Shown piece by piece: positions 1 through 56,192 of a DNA stretch of 56,192 bases. Where the stretch lies: NCBI GenBank assembly GCA_021797995.1, contig JAJZYR010000004.1, positions 1 to 56,192 on the forward strand. The letters run 5' to 3'. Source of the stretch: Candidatus Micrarchaeota archaeon (lineage in GTDB: Archaea; Micrarchaeota; Micrarchaeia; Micrarchaeales; CABMGC01). Position numbers and translations under genes: made by a program. The stretch's first letter is position 1, and the number at the start of each line of letters is the position of its first letter. The notes under the pieces were generated by a model. The model was not told the DNA's origin, did no database searches, and was given only the letters and a program-made list of their open reading frames with translations.

Positions 1-274
1 CCTTAAGCATTGATAATTTGAATTTTACTTTGGTTTTAGCACGTGCCTGTTTCGTCAGTGCCATTTGTATTGCCATTTCAGATTTGTCGAAACCATAAAT
101 TTTGAACCCCCGTTTTGCTAAGAATATGGAATTTCTACCTGCGCCACAATAAAAGTCAAGGATCCGTTTTACACCTTTTTTCTTGAAAAAAGCGCTTAAA
201 TTATTCATGCTTTTTGATGGATGTTGTTGCCCGACACCTGAGCCTTTATAATAACGTTCGTAACCATCTTTCAA
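1..274 (-). CDS. Class I SAM-dependent methyltransferase, N-terminal part (runs off the window edge)
   Basis: Manual translation from TTG at 274: LKDGYERYY...KGVKRILDFYCGAGRNSIFLAKRGFKIYGFDKSEMAI, with SAM motif I (LDxxCGxG) and the acidic motif II. AT-rich. Not in the ORF track. Confidence 0.8.
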   Translation of the reverse strand, partial: MKDGYERYYKGSGVGQQHPSKSMNNLSAFFKKKGVKRILDFYCGAGRNSIFLAKRGFKIYGFDKSEMAIQMALTKQARAKTKVKFKLSMLK

Positions 275-328
275 TCATACACCCCATTGTGTTTCCTATC
301 TTATACCTTTATACTTTATTAAAGGGGT

Positions 329-380
329 GTGGGGTCAAGGTATACCCCGCAGTTTAGTGCGGGGACGGAATTGACCCCAC
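329..380. mobile_element. IS200/IS605-type terminal hairpin (nested inverted repeats)
   Basis: Outer arms GTGGGGTCAA (329-338) / TTGACCCCAC (371-380); inner hairpin CCCCGCA-GTTTAG-TGCGGGG (345-364). Resembles CCCC..TTTAG..GGGG..TTGAC ends of IS200/IS605 elements and lies upstream of a tnpA stub. Confidence 0.6.
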
Positions 381-484
381 CATATTAACACTACACTATT
401 TTTCTATCCTGAAGATAAAGAGTCTTTGGTGGCGAGTGGGCGCGGTTTGACACGCTCGGATTTTTCGCCGCCGAAGTGAACAAT

Positions 485-655
485 ATGGATAGCATAGACT
501 CTGCAAAGAATATAGAACCCGTGGCCAAGGGGCTTGGCTCAAAGTACAACTTCCAGCACTTTGTCTTCGTGACAAAGTACAGGTATAAAATGTTCAGGAA
601 TCCGAAGGCGATTGGGGTGACCTGTCAAGGCTTTTCCAGGCCTTTTTGCCTATGA
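485..655 (+). pseudogene. tnpA: Truncated IS200/IS605 Y1 transposase (TnpA) N-terminus
   Basis: Manual translation MDSIDSAKNIEPVAKGLGSKYNFQHFVFVTKYRYKMFRNP...; HxVxxxKYR is the TnpA N-terminal motif. Stops after 56 codons, before the HUH motif and catalytic Tyr. Confidence 0.7.
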
Positions 656-740
656 TGACCTCCGTGAACACACCGCTGACACGAATATTGGCGCCAAAGG
701 CTTTTATGTTTAGCGTGACCTCCCCAATTCCATCCAGCCA

Positions 741-780
741 ACAATATCAAATAATATCAATCAATATCAATCAATATCGG
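741..780. repeat. Four tandem 10-bp units (NNAATATCAA)
   Basis: acaatatcaa ataatatcaa tcaatatcaa tcaatatcgg read directly. Confidence 0.8.
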
Positions 781-1122
781 TTGTGAACTGACACAAGACT
801 AGTCCTTCCATCCATGGCGCCATTTTCAGATGTACGAACGGGGCCCCTGCAAGCCTTGTAAAGCAGGCCGGGGCATCAGGGCCTTGGCAAACGAACTGCT
901 TTGCAAGCCGATAGCTTTCTGTGCCTCGACATGCCTCCCTTGGGAAGGACCGACTCAAATGCGTTTGTGCGCGCTCTCCGCAACGCTTGCAAACGAATTT
1001 CGCTCAGAAAGTCCTGTATCTGCCCGAGAAGCGTACTTTATGGGCGACTCCCTGCAAGGCCGCGCAAAGCGAAAGAGTTAAAAAGATAAATAGATATAAA
1101 CACTACGCGGTCATAAGTCCTC

Positions 1123-1422
1123 ATGGGCTATGACAACAGGAATATAGTGCTTAACGAGCTTATCGGGCTCAAGGTCAGAGTGCTAAGGTCCTCGGACAAG
1201 AAACAGCGCGGTCTATCCGGTTTAGTCGTTGACGAGACCAGGAATATGATTGTGGTAGAGACGGACGGCGGTGCCAAGCGCATCGTTAAGAAGTCATCGA
1301 CGTTCAGGTTCTACGCCGGCGGGGCCCACTTCGATGTCCCTGGGCCGGAGATATGCTTCAGGGCTGTTGAGCGCACAGGAAAGGCAGTTAAGTTCTATAA
1401 GAGAAGAGAGAGCAAGACGTGA
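1123..1422 (+). CDS. rnp1: Ribonuclease P protein subunit Rpp29
   Basis: ELIGLKVRV...GLSGLVVDETRNM...K...F motif; canonical position before rps17. Confidence 0.93.
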   Translation: MGYDNRNIVLNELIGLKVRVLRSSDKKQRGLSGLVVDETRNMIVVETDGGAKRIVKKSSTFRFYAGGAHFDVPGPEICFRAVERTGKAVKFYKRRESKT

Positions 1423-1427
1423 TTTGA

Positions 1428-1712
1428 GTGGAGTGCAGGGATATCAGGTGTCCGGTTCACGGAGGGAATGCGCCGAGAGGCATAAACCTTACCGGCAAGG
1501 TTGTCAGCGACAAGGCAAAGAGGACGGTGATAGTCGAGACTGACTTTGCGAAGTATGTATATAAATATGAGAGGTCGCTGAGAAAGAGGTCAAGGATTCC
1601 CGCCCATAATCCAGAATGCATAAATGCCAGGACGGGAAACGTCGTGAACATCTCCGAGACAAGGAGGATGAGCAAGACCAAATCCTTTGTAGTTACCGGA
1701 ATCGTGAAGTGA
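1428..1712 (+). CDS. rps17: 30S ribosomal protein S17 (uS17)
   Basis: CPVHG, GKVVSDK, KYERS..RSRIPAHNPEC, ETRRMSKTKSF. Confidence 0.97.
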   Translation: MECRDIRCPVHGGNAPRGINLTGKVVSDKAKRTVIVETDFAKYVYKYERSLRKRSRIPAHNPECINARTGNVVNISETRRMSKTKSFVVTGIVK

Positions 1713-1722
1713 TGGTGCCATT

Positions 1723-2124
1723 ATGAAAGGTTTTTCGTCCAAGATAACAAAGGCATTTGTCCCGATGTCGATGATGCGTTGCGCCGACAACAGTGGGGCA
1801 TATGAGTTCAAGATGATCCACATAATAGGGAAGACCGGAGGGCAGCACGGGAGGCTTACCGCCGCAGGAGTTGGCGATATAATCTCCGCGTCGGTTACGA
1901 AGGGCACCTCTACATACCTCAAGAAACCGGTCAGGGTGCTCATAATAAGGCAGAAGGCTCTCATCCACAGGGCTAATGGCATGCGGCTGAGATTCGAGGA
2001 TAATGCCGGGATCATGATAAGCGATGACAACTTGCCTATAGGGACAGAAGTGAAGGGTGCCATGGCAAGGGAGGTTGTCGAGAGGTTCGTAAAGGTCGCT
2101 GGCATAGCGCAGAGGGTAGTGTAA
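1723..2124 (+). CDS. rpl14: 50S ribosomal protein L14 (uL14)
   Basis: CADNSGA, AAGVGD, FEDNAG, GTEVKGAMAREV. Confidence 0.97.
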   Translation: MKGFSSKITKAFVPMSMMRCADNSGAYEFKMIHIIGKTGGQHGRLTAAGVGDIISASVTKGTSTYLKKPVRVLIIRQKALIHRANGMRLRFEDNAGIMISDDNLPIGTEVKGAMAREVVERFVKVAGIAQRVV

Positions 2125-2130
2125 GAGTTG

Positions 2131-2613
2131 ATGTTTATGATACAAAGCAGCCAGCCCAGGAAGATGAGGAGATTCAGATACAATGCCCCCCTCCACTGCA
2201 GGCAGAAGTTCACGCATGCCCACGTCTCAAAGGAGCTTGCTAAGAAGCTCGGGATAAAGGCAAGGAGCATAAGCCTGAGAAAAGGGGATACTGTAAAGGT
2301 GCAGGCAGGAGGCCTGAAAGGCAGGAGCGGCAAGGTGAGCGCCGTGAATCTGGATACCGGGAAGATATATATTGAAGGCATAGTAAAGAAGAATGCAAAG
2401 GGCAAGGAGCTTCCTATACCTGTGCATCCGTCGAGCGTCTACCTTACGGATCTTGACCTCACGGACAAGCTGAGAAGCGCAAAGATAGAAAGGATGAAGG
2501 TGCCAAGGGCCGAAGCGGAGACGGCCCAGTCGCCGTCGCCAGCTGCAGTACCTAATGCAGCTCCGGCGGCAATGGCAAAGACGGCATCTAAGGTCACAGA
2601 ATCGGTGGCATAA
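2131..2613 (+). CDS. rpl24: 50S ribosomal protein L24 (uL24) with Ala/Pro-rich C-terminal tail
   Basis: SSQPRKMRRFRYNAPLH, KOW motif RKGDTVKV..G..KG, PVHPSSV. Confidence 0.96.
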   Translation: MFMIQSSQPRKMRRFRYNAPLHCRQKFTHAHVSKELAKKLGIKARSISLRKGDTVKVQAGGLKGRSGKVSAVNLDTGKIYIEGIVKKNAKGKELPIPVHPSSVYLTDLDLTDKLRSAKIERMKVPRAEAETAQSPSPAAVPNAAPAAMAKTASKVTESVA

Positions 2614-3299
2614 TGGCAGGCAAGGGAAACAGCAGACACATGGGCAGGCTGGCGGCAAGCAACTACATGAGGCTGCACAGGAAAGCTAGCAAGTATGTCG
2701 CAAAGCCGAATCCGGGCAGGCACACCCTGGAGAACAACATCTCGCTGATAACGCTCCTAAAGGAGAAGATGGGCGTGGCTGCTGATTCTAGGGAAGCAAG
2801 GATCCTGATAAAGAAGGGCGATGTAAGCGTAAATGGAAAGTTGGTAAGGGACTGGAGATATCCTGTGGGCTTTGGAGATACGGTCTCGTTCGGGTCGAAC
2901 GGCGAGTCGTACCGCATAGACGTTGCCAGGCATGGGGTAATAAGGGTGGAGCGATGCAGCGATCCTGCAAAGCCAAGGCCAATCAAGGTCATAGGGAAGT
3001 ATATCGGAAGCGGAGGCAGGATAATGATAAGGCTCTATGACGGGGCTGTCATAGAGGGCAAGAGCGAAGTAATGGTTAACGATTCCGTGAATGTCAAGGA
3101 AGGGAAGGTCGAATCGGTCATAAGGTTCGCCAAGGGTGCAAAGTGCTATGTCATCAAGGGTACCCACTCCTCTGAGAGCGGGACCGTAAAGGACGTGATC
3201 GGCGGGACATCAGTGCGCGCGCCGCTGGTAAGCATAGACAGCGGAAAGGGGAGCTTCCAGACCCTGGTCGAGAATGTAATGGTAATTGGTGAGCAGTAA
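2613..3299 (+). CDS. rps4e: 30S ribosomal protein S4e
   Basis: KPNPGRH, VNGKLVRD.RYPVGFGD, C-terminal FQTLVENVMVIG; synteny. Confidence 0.96.
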   Translation: MAGKGNSRHMGRLAASNYMRLHRKASKYVAKPNPGRHTLENNISLITLLKEKMGVAADSREARILIKKGDVSVNGKLVRDWRYPVGFGDTVSFGSNGESYRIDVARHGVIRVERCSDPAKPRPIKVIGKYIGSGGRIMIRLYDGAVIEGKSEVMVNDSVNVKEGKVESVIRFAKGAKCYVIKGTHSSESGTVKDVIGGTSVRAPLVSIDSGKGSFQTLVENVMVIGEQ

Positions 3300-3832
3300 T
3301 GGAGAGGCAGGGCAATCCGATGAGGGAGATACTTCTTGAGAAGGTCGTGGTAAACATCGGAATAGGCGATAAAGAGGATAATTACGCAAATGCAAAAGCG
3401 CTCCTAGAGAAGCTCACTGGCAAGCAGTCGATTGCGACAAAGGCCAAGATGCGGCAGCCGGAATTCAAGATCAGGAAAGGGCAGGTTATAGGGGCTGTGG
3501 TAACCCTCAGGGGTGCTGCAGCATACGACCTCCTGAAGAAGGCCATCGATGCCAACAACAATGCAGTGTACGAGAGCGCGGTCGCAAACAATTCCCTCAA
3601 CTTCGGGGTAAGCGAGTACATATACTTCTCCGGAGTGAAGTATGATCCGAAGATCGGGATGCTCGGCATGAACATAAATGCCGCGTTCGGAAGAAAGGGA
3701 AAAAGAGTCGAGATGAGAAAGCGGAAGTCCGCAAGGGTGGCACCAGACCACAGGAATATAACCCCCGAAGAGATAAAGCACTATGTCGAGTCGAAGTTCG
3801 GGGCAAAGTTTGTAAAGAAGGAGAGCAGCTGA
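3299..3832 (+). CDS. rpl5: 50S ribosomal protein L5 (uL5)
   Basis: NPMREI.LEKVVVNIG, FKIRKG..IGA.VTLRG, YDPKIGMLG. Confidence 0.97.
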   Translation: MERQGNPMREILLEKVVVNIGIGDKEDNYANAKALLEKLTGKQSIATKAKMRQPEFKIRKGQVIGAVVTLRGAAAYDLLKKAIDANNNAVYESAVANNSLNFGVSEYIYFSGVKYDPKIGMLGMNINAAFGRKGKRVEMRKRKSARVAPDHRNITPEEIKHYVESKFGAKFVKKESS

Positions 3833-3839
3833 TGATCCT

Positions 3840-3998
3840 ATGAAGATGACCTATGAGCTTAAATATAAGGGAAGGGGCCTGAGGAAGTGCAGGCTGTGCG
3901 GGACCGCAAGGGGCCTCATACGTTCATACAGCCTCTTCATATGCAGGAGATGCTTCAGGGAAGCCGGACCGGAGATAGGATTTGACAAGTTCAGGTGA
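3840..3998 (+). CDS. rps14: 30S ribosomal protein S14 (uS14, zinc-binding)
   Basis: Manual translation MKMTYELKYKGRGLRKCRLCGTARGLIRSYSLFICRRCFREAGPEIGFDKFR; CxxC...CRxCFRE between rpl5 and rps8. Too short for the ORF track. Confidence 0.96.
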   Translation: MKMTYELKYKGRGLRKCRLCGTARGLIRSYSLFICRRCFREAGPEIGFDKFR

Positions 3999-4002
3999 TC
4001 GC

Positions 4003-4386
4003 ATGACTGATATTCTGGCAGATACAATCAACAAGATCAAGGGTTACGAGAACAACGGTATGTATGAGTGCGACGTGCCCGCGACAAAGCTGATAAGGGC
4101 CGTGCTCGAGGTGCTAAAGTCCCATAGCTATGTAACTGGCTTCGAAGAGGTAAAGGACGGAAAGTTCAAGAGGCTGCGCCTGACCATGTCAAAGCGGATA
4201 AACGACATCGGCGTGATAAAACCGAGATATGCGGTTCCTTTCGGAGACTTTAGGAAGTACGAGGAGCGCTACATACCCAGCGTAAACTTCGGGGTACTCA
4301 TAGTCTCGACGTCGAAGGGCATAATGACGAACAAGGAGGCGAGGGAGCAGCGGCTGGGAGGCAGGCTTCTGGCATTTGTATACTGA
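4003..4386 (+). CDS. rps8: 30S ribosomal protein S8 (uS8)
   Basis: MTDILADTIN, GVIKPRY, GVLIVSTSKGIMT, GGRLLAFVY; start set to ATG 4003. Confidence 0.97.
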   Translation: MTDILADTINKIKGYENNGMYECDVPATKLIRAVLEVLKSHSYVTGFEEVKDGKFKRLRLTMSKRINDIGVIKPRYAVPFGDFRKYEERYIPSVNFGVLIVSTSKGIMTNKEAREQRLGGRLLAFVY

Positions 4387-4399
4387 TGGGCAGGATTGC

Positions 4400-4924
4400 A
4401 TGAAGGAAATAGGGATTCAAAACGGCGTATCGGTTGCCAAGGAAGGTGCAAGGCTTACAATCAAGGGTCCGAAGGGGTCCACGTCAAAGTCCATAGACGA
4501 GAGGCTCGTCGTGCTCAGCATCGAAGGGAACAAGATCAGGATCAGCCAGACGGAGAACAAGAAGCTGCAGAAGAAGGGCGCCCTTGCAGTCATGGCGCTC
4601 ACCACAGAGCTTACCGATGCAATTGGCTCGGTGAGCAGCGGGATCGAAAGAAAGATGACCGTCGTGTTCGCCCACTTCCCTGTATCGATGGAGGTGAAGG
4701 GCCAGGAGCTCTACATAAAGAACCTCTTCGGGGAGAAGATCCCGAGGGTTGCCGTGCTTGCCGGCGAGACAAAGGTCATGATAAAGGGCTCTGACGTTAC
4801 AGTTACCGGCTGCGACAAGTACGACGTGGGCCAGACAGTTGCAAACATAATGAATGCCTGCCATGCCAGGGGGCAGGATACCCGTGTCTTCCAGGATGGG
4901 ATATACCCTGCCAGAGAGGAGTGA
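4400..4924 (+). CDS. rpl6: 50S ribosomal protein L6 (uL6)
   Basis: KGPKG, FAHFP, IKNLFGEK.PR, VGQTVANI, DTRVFQDGIY. Confidence 0.96.
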   Translation: MKEIGIQNGVSVAKEGARLTIKGPKGSTSKSIDERLVVLSIEGNKIRISQTENKKLQKKGALAVMALTTELTDAIGSVSSGIERKMTVVFAHFPVSMEVKGQELYIKNLFGEKIPRVAVLAGETKVMIKGSDVTVTGCDKYDVGQTVANIMNACHARGQDTRVFQDGIYPAREE

Positions 4925-4926
4925 AT

Positions 4927-5286
4927 ATGGAGAAGAAGAAGCATCCTAGGTTTGTTGTTCCAAACTACGGCGCGCCGAACAGGAAGCGCGTGAAGTACAG
5001 ATGGAGGGCGCAGACCGGCATGGACAGCAAGAAGCGCGTCAAGAAGTCTGAGAGCGGCGCATCGCCGAGCATAGGATACAAGAACAGCAGGAGCATAAGG
5101 TATGCCAGGGCCGACGGCACGTTCGAGGCCCTGATACACAACGAGAGCGAGCTTCTGGCGCTCATAAGCGCCAAGGAGGGGAAGACGGCGAGGTTTGTCC
5201 ACAATCTCTCGTCAAGGAAGAGGGCGCGCCTCCAGGTGCTTGCAGACAGATCTGGCATAAAGGTTGCAAACAGGATGACACCATGA
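4927..5286 (+). CDS. rpl32e: 50S ribosomal protein L32e
   Basis: KHPRF, RWRAQTGMDSK, PSIGY, C-terminal GIKVAN; synteny. Confidence 0.93.
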   Translation: MEKKKHPRFVVPNYGAPNRKRVKYRWRAQTGMDSKKRVKKSESGASPSIGYKNSRSIRYARADGTFEALIHNESELLALISAKEGKTARFVHNLSSRKRARLQVLADRSGIKVANRMTP

Positions 5287-5774
5287 CGATTAAATTTGCC
5301 AAGAGGGTTGCGGCTTCGATAATGCGCCGGGGCGTAAATGCGATCAGGATAAAGCCCGGCTCGTACGACGAGGTAGACAAGGCGCTTACCAGGGACGACG
5401 TCAGGAAGCTGATAGGCACCGGAAGCGTCTTCGCCGTCGGCGAAAAGCACAATGCAAGCACACGGTCAAAGAGGCTGCACCAGAAGAGGAGCGAGGGAAG
5501 GTCGCGCGGCCCTGGATGGAGAAGGGGGACGCAGAAGGCGAGGAGGGGCAGGGTCTGGGAGAAGAAGGTAAGGTCACAGAGGCTCTTCCTGAAGAAACTC
5601 AAGTCGATGGGAAAGGTGGATACTAAGACGTTCAACAGGCTCTACGGCCAGATCAAGGGAAATGCATATGCGAGCAAGGGCGCGCTCGTTCTACACCTGG
5701 AAGACCAGGGGATTAAGATAAGCGAGGACGAGATGAAGCAGATAAGCGAGCATGCAAAAGCAAATTACAGGTAA
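5283..5774 (+). CDS. rpl19e: 50S ribosomal protein L19e
   Basis: KRVAASIM, ALTRDDVRKLI, GRSRGPG.RRGT.KAR, LY..IKGN. Confidence 0.96.
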   Translation: MTIKFAKRVAASIMRRGVNAIRIKPGSYDEVDKALTRDDVRKLIGTGSVFAVGEKHNASTRSKRLHQKRSEGRSRGPGWRRGTQKARRGRVWEKKVRSQRLFLKKLKSMGKVDTKTFNRLYGQIKGNAYASKGALVLHLEDQGIKISEDEMKQISEHAKANYR

Positions 5775-5779
5775 GTCCG

Positions 5780-6361
5780 ATGAGAAGAATAACAAAGGTC
5801 ATGCCGCTCAGAAGGAGAAAGGAGGCAAAGACAAACTACACGAAAAGGTTTGCCATGGTAAAGAGCGGGCTGGACAGGATAGTGGTAAGGAGGTCAAATA
5901 CCAGGATCATAGGGCAGGCTGCGGGATACTTGGAAAAAGGCGACGCCATACTCGTATATGCCGATTCAAAGGAGCTTGCAAAGTACAAGTGGCCTGCAAG
6001 GCCCAACCGCCCAACGGCGTATCTTGTGGGGCTTCTCCTTGCAAGGAAGGTTAAGGCAGACCAGGCGCTCGCGTCCGCCGAATTCATACTCGACATAGGG
6101 CTAGCGTCCCCTGTAAAGGGCTCGATACCCTTTGTCTTCGCGAAGGGCTGCATTGACGGAGGCATAAAGATGCGCAGCGGAATGGAGCTAAGCGAGAGCA
6201 TATATAACTGCTCCGATGTAAAGTATATGAAGGAGCTTAAGGAGAAGAGCCCTGAGAAGTACAACAGGCAGTACTCACAGTACATCAGGGAGGGCATAGA
6301 CGCAGGAAAGCTGGGTCTGCTTTTCAGCCAGGCAAAAGAGAGGATATTGCATGAACAATGA
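5780..6361 (+). CDS. rpl18: 50S ribosomal protein L18 (uL18)
   Basis: RRRKEAKTNY.KR, RIVVRRSN, NRPTAYLVG, ILDIGL. Confidence 0.96.
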   Translation: MRRITKVMPLRRRKEAKTNYTKRFAMVKSGLDRIVVRRSNTRIIGQAAGYLEKGDAILVYADSKELAKYKWPARPNRPTAYLVGLLLARKVKADQALASAEFILDIGLASPVKGSIPFVFAKGCIDGGIKMRSGMELSESIYNCSDVKYMKELKEKSPEKYNRQYSQYIREGIDAGKLGLLFSQAKERILHEQ

Positions 6362-7025
6362 CAGGAGGAACTATGAAAGGAGGAACTTCGGGCGGGAGGA
6401 GGAGCCTCTGCCTCCATGGGAGCCGAAGACAAGGATGGGCCAGCAGGTCAAGGCGGGCCAGATAACGGCAATCGAGCAGATATTCGCCAGCGGCAAGCCG
6501 ATAAAGGAGACGGAGATAGTCGACACGCTCATTCCGGGCATAGAGGACAAGGTCCTTGAGATCGCCTCTGTGCAGAGGATGACGAAGAACAACAGGAAGC
6601 AGAAATACAGGGCTACGGTCGTAGTAGGGGATAGGAACGGACATATAGGGATAGGAGTGGGAAAGGACGTGGAGGTCAAGCCTGCGATAGATACCGGGAT
6701 AAGGGATGCCAAGAAGCACATGATCTCGGTATATCTGGGATGCGGGTCGCAGGAGTGCAACTGCAACACGCAGCATAGCCTTCCCCTGCGGCTCTCGGCA
6801 AAGTGCGGAAGTGCGCATATAATTCTCAAGCCAGCCCCGAAGGGGGTCGGCATCGTTGCAAGCGACACCGTCAGGTCTGTTCTGGAGCTTGCAGGGGTCA
6901 AGGACGTATGGACCTTCTCCCGCGGAAGGACGAGGGACATATACAATATGGCGCTGGCAACCTACCTGGCCCTGAGCCAGCTCTACGAGCTGAAGAACAT
7001 AGACGCGCTTCGCAAAAAGTCTTGA
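6351..7025 (+). CDS. rps5: 30S ribosomal protein S5 (uS5)
   Basis: WEPKTRMG, VQRMT, VVGDRNGHIGIG, GCGS.EC, PAPKGVG, LELAGVKDVW. Confidence 0.97.
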   Translation: MNNDRRNYERRNFGREEEPLPPWEPKTRMGQQVKAGQITAIEQIFASGKPIKETEIVDTLIPGIEDKVLEIASVQRMTKNNRKQKYRATVVVGDRNGHIGIGVGKDVEVKPAIDTGIRDAKKHMISVYLGCGSQECNCNTQHSLPLRLSAKCGSAHIILKPAPKGVGIVASDTVRSVLELAGVKDVWTFSRGRTRDIYNMALATYLALSQLYELKNIDALRKKS

Positions 7026-7098
7026 CGGTGGCGCTCCAGCCCTGCGGCGCGCGGCTTCCCGCCCAGGTTCTTAAACCTTTGTTGCAATTATAAGTCCT

Positions 7099-7599
7099 AT
7101 GGAGAACCACGGATATCCACGGCTGCAGAGCGCCATGGAGTATCTTATAACCTATGGCTGGGCGATACTCATACTCGCCGTGGTCCTTGCCGTGATATTC
7201 ACGCTGAACCTCTTCAATGCCCCACAGACATGCGTGCTCGGCTCCGGTCTCAGCTGTCCGAGGTATGCAATCTCGCAGCAGGGCATACTCAACGTTACGA
7301 TAGTGCAGACAACTTCAGGTCCGATCAACGTGACAGGGATAGGATGCGGTCAGGGCGCCTCGCCGCCAATCGAGGTGATATCCGAGGGCGTAATCAATTC
7401 AAGCTCATCAAGGGCGTTCACAGTGCAGTGCTATTCCTCTTCGGGGTCGCCTTTTGCCTCATCGGCCTCCTCTGAGTTCAAGGGTTCGCTGGTGGTAAAA
7501 TACCACGATCAGTATACGGGATATCCGCATACGGTCTCAGGGATACTGCAGGTCAGGATATCAGGAACCGGAGAGGCCCTCAGCACCACTACAACATAA
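7099..7599 (+). CDS. Type IV pilin-like protein with class III signal peptide
   Basis: RLQ|SAMEYLITYGWAILILAVVLAVIF hydrophobic N-terminus, then a Cys-containing Ser/Thr-rich domain. Confidence 0.8.
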   Translation: MENHGYPRLQSAMEYLITYGWAILILAVVLAVIFTLNLFNAPQTCVLGSGLSCPRYAISQQGILNVTIVQTTSGPINVTGIGCGQGASPPIEVISEGVINSSSSRAFTVQCYSSSGSPFASSASSEFKGSLVVKYHDQYTGYPHTVSGILQVRISGTGEALSTTTT

Positions 7600-7641
7600 G
7601 CGGCGGATGCAGCGCATGCGGTGCGCAACAGGCTCCAGCGT

Positions 7642-7998
7642 TTACTTATATATGGAGCGGTAGACGTTGTTGCTGTCATCTGTTATGACAATGCACTCGC
7701 CTTCGCATTCTATCAGGCATGCCTGGCAGAGGATGCATGCAGGTCCGTTTATGGCTACCGAGATCCCTCCGCTGCCGCCCTCGTTCTTCTCCGCGAAGTG
7801 GCGGTGGCCGTCCTGTACGCTGCCCCACTTTGCAGTCACCTCTGGGAGGTGCTCCCCCTTCCATTTCCATTCATCTGGGGCCACATCCGAATTGACGTCA
7901 GGCGAATCCCTGTCCTTCATCTGGAAGACGGCTACGGGGCAGACATCGAAACAGTGCGAGCATCCGGTGCATTTTGGCTTCTCTACGTATACCTGCAT
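7642..7998 (-). CDS. Dicluster 4Fe-4S ferredoxin with long inter-motif insertion
   Basis: CTGCSHCFDVCP and CILCQACLIEC motifs. Confidence 0.85.
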   Translation of the reverse strand: MQVYVEKPKCTGCSHCFDVCPVAVFQMKDRDSPDVNSDVAPDEWKWKGEHLPEVTAKWGSVQDGHRHFAEKNEGGSGGISVAINGPACILCQACLIECEGECIVITDDSNNVYRSIYK

Positions 7999-8157
7999 TA
8001 TTCGTCACCTTCAACATATCTTCGATATTAACGTTTATAAAGGCTACTTTGGCATCTCATCAGGCATAGATCCACGGCCTCATGGATGGACCGGCATGGC
8101 AGGCTCTGGCACTAGCCGGGCTTCCCAGCCCATGCCTTTGCACGAACCGCGACCAGG

Positions 8158-8466
8158 TCAGCCGAACAGGCTTGCAAGCCCTCCTGCAGCCTCTTCCTCG
8201 CTTACCTTATCCTCTTTGGCCTCCTCCTTCTTGCCCTTCGCCTCCGCATGACCTGCGGGAGCCTGGGCTGCAGGCGCGGCAGCGCTGACGGTCTGGGCAT
8301 TCTTTATTATCTCCTTTATGTCCACGCCCTTCAGCGAGCTTGCCACCGACTTTGCCATTGCCTCATCGGGGTTTGCTCCAGCCGCCTTCACCACATTGGC
8401 CAGGCTCTGCTCATTTATCTCCTTTCCTGCCGCATTCAGTAAAAGCGCGGCGTATATATACTCCAT
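8158..8466 (-). CDS. rpl12: 50S ribosomal stalk protein L12 (P1/P2)
   Basis: MEYIYAALLL...acidic tail EEEAAGGLASLFG; start set to ATG 8466. Confidence 0.96.
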   Translation of the reverse strand: MEYIYAALLLNAAGKEINEQSLANVVKAAGANPDEAMAKSVASSLKGVDIKEIIKNAQTVSAAAPAAQAPAGHAEAKGKKEEAKEDKVSEEEAAGGLASLFG

Positions 8467-8488
8467 GTTTTCTACCTCGTTAAGTATG

Positions 8489-9385
8489 TCATTGCTCCTT
8501 CTTCCCGGCTCCGTCAGGCGCCGCAGGCGCCTCATCCCCGCCGTCCTTTGCTGCTGCAGGTTTGATGTGCCTGTTCGCCTCAAGCGCCTCCATGACCGCC
8601 TTTGCAAGCAGCTTCTCCACAATCTCGGGTTCGTATATATTCCTGTCTACTCCGAGCCCGATTGCTGAGATATATGCCTTCCTTATCATCGCTGCTACGT
8701 TGTACGGTGTTACGAATCCTATTGCAGTGCTGAGCGCATCGGCCTCGGCGAATATCCTGGCAATGCCCTCCTCTACGTACGCCCTGTCGACTCCAAGCGC
8801 CTCCTCGGTATAAAGGAGGCCGTTGTCGAGTGCGGCCCTCAGCTTTGTTCTTGCCTCAAACGGCGCTATGTCAAGCATCTTGAGGGCCTTTGAGACAGGA
8901 ACCGAGACCTTAGCCCCCTTTGCCACGATGACCTTGCCCTTCGAGATGACAACCTTGCCCTTCTGTATCTGCACGTCGATTCCAGCAGCCTTCAGGTCTG
9001 TAACAGCCTGCCCTGGCGCTATCGTCGTCTCCCCTGCCTCTACCCTTATGTCCTCAGGAGAGGTCTGGTGCGGCTTTGCAGGGAGCCTGATCCTATTCTC
9101 TGATATTATCCTGTTCAGCTCCGCAGGCTCTTTGTTGGTAAGTATAAGCGCTACATTTCCGCTGAGGTACGGCAGAAGCCTCTTCAGCGTCTCGTCTTCG
9201 GCGACAGCCCTGTCAAGGAGAGTTCTTCTGGCTACAACAAACTTGGCATCGGGCTTGAGCTGGTTCCTGACCTTCTGTACAAGCCTGTCAGGGGTGGCCC
9301 CGGTCTCAAGCACCGCCACCGTCCTGCAGGCCTTCAGCTGAGCCCTAAGCCCCTTCACGAATTCGATCTTTTCCTCCTTACGCAT
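8489..9385 (-). CDS. rpl10: 50S ribosomal protein L10 (P0)
   Basis: QKVRNQL, GNVALILTN, PAKP...PEDI.V.AG.T...PG, IQKGKV; synteny rpl1-rpl10-rpl12. Confidence 0.95.
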   Translation of the reverse strand: MRKEEKIEFVKGLRAQLKACRTVAVLETGATPDRLVQKVRNQLKPDAKFVVARRTLLDRAVAEDETLKRLLPYLSGNVALILTNKEPAELNRIISENRIRLPAKPHQTSPEDIRVEAGETTIAPGQAVTDLKAAGIDVQIQKGKVVISKGKVIVAKGAKVSVPVSKALKMLDIAPFEARTKLRAALDNGLLYTEEALGVDRAYVEEGIARIFAEADALSTAIGFVTPYNVAAMIRKAYISAIGLGVDRNIYEPEIVEKLLAKAVMEALEANRHIKPAAAKDGGDEAPAAPDGAGKKEQ

Positions 9386-9394
9386 AAATATTAC

Positions 9395-10027
9395 CTATAT
9401 GTACCTCATCGGATGGCTCATCGTGAGCTTCACGTACACCGACTTGATGTGGTTCGGCCCTATCCTCTTGTTCACTGCCCCGAGTACCTCCTGTATGTTT
9501 CCGTATATCTTCTCGGGCTCCATGTCCTCGTTACCAACTATGCAGTGAACCGTTGGAAGGTTCTTTCCCTTGCTCCTGATCACGATTCTCCTGTTGAGGT
9601 CGCTTACTATGCCCTCCATGTTTACGTTTCCGAGAAGTGGCTTCGGCATCTTGTTCCTCGGCCCGAGGAACTGACCCATGCTTTTCGCTATCACGGGCAT
9701 AAGGTTCGGCTGTGCGACAAGCTCGTACTGCAGCAGCGCAGTCATCCTCTGGCTGTCCGCCGCCGTGCTCTGTATCTCGGTATCCCTGATTATCTCAATC
9801 CCGTTCCTCTCCGCCTCGGCAATCATGTTCTTGTCCCCTGCAAAGATGCCGATCTTCCTGACCCTGCCCTTGCCGTTGGGGAGAAGGACCTCGAGGTTAA
9901 GCCTGTTGTCCTGCTTTGCAAGGTCAATGTTCTTGAAATTGATTGCAAGCTCCACGCTCTGCTTGAACTTCCTCTTGCCCCTGTTCTCGCCGAGAAACTT
10001 CGTAAGGCTCTCAAGATCCTGTGCCAT
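9395..10027 (-). CDS. rpl1: 50S ribosomal protein L1 (uL1)
   Basis: RKFKQSVELAINFKNID, LGPRNKMPKP, IKSVYVKLTM. Confidence 0.97.
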   Translation of the reverse strand: MAQDLESLTKFLGENRGKRKFKQSVELAINFKNIDLAKQDNRLNLEVLLPNGKGRVRKIGIFAGDKNMIAEAERNGIEIIRDTEIQSTAADSQRMTALLQYELVAQPNLMPVIAKSMGQFLGPRNKMPKPLLGNVNMEGIVSDLNRRIVIRSKGKNLPTVHCIVGNEDMEPEKIYGNIQEVLGAVNKRIGPNHIKSVYVKLTMSHPMRYI

Positions 10028-10124
10028 AAGCTCACTCCCTCCTGCAGATGCAGTGATGACGGGAAAATAAGTGATATAACTCTGTTAAGATAAATATAAA
10101 AGGCTTGCGCAGGCCAGTTATACC

Positions 10125-13100
10125 ATGCCAAAACTACCAGCCGTGGCAGGACTCCTTCTAATCCTTCTTCCAATTATCTTGCCAGCAGTTGCAAGCGCCG
10201 CCGGAGCAGGCCACCGCTTCTTCATCCATGCGACTGAGCTTGGCAGCGGAAGCGCTGTTGCAAGGCGGGCACTGGCGCTGCCCGCAAGCTCGACTCCTTC
10301 GGTAGTATGGGACGAGCAGATAGGGCAGACGCAGGCCGGCCAGTCCTTTGACGCTCTTGCCTATACTGTCAATGCTGTGCCACAGAACGACATATACGGC
10401 TACGGCATTGGATACCTGATAAACGGCCTTACGAACAACGGCTTCTGGTACCAGGTCGGATTGGCATGGAACTGGCCAAACCAGGGCGGCACGTATAATT
10501 CCGGATTCAATATGCTCTACGAGGTGTTCAATTCTGCAGGTGCATCTGTCTTCCCGACGAATGGAGGCGGCGGTCTGACCTCTTTCAACGGCCCTGTGAA
10601 CAAAGGCGACAGCATCAAGCTCACGCTCAGCTTCTCCGGCGGCAACGTAGTGATGTCGGCAAATGACCTCACTACCGGCTCTTATGCAACCATCTCATAC
10701 CCGGCCAGCGGAAACTACTTCATCGGTGCACCTTACAACAACGCCGAATATGCAAGCAATGGCAACGGCTTCTTCACCGGGCCCATGAGCGAGCAGTACC
10801 ATGTGAACGTGTACTATGGCACAGAGCGGAAGGAGGACTACCAAAACGACGGCTTCAATTCAGTGTCCGGGACAATGTGGGCAGACGAATGGAATCCTGG
10901 CATTTCCCCGAGCAACGTGATCTTCTCCGCCTCCTCAAGCACTTTCACCTACAACAATATGTACAATTATTTCTATACCAACGGCATTGTTGAGTCGTCA
11001 AATATTGTGTCCGACATAACCGGCAGCCTGCCACTGCCTCCTCCTATAATCAGCGGGCAGCACCTCGGTATCAACCAGCAGTTTACGGTAACGGCTAATG
11101 CGACAGGCGGCATTGAGCCGTACACGTACAACTATGTCATAGCGAATAGCATAAGCAACACGATCGCCTTCACGGAGTCGTTCAACGGGGTCTCATCAAC
11201 AACTAATGTGTTGTCTCTGAACAGCAACCAGCTGGGCCAGGGTTCGTATTATGCAAATATCATCGTTACAGACAGTGAGAGTCCTCCTGCAAACATGGTC
11301 TCGCTCAATTCGGAGCAATTCACGGTAAATGCACTGCCGAGCAACCCGACAATAGCGCCGAACGGAAATGCTGTTGACTTAGGGCAGCAAATCACGTTTA
11401 CCGCAGGCGTCGAAGGAGGCTCTCCTCCATTCACCTACAACTTCCTCGTATTCAACTCGGTGTCCAACGCAATAATCGCAAACTCCCTGCAGCCTGGAGT
11501 CTACTCGCAGAATGCCGTGTTTGCCTTTACTCCGAATTCAGTGCTGGTAGGCAGCACCATAGCGGCAAATGTGGCAATAACCGACAGCGCCTCGCCGCAG
11601 ATAACGGTAAACTCCCCGGAAAGCGCCACCGCAAACGTAAATGCCGGGCTCGGTATTCCCACCATAATTGCAAGCAATGCGGTATTGGACCAGGGGCAGG
11701 ACCAGACGTTCACTGCAAACATCCCGGCGGCGGAGGGAGGTACGCCCCCATACATATACAATGTTGTAGTGTATAACAGCATCAGCGGCAATGCGGTATC
11801 AAGCGACCAGATTGCGTCAGCTTCGGATTCAAATGTCATATCATTTATACAGGGGGCCGCAGGCAACTTCATGGCTAATGTCATGATAACCGACAGCGCC
11901 TCGCAGCCTGAAACCACCAATTCGGCCCCTACCGCAAACTTTATTGTGAATCCGGAACTTTCGGTAAGTACCCCTGGTGCAAGCAATGCGTTCATCTACA
12001 CGGGCCAGAATACCGTGCTGGGCGTGGGCGTTCCTACAACAGGCACGCCTCCATATCTGTATAAGTGGTTCGACCTGCTTCCTGGGGCTGCACAGTACAA
12101 CAGCATAACCTCGTTCAACTCCATATCAGACTACACATTTGCAACCAACTCGTTGACTCCTCTCGGCAGATATAAATTCAGGCTCCAGGTAGAAGACAAC
12201 TCAAACGGCATCGTAAACTCTACATATAACACCCTCGTCGTGAACTTTAACGGCATGCTGACCGTGTCAAGCAGTTCGCCTAATACGATCAACTACAACA
12301 ACGGCGAAGCCATGGTGGAAATAGAGACAAACTCGATAAGCGCCATAACTGCAAACGTGCTTGTTGCAAATATAACCGGAAGGGTTGCTGCTGCGCTGGC
12401 CAATAACGACTCGCTCTCTGTATTCAATGTGAGCTTTGCGGAATCCGGGGGGACTGGCGCAAGCCTGGATGCAAATGTGGTGCTCTTATATCCATGCGGT
12501 GACAATTCGAGCCTGGTGGCCCCTTACAGATATACCGGCGGTTCATGGGAGAAGATAACCCCCTTCACGGTAAACAGCATCGCCTGCACGCTGGCCTTTG
12601 AGATATACAACGACCCAATCATAGGAACATTTGTATCAGTGCCCATTCCCCCGCCGACAACTACTGTTAGCAGCTCCGGGGGCGGCGGAGGCGGCGGTGG
12701 AGGCGGAGGAGGCGGCGGGGCAGCCGGTGGCGGAGGGCAATTCCTGCCTACTGTCATAAAGATAAAAGATGGCTATAAAATATTTAACCTAACAGAGTAC
12801 GATTCCGAGTCGCTGCTCTTCGGGAAGCAGGCTTTCAAAATTACCGAGAACTTCATAACCCCGACAAGCGCCGGCATAACGTTTGGAAACAGGACATACC
12901 TACTCTATCAGCCAGGCGGGGAGACCACAGCGTACGGTCCAAACCTGACGTTTAACATCACGCTCCTGAACATAAGCTACCTTCCGATAATACATACAGT
13001 TGCAATAGGGGTAACGGCCGTCGGGAGCGCAGCCATCGCAAATCGCAGCAGAAACCAGACTGCTGCCCAAAACGTTATGGTGGTATCGAACACGTCAGGG

Positions 13101-13679
13101 CTGAAGAGGTCAATATACTTCGTAAAGGACCTTCCATCGAAGATATTCATGTACGGAAACAGCATCGTACTTACGCTGGTATCAGGTTCAAACCAGAGTG
13201 CTGGCATCGCTGTATCAAATCTTACAGGAAAGCTCCCTCCGCCGCCGGGATATTCCGATGAGATATCCATATTCAACCTTAGTGTATCATCAAACGGCAT
13301 AAGCTCAAACGCATCTGTGGCATATCCGTGCAGCATTCCGTCAAATTCAGTCTCAGCGTTTATCGAGGCGAATGGCAGCTGGCAGAAGCTCGCGTATGTG
13401 TTAAACGCATCAGCATGCACCATAAGCTTTCCGATTCCTGCAGACCCTGTGATTGGCATATTCTCATCGTACTTCACTCCTCCTCCAGGAAACCTGCCAA
13501 AGACAACAAGGACAAGCTCCGCTACCACGACAGTAGAGCCGGCCCCGCCGCCAAATTCCGGCTATAACTACACATACGTTATGGCATTCGTTCTGGTCCT
13601 AATGGTCATCGGAGTAGCATATGCCCTGATTAGGCAGTATGTCAGGGAGGAGCAGAGGAAGGCAGACCGGAAGGGATGA
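10125..13679 (+). CDS. Large membrane-anchored surface protein: signal peptide, thermopsin-like N-terminal domain, Ig/PKD-like repeats, poly-Gly linker, duplicated Cys domain, C-terminal TM
   Basis: Hydrophobic signal; YLINGLTNNGFWYQVGLAWNWP; repeated GG(T/S)PP(Y/F).YN units about 100 aa apart; many N-x-S/T sequons; YVMAFVLVLMVIGVAYALI plus basic tail. The thermopsin assignment is from memory of the motif only. Confidence 0.7.
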   Translation: MPKLPAVAGLLLILLPIILPAVASAAGAGHRFFIHATELGSGSAVARRALALPASSTPSVVWDEQIGQTQAGQSFDALAYTVNAVPQNDIYGYGIGYLINGLTNNGFWYQVGLAWNWPNQGGTYNSGFNMLYEVFNSAGASVFPTNGGGGLTSFNGPVNKGDSIKLTLSFSGGNVVMSANDLTTGSYATISYPASGNYFIGAPYNNAEYASNGNGFFTGPMSEQYHVNVYYGTERKEDYQNDGFNSVSGTMWADEWNPGISPSNVIFSASSSTFTYNNMYNYFYTNGIVESSNIVSDITGSLPLPPPIISGQHLGINQQFTVTANATGGIEPYTYNYVIANSISNTIAFTESFNGVSSTTNVLSLNSNQLGQGSYYANIIVTDSESPPANMVSLNSEQFTVNALPSNPTIAPNGNAVDLGQQITFTAGVEGGSPPFTYNFLVFNSVSNAIIANSLQPGVYSQNAVFAFTPNSVLVGSTIAANVAITDSASPQITVNSPESATANVNAGLGIPTIIASNAVLDQGQDQTFTANIPAAEGGTPPYIYNVVVYNSISGNAVSSDQIASASDSNVISFIQGAAGNFMANVMITDSASQPETTNSAPTANFIVNPELSVSTPGASNAFIYTGQNTVLGVGVPTTGTPPYLYKWFDLLPGAAQYNSITSFNSISDYTFATNSLTPLGRYKFRLQVEDNSNGIVNSTYNTLVVNFNGMLTVSSSSPNTINYNNGEAMVEIETNSISAITANVLVANITGRVAAALANNDSLSVFNVSFAESGGTGASLDANVVLLYPCGDNSSLVAPYRYTGGSWEKITPFTVNSIACTLAFEIYNDPIIGTFVSVPIPPPTTTVSSSGGGGGGGGGGGGGGAAGGGGQFLPTVIKIKDGYKIFNLTEYDSESLLFGKQAFKITENFITPTSAGITFGNRTYLLYQPGGETTAYGPNLTFNITLLNISYLPIIHTVAIGVTAVGSAAIANRSRNQTAAQNVMVVSNTSGLKRSIYFVKDLPSKIFMYGNSIVLTLVSGSNQSAGIAVSNLTGKLPPPPGYSDEISIFNLSVSSNGISSNASVAYPCSIPSNSVSAFIEANGSWQKLAYVLNASACTISFPIPADPVIGIFSSYFTPPPGNLPKTTRTSSATTTVEPAPPPNSGYNYTYVMAFVLVLMVIGVAYALIRQYVREEQRKADRKG

Positions 13680-13701
13680 TGCTCCTGGCAGCAGCTTCGA
13701 T

Positions 13702-14928
13702 CTACGCAGGCCGGATTGCAAGGAAGCTGTAGTCCCTCGATCTGATATACCGCTTGCAATATCTCTTTATGTCGCCTGTGCTGACCTTTCCTATCTCGCC
13801 CGGGAGGCGCCACGCAAAGTCCCACTCACCGGTTATAAGCGCATACGATGCTATCGAATTTGCCATGTCGAGCGTGTTCTCCCTGGCAACTCTGTATTGT
13901 ATCATTAGAGCCGCCTTCGCCTTCTTTACCTCAGCATCAGTTGTCTCCCCTCGCTCAAGCTTGCGCATCTCACCGATCATTATTCTCTTTACCGTGCCTA
14001 TGTCCCTGGGCTCCACCCCAGCCTGCGCTCCGATGAAGCTAAGGGTGCTGAAAGGGTAATAGCTTGCCGAAGGATCGTATGACAATCCCCGTTTTTCGCG
14101 TATCTCATCAAAAAGCCTGTACGAGAGGAGCTTGCTTATGACGAGCATTGAGGCAAGTTCCCTGGCAGAAGACCTGGCATACGGCTTGCACTTGAAGCCG
14201 ACTCCTATCCTTGCCTGCTTCAGGCTCTCCCTCCTGATGGTACGCTCGCAGAGTACCTGCCGCTCTTCGGCAATAAGCCTTCTCTTACTAACGAGATCCT
14301 TCTTAAAGCCTCTGAAACATCTTGCTGCAACGAGTTTTGCACTCTTAAGGCTGACGTTGCCGTATATGGCAACGACCATGTTTGCCGGAGCATAACTCTC
14401 CGTGTAAATCTTGAGAAGGTCGGCGCGCGTTACTCTCTCTATGCTCTTTCTTGAGCCGCCTACCGGCCTTGATGCCGGATGCCTTTTATAAAGTACCCTC
14501 CCAAAATTGTCATAGAAGAAGAACCGTGAATTATCCTGGTGCATCAGATTCTCGTTTATGACCGGTCCCATCTCGAGCCTGCATTCCCTCTCCGGGAGCG
14601 TCGAGTTCTTTATCATGTCTGAGAGAAGGTCCATCATTCGCCCGAAATAGCCGGAATAGCCCTGCATCAGATAGATCGTAGTCTCATATGTCGTGGTGGC
14701 ATTGATATAACCAAGGCTCCTGCCGCTATTGGTAATCTCAAGGACGCTCCTTTTCTTCGTGCCCTTGAAGAGCATATGCTCCAGATAGTGTGCAGCCCCG
14801 CCAATCCTCCCCGGGTCGTCTATCGAGCCGTAGTTCACTCCAACAGCTATCCCGACGCTCTCTAGCTGTGGCCTGGGATAGATGATGACGCGCAGGCCGT
14901 TGCCCAGCGTCAGCGCCTCGGATTTCAT
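13702..14928 (-). CDS. M16 family (pitrilysin-like) zinc peptidase
   Basis: LGNGLRV, GAAHYLEHMLFKGT (inverted HxxEH), RLFDEIREKRGLSY. Confidence 0.93.
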   Translation of the reverse strand: MKSEALTLGNGLRVIIYPRPQLESVGIAVGVNYGSIDDPGRIGGAAHYLEHMLFKGTKKRSVLEITNSGRSLGYINATTTYETTIYLMQGYSGYFGRMMDLLSDMIKNSTLPERECRLEMGPVINENLMHQDNSRFFFYDNFGRVLYKRHPASRPVGGSRKSIERVTRADLLKIYTESYAPANMVVAIYGNVSLKSAKLVAARCFRGFKKDLVSKRRLIAEERQVLCERTIRRESLKQARIGVGFKCKPYARSSARELASMLVISKLLSYRLFDEIREKRGLSYDPSASYYPFSTLSFIGAQAGVEPRDIGTVKRIMIGEMRKLERGETTDAEVKKAKAALMIQYRVARENTLDMANSIASYALITGEWDFAWRLPGEIGKVSTGDIKRYCKRYIRSRDYSFLAIRPA

Positions 14929-14931
14929 AGG

Positions 14932-15360
14932 TCACATCTCAGCAGCCGCATGCTCTAGATAGAGCCTGCAGCACAAGGAACCTTTTGACTCTGCTTCCTT
15001 AAGATCCTTTGCTGTGCCCCACATGAGCCGCATGTACTGGGTCACGCCAGGTGCCTTCTGCGGCACAGCCGGGATGCCATTGGTTATGACAGCCTCGAAC
15101 AGCTTCTGCTCCAGTATATAATCGTCTCTTTCAGTCTGGCCCTCTGCAATTAGCATGACGGCCCTGCCCTCGACACCTAGCTTCTCCTTCAGCGCCCTCC
15201 TTACGGCGTCTTCAGGAGACTCGCCTTCCCTAACCATGCCCGCAGGGAGCCCCCATACGTGCGGCAGCTCCCTGTCATTATCAGGCCTCAATACTACCAG
15301 GAACTGAGATCTGTCCCTGCTATAGACCACAAGCGAGATAGAGTTCCTCACGGGTTTCAT
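14932..15360 (-). CDS. NUDIX hydrolase
   Basis: WGLPAGMVREGESPEDAVRRALKEKLG degenerate Nudix box; start set to ATG 15360. Confidence 0.82.
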   Translation of the reverse strand: MKPVRNSISLVVYSRDRSQFLVVLRPDNDRELPHVWGLPAGMVREGESPEDAVRRALKEKLGVEGRAVMLIAEGQTERDDYILEQKLFEAVITNGIPAVPQKAPGVTQYMRLMWGTAKDLKEAESKGSLCCRLYLEHAAAEM

Positions 15361-16031
15361 CAGCGCACCTTGGTATGCATGATTGCTGTCTGTCCTCTTT
15401 CGCTTCTTCCCATGCCTGCATCCTCCTCTGCCGACATTGTTTGCCATGGCTTCATCTGCTTCCAGTGCAGTTCTCTGTACACGTGCTTCCTTACCTTGTC
15501 GTAGATGTGCCGCAGCTCCGGGGCATGTATCCCGTTGCCGCCAGAGGAGAGGAACTCCCTCACCATCGCCGGCTTCATCCTGCTGGAATACTGCATGAGC
15601 TGGACCACATAGTCAAGTTTGTCCACTTCGTGCACGAACCTCGCTTCGACGGTTCTGCACCGTATGAACTCCCTGAGAAGGGACCTTAACTCACCGCCGC
15701 TGCTGCCAAGGCGGGACAGCACTCTCGTGGTGTCCCTGACTTCGAGCCTGTCCTTGCGCTTTGAGCTTACCCCATTCCTCGATGGGATATCGCCAGTGAT
15801 CGCCTCGTGGATGTCATGGAGCAGGGCCATCTTAAGGCATTTGTCTGCGTCAAGCCCAGCATTCTTTGCAAGCAGGTAAGAGAGCACGGCGGTGCTGAAC
15901 ATGTGGTCGCCAACGTGTTCAGGGTGCTTTACTCCGGAGAGCACCCATCCGGTCCTATTTATCCCCTTGACCTTCGCAACCTCGACCATAAAGCCCGTTA
16001 TCCTATCAAGCGCCTTCTTATCCATCAGCAT
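15360..16031 (-). CDS. HD-domain 5'-deoxynucleotidase (YfbR/HDDC2-like)
   Basis: K...RTGW, PEHVGDHMF, MALLHDIHEAITGD, EA.FV.EVDKLD. Confidence 0.9.
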   Translation of the reverse strand: MLMDKKALDRITGFMVEVAKVKGINRTGWVLSGVKHPEHVGDHMFSTAVLSYLLAKNAGLDADKCLKMALLHDIHEAITGDIPSRNGVSSKRKDRLEVRDTTRVLSRLGSSGGELRSLLREFIRCRTVEARFVHEVDKLDYVVQLMQYSSRMKPAMVREFLSSGGNGIHAPELRHIYDKVRKHVYRELHWKQMKPWQTMSAEEDAGMGRSERGQTAIMHTKVR

Positions 16032-16200
16032 CAGCTCCCTTTTACGCCGGTTAACGGCCTGAAGCTTTACAGTATAAATATCAGATGCAAGGTAATAAAA
16101 ATGGGACGGGGCAGTGAAGGCCTATGCGCTATGCCACAGAGCTTCTGCTGCACGGATGTTCAAAGTGACAAGTCTCATCGCATCAACTGGCGTGTTTAGC

Positions 16201-16542
16201 CTATTCTGGCTTGGCCGGATACCTCTTGACATTCTCCCTCATCTTCTGCATGAACGCCTCCGACATATCTACACCGCACGTCTGCGCAAGGCCGAAGAGG
16301 TTCAGCGCCACATCAGAGATCTCATCCCTCAGGCTCTTCGAGAACTCCGGGTCCTTGAGGAGCTCCTTCACTTCCTCCTCCGATCTGAACCTGAAGATTT
16401 CAAGCAGCTCAGCCGACTCTATCGCCGTGCTTATTGCAAGGTCCTTGGGGCCGTGGTGCCATCCTCTGTCCTTGTAGAACCTTGCCGCCTCGGTCTTCAT
16501 CTGTCCAATCGTGGTTTCGTCGTCCATCAGATCATTCCTCAA
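16201..16542 (-). CDS. MazG-like nucleotide pyrophosphohydrolase (dCTP pyrophosphatase type)
   Basis: RGW.H.PKDLAIS..IESAELLEIF...DEISDV...KM.EN..RYP. Confidence 0.9.
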   Translation of the reverse strand: MRNDLMDDETTIGQMKTEAARFYKDRGWHHGPKDLAISTAIESAELLEIFRFRSEEEVKELLKDPEFSKSLRDEISDVALNLFGLAQTCGVDMSEAFMQKMRENVKRYPAKPE

Positions 16543-16578
16543 TATGTTAACCGCAGGATTCTTTATAACCGTGATGGG

Positions 16579-16957
16579 CTACGACTTTCTTAGTCTGGTG
16601 GTGCCTCCTACAACCGTTCCGTCATGCAGCCTCCAGTTCAGTATGTTCTCGAGCTCCTTCACATCGACCCCCACGAAGTATATGCGTATGCCTGACCTCC
16701 GTGCTATTCTGCACGCCTCTATGTCGAACACGAAGTTGGATCCAGGTTTCCTGTCATCCGATCTTGCAGCTATCCTGGCCATCCTTCCGTACGAAATCGA
16801 CTTGAGCCTGCGCACCCCTTTTATCGACGGGTGCCGGTCATAGATGTGGCTGCTCGAGCTTATGTTCATGAGGGTCCTGCTGCCTATGGCCTCCGCGGCT
16901 ATGGTGTACACCGCATCGGTCGTTATGCCTTCGAAAATGCCTCCTCCCCATCAGCTG
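16579..16957 (-). pseudogene. pyrH: C-terminal half of archaeal uridylate kinase, frameshifted, N-terminal half absent
   Basis: GGIFEGITTDAVYTIAAE...IYDRHP...KPGSNFVFDIEAC.IA.RS.I...GTVV matches the archaeal UMPK C-terminal half. Preceding LMG is in another frame (shift near 16945). Confidence 0.7.
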
Positions 16958-17058
16958 CACGTCGCATGTTATGCGCTGTGTCCTGTTTTACCATTGTCCG
17001 CAAATATTCATATACATTTGCCCGATTTTGTGGCACGAGTGCTACACAAATAGTAGAA

Positions 17059-17142
17059 CGCTGGGTACGAGAATCGAACTCGTGAAAGGCTTGCGCCTAA
17101 ACAGGTTAGCAACCTGCCGCCCTACCACTAGGCGAACCCAGC
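17059..17142 (-). tRNA. tRNA-Ser(GCT)
   Basis: GCTGGGT/ACCCAGC acceptor stem, G discriminator, loop TT-GCT-AA, long variable arm, T arm ACGAG-TTCGATT-CTCGT. Confidence 0.92.
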
Positions 17143-17151
17143 ATGGATCGT

Positions 17152-17443
17152 GCAGCAGAAGCCGGCATTGCATAGTGAACGCATACAAGGTTTCCACGCC
17201 TCTACTCAGCCCTGTATTTCCAAAGCATAGGCCTCTGTACGCAGGGGTGCGCGGGCACCACTGCTTTATACTTAGGGTTGCTCCTTCCGGCCTGGCCCGG
17301 TTCATATAAAGAACTACCACTGGAGGCAGGACCTCAACGCTTTGGCGTAGATCTCATATACGATGCATTACACTCTGTCAGCATTGGCCCGCCTGAGGGG
17401 GTTTGCGGCGAGGGAAACCCCTAGCTTCCCGCCTATCTGCTGC
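17152..17443 (-). ncRNA. ffs: Archaeal signal recognition particle (7S) RNA
   Basis: Helix-8 signature GAACCGGGCCAGGCCGGAAGGAGCAACCCTAAG (reverse complement of 17271-17303); closing helix GCAGCAGA/TCTGCTGC; 292 nt. Confidence 0.9.
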
Positions 17444-17460
17444 GTTATACATAAGCAGTT

Positions 17461-17475
17461 AAGTATTTAAAAAGC
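17461..17475 (-). promoter_or_regulatory. TATA box for the SRP RNA/tRNA-Ser unit
   Basis: TTTAAATA on the minus strand about 20-28 nt upstream of the predicted SRP 5' end. Confidence 0.55.
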
Positions 17476-17557
17476 TGTAGAGCGGGTAGTTTAGCGTGCA
17501 AGATCAGAATGTTGCCCTTACCTACTAGTTTATATCGATTAAGTCTGGAATACCGTT

Positions 17558-18115
17558 ATGAGACTTGAAACGGAGAGATTAATCTTGAGGGAGTGGAATA
17601 AAAATGACAGTAGTGACTCAGTTGAAGGACTGAATAATCTCGAGGTCTCGAGATGGTTGGCATTAATTCCGCATCCTTATACTAAGAAAGATGCGAAAAG
17701 TTGGATAAAGTACTGCAATGAGAACGCTAAGAAGGTTAAGGGCAGAACTTACCACTTTGCCGTATATCTTAAATCTGAAAAGAAGGTCATAGGTGGAATA
17801 AGCATAAATAAGATAGACAGGTTTAATGGGATAGGAAGTGGCGGATATTGGATCAATGCTAAATATCAGAAAAAGGGATATGGAACGGAGGCATTAGCCG
17901 CAGAATTAGACTTTGCATTCAGTAAATTGAGACTTCGTAGGATGGAAAGTGGATTCTTTAAGGGAAATCCATCCTCATTCAGATTACAAAAGAAATTTGG
18001 CTTCAAGATTGAAGGACTTAGGAGAAAAGGAGTCAAATGTAAGGCGGATGGGAAACTAAAGGATGAATATATTACTGCCTTGCTAAAAGAAGATTGGAAG
18101 AAAAAAGGATTCTAG
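17558..18115 (+). CDS. GNAT N-acetyltransferase, RimJ/RimL family
   Basis: LETERLILRE, GYWINAKYQKKGYGTEA, GNPSS.RL.KKFGFKIEG.RR; visibly AT-rich. Confidence 0.92.
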   Translation: MRLETERLILREWNKNDSSDSVEGLNNLEVSRWLALIPHPYTKKDAKSWIKYCNENAKKVKGRTYHFAVYLKSEKKVIGGISINKIDRFNGIGSGGYWINAKYQKKGYGTEALAAELDFAFSKLRLRRMESGFFKGNPSSFRLQKKFGFKIEGLRRKGVKCKADGKLKDEYITALLKEDWKKKGF

Positions 18116-18133
18116 ACTCTCAAAGCCGCAGGG

Positions 18134-18208
18134 TGGGCATGACAGGATCTGAACCCGCAGCGTACGGCTCCGGAAGTCGGCGTGCTATTCGAGTTGCACC
18201 GCATGCCC
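18134..18208 (-). pseudogene. Degenerate tRNA-Arg(CCG)
   Basis: Intact acceptor stem GGGCATG/CATGCCC and loop TT-CCG-GA, but C8 instead of U8, no D-loop GG, two anticodon-stem mismatches and T-loop TTCAGAT (G58). Confidence 0.7.
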
Positions 18209-18312
18209 TTTCAATCCGATTAAACCTGCCCAAAAGAAGGGATACATAAAAGTCGGGCTTGCGCTCGGCTCAATGAAGAATAAAAAAGAAGCGAATAAAA
18301 AAAATGCTTCCC

Positions 18313-18681
18313 TTACTCAGGCGTGTCTGCTGCTCCTCCCTCTTCAGGAGATCCCTCAGCAGCAGGTTCCGCTTCAGGAGCCGCAGATGCGGCTGGGGCG
18401 GCAGAAGCCTCGCCTATCAGTTCACCGAGGGCGAACCTGGCCCTCACATCAGTTATCCTTATCCTGACCGACTGGCCCTGCTTTGCATCCTTTACGAAGA
18501 TCACAAAGCCATCCTTCTTGGCTATTCCGTCACCCTTCGAAGCCTGTGCCTCTATGGTTACGTCCACTTCATCTCCTACCTTTACAGGCTTTGGAAGGAA
18601 GTAATTTGGCTTCATTCCCCTTCTCTCTCCTCTATCTCCTCTATCGCCGCGGTCTCCGCGGTCTCTTCCGAAATCTCGCAT
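18313..18681 (-). CDS. Single TRAM-domain protein (archaeal RNA chaperone type) with RG/D-rich N-terminus
   Basis: PVKVGDEVDVTIE....GDGIAKKDGFVIFV..AK.G..V.I.I..V...FA.GE. Confidence 0.9.
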   Translation of the reverse strand: MRDFGRDRGDRGDRGDRGERRGMKPNYFLPKPVKVGDEVDVTIEAQASKGDGIAKKDGFVIFVKDAKQGQSVRIRITDVRARFALGELIGEASAAPAASAAPEAEPAAEGSPEEGGAADTPE

Positions 18682-18813
18682 TTCATTTCCTCTGTAGAAC
18701 TAGCGTTTTACGCTTTACTACCTGAAAGTATATGCGGGTAATTCCTATATAAAGCTATCTTTCGAGGGCTTTTGGCTGGACAGGACCATGGGGCAATGCG
18801 GTGCACTGCACCA

Positions 18814-19440
18814 TTAATCCGACAAGGCATGCCTGAGCTGCACCAGATTCCTGTATAGGTAATCTGGGCCCACCTCTTTGAGAAGGGAGTATGGGTCAAC
18901 CCCGTTTCCAACGCAGGCAATCTTTATGCCTGCAAAGCGCGCCGTGAGTATGTCGGACGCCATGTCCCCGATATATATCGTCCTGCCCTTCTTTATCCCA
19001 TAACGCTGCACAAGCACCAGCAACCCCTGCGGATTGGGCTTGAACCTCTTTATTGTATCTGCACCGAGCACGAAATCAACATACTCCGCAACCCCGAGCT
19101 CCTTTATCTCCTTCATGAGCCTGTAGTTGTTCGAGTCGCTGAATATTGCAATGGTCTTCTTCCTCCTCTTCAGTTCGGTGAGGACTTCAATGGCCCCGGG
19201 CTGAAGTCTCGGCCTGGCAAAATGGAAGTAGAGGTCATAGAGACGCGCATACGCCCTGTTTACCTCCTCCCTGACGTGCACCTTCCTGGCCCCTGCCTTC
19301 CTGTAGTCGCCTGCATGCCGTCTTATATACTTTACATTATACCTCCTTTTGAAGAGCCTACTGATCCTGACAAGCAGCGTTGAAGTGCTGAGAGTGCCAT
19401 CCCAGTCAAAAATAAACAGTCTGTAGTCTCCGAGAGGCAT
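18814..19440 (-). CDS. HAD family phosphatase (phosphoglycolate phosphatase-like)
   Basis: FIFDWDGTL, KPNP, YIGDMASDI..A..AG; start set to ATG 19440. Confidence 0.9.
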   Translation of the reverse strand: MPLGDYRLFIFDWDGTLSTSTLLVRISRLFKRRYNVKYIRRHAGDYRKAGARKVHVREEVNRAYARLYDLYFHFARPRLQPGAIEVLTELKRRKKTIAIFSDSNNYRLMKEIKELGVAEYVDFVLGADTIKRFKPNPQGLLVLVQRYGIKKGRTIYIGDMASDILTARFAGIKIACVGNGVDPYSLLKEVGPDYLYRNLVQLRHALSD

Positions 19441-19566
19441 AAGGTTATTAATATTGTCAAATACATAAAAAGCTATGTGATGAGACAGGTGATCGCTGAG
19501 CAATTGCGATGACGATCGGTAGGCGGTCTGATCTGTTTTTCCTGTAACACTCTCTCGTGAGTTGCC

Positions 19567-20439
19567 ATGGACAGTGAACAAACCGTGCTTGAAAAGCTCC
19601 ATAAGAACGGGATCACTGCAACCGACATAGCGACCCAGTTCTGGTGTGAGAGGCAGATGGAGCTCAACAATCTGTACAAACCAACACCTACCAAGGCAAT
19701 GGAGAAGGGTGCCAGGATGCATGAAGCCTGGCAGGCAAAGGCATACGTGCCGCTGTCGGTTGAGACGCGGTCGTACCCTGATTTCCTGTACAAGATAGCG
19801 TATGAAAACTACATGACCCTAAAAAGGCTCAAGGAGGGAAAGGAAGGAAGGGAGCTCATGGTCTACGGGTCTGTAAACGGATACAGGCTAAGCGGCAAGA
19901 TTGACGAGCTGAAGATAAGAGACGGAAAGACCGTGATCGTCGAGGATAAGACGGTAAAGGAGGGCATGACGATAGACAGCGCGCACACGAAGCCCCATAT
20001 AGTCCAGATAATGCTCTACAGGAAGATGCTCGACGACATCAGGTGCAGGAGCTACTCATATGACAACTTTGCAAACGTCTACAGGCTAAGTAAAGCAAAG
20101 CTCTCTGAGGAATTCTTAAAAGGGCTCGGGGAGATAAACCTGAAGGGCGAGTATCTGAGCTTGGAGTCAATGTACAGGAAGATGTTCGAAGAAATGCATG
20201 CAATGCCAGAGCTGTGCGATGACCTGGAGCTGAGATACGTGGACAGGAGGAGCGGTACCGTGGCGGCGGAACTGAAGGTAAGATACGATAGGGACATGCT
20301 TGCCGGAGACCTCTCCTATGCCATGCAGTACTGGAGAGGCGAACGCGAGTCGGCTCCGGTGGCCGGGCAGGAGAGATGGAAGTGCAATTCATGCAAATTC
20401 TTCGGGAAAAAGTGCATGGTCTGGTGGACCGGTGGTTGA
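19567..20439 (+). CDS. Exonuclease V (Exo5)/Cas4-like PD-(D/E)xK nuclease with Fe-S cysteines
   Basis: ITATDIATQFWCERQMEL, G..MH, GKIDEL...IVEDKT, Q..LY, C-terminal CNSCKF...C. Confidence 0.82.
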   Translation: MDSEQTVLEKLHKNGITATDIATQFWCERQMELNNLYKPTPTKAMEKGARMHEAWQAKAYVPLSVETRSYPDFLYKIAYENYMTLKRLKEGKEGRELMVYGSVNGYRLSGKIDELKIRDGKTVIVEDKTVKEGMTIDSAHTKPHIVQIMLYRKMLDDIRCRSYSYDNFANVYRLSKAKLSEEFLKGLGEINLKGEYLSLESMYRKMFEEMHAMPELCDDLELRYVDRRSGTVAAELKVRYDRDMLAGDLSYAMQYWRGERESAPVAGQERWKCNSCKFFGKKCMVWWTGG

Positions 20440-23124
20440 GTGCTCGGGATAAGCGGTGATCTCAGTAAGGATGCGCTGAGAAGAGAGTTCTCAAGGAATG
20501 CAGACCGCTATTATAGCGTGGAGCTGTTCCGGCAGGAGGGCTTTGCAAGGCGCCGGTGCCGCATATGCGGAAAGGGCTTCTGGAGCATAAGCGACAGGGA
20601 CACGTGCGAGGATTCGTCGCACACCGAGTACAGCTTCTTCAAAAAGAGGCCGGTCAAGGAAGGATATGTGGAATTCTGGAAGAAGTTCGCCGACTTCTTC
20701 AGGAAGAACGGGCATACCGAGATAAAGAAATACCCTGTTGTCTCGCGATGGAGGAGGGACCTCTACTTCACGATAGCAAGCATACAGGACTTCCAGAGGA
20801 TAGAGTCAGGAAAGATGGGTTTTGAGTATTCGGCTAATCCACTCGTCGTCCCACAAATGTGCCTCAGATTCATCGATATCGAGAATGTGGGCGTTACTGG
20901 CAGGCACTTCACGTCATTCATGATGGCAGGCCAGCATTCCTTCAATTATCCGAAGGAGGGATACTGGAAGGACAGGACCATAGAGCTTAATTACGGCTTC
21001 CTCACGCAGGTGCTAGGGGTAAAAAAAGAGGACCTGGTGTACAGTGAGGACGTCTGGGCAATGCCAGACTTCTCTGAGTTCGGCCCATCCCTTGAGAGCT
21101 TTGCGAACGGTTCAGAGCTCGTCAACAGCGTATTTACCGAATTCGAGTATGCCAATGGCGGGATAAGCGAACTCGGTGGCAAGGTTGTCGATGTGGGCTG
21201 GGGGCTCGATAGGCTGCTCTGGTTCTATACGGGTTATGACAATGCATACGAGGCGGTATTCCACGATGTCCTGGAGGATATCAGGAGGAAGACCGGCCTT
21301 GGACTGGAGACCGATAGCTTCAAAAAATTCGCAAGAGTCTCAGGAGAGCTTGATGTCGATGAGGTGAAGAATGCCAGGGAGAAGGAGGCGGCACTCCTAA
21401 AGACGGCAGGCATATCCGCGGAGGAGTACGAGAAGAAGGTAAGGCCCATACAGGGTTTATACGCAATACTTGACCATACGCGGACCCTTATGTTTGCAAT
21501 AGCTGACGGCGCCCTGCCGTCAAACATCGGAGGCGGATACAACCTCCGAATAATACTCCGGCGGTCATTCGACTTCATGGACAGGTACGGTTTCAGCATA
21601 GATCTTGCTGATGTTGCGAGGACCATTGCGGACGATATGCACGGGCTGTATCCCGAGCTTGCGGAGAGCCTTGATTCGAAGGAGTTCGAGACCGTCATAA
21701 AGATCGAAAGGGAGCGATACGACAAGAGCAACAAAAATGCAAAGCAGATAGTCAGCACGCTGCTCGGCAAAGGCGGCGACATAAGCACAGCGCAGCTGAA
21801 GACGCTTTACGAGAGCAACGGCATAACTCCGGATTTCCTCGCCAGCGCAGCAGCGTCACGTGGGATTTCCATCAAGCTGCCAGAGAACATCTACGGCGGC
21901 ATTGTGCAGGGGGATCTCGTGAAGAGGGAAAAGGCGAAGCGGTCGGGCATTGCGCTTCCAGCTTCCCTAAAACCGACCGGTCAGCTGTATTACGACTTTA
22001 AGACCGACGCGAAGGCAACAGTCGTGCTTGCAGAAGGAAATTCGGTGGTGCTTGACCAGACGCCCTTCTATCCTGAGGGCGGCGGTCAAGCGGCGGACCG
22101 CGGGACCATAAACGGAATTGACGTAAAGGATGTCCAGAAATACGGCAATGTCATCGTGCACACAATGGACAAGGCAGTCGGCGGGCTGCAGGGCTTTAAG
22201 GCAGGGTCGATAGTAGACGCCCGCGTCGACAGGGATGTGAGAAGGAGGCTAACGGCGCACCATACGGCGACACACCTGATAAGTGCGGCTGCCAGGAAAT
22301 TCCTTGGAAGGCATGCGTGGCAGGAGGGTACGAGGAAGGAGCCCGATAAGGCGCACATAGACATCGCGCACTTCGACAGGCTGAGCCACAAGGAGCTGAG
22401 CGGAATAGAGTCAATCGTGAATAACTGGATATTCGATGGGATCAAGGTCGAGGCGAACTATATCCCAAGAGGCGAGGCTGAGGGCAGGTACGGATTTGAG
22501 ATATACCAGGGGCACGGGATACCGGCAAAGACGATGCGGATAGTCACGATAAAGGATAAGTCCGGAAAGGTTCTTGATGCACAGGCCTGCGGGGGCCTCC
22601 ACGCCATAGGCCAGGAGAGCATACTGGGCCTCGTAAAGATAATAAACTCATACAGGTCGCATGACGGGATTGTTAGGATAGAGTTCGTTGCAGGTCCTGC
22701 GGCTCTTGAATACTTCGACAAGGAGGATGCGGAGCTGCATGCGGACTCCCAGCTCCTGAATGCAGAGATTTTCAAGGTTCATGAAAAGATACTCGAGGTC
22801 AAGAGCGAAAGCCAGGCGAACTATGACAGGCTCAGGAATTATACAAAGGCCGTTGCAAAGGAGACTGCCGGCTCGCTAGGGGGCGGCAAGACCATAGACA
22901 AGGAGGTTGACTTCACGCGCGACATGATGCGCGAGATGGCAGACAGGCTTGTGAAGGAGGACAAGGGCAGGATCGTCACCCTGTGGAACAAGCAGAATGA
23001 GATAATATGCATAGCCGGGGAGGACTCTGGAAAGAGCGCAATAAAGCACCTCAGGGAGGCGACTAAAGGAAAAGAGTTTGTCGGAGGGGGAAGCGAGAGG
23101 TACGCTGAAGGGAAGGTTAAGTAA
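20440..23124 (+). CDS. alaS: Alanine--tRNA ligase (archaeal type)
   Basis: YPVVSRWRRDLYFTIASIQDFQ, DIENVGVTGRH, editing motifs HTATH and QACGGLH. Confidence 0.97.
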   Translation: MLGISGDLSKDALRREFSRNADRYYSVELFRQEGFARRRCRICGKGFWSISDRDTCEDSSHTEYSFFKKRPVKEGYVEFWKKFADFFRKNGHTEIKKYPVVSRWRRDLYFTIASIQDFQRIESGKMGFEYSANPLVVPQMCLRFIDIENVGVTGRHFTSFMMAGQHSFNYPKEGYWKDRTIELNYGFLTQVLGVKKEDLVYSEDVWAMPDFSEFGPSLESFANGSELVNSVFTEFEYANGGISELGGKVVDVGWGLDRLLWFYTGYDNAYEAVFHDVLEDIRRKTGLGLETDSFKKFARVSGELDVDEVKNAREKEAALLKTAGISAEEYEKKVRPIQGLYAILDHTRTLMFAIADGALPSNIGGGYNLRIILRRSFDFMDRYGFSIDLADVARTIADDMHGLYPELAESLDSKEFETVIKIERERYDKSNKNAKQIVSTLLGKGGDISTAQLKTLYESNGITPDFLASAAASRGISIKLPENIYGGIVQGDLVKREKAKRSGIALPASLKPTGQLYYDFKTDAKATVVLAEGNSVVLDQTPFYPEGGGQAADRGTINGIDVKDVQKYGNVIVHTMDKAVGGLQGFKAGSIVDARVDRDVRRRLTAHHTATHLISAAARKFLGRHAWQEGTRKEPDKAHIDIAHFDRLSHKELSGIESIVNNWIFDGIKVEANYIPRGEAEGRYGFEIYQGHGIPAKTMRIVTIKDKSGKVLDAQACGGLHAIGQESILGLVKIINSYRSHDGIVRIEFVAGPAALEYFDKEDAELHADSQLLNAEIFKVHEKILEVKSESQANYDRLRNYTKAVAKETAGSLGGGKTIDKEVDFTRDMMREMADRLVKEDKGRIVTLWNKQNEIICIAGEDSGKSAIKHLREATKGKEFVGGGSERYAEGKVK

Positions 23125-23129
23125 GTTAG

Positions 23130-23645
23130 ATGGTATTTATGCCCGGCATTTTATACCAAATGATCATATATCCGATAATATACATCTGGCCGGCATATGT
23201 TGCCAACGGCGCCCCGGTGATATTCGGGAGGGGAAAGCGGCTGCCTCTCGACTTCAATAAGAAGCTCTGGGGCAAGCCGATCTTCGGGGTCCACAAGACC
23301 GTCAGGGGGCTCGTTGCAGGCCTGCTCGCCGGGCTCCTCATGGCAGGAATTGAGTCCCTGTTCATCCCGTACATGCTTATAGTGGGAATCGCGCTTGTGA
23401 TAGGCACCCATGCCGGAGATCTTCTTGGCAGTTTCATAAAGAGGAGGATAGGGCACGAGGAGGGGGCGAAACTCTTCCTCCTGGACCAGTACCCGTTCCT
23501 GATCCTGGCGCTGCTCTTTGCGCTTCCATTCGGCAGCATGCCGGGAGCATACGGAATAATCTTCCTGTTTATCCTTACCGGGATCTTGCATCCGCTTACA
23601 AACCTTGCCGCTCACAGGCTGCGGATAAAGAAGGTTCCTTGGTAG
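23130..23645 (+). CDS. carS: CDP-archaeol synthase
   Basis: PAYVANGAPV.FG...PLDF...FG.HKT.RG, GDLLGSFIKRR.G, LDQ, K.VPW. Confidence 0.92.
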   Translation: MVFMPGILYQMIIYPIIYIWPAYVANGAPVIFGRGKRLPLDFNKKLWGKPIFGVHKTVRGLVAGLLAGLLMAGIESLFIPYMLIVGIALVIGTHAGDLLGSFIKRRIGHEEGAKLFLLDQYPFLILALLFALPFGSMPGAYGIIFLFILTGILHPLTNLAAHRLRIKKVPW

Positions 23646-23659
23646 ATTTGGGTGGTATA

Positions 23660-23965
23660 ATGGAAGGATCGGCAAAGCAGAAGGTTCCTGGAGGCAAGCT
23701 TATCTCAGTGAGGATATCGTTCGACACCTTGATCAGCAGGGTTGAGATAACCGGTGACTTCTTCCTGCATCCGGAAGAGGCGCTGTCCTGCATAGAAGGG
23801 AGCATGGCCGGTGTAAAGGCCGACGAGCCGGAGCAGGAAATGGCCGCAAGGGTAAGGTCAGCTGCGGAATCACACGGAATCGAGATGATAGGCATAACAC
23901 CGGAAGCAGTGGCGAGCACTGTAAAGATGGCGATAAGGAATGGAATGGAGAGTAATAAAGCTTAG
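23660..23965 (+). CDS. Lipoate-protein ligase small subunit (C-terminal domain, LplB-like)
   Basis: KVPGGKLI.V...ITGDFFLHPEEA...IE; adjacent to lplA. Confidence 0.87.
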   Translation: MEGSAKQKVPGGKLISVRISFDTLISRVEITGDFFLHPEEALSCIEGSMAGVKADEPEQEMAARVRSAAESHGIEMIGITPEAVASTVKMAIRNGMESNKA

Positions 23966-24686
23966 GCCCATTGGCGCATACATGAATATGGGCATCGACG
24001 AGGCCGTGATGGAGAGCGTCAGGGACGGGCGCGCCGATCCCACGATAAGGTTCTACACGTGGAACCCCAGCGCCGTCTCGATCGGCAGATTCCAGAGCAT
24101 GAGGGAAGAGGTGAACATAGGCAGGTGCAAAGAGCTCGGAGTCGATTGCGTGAGGAGGATAACCGGAGGAGGGGCGGTATATCATGACCGTAACGGTGAG
24201 GTAACATACAGCGTTATAGCCCCAGAACGGCTCCTCCCAAAGGGCATACGCGAGAGCTATAGGGAGATCTGCGGTTGGGTCATATCCGGCCTCGCGTCCA
24301 TAGGGATACGTGCGGAATTCGCCCCGATAAACGACATTACCGTAAACGGCAAGAAGATCTCCGGAAACGCGCAGACAAGGAAGGACGGCATAGTGCTGCA
24401 GCATGGAACCATACTGTACGACCTTGACATAAAGGCAATGTTCGGTGTGCTCAACGTAAGCAGGGAGAAGATATCTGACAAAGCGATAAAGAGCGTTGAG
24501 GAGAGGGTCACTAGGGTACTTGACTACTCAAGCGTCTCGCAGAATGGGCTGTATCTCGCGCTCCTGTCAGGGTTTGTCAGGAATAAGGAATATAAGATGG
24601 GGGAGCTTACTGCCGACGAGGCATCAAGATCAGAGGAGCTTGCCGGATCGGTTTACAGGAGTGACCAGTGGAACTTCAGCAGGTAG
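23940..24686 (+). CDS. lplA: Lipoate-protein ligase A family catalytic subunit
   Basis: NMGIDEA, RRITGGGAVYHD, NDI.VNGKKISGNAQ, LQHGTILY. Confidence 0.92.
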   Translation: MEWRVIKLRPIGAYMNMGIDEAVMESVRDGRADPTIRFYTWNPSAVSIGRFQSMREEVNIGRCKELGVDCVRRITGGGAVYHDRNGEVTYSVIAPERLLPKGIRESYREICGWVISGLASIGIRAEFAPINDITVNGKKISGNAQTRKDGIVLQHGTILYDLDIKAMFGVLNVSREKISDKAIKSVEERVTRVLDYSSVSQNGLYLALLSGFVRNKEYKMGELTADEASRSEELAGSVYRSDQWNFSR

Positions 24687-25556
24687 TCACTGCCTGTCCC
24701 GCTCTATCGATCTCATGAAGAACTCGCCGGCCCTGTAAGAGCTCCTTACGAAAGGTCCGGCCGCAACGCACCTAAATCCCATCTCCTGCGCCCTCCTCCT
24801 GAAGAACTCGAATCTTTCCGGCCTTATATACTCCTTGACCTCTACGTGATTCGGACCAGGCCTGAGGTACTGCCCCACTGCAAGAAAGTCGACGCCGGCA
24901 CCCCTCAGATCGGCCATCGTCTGGATTACCTCTGAGTCTTCTTCCCCTAGCCCCAGCATGATTGCAGATTTTGTGTATATCTGTGCATCAAGGGCCTTAA
25001 GCATGGCAAGCACCCTGAGCGACTGGTCATAGCCTGCGCGCCTGTCCCTTACCATGGGTGTAAGCCTCCTGACCGTCTCTACATTGTGCCCCACTACATC
25101 AGGCGATGACTCTGTAATTGCCTTCAGGCAGTTTTCATCGCAGCGGAAGTCGGGTATGAGCAATTCTACAAGCGTGTTGGGGCTCGCCTTCCTTATCTCG
25201 GTTACGCATCTTGCAAAGTGACCAGCACCCTGGTCAGGCAGGTCGTCCCTGCATACGGAGGTTATGACTGCATAATTGAGGCCCCACTGCCTTACCACCT
25301 TCCCCAGCCTCTCCGGCTCAAGCAGGTCTATCCGGCTCCCCTTCGCGCTCTTGCCAACCGCGCAGAACCTGCAGCCTCTTGTGCATAGGTCCCCAAGGAC
25401 CATAAACGTCGCAGTGCCGCCGCTCCAGCACTCCGCGATGTTGGGGCAGCGGGCCTCGGCGCACACCGTATGTAAACCATTCTCCAGTACGTCCCTCTTT
25501 ATGCCTGCATACCTTGACGTTGATACGGGTTTTACGGTCAGCCATTCGGGAAGCAT
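24687..25556 (-). CDS. lipA: Lipoyl synthase (radical SAM)
   Basis: VCAEARCPNIAECW, CTRGCRFC, HNVETV, GQYLRP, GPFVRSSY. Confidence 0.96.
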   Translation of the reverse strand: MLPEWLTVKPVSTSRYAGIKRDVLENGLHTVCAEARCPNIAECWSGGTATFMVLGDLCTRGCRFCAVGKSAKGSRIDLLEPERLGKVVRQWGLNYAVITSVCRDDLPDQGAGHFARCVTEIRKASPNTLVELLIPDFRCDENCLKAITESSPDVVGHNVETVRRLTPMVRDRRAGYDQSLRVLAMLKALDAQIYTKSAIMLGLGEEDSEVIQTMADLRGAGVDFLAVGQYLRPGPNHVEVKEYIRPERFEFFRRRAQEMGFRCVAAGPFVRSSYRAGEFFMRSIERDRQ

Positions 25557-25605
25557 GCCATCGCAATAGCATATCCATGGCAATGTATAAAAAGCAGGGA
25601 GCGCG

Positions 25606-26190
25606 CTAGAGCAGCTTCAATATGTCGTATATGGTTATAATCCCAATCGCCTTCCCCTTCTCTACAATCAGTACGGCCTCCCAATTCTCTAATATCCGCT
25701 TTATCCTTCCGGTGTCCGTGTCCTTCCCCACCATGGGTATCTCCTCGTCCACTATCTGGCTGACCCTGATCTTGTCGAGCATTTCCGGCCTCTTTGTTGC
25801 TATGCTCATCAGCCTCTTCTGTGAGACCGCGCCAATCACTGTCATATCCCCATTCAGCACTGGGAGCTGCGGAAAGTCGTATTCGCGTATAACCCTTATC
25901 GTCTGGGCCACGGTATCCCCTGGCTTTGCATATACTATCCTCTTGTGCATTATCTCTGCCGCAGTCCTGTTGAGGATGCCCTCCCTTGCGCCTATCGCCG
26001 AAAGACTGTCGAGCGTTGATATGACCTTCAGTACCGTGCTGTAGCTTGGATTCAGACTTTCTATGTCGCTCTCGAGCCTGGCGATCGTGCTCTGGCTCAT
26101 GTGCACGTATTTCGAGAGTTTCTTCTGGCTCAGGCCAAGCTTTGCCCTCCCTTCCCTTACCAACCTAGATACTTCCTCCAGGGACTCCAT
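25606..26190 (-). CDS. XRE-HTH plus CBS-pair transcriptional regulator
   Basis: LGLSQKKLS....SQSTIARLE...PSYST; two CBS domains ending GIITIYDILK. Confidence 0.9.
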   Translation of the reverse strand: MESLEEVSRLVREGRAKLGLSQKKLSKYVHMSQSTIARLESDIESLNPSYSTVLKVISTLDSLSAIGAREGILNRTAAEIMHKRIVYAKPGDTVAQTIRVIREYDFPQLPVLNGDMTVIGAVSQKRLMSIATKRPEMLDKIRVSQIVDEEIPMVGKDTDTGRIKRILENWEAVLIVEKGKAIGIITIYDILKLL

Positions 26191-26304
26191 CCAAAAGCAC
26201 GATTACTACTAGTAATAATATATGTAACAATAATTATAAATAGGTTGCCATGACACAGGTAATTAGACACATGCGGAGATCCGCTGTTTCTTGCAGTTGA
26301 TAAA

Positions 26305-27504
26305 ATGAGAAACATATCAATAGAGAGGTTGGAGTTGAAGCCGATAAGCGAGCAGGGCACGGAATACGTCGAGAGGAAAGGGATAGGCCACCCTGACAGC
26401 CTTATCGACGGCATCGTCGATGAGACGAGCCACGCGCTGTGCAGGGAGTACCTCAATTCATTCGGGACCATCCTCCACCATAATGTTGACAAAGGGCTTA
26501 TAATCGGCGGGGCGGCAAAGGCCACATACGGAAGCGGCAGGATAACGAAGAAGATAGAGGTGATAGTCACCGGAAGGGCGATAAGCAAGGTAAAGGGAAA
26601 GACTGTCGAAGTAAACCGGATAGCTGAGGACGTGGTGAGGAAGTACCTGAAGGACAACACGAGATTCCTCGACATAGAGAACGAGGTGGTGATAAAGTCC
26701 AAGATCGCGAAGGGCAGCGAAGACCTTACGCATATATTCGGAAGAAAATCCGAGGTCCCTCTGGCAAACGACACCTCGTTCGGAATAGGCTTCGCCCCGT
26801 TCTCCGAGACAGAGAAGCTTGTACTGGAAACAGAGAGGTACCTTAACAGCAGGGATTACAAGGCGCAGGTCCCGGCAGCAGGAGAAGACATAAAGGTCAT
26901 GGGCTGCAGGAATGGCGACAGGATAACGCTGACCGTAGCGGTGGCCTTCATAGCGCAGCTGGTCAGCAGCAAAGAGCAGTATATCGAGCTGAAGCACAGG
27001 GTGGTCGGCGACATTCTTAAGTTTGCATCAGGGATAACGAAGAAGTCGGTTGCAGTGGAGCTCAACACGGGCGACGATGCCGAAGGCGAGGCTCCATACC
27101 TCACAAAGTCCGGCCTGAGCGCCGAGGCCGGCGACGACGGCTCCGTGGGAAGGGGAAACCGCGTAAACGGGCTGATCACGCCATTCAGGCATATGAGCCT
27201 GGAGGCTGCGGCTGGAAAGAATCCGATAAACCACATAGGCAAGATATACAACATACTTGCAACCCAGCTGGCCGTCGACGTGGTAAAGCAGTATCCTCAG
27301 ATAAAGGAGTGTGACATAGCAATCCTGTCGCAGATCGGAAAGAGGATAGACCAGCCGCTGAACCTTAACATGAACATGATAGTGGAGGGCGGGGCAAACT
27401 TCGACAACATACGGAGCAAGGCGCACTACATAGCCGACGGATGGCTTGACAATATAGGCAAGCTTACGCTTGACATATCGCTGGGCAAGTACAAGACGTT
27501 CTAG
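26305..27504 (+). CDS. mat: S-adenosylmethionine synthetase (archaeal type)
   Basis: EYVERKGIGHPDS, HHNVDK, ANDTSFG, GDDGSVGRGNRVNGLITP, GKNP.NH.GKIYN. Confidence 0.97.
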   Translation: MRNISIERLELKPISEQGTEYVERKGIGHPDSLIDGIVDETSHALCREYLNSFGTILHHNVDKGLIIGGAAKATYGSGRITKKIEVIVTGRAISKVKGKTVEVNRIAEDVVRKYLKDNTRFLDIENEVVIKSKIAKGSEDLTHIFGRKSEVPLANDTSFGIGFAPFSETEKLVLETERYLNSRDYKAQVPAAGEDIKVMGCRNGDRITLTVAVAFIAQLVSSKEQYIELKHRVVGDILKFASGITKKSVAVELNTGDDAEGEAPYLTKSGLSAEAGDDGSVGRGNRVNGLITPFRHMSLEAAAGKNPINHIGKIYNILATQLAVDVVKQYPQIKECDIAILSQIGKRIDQPLNLNMNMIVEGGANFDNIRSKAHYIADGWLDNIGKLTLDISLGKYKTF

Positions 27505-27517
27505 CAGGAACAGGTTG

Positions 27518-28723
27518 ATGATGGTAATGGCAGCTAACAGGTCAGTAACGCGCACTGCAGTTCCAAAGTTTGGCTCCGCGGGGGAGGTCGAAAGAAGCTA
27601 TGCCATGAGAAGGGAGCTGCGGGGGCTGGATGGGCTGAGCGGAAGCGCAGCGGCAAAGGGTCCAATGCCCGAATTATATCCGCGCGACGGATTCCGTGCC
27701 CTGACGGAACTGGAAAGCCGCATTAGCGAAATTGCCGGAGTAAGCAAGGAGTCACTGCTTGCGTACCCTGCAGGAATGTCATCGATTGTCGCTGCCGCCG
27801 AGTCGGCACATCCCACACAGGGGACCACGCTGCTATTGGGCAAAGAGCACTATACCGAGACTCCAAGATATGTCGATGAGCATCTCAGGCCGAGAGGAGT
27901 CAAGGTAGTCCGGGCCGATTCCGGAAACGCACGCGAGTTGGACGCAGCCATAAGGAAGCACGACCCTGACATAATATTACTGGAGACGGTGTCGAATGGC
28001 GTAAGCATGCCAGTGGTGGACATACCTGCGCTCTTCGCCTCAATCAAAGCATCAGGTAAGAGCCCATTGGTGATACTTGACAACACGCTTCCGACATCAA
28101 CGATACTGGCTCCTGGAGCCCTGCTCGGAGATGGATCTGTCACTGTTGCTGTTGTGGAGAGCGGAACCAAGGCCTACGCAAGGAATTCCGAGATGCTCGG
28201 CATCCTTTATACTAACAACAATGAGCTGTATACCTCTCTATATAGTGCAAGGATAACCGTAGGCTATACCCCGACCCCCTCGGCAGTTGAAACAATAACA
28301 TCATCACTGCCTGACTCAAAAGAGGATTTCGATAGGAGAAACAGGGCTGTCTTCGCCAATACGCTTACTCTCGCACGTGCACTCGAGCAGGTATCAGGGC
28401 AAGTCTCAGGGCTGACGGTAACACACCCCAACCTTTCAGGGCATCAGAACAAGCAGCTATCAGATTCCCTGAACCCGGATGGGGTAAGCCCTGTATTCTA
28501 CATAAATAACGGAAAAGACCAATTTGAGCTTACGGACCTGCTCATGCAGGATGGGACAGTGCGCGAATTATGCGAGATAGGCCAGAGCTTCGGATTCGAC
28601 AAGACAAGGATTTACCCTTATTACGGCAATCCATTTGTCAGAATAGCAGGAGGGGCATCGCATTCAAGCGATGAGGTTGGGGAACTGGCAAATGCCCTCG
28701 CGTCTGCGCTGAAAAGAGCGTAA
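27518..28723 (+). CDS. PLP-dependent Cys/Met metabolism enzyme (cystathionine gamma-lyase/synthase-like), divergent
   Basis: YPRDG...LE..I, AGMSSI, LETVSN...VDI, ILDNT, ESGTK (PLP lysine), SFG. Start uncertain. Confidence 0.75.
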   Translation: MMVMAANRSVTRTAVPKFGSAGEVERSYAMRRELRGLDGLSGSAAAKGPMPELYPRDGFRALTELESRISEIAGVSKESLLAYPAGMSSIVAAAESAHPTQGTTLLLGKEHYTETPRYVDEHLRPRGVKVVRADSGNARELDAAIRKHDPDIILLETVSNGVSMPVVDIPALFASIKASGKSPLVILDNTLPTSTILAPGALLGDGSVTVAVVESGTKAYARNSEMLGILYTNNNELYTSLYSARITVGYTPTPSAVETITSSLPDSKEDFDRRNRAVFANTLTLARALEQVSGQVSGLTVTHPNLSGHQNKQLSDSLNPDGVSPVFYINNGKDQFELTDLLMQDGTVRELCEIGQSFGFDKTRIYPYYGNPFVRIAGGASHSSDEVGELANALASALKRA

Positions 28724-28937
28724 ATGGCGCCATTCTGAGGGCGCACGACGGGGTTTACAGGGCGTGCACCATAGAGAGCTATGGCTTAACGATGCGGCTG
28801 GGAAATCCCTTGCAGTCTGCGTATTGTGTGATACTACTTCTATGGAAGTAGCATGGAAGCAAAATGCGGCAGATGCACGAGTGTATCCAGGCAGAGGCAA
28901 TATGAGAAAAGGAGAAAACTGAAAGCAGGGATAAGGC

Positions 28938-29243
28938 CTAAGAGAGCGTCATCTCGATCTGCACCGTGTCAGGCACTGTGATCCGCATGACCTGCCTGAG
29001 GGCCTGCTCGCTTCCGTCTATCTCGACAAGCCATTTATGTATCCTCATCTCCCAGTGTTCGTACGTGTGCGAGCCGTCCCCGCATGGCGTCTTCCTTGTA
29101 GAGACCTTGAGGGTCTTCGTTGGAAGTGGAATAGGCCCCTTGAACTTGACACCCACTGACGCTGCAATCTCGATTATCTGCTTTGCAATCCTGACCACGT
29201 CATCCTTGTTCCTGCTGATGAGCTTTATCCTGGTCGTCGGCAA
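28938..29243 (-). CDS. rps10: 30S ribosomal protein S10 (uS10)
   Basis: GPIPLPTK.L.V.TRKTPCGDGS.TYE.WEMRIHK. Confidence 0.97.
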   Translation of the reverse strand: MPTTRIKLISRNKDDVVRIAKQIIEIAASVGVKFKGPIPLPTKTLKVSTRKTPCGDGSHTYEHWEMRIHKWLVEIDGSEQALRQVMRITVPDTVQIEMTLS

Positions 29244-29247
29244 TCAA

Positions 29248-30516
29248 TCACTGGGCCTTCTTAATGTCAAGTACCACTCCTGCCGCAACAGTCTGGCCCA
29301 TGTCCCTTATGGCAAACCTTCCGAGCTGCGGGAACTCCTGGAACTTTTCTATGCAGATGGGCTTTGAAGGCTTTATCTTCACGACTGCTATATCTCCATT
29401 CTTTATGAACTCGGGGTTCTTCTGGAGCGTCTGTCCGGTCTTAGGATCCTTCTTCTCGGCTATCTCAACGATTGTGCATGCTATCTGCATTGTGTGGATA
29501 TGGAAGACAGGCGTGTATCCAGGCGCTATCGCAGTGGGGTGGTTTATTACGACTATCTGTGCAGTAAACTCCGCGGCAACTGTCGGGGGGCTTGTAACAG
29601 GCCCTATCACGTCTCCGCGCCTTATGTCCTTCTTGTCAACCCCCTTTATGTTGAAACCCACGTTGTCTCCGGGCTCCGCCTTCTGGAGCTGCTGGTGATG
29701 CTGTTCTATACTCCTCACTTCTGTCTTCACTCCTGACGGCATTATGATTATCTGCTCTCCGGGCTTCATTACTCCAGTCTCAACCCTTCCTACAGGAACG
29801 GTTCCGAAGCCTGCGATCGAGTATACATCCTGCACCGGAAGCCTGAGGGGCTTGTCCAGCGGCTTGTTCGGCACTGTCAGCGTGTCGAGTGCCCCAAGCA
29901 GCGTCGGGCCGGTGTACCACGGCATCTTATCCGACTTTGCCGCAACATTCGACCCTTCAAGCGCAGAGTACGGTATGAACGTTATCTTTGATAAATCATA
30001 TCCGACGGTCTTCAGCAGTTCGCTGACCTGTGCCTTTTGGTCATTGAACTTGGCCTGGTCAAATCCCGCTGCATCCATCTTGTTTAGCCCTACTATCAGC
30101 TGTGAGATTCCAAGCACCTTTGCAAGGTATGCGTGTTCCCTGGTCTGCGACTGTATGCCGTCAGGGCACGAGACGACCAGCACTGCTGCATCTGCCTGGC
30201 TCGCCCCGGTAATCATGTTCTTTACGAAGTCCCTGTGACCTGGCGCGTCTATGATTGTGAAGTAGTATTTCGGCGTCTGGAAGTCGCGGTGCATGATGTC
30301 TATCGTTATGCCCCTCTCCCTCTCCTCCTTGAGCTGGTCCATTACGAAGGCGAACTCGAAGGTAGGCCTATTGTACTTTACGACTTCCTCCTTGAGCTTC
30401 TTCAGGTCCTGCTCCGTTACTGCCTTCGTCTCGTACAGCAGCCTTCCAACTGTCGTCGACTTTCCGTGGTCGATGTGCCCTATGAAGATCAGGTTCAAGT
30501 GCGGTTTCTCTGCCAT
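29248..30516 (-). CDS. tuf: Translation elongation factor EF-1alpha
   Basis: [53 protein letters not shown]. Confidence 0.98.
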
Positions 30517-30907
30517 TTGATTCACCAAATACCATTATTTGTTCTATTTTCTTCCTTTTGAAGCAGAAAATATAAAATCTAGAGAAAGTTTTACCCGTCT
30601 GTAGATTACAGTTATTACACTCTTCGTGGAATAAGCTGCAATATTATATACCCTATAACGTATTTAAATCTTTCCTTGCCCCAGGCTTTGTAGCTACAAA
30701 GCTTCCCTGCCCTGCTATTTATATAGTGTACGGAACTGCAGCCCCCGCGGCAGCTGGTTCCCTTCCTCCTGCCTTCTGAAGCGGCAGGCGCACTTTACAT
30801 TGGCGTTTGCCTCCGCTGTTGAACAACCCATTAGCGCCTCAGAGACTCTCTTTGTCATCACAATCAGAAATACCTCGTATCATCACAGGCGCCCGGGAAA
30901 GTCGGAT

Positions 30908-30980
30908 TAGTCCCGACCAGATTCGGACTGGTGTTCATGGGTCCAAAGCCCATTGTCCTTGGCCACTAGACGACGGGACT
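30908..30980 (-). tRNA. tRNA-Gln(TTG)
   Basis: AGTCCCG/CGGGACT acceptor (A1-U72, typical of archaeal tRNA-Gln), ATGGG-CT-TTG-GA-CCCAT; T-loop reads TCCGAAT. Confidence 0.9.
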
Positions 30981-31078
30981 GCAGATACCATTCGCCTTAC
31001 CAGCTATAAATAGCCGATGCTTGCGTAGAAGCTGCGGCGGGGTCACGGAGGAAAAGGCGCGCCAAGGCCGGTGCAGGC

Positions 31079-32323
31079 CTAAATGAGATAGCTGTAGAGC
31101 GGGTCGTCGTCAGTTATCCGCCTGTAGCTTATCCCAAGCCTTTTCATCTTCTGGAGCAGGGGTCCGAGGTCCTCCCTCTTTGCAAGCTCTATTCCTACAA
31201 GCGCCGGTCCTGTCTCCTTGGAATTCTTCTTTAAGTATTCAAAGCGTGCTATGTCGTCAGTGGGGCCGAGTGCGCTATCCACGAACTTCCTCAGCTGGCC
31301 TGGCTTCTGGGCAAAGTCTATCAGGAAGTAGTGCTTGAGGCCCTTGTAGGCAAGGCTCCTTTCCATGACCTCCGGATAACGCAGTATGTCGTTGTTTCCG
31401 CCGCTGAGCACGCATACGACTGTCTTGCCCCTGATCTTTCCGGCAAGGCTGTCCAGTGCGGCGATCGAGAGTGCGCCAGCCGGCTCGGCAACTATGCCTT
31501 CATTCTGATAAAGTTCTATCATCGTTGCACATACCTTCCCCTCCGGAATAAGTATTATCCTGTCAACAAGCCTTCGCACTATGCCGAATGTGGCCTTGCC
31601 AACGGCCTTCACCGCCGCTCCGTCAACAAACGTATCTATCCTGTCAAGTGCGATCAGCCTTCCGGCCTTGACTGACTCGTACATGCTCGACGCGCCAGCC
31701 GGCTCGGCGCCTATAATGTGCGTGTGCCCCTGCTTTGACTTGATGTAAGCCGCAACGCCTGATATAAGTCCGCCGCCGCCTATGGGGCAGACTATGTAGT
31801 CGATGGTACCGTCGCTCTGCTCGTATATCTCCTTCCCTACTGTGCCCTGGCCTGCTATCACCTTGTAATCATCGAAAGGCCGCACGAAGATTGCATTGTT
31901 CTTCGCGCAGTATTCGTGCGCTGCCTTCGACGCTTCGTCGTAGTTGGAGCCAACGAGTTTTATCTCTATCCATGCGCCGCCGAAGTGGCGCACCCTGGCT
32001 ATCTTCTGCATGGGGGTTATTACAGGCATGAATATGACCGCCTTCGCCTTCAGGAGCGAGGCGCTAAGCGCCACCCCCTGCGCATGGTTTCCGGCGCTTG
32101 CACAGACAAAGCCCCTGCGTCTGTGCATGACAGGAACAGAGCTCATCAGGTTATACGCGCCGCGCACCTTGTACGACCTTACTACCTGAAGGTCCTCCCT
32201 CTTCAAGTAAACCCTTGCACCGTACTCGTCGGAAAGCCTCTGCGAGAGCTGGAGGGGCGTGGTGGAGACTGTGCCATCAAGCCTCTTAGCCGCCTCGTCT
32301 ATCATATCCGCAGTCACATCCAT
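31079..32323 (-). CDS. ilvA: Threonine ammonia-lyase, short form with single regulatory domain
   Basis: KREDLQVVRSYKVRGA, CASAGNHAQG, PIGGGGL, SGGNND, HYFLIDFAQKPGQL. Confidence 0.95.
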   Translation of the reverse strand: MDVTADMIDEAAKRLDGTVSTTPLQLSQRLSDEYGARVYLKREDLQVVRSYKVRGAYNLMSSVPVMHRRRGFVCASAGNHAQGVALSASLLKAKAVIFMPVITPMQKIARVRHFGGAWIEIKLVGSNYDEASKAAHEYCAKNNAIFVRPFDDYKVIAGQGTVGKEIYEQSDGTIDYIVCPIGGGGLISGVAAYIKSKQGHTHIIGAEPAGASSMYESVKAGRLIALDRIDTFVDGAAVKAVGKATFGIVRRLVDRIILIPEGKVCATMIELYQNEGIVAEPAGALSIAALDSLAGKIRGKTVVCVLSGGNNDILRYPEVMERSLAYKGLKHYFLIDFAQKPGQLRKFVDSALGPTDDIARFEYLKKNSKETGPALVGIELAKREDLGPLLQKMKRLGISYRRITDDDPLYSYLI

Positions 32324-32339
32324 AGTTACACCTACGACC

Positions 32340-32726
32340 TCAGTCAAGCGAGGCAATGCACGCGACCTCGACCCTGGCGTCTTTTGGGAGCCTCGCCCCT
32401 CCTACCGCATACCGCGCCGGCTTCGTGTCCGCGCCGAAGTACCCTGAATACACCTCGTTGAATGTGGGCCAGTCGTTCATGTCAGCAAGGAAGACCTCTA
32501 CCTTCACGACGCGGTCTAGGCCTGCGCCAGCCTCATTTAGCACGGCCTTAAGGTTCTCCATCACCCGCCGCGCCTCAGCCCTTATACCGCCCTTCACCAG
32601 CTCCCCGCTCTTCGGGTCAATTCCTATCTGTCCAGAGCAGAAGACAAGGCTTCCGGAGCGCATGGCCTGCGAATAGGGGCCGACAGGCGCGGGTGCGCCA
32701 TCCGAAACTACCGCAACAGGTTTCAT
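32340..32726 (-). CDS. ridA: RidA enamine/imine deaminase
   Basis: PAPVGPYSQA, CSGQIG, VVKV.VFL.DMND, PAR...LPK..RVEV. Confidence 0.94.
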   Translation of the reverse strand: MKPVAVVSDGAPAPVGPYSQAMRSGSLVFCSGQIGIDPKSGELVKGGIRAEARRVMENLKAVLNEAGAGLDRVVKVEVFLADMNDWPTFNEVYSGYFGADTKPARYAVGGARLPKDARVEVACIASLD

Positions 32727-32751
32727 GCCATGGTATGCTCACAGTAAGTAT

Positions 32752-33156
32752 TTAAAGCTCCTTGGTTGCCGTGTCCACCGGCTTCTTCTCAAAGGCGAAT
32801 ACTGCTTTCTTCACTGCCCTCAGCGACAGCGTTGCGCAGTGCATCCTTACCGGGCCTGGGTCGATATTTATGAGCCGCAGGAGTGCAGCCCTATCAATTC
32901 CCTCAATTTCAGCAAGGCTCATGCCCTTAAGCGACTCTGTGAGAATGCTTGCCGCGCCCATGGAGATGACGCACCCGCTTCCCTCAAAAGTGACTTCCTT
33001 CGCCTTTCCCTCCTTTATTTCAATGAAGATATCTATTCTATCCCCGCAGGAGATATTCTCCTCGTGCATCCTCGCGTTCGCTCTGTCGAGCTTCCTCTTG
33101 TTCAGCGGATGCTCATAGTTGTATATCAGGTTTTCAGCATACATGTCGAGTTCCAT
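32752..33156 (-). CDS. IscU/SufU-type Fe-S cluster scaffold
   Basis: N.SCGD, FEGSGCVIS..AAS, R.HCA.L. Confidence 0.9.
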   Translation of the reverse strand: MELDMYAENLIYNYEHPLNKRKLDRANARMHEENISCGDRIDIFIEIKEGKAKEVTFEGSGCVISMGAASILTESLKGMSLAEIEGIDRAALLRLINIDPGPVRMHCATLSLRAVKKAVFAFEKKPVDTATKEL

Positions 33157-33210
33157 AGTTGCACCGGTGCTGCATGCGCGCCCACGCGATATTATGCGCC
33201 TCCTGCATTA

Positions 33211-33789
33211 TTACCCCCTGAGTTCTTTCGGAGTGCGGGAACCCAGAATCCTGTACAGAATCCTGCCTCCAATCGTGTTTATCCAATTCCTGCACTTATA
33301 AAGGATGCCTGCGCCTACCATGCTCAGCACGGCCCCTGCCACAACGTCCGTGAAGTAGTGCTGCCCAAGGTAGACCCTTCCGAAGAGCACCATAATGAGC
33401 CAGGCCAGGTAAAGGACCCTCAGATACTTGTAGTTGTTTATGAAGAGTGCAAGCCCTGTCAGCGTCATCGCATGATCTGACGGGAAGCTGTATCCGCCCT
33501 CGCATCCGTATGTGTTTATCCACGAGAGCGATGTGACGTCGCACGGCCGCGGCTCCTTTACAAGCATCTTAATCAGATCCGCAATCACATACAGCAGAAC
33601 CACGGCTATCGCAAAGACAAAGACGTTCTTGTCCTTCTTGTAAAACAGGTAGATTGCGATTGCCGGCAGCACTATGAAGAAACTGGATGCCCAGTAATGC
33701 ATTACCAGGTTCAGCGCCGGGCTGTAAACCTCTTTGACCATGCCGAATGCGCCAGTATTTATGGCACTTATTATATTCTCCGCAGTCAT
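33211..33789 (-). CDS. PAP2-family membrane phosphatase
   Basis: K.LVKEPRP, YSFPSDH, RVYLGQHY.TDV; multiple TM segments. Confidence 0.9.
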   Translation of the reverse strand: MTAENIISAINTGAFGMVKEVYSPALNLVMHYWASSFFIVLPAIAIYLFYKKDKNVFVFAIAVVLLYVIADLIKMLVKEPRPCDVTSLSWINTYGCEGGYSFPSDHAMTLTGLALFINNYKYLRVLYLAWLIMVLFGRVYLGQHYFTDVVAGAVLSMVGAGILYKCRNWINTIGGRILYRILGSRTPKELRG

Positions 33790-33876
33790 AAAGCAAGCAC
33801 AAATGGTTTTAATAAAGAACAACTATATATATGCAACATCGCCAAAGCCCGCATGTCAGGGCTGCGGATGGTCTGC

Positions 33877-34251
33877 ATGCCTGCGCGATATATAATAATT
33901 GATACAAGCTCGATAATCTTCGGACTGTCGAACGGGAAGGACGTGTTCAAAGCAGTGCGTGAACAGAAGTACGGATACGCGGCAATGGTATCCGAAGGCA
34001 TCATGCGGGAGCTTGAGAACATAAAATCGAAAGGGGGGAGATATGGCAGATATGCAGGCCCAGCAACGGCCCTCATAGCACGGTACGGCATAAGGATCTC
34101 CGCAGACAGCTCCCCCGTAGACTCGTGGATCCTGGAAGAGGCCGGGAGGAACGGCTATGCCGTATGCACCAATGACTCAGAGCTGAAGAGGAGGCTCAGG
34201 GCCGTTGGAGTAAGAGCGTTCAGCATCGCAAGGTCAGGGCGTTTGAGATAA
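33877..34251 (+). CDS. PIN-domain protein (Fcf1/Utp24-like, conserved upstream of rpoE1)
   Basis: IIDTSS, IMRELE, VD..IL, VCTND.ELKRRL; synteny with rpoE1. Confidence 0.85.
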   Translation: MPARYIIIDTSSIIFGLSNGKDVFKAVREQKYGYAAMVSEGIMRELENIKSKGGRYGRYAGPATALIARYGIRISADSSPVDSWILEEAGRNGYAVCTNDSELKRRLRAVGVRAFSIARSGRLR

Positions 34252-34333
34252 GCATATAAATATCTTTCTAAACATATCCTATGCGGATTCCTTTCTACAG
34301 TTCGTCATGAAATCCGCCTGTTTCGGTGAGGAG

Positions 34334-34915
34334 TTGTACTACATACACACGATAAAGGACACAATAAGCATAGCACCCAAGTACTTCGGCTCAGACCTGA
34401 GGAAGTCGGCAGAGGAGATACTGCGGGCAAGGTACGAGAGGACGATAGACAAGGAGCTCGGAATCATACTCGCCTTATACGACGTGAGGGACATAAGCGA
34501 CGGATACCTTGCACCTGGCGATCCCTCAACGCACAACGACGTGACGTTTGACGTCCTTACATTCAGCCTTGAGGTGGATGAGATAATGGCAGGGGAGGTC
34601 TCTGAGCTTGTAGACTTCGGCTGCTTCGTGAGGCTGGGGCCGATAGAAGGCCTTGTCCACCTGTCGCAGATAACCAGCGACTTCATAAGCTATGACAGGA
34701 AGGCCGGCGTCTTCAGTTCCAGGAACACCGGAAAGACGCTCAAGAAAGGCGACATGGTATATACCAAGGTATCTACGATAAGCCTGAAGAACAGCATAAA
34801 GGACACGAAGATAGCCCTTACAATGAGGCCCGATGGCCTTGGGAAGCCGGAGTGGCTCAAGGAGGGGAAGGTAAGGGAGAGAAGGACTGCCAACCGCAGG
34901 CCCAAGAGGAGATGA
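34334..34915 (+). CDS. rpoE1: DNA-directed RNA polymerase subunit E' (Rpo7)
   Basis: GEV.E..DFG.FV.LGP.EGL.H.SQI, KIALTMR..GLGKPEW; TTG start inferred. Confidence 0.95.
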   Translation: MYYIHTIKDTISIAPKYFGSDLRKSAEEILRARYERTIDKELGIILALYDVRDISDGYLAPGDPSTHNDVTFDVLTFSLEVDEIMAGEVSELVDFGCFVRLGPIEGLVHLSQITSDFISYDRKAGVFSSRNTGKTLKKGDMVYTKVSTISLKNSIKDTKIALTMRPDGLGKPEWLKEGKVRERRTANRRPKRR

Positions 34916-34919
34916 TGCC

Positions 34920-35111
34920 ATGCCAGACCAGGCTTGCAAGAACTGCAGGTTCATAGTGATGCAGGGCGGAGTATGTCCTATATGCGGCTCAAACCAGCTT
35001 ACGACAAAGTGGAGCGGCATGGTCGTCGTGCTCAACGTTGAAAAATCCGAGATTGCCAAGAAGCTCGGCATAAAGATGGACGGATCCTACGCTATAAACA
35101 TAAACGGATAG
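34920..35111 (+). CDS. spt4: Transcription elongation factor Spt4 (RpoE'')
   Basis: ACKNC...CPICGS..LT.KW.G...SEIAKKLGI...G.YAI. Confidence 0.95.
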   Translation: MPDQACKNCRFIVMQGGVCPICGSNQLTTKWSGMVVVLNVEKSEIAKKLGIKMDGSYAINING

Positions 35112-35449
35112 ACGCATGCCATCTGCACGAGCGACAGCAGCACGATTGCAGGCATGCAGACCAGCATGCCTGAAGCGCAGTTGCAGGCAGGCAAGCAGGA
35201 TTGAAGGAATGGAAAGGACGTGCCGCCTGATCGGACTATCTATGCACCAAGCTAACCACCTATCGTTGCCTTGGAATACGACCTGCAAATGCAGGGAAGC
35301 CTATGGTTATCATTTGTTGGAGGATGCCACAAGAGGACGGTCAGGAACGTCCGGAGACATCCGAACATCACTGCCAAAGAAAGCCATACGGTGCTCTTTA
35401 TGCGCTCCGGGCGTGCGACGGTATAAGGACAATCGCCGCCCACTTGGCA

Positions 35450-36154
35450 TCAGCCTTCCTTCTTCTCTTCCCTCTTTACGTACTCCTCTTTTACAACTAC
35501 CTTTGTTATCCCAGGGAGGTACCTTAGGACCGATCCTGTGAACGAGGCCTTGTTTAGGAAGTAGTCCGCATTCTTGTCTATCTTCTCGCCGAACAAGACC
35601 TCCGCCGTGCCACCTTCCACCTTTATGCTGTCGGGCTTGAGCCCGTTCATGCCCGCGAGCGCATCAACCTTGCTCCTTTCATCATCAAGCTTTGCAACCA
35701 CCTTTAGATCGTAAGTGAGCTTTTCCCCGGCAAGCGGGTGGTTCGCATCCACAGTGACCCTCCCAGAGTTCACCGCAGTTATGACTGCTATCGTTCCGTC
35801 AAGGTCCACCTGCATCCCGGGGCGCGGATCAATGTCCCTGCTCCTGAAGTCGGAAACCTTCATGACCCTTACAAGATCCTGGTTCCTCTCTCCGAAGGCC
35901 TCGTCAGGCCCTATCTCCACCTTCCTGCTTTCATTAAGGCTCATCAGCCTGAGCGCCTTGTCAAGGCCCTTGATCGTCGTGTCCTTGCCTACTATGACAA
36001 GGTTTGGTCCGTATTTATGGTCTTTGCTGTACAGGCCGTTCTTTTCAGCAGCAGCCTTATCAGTAGTGTATACCATTGAACCGTCGGAAGCCCTCCACGC
36101 GCTGTACTCTATCTGTATAAAATCTCCGTCGTTGAAACTCACAAGAACACCCAT
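35450..36154 (-). CDS. FKBP-type peptidyl-prolyl isomerase, long archaeal type
   Basis: GDFI.IEY, IKGLD.AL, P.EAFGER, GRV.VD.NHPLAG..L.Y. Confidence 0.92.
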   Translation of the reverse strand: MGVLVSFNDGDFIQIEYSAWRASDGSMVYTTDKAAAEKNGLYSKDHKYGPNLVIVGKDTTIKGLDKALRLMSLNESRKVEIGPDEAFGERNQDLVRVMKVSDFRSRDIDPRPGMQVDLDGTIAVITAVNSGRVTVDANHPLAGEKLTYDLKVVAKLDDERSKVDALAGMNGLKPDSIKVEGGTAEVLFGEKIDKNADYFLNKASFTGSVLRYLPGITKVVVKEEYVKREEKKEG

Positions 36155-36302
36155 GATGCCTGTCTCTAGACCCCGATAAGCAGGACTGCCGAGGCGAGGT
36201 CAGAACCGAAAGCATAATAATAGTGTAACACAAGATATAAAAACAATTTGCAAACGCACTCCTGTTGCAGTATCTGAATCAAGCCCAATAGCGGATGGTA
36301 AG

Positions 36303-36914
36303 ATGAACAAAAACAATGCCATAAAGGCCTTAGCAGCCCTGTTCTTCGCCGTAATCTTCATAATATCCTATTCGACGGTGTTCAACTTCGGTTCCCCTGC
36401 AGGTACAACTACCGTTGCATCAAGGCCGGCTACGGTATATGCGTTTGCCTACTCGAATGCCATTGTATCAGAGTACACTCCAGTATTAAACATCAGTGTA
36501 AAGTGCCCAGACGCTGCAGAGTCAATCGGAGTGTCTGCGGAGATATCGAATGCGATCTCAGACCTCGAAGCGAACAATTCGGTGAGCACGTTCTACAGCG
36601 TGCGCAGCAACATCTCGCTAGACGCCGGGAACTCAAACACAATCCAGATATACAATTACATATACTCGCATCTCAACGCGTCAGGAGAGGCATGCGCCGC
36701 ATTTTCTTCAGGGGCGCTCTTTCTCCTCCCTAAGGTTATCAACTTTACAGTCAAGACGCAGACGGTGCAGGTTGTCCTGCAGAACAGCACAAGGAGGTTC
36801 ATCGCTCCGATAAACCTGACCCATAATGCGAGCCTGGTGGCTGGTGTGAGGATCGCCGCGTTTCTTACTCAAAACGCCACAGTATACGGCAACCTGAGCA
36901 TAACAAGGGTATGA
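36303..36914 (+). CDS. Hypothetical membrane-anchored extracellular protein
   Basis: N-terminal TM (ALAALFFAVIFIISY), many N-x-S/T sequons; overlaps the gltX start. Confidence 0.7.
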   Translation: MNKNNAIKALAALFFAVIFIISYSTVFNFGSPAGTTTVASRPATVYAFAYSNAIVSEYTPVLNISVKCPDAAESIGVSAEISNAISDLEANNSVSTFYSVRSNISLDAGNSNTIQIYNYIYSHLNASGEACAAFSSGALFLLPKVINFTVKTQTVQVVLQNSTRRFIAPINLTHNASLVAGVRIAAFLTQNATVYGNLSITRV

Positions 36915-38641
36915 GTGTGGGATTGGCTATAAGCAGGCAGACGAAGGGTCTTATAAGAAAGCTTGCAGTAAAAAATGCATTCGACTACGGAAGCGCCAGG
37001 GAAAATCCGATCCTTGCAAAGGTGCTGTCAAGGGAGCCGGGGCTGAAGGCCGAGATGAAGAGCCTCAGGACCGAGATAGAGAGGATAGTTGCAGAGGTAA
37101 ATGCGCTGCCAAGGCCTGACCTCGAGAGGGAATACGGGAGCCATGCCGCTGAGTTCGAGAGCGAGCAGGAGGAGAAGGCTGAGAGGTCGGCAAGGCATAA
37201 TTTCTCCGTCGAAGGCGCCGAGGTCGGGAAGTTCGTTACGAGGTTCCCTCCCGAGCCTGGCGGCTACATGCACATAGGGCATTCAAAGCCGTTGTTCATA
37301 GAAGACGCGCTGAGGCAGGCATACGACGGGAAGCTGATGCTATATTTCGACGACACGAATCCGGACAACGAAAGGCAGGAGTTTGTAGACGCCTTCAAGA
37401 GGGACTTAGAATGGCTCGGAGTGGCGTTTGATGGGGAGTACTATGCGAGCGACAGCATACCCCTGCTCTATGGCCATGCGGGCAGTATGATAAAAAAAGG
37501 CATGGCGTACGTCTGCACGTGCAGCAGCGAGAAAATAAAGGAGGGCAGGGCCGAGGGAAAGGGGTGCGAGCACAAGGAGCAGGATCCCGGCCAGAACCTC
37601 AAGCTCTGGTCAGAAATGCTCGGCGAAGAGCATGGGGACGGCGGAGCTGTCCTGCGGCTGAACTCCAACATGTCAGCACTTAATACTGTGATGCGCGACC
37701 CGACACTGTTCAGGACAAAGCGAGCCAGGCACTATAGGCAGGGCGATAAATACCATGTCTGGCCTACCTACGACTTCTGTACTCCTGTCATCGACTCGAT
37801 AAGGGGCATAACTGACGTATTAAGGAGCAAGGAGTACGAGCTGAGGGACGAACTCTACTTTGCCGTCCTCGGCGCCCTTGGACTGAGAAAGCCGCGGATA
37901 ACGAGCTTCTCAAGGCTTGAGATAGCAAACAACATCACCTCGAAGAGGAAGATAAGGCAGATGATCGCCGACAAGCTGGTGCAGGGATATAGCGACCCGC
38001 GCCTTGTGACGATATCAGCGCTTCGCAGGCGTGGAATAACGGCCAATGCGATAAGGGAATTTGCCCTGAGCTTCGGAATGGGGAAGTCGGAGAGCGTTGC
38101 AGACCTCGCCGCTCTTCTGAACCTGAACAAGAAGATTATAGAGCCCATAGCCAGGCACCTGTCTTTCATAGACGATCCTGTGCCTGTGCATGTAGCCAAT
38201 GCGGAAGGCATTGAACTGTCGCTGAGGCTCAATCCCTACCAAGATATCGGGTATAGGCGATATATGCTCAATGGGCACTTCTTTATAAATGCTTCTGATT
38301 CAAAAAGATTAAAGAAAGGCGATACAGTACGGTTCAAGGACGCTTTCAGCGTTGCGGTCATAAGCGTCGGAGATGGGGTTGAGGCTGAGTGCGTGGGTAG
38401 TGGGTCCGGAAACATGGTTGTAGTGCCATGGATAGCAGAGAGCGGGGCAGTCAGATGTGAGCTTCTGCATATAGGAAACCTGATGGAGGGCGAGCGATTC
38501 AATGACAGGAGCATCACAAGGACCCATGGATATGCGGAAGGATATGCTTCCTCCCTTGTCGGGGGTGAGATCGTCAAATTCGAGAGAAAAGGCTTCTTCA
38601 GGCTGGATGGAAAGGCCGACATGTCTTTTATCTCAGTATAA
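36911..38641 (+). CDS. gltX: Glutamate--tRNA ligase (archaeal)
   Basis: TRFPPEP.GYMHIGH, FDDTNP, WPTYDF, TSKRK, DPRL.TI..L.RRG. Confidence 0.96.
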   Translation: MSVGLAISRQTKGLIRKLAVKNAFDYGSARENPILAKVLSREPGLKAEMKSLRTEIERIVAEVNALPRPDLEREYGSHAAEFESEQEEKAERSARHNFSVEGAEVGKFVTRFPPEPGGYMHIGHSKPLFIEDALRQAYDGKLMLYFDDTNPDNERQEFVDAFKRDLEWLGVAFDGEYYASDSIPLLYGHAGSMIKKGMAYVCTCSSEKIKEGRAEGKGCEHKEQDPGQNLKLWSEMLGEEHGDGGAVLRLNSNMSALNTVMRDPTLFRTKRARHYRQGDKYHVWPTYDFCTPVIDSIRGITDVLRSKEYELRDELYFAVLGALGLRKPRITSFSRLEIANNITSKRKIRQMIADKLVQGYSDPRLVTISALRRRGITANAIREFALSFGMGKSESVADLAALLNLNKKIIEPIARHLSFIDDPVPVHVANAEGIELSLRLNPYQDIGYRRYMLNGHFFINASDSKRLKKGDTVRFKDAFSVAVISVGDGVEAECVGSGSGNMVVVPWIAESGAVRCELLHIGNLMEGERFNDRSITRTHGYAEGYASSLVGGEIVKFERKGFFRLDGKADMSFISV

Positions 38642-38650
38642 GGTGCTGCC

Positions 38651-39331
38651 TTGCCGAGTATCTCCGTTAATAAACCTGGCAGGGTCGCAGTTGCGGATTC
38701 CGAGCGGCGCCAGCCGTCGGATACGTTTGAAACCGACGTACTGAAGAATGTCATAAGGGAGAACTGGCGCGATGATGTAAAAACAAGGGAGGCGGTCAGA
38801 GAGCTACTCTTCAGCCTAGACGAGCACGCAACCAACATGCGGAAGATGTTCGGCGCATACGATTATGAGATATTTGGAATGCCAGTCATAGTCTCAAACA
38901 CGGTGCACATGAAACCCGAGGAGGCAAGGCAATACCTTGCGCATCTTGAGGCAATTGCCACAGGGTATAGAAACCTGCTTGGAGGAGACATAGCAAACCT
39001 GATAATGATAGGCCTGCCAAGAAAGGCAAAGGACCTTCGGGGAGCAAGCCGCTACACTACGCTGTTGGTAAAGGAGTTGGAGAGGAGGCACTTTGCATAC
39101 AGGAAAAGGATGACAAGGGAGAGTATGGCTCTCGACGGCTTGGCCAGGAAGCTTGCGGAGAGCAATTCGGGGATACTGCGGTTCTTTAGGCATGGCAGGA
39201 TCATGCGGCTGAAGGACAGGAAGAGCAGAAGACTGTCAAGAATGGCAAAGCTTGAGACAGGGATGTCAAGATACCTATATCTTCTCGACATGGTAAGGGA
39301 GAAGACCGCTCCAGCGGACCAAAGGCGCTGA
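38651..39331 (+). CDS. Hypothetical protein, helical with basic C-terminus
   Basis: 226-aa ORF filling the gap between gltX and prs; no recognisable motif. Confidence 0.6.
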   Translation: MPSISVNKPGRVAVADSERRQPSDTFETDVLKNVIRENWRDDVKTREAVRELLFSLDEHATNMRKMFGAYDYEIFGMPVIVSNTVHMKPEEARQYLAHLEAIATGYRNLLGGDIANLIMIGLPRKAKDLRGASRYTTLLVKELERRHFAYRKRMTRESMALDGLARKLAESNSGILRFFRHGRIMRLKDRKSRRLSRMAKLETGMSRYLYLLDMVREKTAPADQRR

Positions 39332-39337
39332 CTCCAG

Positions 39338-40210
39338 TCATCTCAAGGCATCTGCGATCGGTCCTGATACATCAACTACGCTTGCATTGCCGAACGGGAT
39401 CGTATTGGTTCCATAGATCCTCGTGATTCTTGCCTTCCTCAGCCTGTCGTAGGCATCGCCTGCCATCACTAGATGCACAGCAGCCACGTCCACCTCGGCC
39501 GCCCCTCGCGAGTATGCAAACTCCGCGGCAAGGGCTATCGTGCCTCCTGTGCTTATCATATCATCAACGACGAGCACCTGCTTCCCGTCAAACCTCTGCT
39601 CCGGCGCATTTCTTATACTGACGGCCCCGGTGACTGGGTCGCGCTCCTTCTCTATGTGCGCATATCCGCATCCGAGCAGCTCAGCCGCCCTCGTCGCAAG
39701 CCCTAGGCCTCCCTTGTCAGGGGCAAGCACATAAGGCTCCCTGAGGTCTTTTGCAATTGCGTCTATCAGCGTATCAACCGGGTAAACCGGGATTACCTTG
39801 CCCCTGAACATCCTGAACGGTTCCTCCTTGTGCGGCTGCACCGTGACAAGCCTGCTTATCCCTGCGGCATTCAGCAGCTTCATTATGACATGTGAGCTTA
39901 CGACCTGGCCATCGAGGAACCGTCTGTCCTGCCGCATGTATGCAAGATACGGGACAACGGCGCTTATGCTCTTGGCGCCCATCGAGCTGAGCGCATCGGC
40001 GATGAAAAGCAGCTCCATGAGGCGCCTGTCGTGCGGTGCGTATGTCGACTGCACAATGGCTATATCCTTGCCTTTCGCGTCAAAAGGGACCTTTACAACG
40101 AATTCGCCGTCAGGGAAGTCCCTCTTCTCTATGCTGAAGTACCTCGCTTTGAGTAGCCTGGCCAGATTTGGTCCTATCTCACCGCATGCGGAGCCGCCTA
40201 GTATGATCAT
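39338..40210 (-). CDS. prs: Ribose-phosphate pyrophosphokinase
   Basis: FPDGE, PYLAYMRQD, APDKGG, VVDDMISTGGT. Confidence 0.96.
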   Translation of the reverse strand: MIILGGSACGEIGPNLARLLKARYFSIEKRDFPDGEFVVKVPFDAKGKDIAIVQSTYAPHDRRLMELLFIADALSSMGAKSISAVVPYLAYMRQDRRFLDGQVVSSHVIMKLLNAAGISRLVTVQPHKEEPFRMFRGKVIPVYPVDTLIDAIAKDLREPYVLAPDKGGLGLATRAAELLGCGYAHIEKERDPVTGAVSIRNAPEQRFDGKQVLVVDDMISTGGTIALAAEFAYSRGAAEVDVAAVHLVMAGDAYDRLRKARITRIYGTNTIPFGNASVVDVSGPIADALR

Positions 40211-40216
40211 CGTTTA

Positions 40217-40672
40217 TCAGCTTTCATCTTCAATCCTTGATATCTTTCTTATTCTGCGTACGTGCCTCTCCTCGCCTGAGAATTCCTCTCCAGCCCACAC
40301 GGACGCGATATGCCGCGCCTTCTCCACATTTGTCAGCATGCTGCCTATGCATAGCACATTTGCATTGACATGCTGTTTTGCTAGCCTTGCCCCCTGCACG
40401 CTGCCTGCAGTCACTGCGCGTATTCCGCGCACCTTGTTCGCTGCTATGCTCATCCCCTGGCCGCTCTTGCATGCGAGTATGCCGATGGCGTTGTGTGCGG
40501 CAACCTTCCTGCAGAGCCTTCTTGCGTAGTCAGGATAGTCGTCTCCGGCATCGTACTCATAGGCGCCTACATCGATGACCTTATACCCTTCATCCTCAAG
40601 GTGCCCCTTTAGCGCCTTCTTAAGCTCGAATCCGCCGTGGTCGCCGCCTATGTAAATAGTACGCATCCTCAT
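40217..40672 (-). CDS. rpiB: Ribose-5-phosphate isomerase B
   Basis: IGGDHGGFELK, DDYPD, C.SG.GMSIAANKV.GIRA, RH.RRI.KI. Confidence 0.93.
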   Translation of the reverse strand: MRMRTIYIGGDHGGFELKKALKGHLEDEGYKVIDVGAYEYDAGDDYPDYARRLCRKVAAHNAIGILACKSGQGMSIAANKVRGIRAVTAGSVQGARLAKQHVNANVLCIGSMLTNVEKARHIASVWAGEEFSGEERHVRRIRKISRIEDES

Positions 40673-40749
40673 CTTACCACACGAGAAGAGATTTATAGAA
40701 CATCGCAGAGATATATATTATAGGAAGGTAACAATCCTGGGCCGGTCTG

Positions 40750-41541
40750 ATGAAGAACAGAAAAACGCACATGATGGGCCAGGTCTTTCTGGTCAGCCCG
40801 CACATCGCCGAGATAGAGGCTGCGCATGCCATTGGCAAGAATGTGCTTGAGATAGGCCCAGGGCAGGGAATCCTGACCAGGGCGCTCCTCAGGAATGCGA
40901 GGCTTGTGGTGGGCGTGGAGAAGGACCGCGGCCTCTACGCGGCATTGAAGATGAGCATTGCCTCAAAGAAGCTCAAGCTGCTGCACAGGGACTTCTTCGA
41001 CGCTACAGATGAGGAGCTTCAGCTCGGCAAGGTCGATATAGTGATATCGAATGTACCATACTCCCTCTCGAGCAGGATCATAGGCTGGCTCGCTGAGAAG
41101 AGGATGCAGGCAGTCCTCTGCCTTCAGAAGGAGTTCGTGGACCACATGCTCGCGGAGCCAGACACGAGGGAGTATTCGAACATCAGCGTCACTACGGCTC
41201 TATGCTTCAGGGTCACTAAGATCATGGAGGTGGGCAGGAACAACTTTAGGCCAGTTCCTCTCGTAGACTCATCGATAATCTACATGAAGCCGCTGCATGG
41301 GATGCCGGGAAGGGAGGAACTTAAGATAATCGCTGCGATGATGCAGCACAAGAAGAAGACGGTGAGGAACGCGCTGATAGACTCGAGCTGGAGCCTTGGC
41401 ATCGAAAAAGGGGAAATGGTGAAGATCGCAGATGCGGTAAGGAATAATGGCGGGAGGGTATTCAAGCTTGCTCCAAGTGAGCTCCTCGAACTGTCAAGAG
41501 AGGTAATCAAAAGGGCAAATATTCCGATAAACAGTGTGTAG
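40750..41541 (+). CDS. rsmA: 16S rRNA adenine dimethyltransferase (KsgA/Dim1)
   Basis: GQVFL, VLEIGPG.G.LT, SNVPYSLSS, QKEF, F.PVP.VDS. Confidence 0.95.
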   Translation: MKNRKTHMMGQVFLVSPHIAEIEAAHAIGKNVLEIGPGQGILTRALLRNARLVVGVEKDRGLYAALKMSIASKKLKLLHRDFFDATDEELQLGKVDIVISNVPYSLSSRIIGWLAEKRMQAVLCLQKEFVDHMLAEPDTREYSNISVTTALCFRVTKIMEVGRNNFRPVPLVDSSIIYMKPLHGMPGREELKIIAAMMQHKKKTVRNALIDSSWSLGIEKGEMVKIADAVRNNGGRVFKLAPSELLELSREVIKRANIPINSV

Positions 41542-41633
41542 AAAAGGCTCTTAAAGATCGGAAATGCATAATGAAATGTTAATCTAGGTGAAAGAATGTA
41601 CGAAGGCACAAGATCAGCTCCATAAGCCGTTAG

Positions 41634-42533
41634 TTACCTTAAGTAATCCACTCTCGAGGTTTCTGTTAGTTTACCAAACTTGAGTAATGTTTCATACTGC
41701 CTCGAATAACCACTATCGAATTTTCTTAAACATAATTCACCTAAAATCAAGTCTGTTGCTATAGCTATTTTTATAGATGCCCCTTTAATTCTCGATAATT
41801 CCCTGCTTACTGCTTCTAAATCTTTATTATCAAAAACAGGGCGAAATAAAATAACCCCATATGGTGTTCCTATGTCTCCAACAAGAGAATAATAATTGGC
41901 TAAATTAGTATCCTCCTTTATAATATTGACCAAAAAATCTGGTCGCGACTCATCGAATTTATTAGTATCATCGATAACTAAGAATATAATTCCGATATAT
42001 TTTACAGGTAAGCTCCTCATAGTAATAGTTACGCGCTGAAGCAATCCATTCTCCAGCATTTTATGATATGAATACTGGGCCCTTCCTTCATCAAATCTAT
42101 ATTTCTTATCTATATCTGTAAAATTCATTATACCATTAGTATTCAATTCTCGAAGTACTGCAAATTCTCTCTTCAGAAGGCCTTTCTCATTACCGCTTAA
42201 TTTTTCTTCAAATAAGTTTTCTTCTTTAACAGTGGCCTCGGACAAAGTTTCTATTAGCTCATCGCGCAAAGGTACAAAATTATAATACTCAAAAAATGTA
42301 GTTATGTACCATTCTGAGCGATGATGATAAAACTTGCCCTTTCGTCTAAGATCCCTGCACAAAAAGCTAAGTTCTTGATTTGTTCTTGCAATCACATACA
42401 ACAAAAGATGATATTCTGAGCCAGTAAGCTTCATAACTAATTGAACTCTAGATTCAGATCCCACAGTTTCTTTTATTTCTTCTATAGAGGGTATCCTATC
42501 TAAAAACTTTATGAAAATAAGGAATTTTAGGTA
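41634..42533 (-). pseudogene. Lrp/AsnC-like multi-domain wHTH protein, AT-rich, probably N-terminally truncated
   Basis: wHTH segment LRELNTNG..NF.DID.......AQY.Y.K..E.G.L.R; AsnC-like KLTGSEYHLLLYV. Composition switches to AT-rich near 42535; no convincing start. Confidence 0.5.
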
Positions 42534-42728
42534 GATGGCACGACTTATACCCCAACCCTCTATTATTGAACCCGCCATCAGGACCATATCCAATCATCTG
42601 CGCGTGAGGGCTCCCACCCGCGCGCATTATACTTGCTGGAAGTGCAGCGAGAGCTACGGTGCTCCTGGAGACTTTCTCTGGCACATACGATACTGTGTTG
42701 TATGAGATACATACGGGTGGGTGGAGAG

Positions 42729-43007
42729 ATGAAGAAAGAGAATGCAAACGTTAGAAGGAGCTATGGAAGGACGTGCAGCATCTTTTTTGTAAGGCCAAAG
42801 AGCATGGCCAATGCGCACGAGGCCGCGAAGAGGTTCATGGGCATAAGGCACGTGAAGGGGGTCTTTGTCACCGAGGGAAAGTACGGCTTCGTTGTAAGGA
42901 CGATGGATCTCGGATTGGAGGAGGAGAAGGAAGTGGGCAGGATTATGTCAAAGGCTGCGGGACCGGGCCTTGCGAAGATGACATGCTACTACTCATACAG
43001 GAAGTGA
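42729..43007 (+). CDS. Small AsnC/Lrp ligand-binding-like domain protein
   Basis: FFVRP...EAAKRFM.I.HV..VFVTEGKYGFVV, a ferredoxin-like beta-alpha-beta pattern; GGAG upstream of ATG 42729. Confidence 0.55.
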   Translation: MKKENANVRRSYGRTCSIFFVRPKSMANAHEAAKRFMGIRHVKGVFVTEGKYGFVVRTMDLGLEEEKEVGRIMSKAAGPGLAKMTCYYSYRK

Positions 43008-43121
43008 GCGGAATGCGAAGACGAAAGGATAATAGTAGCGGGACGTGGCGGGATCAAAGCCCACCTTCCTATGACTGCCGGCCGGCATAGGCTTTTTATA
43101 CCTGTTTGGTAATATAAGAGC

Positions 43122-43280
43122 ATGGAGACCAAGAGGGTAGTTATAGAGGTGCCCAAAGAGGCAAACACAAGGGAGGTCAAGGCCATAGTCAAGAGGATAT
43201 TCTCGTTTAATGTGAGGAAGTATTATGGCAGATCGAGGAACTTTCCGAAGGTACGCGTTAGATGGCAATTGTCTGTTTAG
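43122..43280 (+). CDS. Putative VapB-type antitoxin
   Basis: Manual translation METKRVVIEVPKEANTREVKAIVKRIFSFNVRKYYGRSRNFPKVRVRWQLSV (52 aa); overlaps the vapC start; TTTATA upstream. Confidence 0.65.
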   Translation: METKRVVIEVPKEANTREVKAIVKRIFSFNVRKYYGRSRNFPKVRVRWQLSV

Positions 43281-43657
43281 ACACGGACGTGCTGGTTGAC
43301 ATAATACGTGCAGACGAACCTCTCTCCAGGCTAAGGGGCATAAGGTATCTTGGCTCATGTACCACGATAATCACGCTTCTGGAGCTCTACTACGGGGCCT
43401 TTAAGTCTGGCAAGCAAGACGATCTGGCACTAATCGAGTTCCTGAAGAATGACATAGTGGTGCTTGAATTATCAGAAGGCGATGTCAAACTCGCTGGAAA
43501 GATCATGGCTGACCTTGACAAGAAAGGCCTTAAAGTGGATTTCAGAGATGTCGTGATAGGGGCGATATGCATAAACGAGAAGATAACCCTGATGACAAGA
43601 AATATAAAGCATTTTAAGAGGATGGAATCGTACGGTCTTTCTATAACAACAGTATAA
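43262..43657 (+). CDS. vapC: VapC PIN-domain toxin
   Basis: CLDTDVLVD, ITLLELYYG, DFRDVVIGA, LMTRNIKHF. Confidence 0.92.
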   Translation: MAIVCLDTDVLVDIIRADEPLSRLRGIRYLGSCTTIITLLELYYGAFKSGKQDDLALIEFLKNDIVVLELSEGDVKLAGKIMADLDKKGLKVDFRDVVIGAICINEKITLMTRNIKHFKRMESYGLSITTV

Positions 43658-43766
43658 GCCCCAGATACTGTGTTGTTTATTTATCAATTGGCGCGGCAGG
43701 GTTCTACCGAGGGCTGTAGGCCCGGGCCTTGCAAAGATGACATGCTACTACTCATACAGGAAGTGA

Positions 43767-44429
43767 TCAGAACGAGTACCTGGGCTCCTGGATCTCCTTC
43801 AGTAACACTGCACTCTTCAGGCTGCTCTTGAAGAGCCTCTCCGCGGCATCAGACTTTTCCTTTCCAAGCACCGCCTTGTAATGCATGGGAATGGCCTGCT
43901 TCAGCACCATGCTCTTCGCAGCTTCTATCGCGTCGTTTACGTCCATCGTGTAGGTCCCGCTCATCGGAAGCAGTGCAATGTCCACCCTGAGCCCCCTCAT
44001 CTCATCTATGAAATCGGTATCTCCGGTATGGTAGAGAAGCCTTCCACCGTCCAGCTCGATGACATATCCTACCCACCCATTTGACCTGGGATGCTTGTCC
44101 AGCCTCTCCTTTACGTTGTTGTATGCAGGCATTGTGCTGAATCTTATGCCCAGTGCGCTGTACCTCTTATTTGGCTCCACGCCAGTGACTTTGCCCACCG
44201 GTATCTTGTCCGTGCTGTCTCTGGGCACGAATATCTCCGTATCCTTGTCCGCTATCTTCCTTATCGAATCAGGATGAAGATGGTCGAAGTGCGGGTGCGT
44301 TATCAAGATCAGGTCGGCATGCCCCTTCACTTCCCTCAGGTCGAACGGGTCTATGTAGACCTTCTTGCCATTAATCCTGAGAAGGAAGCTTGCATGTCCT
44401 ATCCAGTTTATGTCGTCCATCTCGCCCAT
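43767..44429 (-). CDS. Metallo-beta-lactamase-fold hydrolase
   Basis: WIGHASF, YIDPF, ITHPHFDHL, YHTGDT, IPMHY. Confidence 0.92.
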   Translation of the reverse strand: MGEMDDINWIGHASFLLRINGKKVYIDPFDLREVKGHADLILITHPHFDHLHPDSIRKIADKDTEIFVPRDSTDKIPVGKVTGVEPNKRYSALGIRFSTMPAYNNVKERLDKHPRSNGWVGYVIELDGGRLLYHTGDTDFIDEMRGLRVDIALLPMSGTYTMDVNDAIEAAKSMVLKQAIPMHYKAVLGKEKSDAAERLFKSSLKSAVLLKEIQEPRYSF

Positions 44430-44486
44430 CTATTTATGATATTAAACATGGCAAGGGATATAAAGCTCTGCCGGCCATGTTGTATC

Positions 44487-45065
44487 ATGGGACCGACCCG
44501 CGCAAATCCGCGCACGAAGAGCAATATCCAAGAGGTACTGCGCCGGGCAGGCATACAGACAGGCACCGAGAGCCGCCTTTCCGTCAGTGCCGTCATAGCC
44601 GATGATCCGCTCGCTCGTGATCACAGGTTATTGATGCTTAGAAGGAGTGATCCTCCAGAAAGCCTGGAAATCCCTGGAGGGGGGGTTGACATAAAGCGCG
44701 TGCAGACTCATTTCGGTAAGAGCAAAAGGAGAAGTGAGACTCTCTCAGAGGCGCTTAGGAGGGAGGTTAGGGAAGAGACAGGGCTGGAGTTGGATAAAAT
44801 ACTGGCATACCTCAGTACGCATGAATTTATCTCGCAAACACACAAAATCCACACGATTCAGCTGGCTTTCTTTGCAAGTGTTCTGTGCCCCAATACCGTC
44901 ACATTGAGCTATGAGCACACGGAATATGGCTGGCTTACCAAAGGCGAACTTCTCGCGCCGGAGACATGGAACCAGATAACAGAGAGATCGCAGATAGCGC
45001 TCTCAAGTTACTGGGAGTTGCAGGGCCGCCAGGCTGCCGCCCATAGAAAAGGATATAACACTTAG
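44487..45065 (+). CDS. NUDIX hydrolase with insertion inside the Nudix box
   Basis: LEIPGGGVD-(insert)-ETLSEALRREVREETGL, LSYEHTEYGW; start set to ATG 44487. Confidence 0.8.
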   Translation: MGPTRANPRTKSNIQEVLRRAGIQTGTESRLSVSAVIADDPLARDHRLLMLRRSDPPESLEIPGGGVDIKRVQTHFGKSKRRSETLSEALRREVREETGLELDKILAYLSTHEFISQTHKIHTIQLAFFASVLCPNTVTLSYEHTEYGWLTKGELLAPETWNQITERSQIALSSYWELQGRQAAAHRKGYNT

Positions 45066-45074
45066 CGACAAAGA

Positions 45075-45989
45075 TTGGACATGGCAGCCAAGCAATACGT
45101 CTGGATGGATGGCAGGTTCATTGACTTTGACAAGGCAAACGTGCATGTGCTCACGCATTCGTTGCAGTACGGAAGTGGGATCTTTGAAGGCATCAGGGCA
45201 TACAGCACGGAGAAGGGCCCTGCGGTCTTCAGGCTTGCAGAGCACGCGGCAAGATTCATCAACAGCGCAAAGATCGTTGGCATGGAACTCGGATTCTCCA
45301 AGAAACAGGTTGCCGATGTAATATTATCCACGATAAAGAAGAACGGTCTGGCCTCGTGTTACATCAGGCCTTTTGCATTTTATAATGACCAGCAGATAGG
45401 GCTCAATATTACCGGAAAGAAGGTGAGTTTTGCCGTTGCCGCGATACCTTTCGGGAACTACTTCCAGACCAAGGACAAGGGCATATCATGTAAGGTTGCG
45501 TCGTGGCAGAGGATAAATTCGCACGTTCTTCCGCCCCAGGCAAAGGCGAGCGCCAACTATCTCAACTCGATCCTCGCCTCGCAGGAGGCAAAGCACGCAG
45601 GATACGACGAAGCAGTGTTGCTTTCTCCGCAGGGGCATGTTGCAGAAGGCCCTGGGGAGAATATCTTTCTGGTCAGAGACGGCAGGCTGCTTACCCCTGG
45701 CCTTGAATCAGACATCCTTCCTGGCATAACCCGCGATTCGATAATAAAGCTGGCATCCCGCCTCGACATCGTTGTTGAGGAAAGGGCAGTGCACAGGGAG
45801 GAGCTCTATACGTGCGATGAGGCGTTCTTCACCGGAACAGCTGCAGAAATGACTCCGATAACCTCGGTGGACTCAAGAAAGATTGGAGACGGCAAGCCGG
45901 GACCCATAACTGCCTTGCTCTCAGAAAGGTTCGCTGCGATCGCACACGGAAAGGACAGCGAATACAGCAAATGGCTGACATTCGCCTGA
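45075..45989 (+). CDS. ilvE: Branched-chain amino acid aminotransferase
   Basis: HSLQYGSGIFEGIRAY, YIRP, AKASANYLNS, EGPGENIF, LPGITR, GTAAE. Confidence 0.96.
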   Translation: MDMAAKQYVWMDGRFIDFDKANVHVLTHSLQYGSGIFEGIRAYSTEKGPAVFRLAEHAARFINSAKIVGMELGFSKKQVADVILSTIKKNGLASCYIRPFAFYNDQQIGLNITGKKVSFAVAAIPFGNYFQTKDKGISCKVASWQRINSHVLPPQAKASANYLNSILASQEAKHAGYDEAVLLSPQGHVAEGPGENIFLVRDGRLLTPGLESDILPGITRDSIIKLASRLDIVVEERAVHREELYTCDEAFFTGTAAEMTPITSVDSRKIGDGKPGPITALLSERFAAIAHGKDSEYSKWLTFA

Positions 45990-46005
45990 AGTGCTGCAGA
46001 AAGAG

Positions 46006-46362
46006 CTAGAGCAGTTTCAGTCCTGATGTAAATGCATCTATCTCAGAGCCCTTCCAGGGCCCTATCCCCAGCGCCGTAAAGGTCCCTGCAGGAAGTTGCG
46101 TAAGTCCGGCGTCGGTGACCAAGGCGCACGGTATCTTCTTGTACTCGAATGCCTTCTGCAGCTTCTTCAGCGCCTCCTCGCCCTCAACCTTCAGCACTAT
46201 CTTCTTCTCGCCGGCCCGTATCCACCCGTCAGCTATGTCTCCGTGCTTCTTTGCTGTTTCAAGATAGCTCATGAGCGAGGCGTGCGCACCCTGCGCAACT
46301 GTCTTGCCGACCCCCATGCCGATATCCTTCCTGATCACTATTACCTGCTTCAGTTCTTCCAT
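46006..46362 (-). CDS. pth2: Peptidyl-tRNA hydrolase Pth2
   Basis: KQVIVIRKD..M..GK..AQ.AHAS, KKIVLKV, DAG.TQ, ALGIGP. Confidence 0.96.
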   Translation of the reverse strand: MEELKQVIVIRKDIGMGVGKTVAQGAHASLMSYLETAKKHGDIADGWIRAGEKKIVLKVEGEEALKKLQKAFEYKKIPCALVTDAGLTQLPAGTFTALGIGPWKGSEIDAFTSGLKLL

Positions 46363-46568
46363 CGTCTCATTTCCTGCCGTTCTTATGTTCCCTTTAGTAC
46401 TATCAATACGTCTGCCATGGTTTATTACTTTTTGCCTTCATGGGGCTATTTATCTATGCGGGCGAAACGCCTCATTCATTGCGAATGGGCAAATCGGGGT
46501 TCCCACTGCCGTAGAATAAGCTTAAATGGGTTTGCCTCTACCTTCAGGTAAATGTTGTTGATGCGGGG

Positions 46569-47615
46569 ATGGGTTCTACAGCAGCCAGAATAAGGAGCAG
46601 GGATGCCAGCAGCCATGCCGGTATTATAGATGCTCCATATCGCGGTTCTACCTCATTGTCGGGCCGGCACAGTGCGCCTGTCCTTACGCTTTTAGAACCT
46701 GAGAGGGATACAGAGGAAAGAGGCCATGTCAGTGCACTCAGGATGCTGGCTAGGGACCTCCCTGCTCTTGCAAGGGTCGCCTCGCAGCTCGCCTTTTCGC
46801 CTCCTGCGAAGATTATCAAGGAGGAAGCGCGGATAATCGGCGAGCTTGCAGAGCTCAATGCATTTCAGGGCACATCGGCATGGAAGACAGGTGCAGGGGT
46901 TCCGCATGGTCATGGCGAGCCTGTTGCAGTGCTGCAGGGATTTATGGAAAGACACGTAGACATGAAGCATCTGACGCACTGGCTTGGGGTCATAGGCTAC
47001 AAACCCGTACTTGTCGGACCTAGGATAAACATATATTCGATAACAAATTCGCTCAAGAAGGCAGAAATGGACATAAGTGGCATAGTCGCCGAGTATGGGG
47101 CACCCGTAGCTGCAATAGGCCACAGCCTAGGCGGCACGCAGCATGTGCTTATCTCGCACGGAAATCCCGGGCTCTTCAGGCACATCATCACCCTCGATTC
47201 GCCGATAAGCCTTCCGCTGAAGGTTGCGCCTGAGATTGCTGCGCTTGCGCTTCCGGTGCGTCTTGCAAATAGCCTGGCTCTTGGACTCCGCGAGATGCAG
47301 GAGGCGCTAACGGGATGCAGCGGCGCGGAAAGAGGGACTGCCAGGATGATCGCATCAGCAGGTTCAATCCTGCACGGCCTAATCCTCGGAAGCCATGAGG
47401 AGTTGGAGGCTCTGAAGGCACTGGAACGCGGGCTCTCAGTGCCTGTTACAGCATATCATGGCACTGGCGGCGTGGTAGGCTCATCCTCAACCACAAGACC
47501 GGATGCCAAGGAAACAGTGGAGACAGGGGCCACGCATCTCGGCCATATAATAAAACCAAGTGTCTTCCTCCAGCTTGCGCAGACTCTTGACAGTCTGCAC
47601 CGTGGAGATGCATGA
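46569..47615 (+). CDS. Alpha/beta-hydrolase (lipase/esterase-like) with long N-terminal extension
   Basis: G.G.PV.VL.GF, GHSLGG nucleophile elbow, ITL.SP, C-terminal THLG. Confidence 0.75.
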   Translation: MGSTAARIRSRDASSHAGIIDAPYRGSTSLSGRHSAPVLTLLEPERDTEERGHVSALRMLARDLPALARVASQLAFSPPAKIIKEEARIIGELAELNAFQGTSAWKTGAGVPHGHGEPVAVLQGFMERHVDMKHLTHWLGVIGYKPVLVGPRINIYSITNSLKKAEMDISGIVAEYGAPVAAIGHSLGGTQHVLISHGNPGLFRHIITLDSPISLPLKVAPEIAALALPVRLANSLALGLREMQEALTGCSGAERGTARMIASAGSILHGLILGSHEELEALKALERGLSVPVTAYHGTGGVVGSSSTTRPDAKETVETGATHLGHIIKPSVFLQLAQTLDSLHRGDA

Positions 47616-47659
47616 CATCCTTCCATCAGCAAGCGGCGTGTGATTTCCCGCTCGCGTTG

Positions 47660-48757
47660 CTAAGCCGGCCTTATCAGGCTTCCGAATGGCATTTTACTGC
47701 TATTCAGTATCGCGTCGTCCCTCCTGCTGAGGAAGGCAAGCACCAGGTCGTTGAATTCCTTAGGCTTATCGAGATGTGGTCCGTGGCCGCATCCATCAGG
47801 CATCCATAGCCACGCTCCCGCTATCCTCCTGCTTGCCTCCTCAGATGCAGAGGGCGGCAGGAGCATGTCACGCTGACCATGGATGAAGAAGGCACCAACC
47901 CCTGCTGCGTCAAGCTCATGGAGCCTATTCATGTAATTCGTTGCGAAGCCATCTTTCCTTATCTCGTCATGCATGGCTTCGTAGAAGGCGCGAGGAAATC
48001 CGTACCGCAGGTTCTGCTGCATCCTGAGCACCATACTCTCTGATATATCCTCCTCTGCCCTCTCTGCATGTGCGATGCCCCACCTTACCAGCGTCCTGCT
48101 CGTCGAGAGGACCTTCCCGACCGTCGGACTGAGTTGCGGCACCATGAAGGGAAGTCTCTGGACCAGCGTAAATCTCCGTGCGTCTTCCCTGTCCGAAGGC
48201 AGAAGTCCATATGCGTCTACAAGAACCAGGTTGGCCACTGCGGAAGGGTTTGACAGCGCAAATCCGAGTGCTATGCCGCCTCCGAGAGAGTAGCCTGCGA
48301 TGTCCAGCCGGCCACCGACTCCAGTCCTTTCCAGAAACTGCGGGAGAAAACCGTTTATATAGTATCCAAGCGTGCTCCTGCCGTGGTTCTTCTCGCTTCC
48401 GCTCCTGCCTCCGTACCCTGGCAAGTCCGGGGCTATGATATGAAATTTCTCCAATAGCCCGGGTATGTTCGGACCCCACGAGGCTATTGCATCAGAGGTC
48501 CCGCTTCCGTGAAGCAGCAGGAGTGTTTGGCCATTCCCTTCACCGGCCTCGAAGTACCTTATCCTGATGGTCCTTTCCCTCCCTCCAGACGCATCATCAA
48601 GCTCGGTGCTCCTGGCAGAGACTCCGTGCCTTAGCAGGCTGCGAAGCATGCGATCCTCATTGCGCCTTGCGTTCGCAGTATCCGTCCTCGCCCCCAATTC
48701 ACTTGCCAGTATCCCCTGCCTGCCCCTACTGGCAGACTCCAATGCTCTAACTGCCAT
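47660..48757 (-). CDS. Alpha/beta-hydrolase (MhpC-like) with N-terminal extension
   Basis: LLLLHG, IIAPDLPGYG, GYSLGG, IHGQRD..LP, GCGH.PHLDKP.EFN. Confidence 0.87.
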   Translation of the reverse strand: MAVRALESASRGRQGILASELGARTDTANARRNEDRMLRSLLRHGVSARSTELDDASGGRERTIRIRYFEAGEGNGQTLLLLHGSGTSDAIASWGPNIPGLLEKFHIIAPDLPGYGGRSGSEKNHGRSTLGYYINGFLPQFLERTGVGGRLDIAGYSLGGGIALGFALSNPSAVANLVLVDAYGLLPSDREDARRFTLVQRLPFMVPQLSPTVGKVLSTSRTLVRWGIAHAERAEEDISESMVLRMQQNLRYGFPRAFYEAMHDEIRKDGFATNYMNRLHELDAAGVGAFFIHGQRDMLLPPSASEEASRRIAGAWLWMPDGCGHGPHLDKPKEFNDLVLAFLSRRDDAILNSSKMPFGSLIRPA

Positions 48758-48822
48758 ATGACACCAGATAAGTATCGGTATTTAAATACATTTCCTACTA
48801 ATGAAGATACGGTGCAGATGCA

Positions 48823-48975
48823 ATGGCCACATTGAACCAGCCGCAGTCCCAGGCAGGGATCCTGAGCTTCTATGATGCCCCAGAGCGCGGCCCGAAGTTC
48901 GGAGCAAAGTCCATACTGATAGCAGTGGCTGCCTTTACCATAATAATAATGGTCCTCGACCACTTCATCCTGTGA
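48823..48975 (+). CDS. secG: Preprotein translocase subunit Sec61-beta
   Basis: Manual translation MATLNQPQSQAGILSFYDAPERGPKFGAKSILIAVAAFTIIIMVLDHFIL: AG(I/L)xxFY motif plus a single C-terminal TM; TTTAAATA upstream. Not in the ORF track. Confidence 0.85.
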   Translation: MATLNQPQSQAGILSFYDAPERGPKFGAKSILIAVAAFTIIIMVLDHFIL

Positions 48976-48979
48976 ATCC

Positions 48980-49870
48980 TCAGGCAAGCCTGAACAGATC
49001 CCGCTTCTTCTCGCAGACGTCCCCATGCTCGGACATGTAGTAAAGGACGGCCCGCACCCCATCCTCGTCAATCCTCGCCTTCTCAGCCAGTTCCCCTACC
49101 TTCCTGTCGCCAGATTCAAGCTCCTTCGCTATAAGCACTGAGTACCTCTCGAGGAACGACCTGAGCACTATGTAAAACTTCCTGTTGAATGCGCGCGTGC
49201 CGAAGACCAGGCCGTGCTTTATGCTGTCCTCAAGCGCGGCAGAGACGCTGGCGGCCTCGGCCTCTGTCTGGAGGACTACGAAGCCCTGCCTTTCCAGCAG
49301 CTTTATTCTCTCGTCATTTATATTCCCCCTTATGTGCAGCAGGTGCTCATATCCTTCTCTCGGGGCTGCCTGACCCGCTTGAGGTGCGGTACTCTGTGCA
49401 GCCTCCTGCCTCTTTCTCATCAAGAACCTGTCATAGACACCCTTTGATATGCTGTAGAGGAATGCCTTCTCCTTCTCGCTCCTGAATGTAGAGACCACTC
49501 CTCTTTTTATCAGCTGCCCGAGCACCTTTACCTCCTGCGGGCCGAGCATCCTCTCGACTTTTGCCGTGGTCCTTTCCTTGTACCTCAGCGTATCCAGCTT
49601 CTTCAGGACAGCGATCTCATTATCGCTCAGCCCAGGTCCCGGCCCTTGCTGCATCGGGGTCTGCGCCTGCGATGCACTGGTTCCTCCCTGTGGCGCCATG
49701 CTCCCGCCGATTATCATGTTCATTATGTCGGACTTCTTTGCAAATAGGAATGCTTTGTCATTGTACCTGAAGAAGTCAATTTCATCGCCCTCGCCAATCC
49801 CCAGCGTCTTTATCACGTCAAAAGGAAGGTATACGACCAACTTGTTGTTTGATTTATAGACTTTTGCCAT
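48980..49870 (-). CDS. Hypothetical DNA-binding protein: AbrB-like N-terminus plus winged-helix domains
   Basis: LVVYLP.DV...LGI.EGDEI.F; C-terminal V.ELAEKA.ID...VR.VL..M.E.G.V. Confidence 0.7.
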   Translation of the reverse strand: MAKVYKSNNKLVVYLPFDVIKTLGIGEGDEIDFFRYNDKAFLFAKKSDIMNMIIGGSMAPQGGTSASQAQTPMQQGPGPGLSDNEIAVLKKLDTLRYKERTTAKVERMLGPQEVKVLGQLIKRGVVSTFRSEKEKAFLYSISKGVYDRFLMRKRQEAAQSTAPQAGQAAPREGYEHLLHIRGNINDERIKLLERQGFVVLQTEAEAASVSAALEDSIKHGLVFGTRAFNRKFYIVLRSFLERYSVLIAKELESGDRKVGELAEKARIDEDGVRAVLYYMSEHGDVCEKKRDLFRLA

Positions 49871-49915
49871 CGGACGACCAAGCAGTATTATAATGCCGTA
49901 AGGAATAGTGGTATC

Positions 49916-50854
49916 ATGCAAAATATAAAAGGGTTTGCAAGCAGGACTGCTGGCCCTGCAATAGGGATAAGGACATCGGCCACAACCCTGGCAGACATAA
50001 GGAAGGCGGTGCAGCCAAGGGACATATTTACGGACAAGAGGGGGAACGGAACGGTGCTGGTGATTGCCGGAAGTTCAAGATATCACGGTGCGCCGTCGCT
50101 TGCCTGCTCGGCTGCGCAGAACATGCTTGCTGCCCTGAGGACAGGCGCGGGATATGCTGTTGCATACGTCCCCATCGCGATCCGCGACATAGTCAGGAGG
50201 CAATCCCCCGCAATTATAGTCAATGCCCTCGGCAGTGACCATATAATCTTCAATTCCGAGATACGGGAGGCGGTCTCAAAGGCGGACGCCGTCGCCATAG
50301 GGATGGGAATAGGGAGGGAGACAAGTACGCTGAGGCAGGCTGCCTTGATACTCGATCATTGCTTCATGCTTTCCAAGAAGGTGGTAATCGATGCCGATGC
50401 AATATACGCCGTCAGATACACTAAGTCTGGGATGAACGGGAATGTGGCGGTAACCCCGCAGGGCAGGGAGTTCCGCGAGCTCTTCGGGAAGAGCCCCTCA
50501 CATGGCGACGACAATGCGCGGATAAGCGCGGCTGCGGCGCTTGCAGGCAGGCTCGGTGCAAATATTATCCTAAAGGGCCACAGGTCGATAATAACAAACG
50601 GCAGCGTCGCAAAGATAAACAGGGCGGGGAGCTCGGCCCTTGCAACAATGGGAACAGGAGACGTACTGTCGGGCATCATTGCCGGATTTGCTGCGGCAGG
50701 CGCGCCAATGTTCGATGCCGCTGTCGCAGGCGTCTGCCTCCACTCCAAAATCGGCGATGAGCTTGCAAGGAAGATGGGAAACCATATAATCTCCACCGAC
50801 GTAGTGGAAAGCATCCCTGCAGTCATGAAGAAGTTTGACAAGAATAAAAGGTAA
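49916..50854 (+). CDS. nnrD: ADP-dependent NAD(P)H-hydrate dehydratase
   Basis: K..NG.VLVIAGS..Y.GAP, G.G.G, VIDADA, TP...EF..L, LKG, LAT.GTGDVLSG. Start uncertain. Confidence 0.9.
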   Translation: MQNIKGFASRTAGPAIGIRTSATTLADIRKAVQPRDIFTDKRGNGTVLVIAGSSRYHGAPSLACSAAQNMLAALRTGAGYAVAYVPIAIRDIVRRQSPAIIVNALGSDHIIFNSEIREAVSKADAVAIGMGIGRETSTLRQAALILDHCFMLSKKVVIDADAIYAVRYTKSGMNGNVAVTPQGREFRELFGKSPSHGDDNARISAAAALAGRLGANIILKGHRSIITNGSVAKINRAGSSALATMGTGDVLSGIIAGFAAAGAPMFDAAVAGVCLHSKIGDELARKMGNHIISTDVVESIPAVMKKFDKNKR

Positions 50855-52115
50855 TGCAACGCGCTCAATCACAGAAAAGAGGATAAAAGACAGCATATAC
50901 GGCAACATATCGATTAGCGGGCAGGAACTCAGGCTGATCGATACCCCGATCTTCCAGAGGCTTAGGCAGATCAAGCAGCTCGGCGCCACGGACCTTGTCT
51001 ATCCCGGTGCAACCCACACAAGGTTCTCGCACAGTATCGGGACAATGCACATCACGGGCCGCTTCGTCGACGGCGCAGGAAGAGGGCGCGGCAAGGCCGC
51101 CGAAGCCCCTGACGAAAGGGAGAAGTTCAGGATTGCGGCGCTGCTCCACGACCTCGGGCATTACCCATTTTCCCATACAACCGAAGGTGCGGTCTCGAAG
51201 GTCTTCGGCGGCATGGATCATGAGCAGTTTGGAGGGTACCTGATAAGAAAATTCCTTGCCGAGAGGCTTGATTCATACAAGCCCTCCGAAATCATAAACG
51301 TATTCACTGGCAGGAGGAAGAGCCCACTCCTCTCTTCGGCCCTCGATGCCGACAAGGCCGACTATCTGCTCAGGGATTCATACAACGCAGGGGTTCCGTA
51401 CGGCAGGGTGGGCCTCCAGCGGCTCCTCCGCACCATTTCCTACGTAAAAGGCGGCATAGTCTTCGAGAAGGACGAGGTCGCAGTCGAGAACTTCCTCATA
51501 GGCAGATACCATATGTACCGTGCCGTATACCACCACAAGGCTGTCGTCTCATTCAACCTCATGGTGGGGAAGATATTCGAACTGCTGACGACAGAGAACT
51601 ACCTGCCGGATCCGACGGACCTCGTGAAGTCGGAGGACGAATACGGCCTCTCGGGCTACACCGACGGTCTTGTCGTTGCCTGCATGCACAAGTACCTTGA
51701 AACAGGGAGGGACAGGTTCCTCAGGTCGCTCATAAAGCTCTTCCTTGCGCGTGAACCTCTTGAATCAATTTACCTGAATCCGCAATCGTCCAGGCCAGGC
51801 GGGATCCCAAAAGAAACAGCAGCAATGCTGGCGCTTGCAGAAGATCCGGCAATAACGGAGAGAATTGCCGAAGCTGCCGGAGTGGATGCAAGGGAAATAT
51901 TCGCAATAAAGATGAGGCCACTGAGCCTTATAGACGAGGACACAAAGATTTATATCAGCAACAAGGGCAGGCCAAGGTCGATCACCGAGAGCGGCGGCCT
52001 CATAATGAACATGATAGGGAGCAGGACCTTATATGATGCAAGGGTATACGCCATGCCCGGAAGGTCAAAGGCCGTAGCTGCAGCGCTGGGCAAGTACCTC
52101 AGGAAGAATTTGTGA
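50835..52115 (+). CDS. HD-domain phosphohydrolase (SAMHD1/dNTPase-like)
   Basis: IDTPIFQRLRQIKQLG...VYPGATHTRFSHSIG, ALLHDLGHYPFSH, DADK.DYL.RD, MY..VY.HK. Confidence 0.9.
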   Translation: MTRIKGNATRSITEKRIKDSIYGNISISGQELRLIDTPIFQRLRQIKQLGATDLVYPGATHTRFSHSIGTMHITGRFVDGAGRGRGKAAEAPDEREKFRIAALLHDLGHYPFSHTTEGAVSKVFGGMDHEQFGGYLIRKFLAERLDSYKPSEIINVFTGRRKSPLLSSALDADKADYLLRDSYNAGVPYGRVGLQRLLRTISYVKGGIVFEKDEVAVENFLIGRYHMYRAVYHHKAVVSFNLMVGKIFELLTTENYLPDPTDLVKSEDEYGLSGYTDGLVVACMHKYLETGRDRFLRSLIKLFLAREPLESIYLNPQSSRPGGIPKETAAMLALAEDPAITERIAEAAGVDAREIFAIKMRPLSLIDEDTKIYISNKGRPRSITESGGLIMNMIGSRTLYDARVYAMPGRSKAVAAALGKYLRKNL

Positions 52116-54025
52116 ATGGTGGAAAGATGACTGGTCCAAGCCAAAACCTGAAGAGGGAATTCGGAGTTTCCCTTTCTGCCGCGATAAAGCTGGCATATCC
52201 GGGCATTGCCATAACAGACGAGCAGCTGGCCATCTCGATAACAAAGTCAAAGCCCGGGCATGGCGACCTTAGCTCATCAGTCTCATTCGGCCTTGCAAGG
52301 CTCCTCAAGAAAGCACCGCAGGAAATTGCAAAATCAATAACATCAATGCTGAAATGCACAGACATCCTCTCAAAGTTCGAAGAGTCTGGGGGATACATTA
52401 ATGCATCAGTAGACAGGAAAGCTTACTCGAGGGCCGTCATCTCTGCCATACTCGAGCGCGGAGACCTTTACGTAAGCAACTCTGCAGGCAGGGGAAGGAA
52501 GGCGCTTATAGAATATCCGTCCGTCAATCCGAGCAAGCCGTGGCATATAGGGCATCTCAGGAACGCGCTTCTCGGCGATGCCATAGCGAACATCATGGCA
52601 GCTTCATCGTACAACGTGGAGCGCGAAGATTACATAGAGGACCTGGGCCTTCAGATAGCCGAGATTCTCTGGGGCCAGGCAAACATCGGGTCGAAGCCTG
52701 ACGGGAAGTTCGACCAGTGGCTTGGGGAGCAATACGTTGCGGTGAACAAGAGGCTCGAAGAGCCAGGGGTAAAGGACCAGATAAATTCTATATTAAAGAG
52801 GATGGAAGATCTGTCAACGGAGGAGAGCAGGGAGTCAAGGCGGGTGTCTGACAAGTGCGTCAGGGCGCAATACGAGACTGCATACAACTACGGGCTCTGC
52901 CACGATGTCATGATATGGGAGAGCGACATAGTCCGTGCACAGCTTCTTGAGAAGACGATAAAGATGGGCGAGGAGAAGGGGGTGTTTGAGAGGCAGACAG
53001 AGGGCAAGTATGCAAAGTGCCTTGTGGTAAATCTCTCGAAGATGAAGGGTGTTGCAGAGGATCTTGGCAGTCCAAGCGAGGAAACAAAGGTAATCCTGAG
53101 AAGCAATGGGACCGCTACGTACATAGCAAAGGACATTGCTTTACACATGTGGAAGTTCGGCATAATCAAGGCAGACTTCCACTACCGTCTGAGGGAGGAA
53201 AAGCAGGGAGACGGAAAGCCCCTCTACACGACTGCAGAGGAAGGCGTGGACGCCATATTCGGAGGTGCCGATATCGCGGTAAACGTAATAGGATCGGCAC
53301 AGCGATATCCGCAACTGGTGCTGAGGTCGGTAATGGCGCTGATGGGCTATGAGAAGCAGGCTTCAAGCATAATCCATATCTCGTATGGGAAGGTTGGCAT
53401 CAAGGGGGGATCGCTGAGCGGAAGGAAGGGCGGCTGGCTCGGAGAGGGCAGAAGCTATACTGCTGACACCCTTCTCGGCGAGGTAATGGCAAAGGCCGGC
53501 GAAATAGTCGGCAATAGCGAGAAGATAGCCGACAGAGGCAGGGCCGGTGAGATCGCAAAAGCTGTAGCTGTCGGTGCGATAAAGTTCGAGTTCCTCAGGA
53601 TAGCACCGGAGAAGGAGGTGACATTCTCGTGGGACCGTGCCCTCGACTTCGAAGTCAGCAGCGCCCCATACTGCATGTATACCTATGCAAGGGCAAGGAG
53701 GATACTGGAGCGCGCTGGATTTGCCGCTACGGATCTAAGCCCTACCGACTACAATTACGTTACTGACGGGGTTGACTTCGAACTTGCAAAGCTGCTGGGC
53801 GAGGCCCCCGAGGCGGTGGAGAAGGCGTGTGCCGAATACCGCCCGAACATCATAGCTGACTACCTGCTCGAGCTCTGTTCTCTATTCTCGAGGTTCTATG
53901 AGAAGATGCCTGTGATAAATGGCGGCGAGGCGAGGAGCGTGAGGTTAGTGCTGGTCTTTGCAACCATGCAGGTCACAAGGCTTATGCTCCTCCTTCTTGG
54001 AATCGGCACTGTGGATGCTATGTAA
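52112..54025 (+). CDS. argS: Arginine--tRNA ligase
   Basis: EYPSVNP.KP.HIGHLRNA.LGD, RSNGT..Y..KD, SGRKG, Y..Y.YARA. Confidence 0.96.
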   Translation: MNGGKMTGPSQNLKREFGVSLSAAIKLAYPGIAITDEQLAISITKSKPGHGDLSSSVSFGLARLLKKAPQEIAKSITSMLKCTDILSKFEESGGYINASVDRKAYSRAVISAILERGDLYVSNSAGRGRKALIEYPSVNPSKPWHIGHLRNALLGDAIANIMAASSYNVEREDYIEDLGLQIAEILWGQANIGSKPDGKFDQWLGEQYVAVNKRLEEPGVKDQINSILKRMEDLSTEESRESRRVSDKCVRAQYETAYNYGLCHDVMIWESDIVRAQLLEKTIKMGEEKGVFERQTEGKYAKCLVVNLSKMKGVAEDLGSPSEETKVILRSNGTATYIAKDIALHMWKFGIIKADFHYRLREEKQGDGKPLYTTAEEGVDAIFGGADIAVNVIGSAQRYPQLVLRSVMALMGYEKQASSIIHISYGKVGIKGGSLSGRKGGWLGEGRSYTADTLLGEVMAKAGEIVGNSEKIADRGRAGEIAKAVAVGAIKFEFLRIAPEKEVTFSWDRALDFEVSSAPYCMYTYARARRILERAGFAATDLSPTDYNYVTDGVDFELAKLLGEAPEAVEKACAEYRPNIIADYLLELCSLFSRFYEKMPVINGGEARSVRLVLVFATMQVTRLMLLLLGIGTVDAM

Positions 54026-54093
54026 GCTCAGATGTCATCTCAATCGTGTAGGCAATATATAAATAGTTCCGGAGAGCCAGATAACCGATCCAT

Positions 54094-55551
54094 ATGGCCC
54101 AGAGATACAGGCAGGAAGACAGGGTGGGGAAGATTGCAAGGATGGCAGATAAGGCCATATCCGTGATGGGTGAGGTATACGACAGGATCGCAGAGATACC
54201 GTTTGGAGGCCGGGACGACTATGGCATAGTAATTCCGGTAGGCAGGATGCGCTATCTGCTCGGCGAGATCGACAAGGAAATCGGCAGGCTCATTCCGGGA
54301 GAGGGAAACGCCAGCATTCATGCGCCCCGAGGACCGGATCAACAGGGCAGGCTCTCCCTTTCTTCTGCGTATATGACTAAAATGAGGCTTCTGGAAGAAT
54401 TTGGGATGTTCTACACTATAAGGTCCAGCTCTCCAGGCGAACATGACAATCCGCACAGCCTGATAGCGAATTCGAAGAAGTGCTTTGCCGAAGCGCTCGA
54501 ATGCACAGCACAGACATTGGGTCTGTTTCCAGGCAGTCAGCCTGTGCTCATCAGTAAGGCAAGGCTCCTGCTAAAACTCTCCGCAGTCGAAGCAGACGGG
54601 CTTCTCCACGGAATGCCTAGCACGACTGCGGAGACATATGCGTTATGCAGTGCTGATGCAGAAAAAGCGATTAGGGACGCAGTGAGCTTTGGCGCAGACA
54701 CAAAGGCGCTAATTGAAGCTGCAGAGCTCATGTCAGCTCTCGCTTATCGCGTAGGGTTCGCAGATGAGGTCTTAATCCCCGGAGCCACGGATACGGAGTT
54801 ATATGCCCGCAGAGCCGCGCAGCATTGGTTCATCATGGAACAGTATGATGAGGCAATAATCCGCTCTCCTAGAGAAGACATAGCCGTATTATATGCAAGG
54901 AAGGCACACGCCACTGAGGAATACATAGACTACCTTCTCAGCAGTCCTGCCCACGAGGCCGAGGGCACAGAGCATAAACGCATGGTAGCCCTCCAGCATG
55001 CGCGCCAGAATATAACCCTCTATAATATGATCATGGATATGGTTTATACAAAGGGATTAACGAAATCTGGAGAAGTCAGCTATAAGATAATGAGACAGCA
55101 GCCCGCAAAGACATATATGCCTCTCTGGGAGAGCGGCCGTATGCACGAACTCAGTGGCAGGATACAGGCGGAGCTTGGAATGGGAGATGAGGCTGTGCAG
55201 AGCTATAGAACGGCTCTCAAGCTATATACTACATACGATGCGCTTTTACTTCGGTCTGCGGAGTCGCAAAGCGGATTTAGCGTGGACCAACGCCTGCACT
55301 TATCCCTGGTAATGGAGCGCATTGGGGATATGGGTTTTATGCTAGGCTATTATCCTGCTGCAGTAAGCGCATATGCCCTTGCCATAGACAGGATGGATGG
55401 GATAGTAAGACTAGAAGAGGAAGTCGCAGACCATATATATGACCTCTTCGGCAAAATGGGATCGGCTTACGAAAAGTCAGGTCTTACAGAAGAAGCCAGA
55501 TTAATAGAGTACGCGCGGGAGCAGATGAGGGCGCAATATCCCTTTCTATAA
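54094..55551 (+). CDS. Hypothetical all-helical, TPR-like protein
   Basis: TPR-like segments G..Q.ELG..DEA.QSY..AL, IGD..F.LG.Y..A..AY..AI, MG.AYEK.G..EEA. Confidence 0.6.
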   Translation: MAQRYRQEDRVGKIARMADKAISVMGEVYDRIAEIPFGGRDDYGIVIPVGRMRYLLGEIDKEIGRLIPGEGNASIHAPRGPDQQGRLSLSSAYMTKMRLLEEFGMFYTIRSSSPGEHDNPHSLIANSKKCFAEALECTAQTLGLFPGSQPVLISKARLLLKLSAVEADGLLHGMPSTTAETYALCSADAEKAIRDAVSFGADTKALIEAAELMSALAYRVGFADEVLIPGATDTELYARRAAQHWFIMEQYDEAIIRSPREDIAVLYARKAHATEEYIDYLLSSPAHEAEGTEHKRMVALQHARQNITLYNMIMDMVYTKGLTKSGEVSYKIMRQQPAKTYMPLWESGRMHELSGRIQAELGMGDEAVQSYRTALKLYTTYDALLLRSAESQSGFSVDQRLHLSLVMERIGDMGFMLGYYPAAVSAYALAIDRMDGIVRLEEEVADHIYDLFGKMGSAYEKSGLTEEARLIEYAREQMRAQYPFL

Positions 55552-55694
55552 AGCCGGCAGGAGAAGAAATAAGTGCAGTGCAGCCTAAAGCACCACGGAT
55601 GCGTACGGATCGCATTTCACATCACGGCCATGCGGGCCAGGCAAAAGGATTATAAATGACAAGAGAGCATAGTGCGTATAATCAATAGGTGTTT

Positions 55695-56108
55695 ATGCTG
55701 GGCTATGATGAACTGCTGGACCGGGCCTTTACGATGCTTCCGAAGCTCTCGGAGGACAAGTCGGACTTCAAAATACCCGAGGCCGAGTCGCTGATACAGG
55801 GGAGCAAGACCATCGTGAAGAACATAGCACAGATATCGGATGCGGCAAGGAGGGACAAGGCGGATATAATAAAGTACCTTACAAAGGAGCTCGCCTCGCC
55901 AATCAGCACTGACGGGAACATGCTCAGCATAAGCGCGCGCGTGCAACCCGGCGCGCTCAACGATAAGGTGCGCAGGTACTTCGAGACGTACATAATATGC
56001 AAGGAGTGCCACAAGTCGGACACCAAGGTTGCGGATACGCAGCGCGGATACATTGTGATAGTCTGTGAGGCCTGCGGGGCCATATACACAGTCAAGAACT
56101 ACCAGTGA
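55695..56108 (+). CDS. eif2b: Translation initiation factor aIF-2 beta
   Basis: YDELLDRA, F.IP, T...N...I, K.L.KEL, zinc ribbon CKECHKSDT...CEACGA. Confidence 0.95.
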   Translation: MLGYDELLDRAFTMLPKLSEDKSDFKIPEAESLIQGSKTIVKNIAQISDAARRDKADIIKYLTKELASPISTDGNMLSISARVQPGALNDKVRRYFETYIICKECHKSDTKVADTQRGYIVIVCEACGAIYTVKNYQ

Positions 56109-56113
56109 TGCTT

Positions 56114-56192
56114 ATGGGATTCAACCAAAACGAGACCGGCCCGCTGCACAGGCTCATGCTTCCTCGTGGAGACGAGGTCATAGGGGTAATAG
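56114..56192 (+). CDS. eif1a: Translation initiation factor aIF-1A, N-terminal part
   Basis: MGFNQNETGPLHRLMLPRGDEVIGVI, matching the R..LP...EV.G.(I/V) start of aIF-1A; runs off the window. Confidence 0.6.
   Translation, partial: MGFNQNETGPLHRLMLPRGDEVIGVI

What the first reader, a model, noticed from the sequence alone, without database searches (positions are those of the whole stretch)
42936..43766. vapBC mini-cassette bracketed by two versions of a protein gene's 3' end, with no integrase
Seen: the last 72 bp of the 42729-43007 gene recur 759 bp downstream. The final 45 bp differ by one base, and the first 27 bp diverge but keep the frame (GRIMSKAAG versus GRVLPRAVG, then PGLAKMTCYYSYRK-stop). 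Between the copies lie only a promoter, a 52-aa antitoxin candidate and vapC. Inference: a minimal toxin-antitoxin element that entered by recombination into the gene end, restoring the gene and displacing the old tail. It could excise as a 759-bp circle that is stabilised by addiction.
Basis: partly seen in the sequence, partly recalled or inferred. Interest (0 to 1): 0.7.

Follow-up and report, generated by a model that had tools for sequence, protein, structure and literature searches.

The report
Toxin-antitoxin pair between duplicated gene tails
In a tiny acid-mine archaeon, a two-gene toxin-antitoxin-type unit sits between two versions of a neighbouring gene's last 72 bases with no integrase of its own; it likely arrived by ordinary recombination, and about a quarter of the related toxin genes sampled in other genomes carry the same kind of scar.

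Summary
The repeat is real: 72 bp, 759 bp apart, 9 mismatches in the first 27 bp and 1 in the last 45. Contigs from other studies confirm it. Between the copies lie a TATA-like promoter, a conserved 52-aa partner of no known family, and a PIN-domain VapC.

The host gene is an accessory Lrp/AsnC-ligand-domain-like gene in an island that congeners lack. No empty allele or circle was seen in 8 runs. One silent site takes both letters in both copies across strains, so the copies likely exchange sequence.

Direct repeats bracket 14 of 56 PIN loci in the order (tRNA, 23S, IF-2 and parvulin ends), against 0 of 22 housekeeping loci, and 18 of 78 vapC loci outside the order. It works like 'insertion with long target duplication', described for restriction-modification genes. 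This scan has seen the same scar on other DNA many times.

Best reading (0.55): recombinase-free insertion at the gene end. Main rival (0.3): a collapsed second copy of the host module, favoured by a 13-bp remnant of the upstream gene. 'Old tail displaced' and 'addiction-stabilised circle' are unproven.

The parts
42936..43007 (+). Repeat copy 1: last 24 codons of the intact 92-aa gene
42729..43007 (+). Host gene (92 aa), Lrp/AsnC ligand-binding-domain-like; multi-copy accessory family of the lineage
   Evidence: 5 full copies in the genome; matches in 41 of 61 genomes; Atlas rank 2 is an AsnC_trans_reg cluster at 0.86, a lead only; a relative hits PF01037 at E 0.001, below cut-off
43008..43121 (+). 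Intergenic stretch with TATA-like box (43093-43100) 21 bp before the ATG; predicted promoter of the pair
   Evidence: sequence; similar T/A boxes upstream of the two closest relatives; no stable RNA fold
43122..43280 (+). 52-aa antitoxin candidate, overlapping vapC by 19 bp; no known antitoxin family
   Evidence: 64-77% identical to 3 relatives; 2 of them seen directly upstream of the closest vapC genes, the third on a contig of the same length as a close vapC; Pfam, NCBIfam and Atlas give only a weak L23 resemblance
43262..43657 (+). VapC-type PIN-domain protein, 131 aa
   Evidence: Pfam PF01850 E 8e-14; NCBIfam VapC models hit below their cut-offs; D7, E41, D96 and N114 invariant in 16 of 16 aligned relatives
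43664..43676 (+). 13-bp remnant identical to the 3' end of the upstream zinc-finger-like gene (42689-42701)
43680..43681 (.). Site of a polymorphic IS200/IS605-family insertion in some strains (absent from the window)
   Evidence: loose ends in runs X5 and X8 match 8 exact left ends and a 22-copy right-end motif in the genome; 5 of the 8 left ends lie 96 bp before an HTH_OrfB_IS605 match
43695..43766 (+). Repeat copy 2: promoterless in-frame tail; its stop codon abuts the stop of the convergent metallo-beta-lactamase-fold gene
42535..42705 (+). 56-aa zinc-finger-like gene (CxxC...HxxxC), usual upstream partner of the host gene
   Evidence: matches in 10 of 61 genomes, up to 82% identity; next to host-gene homologues in many loci
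41634..42548 (-). 5'-truncated, 33% GC Lrp-like regulator in a strain-variable slot; left part of the island
   Evidence: four paralogues seen in full are 461-485 aa; slot 41572-42533 replaced or absent in other strains

Best explanation
The 759-bp unit (predicted promoter, antitoxin candidate, vapC and a piece of the host gene's end) likely entered by a recombinase-free crossover in the last codons of the 92-aa gene, leaving the gene whole upstream and a spare, diverged tail downstream. Shown: the anatomy, the lack of a recombinase in the unit, the presence of RadA, and the recurrence of the scar around PIN genes at many unrelated gene ends. Inferred: the incoming DNA was a small circle or fragment from a relative carrying another allele of the gene end, and host RadA-type recombination did the joining. 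Also inferred: later exchange between the copies evened out the last 45 bp, and the unit can loop out through them. Untested: that VapC is toxic, that the partner neutralises it, and that this penalises loss of the unit.
For: 1. The 9 differences in copy 2 keep the frame and are mostly conservative, and R-A-V-G matches the family's usual AVGG/RAVG motif. So copy 2 comes from a working allele, not from neutral decay.
2. Same architecture at other protein ends: parvulin (57 bp, 91%, 723 bp apart), IF-2 (three copies) and bacterial tgt (77 bp, 96%, 784 bp apart).
3. Bracketing rate: 9 of 29 vapC-relative loci plus 5 of 27 PIN loci, against 0 of 22 housekeeping loci and 6 of 150 random windows of the own genome (Fisher p = 0.008 and 3e-5; kin are not independent).
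4. The anchors are varied: tRNA-Glu, -Arg, -Asp, 23S rRNA end, protein ends, and in the own genome also a gene's 5' end. This does not fit one site-specific enzyme.
5. None of 28 ORFs of 100 aa or more between the repeats of 17 loci hit a recombinase or transposase family; 8 had no hit at all.
6. The own genome (94.6% complete) has RadA, no resolvase match, and one tyrosine-recombinase match, which looks broken and lies beside tRNA-Leu.
7. The two closest vapBC pairs lie elsewhere: behind tRNA-His with a weak 21-bp duplicate (E 0.03), and at an unrelated site.
8. The silent site 42974/43733 is G/A in the window and in X1, X5 and X8, A/G in X11 and X12, and A/A in X10. This is what exchange between copies, or loop-out and re-entry, would give.
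Against: 1. No empty allele or circle junction in 8 laid runs: 7 cover the whole unit, 1 covers part. No match to the unit's body in 117 other genomes of the family. Two metagenome scans and one viral scan were empty.
2. All 5 database alleles of the host protein carry the copy-1 tail, so neither donor nor recipient allele is in hand.
3. The 13-bp remnant of the upstream gene just before copy 2 is not predicted by a simple tail duplication.
4. The same ksgA|MBL junction holds unrelated vapBC pairs in 2 of 8 congeners and a vapC remnant in a third, with no flanking repeat, so TA pairs also reach this spot without a duplication.
5. 42 of 56 PIN loci are not bracketed.
6. No ComEC domain was found in the genome, so the route of DNA entry is unknown.
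7. The A/G haplotypes come from one study and from contigs, not reads.
Confidence: 0.55

Rival explanations
1. Collapsed second module. The site once held two diverged copies of the zinc-finger plus 92-aa module with vapBC between them (a new module with vapBC arrived in front of an older one, or a longer duplication formed). Deletions cut the downstream copy to 13 bp of the first gene and 72 bp of the second, and gene conversion later evened out the last 45 bp. The 759-bp unit was then never a mobile entity in itself.
For: The 13-bp remnant lies in the right order before copy 2. The module is multi-copy and mosaic, with paralogous loci sharing 87-97% identical blocks. The island is visibly decaying and swapping: truncated regulator, variable slot. 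The first 27 bp are only 67% identical, more like a paralogue than a close donor.
Against: No longer version of copy 2 was found; the one longer spacer allele is an IS605-family insertion. None of the 29 host-gene loci from other genomes, 3.3 kb or shorter, holds two copies of the gene. Clean tail-only duplications bracket other vapBC pairs at single-copy genes, where no paralogue can be invoked.
Confidence: 0.3
2. Remnant of an integrase-driven element, or a unit moved by an integrase in trans. The repeats are attL and attR, and the larger element lost everything but its TA pair.
For: 6 of the 14 bracketed PIN loci use tRNA 3' ends, the classic integrase target. A broken tyrosine recombinase lies at tRNA-Leu in this genome. 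An earlier scan note (e1-2364875, not re-tested) reads the tRNA-Ala island of this genome that way.
Against: The target here is a fast-evolving accessory protein gene. There is no recombinase remnant in the 759 bp or in 17 analogous loci. Anchors differ widely in sequence and in length (21-168 bp). No relative of this VapC was found on viral contigs.
Confidence: 0.11
3. The repeat is an assembly artefact, or copy 2 is the old ksgA tail read in another frame.
For: In another frame the last 36 bp read like ksgA's C-terminal helix, in the register in which ksgA overlaps the MBL stop in one congener.
Against: Contigs from at least two other studies carry both versions in place. The core matches ksgA tails no better than background: 20 of 45 against a mean of 19.5, and 9-16 of 45 in register.
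Confidence: 0.02

Closest known systems
Insertion with long target duplication of restriction-modification genes (Nobusato et al. 2000, PMID 11163967, seen only as a citation; Furuta, Abe and Kobayashi 2010, PMC2853133, passages and Discussion read)
   Same: Small selfish or addiction-type gene unit, no integrase or transposase, flanked by direct repeats longer than 30 bp that are unique in the genome and can overlap a gene's 3' end. That paper also hypothesises amplification and release through the repeats, with release unproven.
   Different: Cargo is a vapBC-type pair, not restriction-modification genes ('toxin' has 0 hits in that paper's main text). The host is an archaeon (no archaeal case survived their filter). 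The copies are two diverged alleles. No empty-site genome is in hand here.
Type II VapBC toxin-antitoxin systems (PIN-domain VapC)
   Same: Small upstream ORF overlapping a PIN-domain gene with the acidic active-site residues kept.
   Different: The 52-aa partner matches no antitoxin family in Pfam, NCBIfam or the Atlas. Binding and toxicity are untested.
C-terminal displacement and orphan arrays of rhs/CDI loci (recalled; named in earlier scan notes, no paper read)
   Same: A new segment enters at a gene's 3' region and leaves a promoterless in-frame tail downstream.
   Different: Here the incoming cargo is a separate operon, not a new toxin domain fused to the gene, and the shared core is the very end of the gene.
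tRNA-targeted integrative elements with attL/attR (established knowledge)
   Same: A duplicated gene 3' end restores the target gene; several sister cassettes use tRNA ends.
   Different: No integrase in the unit, protein-coding target, and a diverged rather than identical repeat.

Membership tests
Insertion with long target duplication (Furuta 2010 criteria) | Target duplication longer than 30 bp, unique in the genome | tested here: met
   72 bp; no third copy in the assembly
Insertion with long target duplication (Furuta 2010 criteria) | Insert under 20 kb with no mobility gene | tested here: met
   759-bp unit, two ORFs, neither a recombinase
Insertion with long target duplication (Furuta 2010 criteria) | A related genome with the single, uninterrupted target | tested here: inconclusive
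   None in 8 runs or 117 family genomes; congeners lack the whole island, so they do not hold the target
Insertion with long target duplication (Furuta 2010 criteria) | Restriction and modification genes as cargo | tested here: not met
   Cargo is a PIN gene and a small partner. It works like this class but is not filed as an RM member.
VapBC type II toxin-antitoxin system | PIN-domain toxin with conserved acidic residues | tested here: met
VapBC type II toxin-antitoxin system | Small upstream gene, coupled and co-conserved | tested here: met
   19-bp overlap; same pair in L043/L136 and L044/L137
VapBC type II toxin-antitoxin system | Antitoxin with a known DNA-binding fold (AbrB, RHH, HTH, Phd) | tested here: inconclusive
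   No family hit; only a weak L23 resemblance below cut-off; not folded
VapBC type II toxin-antitoxin system | Antitoxin binds and neutralises an active RNase toxin | not testable with these tools
Integrase-encoding integrative element | Own tyrosine or serine recombinase next to an att site | tested here: not met
   None in the unit; genome-wide one apparently broken tyrosine recombinase on another contig and no resolvase

The most novel reading that the evidence does not exclude
Toxin-antitoxin pairs are mobile elements in their own right. A 0.6-1.2 kb unit made of the pair plus a short copy of a gene end loops out and re-enters by host recombination alone, hops between gene ends and between cells as a minicircle, and this accounts for roughly a quarter of chromosomal vapBC loci in Micrarchaeota and in many bacteria. 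The swapped G/A and A/G haplotypes at this locus are the footprint of such a cycle.
Probability: 0.2. Interest if true: 0.7.

Novelty: new variant of a known kind. Interest (0 to 1): 0.4.

Why it matters
How chromosomal toxin-antitoxin pairs move when no plasmid, phage or transposon carries them is usually left to 'remnant of a mobile element'. If these units enter and leave through short copies of gene ends using only host recombination, that gives a simple route of gene gain in small-genome archaea whose assemblies show almost no recombinases. It would extend to TA pairs and to archaea a mechanism so far described for bacterial restriction-modification genes, where the release step has no experimental evidence (PMC2853133, Discussion). 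This locus is a compact test case: a defined 759-bp product, an excision that would leave the host protein unchanged, and a silent marker that tells the copies apart. On its own it is one more example of a scar that this scan has already met many times.

Tried and rejected
Empty allele or circle: none seen. No joint across 43007-43767 and no back-joint was listed in 8 of the 13 runs found (one joint row and many pieces were not shown). Where 31 or more bases of the copies are identical (window-type alleles, e.g. X1), the repeat collapses into one contig, so such forms could not show as joints. Depths are flat in X1 and X9-X12. They are uneven in X5 (36.6, 48.3, 56.3) and X8 (22.2, 31.3, 30) in a way that fits neither a circle nor an empty allele cleanly: inconclusive. 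No RNA holder listed.

Longer spacer allele as a fuller second paralogue: rejected, it is an IS200/IS605-family insertion.

Copy 2 as the old ksgA tail: rejected.

Diversity-generating retroelement: rejected by eye; the mismatches are not confined to adenines of either copy.

Structured RNA in or near the unit: none.

Viral scan with the VapC alignment: empty.

The profile search of protein representatives and the complex prediction were not available, so the deeper family of the host gene and VapB-VapC binding stay open.

Literature searches with no paper holding all terms: Micrarchaeota + toxin-antitoxin + direct repeat; Micrarchaeota + genomic island + tRNA + integrase; toxin-antitoxin + circular intermediate + excision + without integrase. 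Searches returned listings, none of whose titles or abstract starts describe this for TA pairs; of these only PMC3874152 was opened (passages), and it names long target duplication for RM systems only. PMC3457768 (passages) applies the term to rRNA genes. The library omits most subscription papers and no supplements were read.

Full report
1. Observation. The repeat is as described: 42936-43007 and 43695-43766, 759 bp apart, with 9 mismatches in the first 27 bp and 1 silent mismatch (42974/43733) in the last 45. It has no third copy in the 945-kb, 32-contig assembly. Contigs from public runs of other studies carry both versions in place, so it is not an assembly artefact. The lineage is Micrarchaeota: the second-closest vapC relative lies on a record titled Ca. 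Micrarchaeota that belongs to a genome of the same order.

2. The unit. After copy 1 come 114 bp with a TATA-like box 21 bp before the ATG (sequence; promoter function inferred), a 52-aa ORF, and a 131-aa PIN protein overlapping it by 19 bp. The PIN protein keeps D7, E41, D96 and N114 in all 16 aligned relatives. The small ORF is 64-77% identical to three relatives and precedes the two closest vapC genes in the same way, but matches no antitoxin family. GC is 44-45% against about 52% for the flanks. The 37-bp spacer before copy 2 holds a 13-bp exact copy of the end of the zinc-finger-like gene upstream of the host gene. Some strains have an IS200/IS605-family element inserted at 43680/43681.

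3. The host. The 92-aa gene is not a core gene. It belongs to a multi-copy family (5 full copies here, matches in 41 of 61 genomes) that resembles the Lrp/AsnC ligand-binding domain (leads only). It usually sits divergent from a large Lrp-like regulator, often behind a small zinc-finger-like gene. Here the whole block lies between ksgA and a metallo-beta-lactamase-fold gene. Of 10 congeners with that gene, 8 have ksgA in the same locus: 5 with the two genes touching, 2 with an unrelated vapBC between them, and 1 with a vapC remnant, none with a flanking repeat. So the junction is an insertion hot spot, and the congeners are not empty-site alleles of the repeat.

4. Strain variation. Eight of 13 holder runs were laid. 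Seven cover the whole unit and one covers part. None shows an empty or circular junction, with the limits given under Tried and rejected. The silent site reads G/A (copy 1/copy 2) in the window, X1, X5 and X8; A/G in X11 and X12; A/A in X10; X9 is mixed. Each letter lies within 12 bases of copy-specific sequence, so contig phasing should hold (inference). Both letters in both copies point to exchange between them. Loop-out on one side of the site and re-entry on the other would give exactly the A/G form; two conversions would too. Loop-out through the last 45 bp would leave the host protein unchanged.

5. The pattern elsewhere. Direct repeats of 20 bp or more (blastn E up to 1e-3) bracket the PIN gene in 9 of 29 vapC-relative loci and 5 of 27 PIN-family loci from other genomes of the order; two own-genome loci and one duplicate were dropped from the second set. 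The controls gave 0 of 22 housekeeping loci and 6 of 150 random own-genome windows (Fisher p = 0.008 and 3e-5, overstated because kin are related). Of the 14, six use tRNA 3' ends, one the 23S rRNA end (L045), two protein ends (IF-2, parvulin), and five are unassigned. None of 28 enclosed ORFs from 17 loci hit a recombinase family. In the own genome 3 of 8 PIN loci are bracketed. A scan listed 23 repeat pairs, several at tRNA ends and one trio at a gene's 5' end, around small cargo (cargo other than PIN was not run against a library). Outside the order, 18 of 78 vapC loci are bracketed; there is no matched control for that set, and some repeats may be REP, attC or IS ends. One of them, tgt in L148, is a clean protein-tail case.

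6. Mechanism. Shown: anatomy, no recombinase in the unit, RadA present, no intact site-specific recombinase found in a 94.6% complete assembly, varied anchors, and the same vapBC family at other sites. Inferred: a single crossover between the chromosome and a small incoming circle or fragment bearing another allele of the gene end, then exchange between the copies (0.55). In that model only the part of copy 2 after the crossover is the old tail; the diverged 27 bp could be incoming. All 5 database alleles carry the copy-1 tail, so this cannot be settled. The main rival (0.3) is a collapsed second copy of the host module, which explains the 13-bp remnant and the low identity of the first 27 bp. 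An integrase remnant or trans-mobilised unit gets 0.11. Addiction, if real, would select for keeping the integrated unit; nothing here suggests that a circle replicates.

7. Relation to what is known. It works like insertion with long target duplication (PMC2853133: passages and Discussion read; Nobusato 2000 seen only as a citation). It meets the size and repeat criteria, fails the RM-cargo criterion and lacks the empty-site genome, so it is a variant, not a filed member. My searches found no paper describing this for TA pairs or for Micrarchaeota, within an incomplete library. Earlier notes of this scan report the same scar in Asgard archaea, CPR and other bacteria; they gave me the literature lead and were not re-tested.

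8. Verdict. A real and clean example of a known but poorly explained way of gaining genes, with two additions: TA cargo in an archaeon, and a strain-level hint that the copies still recombine. Mobility as a circle is not shown. Interest 0.4.

Noticed in passing
window 41572-42533: Strain-variable slot between ksgA and the zinc-finger-like gene. The window has a 5'-truncated 33% GC Lrp-like regulator; run X5 also has a 1,786-base alternative with its own variants of both flanks, and X10-X12 largely lack the window's version. Looks like allelic exchange through conserved flanks.
   Followed up: partly
G000 contigs C12, C15, C25, C28, C29, C30: Multi-copy module of a 461-485-aa Lrp-like regulator divergent from small ORFs and the 92-aa gene. 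Regulators are only 34-46% identical to the window's, while the small-ORF blocks are 87-97% identical at DNA level between loci. Found across the order. Function unexplained.
   Followed up: partly
G000:C28:16992-20627: Three diverged copies (85-88%) of a gene's 5' end; the last is the intact 251-aa gene, with a 430-aa ORF and a two-gene pair between the copies. Same scar, but at the start of a gene.
   Followed up: partly
L045, L046, L047 and G000:C12:26388-27204: TA pairs stacked at 737-806-bp spacing behind the 23S rRNA 3' end; the rRNA is shown by Rfam for L045 and L047.
   Followed up: partly
L053 (G194:C6): Array of at least four small cassettes (two small gene pairs, vapBC, a 258-aa ORF) separated by overlapping 28-45-bp repeats, no recombinase seen in 3.4 kb. 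Could be integron-like; not examined.
   Followed up: no
L078:1549-2084 and L025:214-1496: The same regulator modules in other genomes also carry duplications: the zinc-finger gene's last 70 bp around one small gene, and 78 bp just behind the 92-aa homologue around a vapBC-type pair.
   Followed up: partly
window 43680/43681 and many contig ends of G000: An active IS200/IS605-family element: 8 exact left ends, all after TTAT, a 22-copy right-end motif, 11 HTH_OrfB_IS605 and 4 Y1 transposase matches.
   Followed up: partly
window 43122-43280: The antitoxin candidate family has no library match and a basic, aromatic C-terminal half; it may be an undescribed VapB type.
   Followed up: partly
G000:C10:190-1000: An apparently frameshifted tyrosine recombinase directly behind tRNA-Leu; the only PF00589 match in the assembly.
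   Followed up: partly
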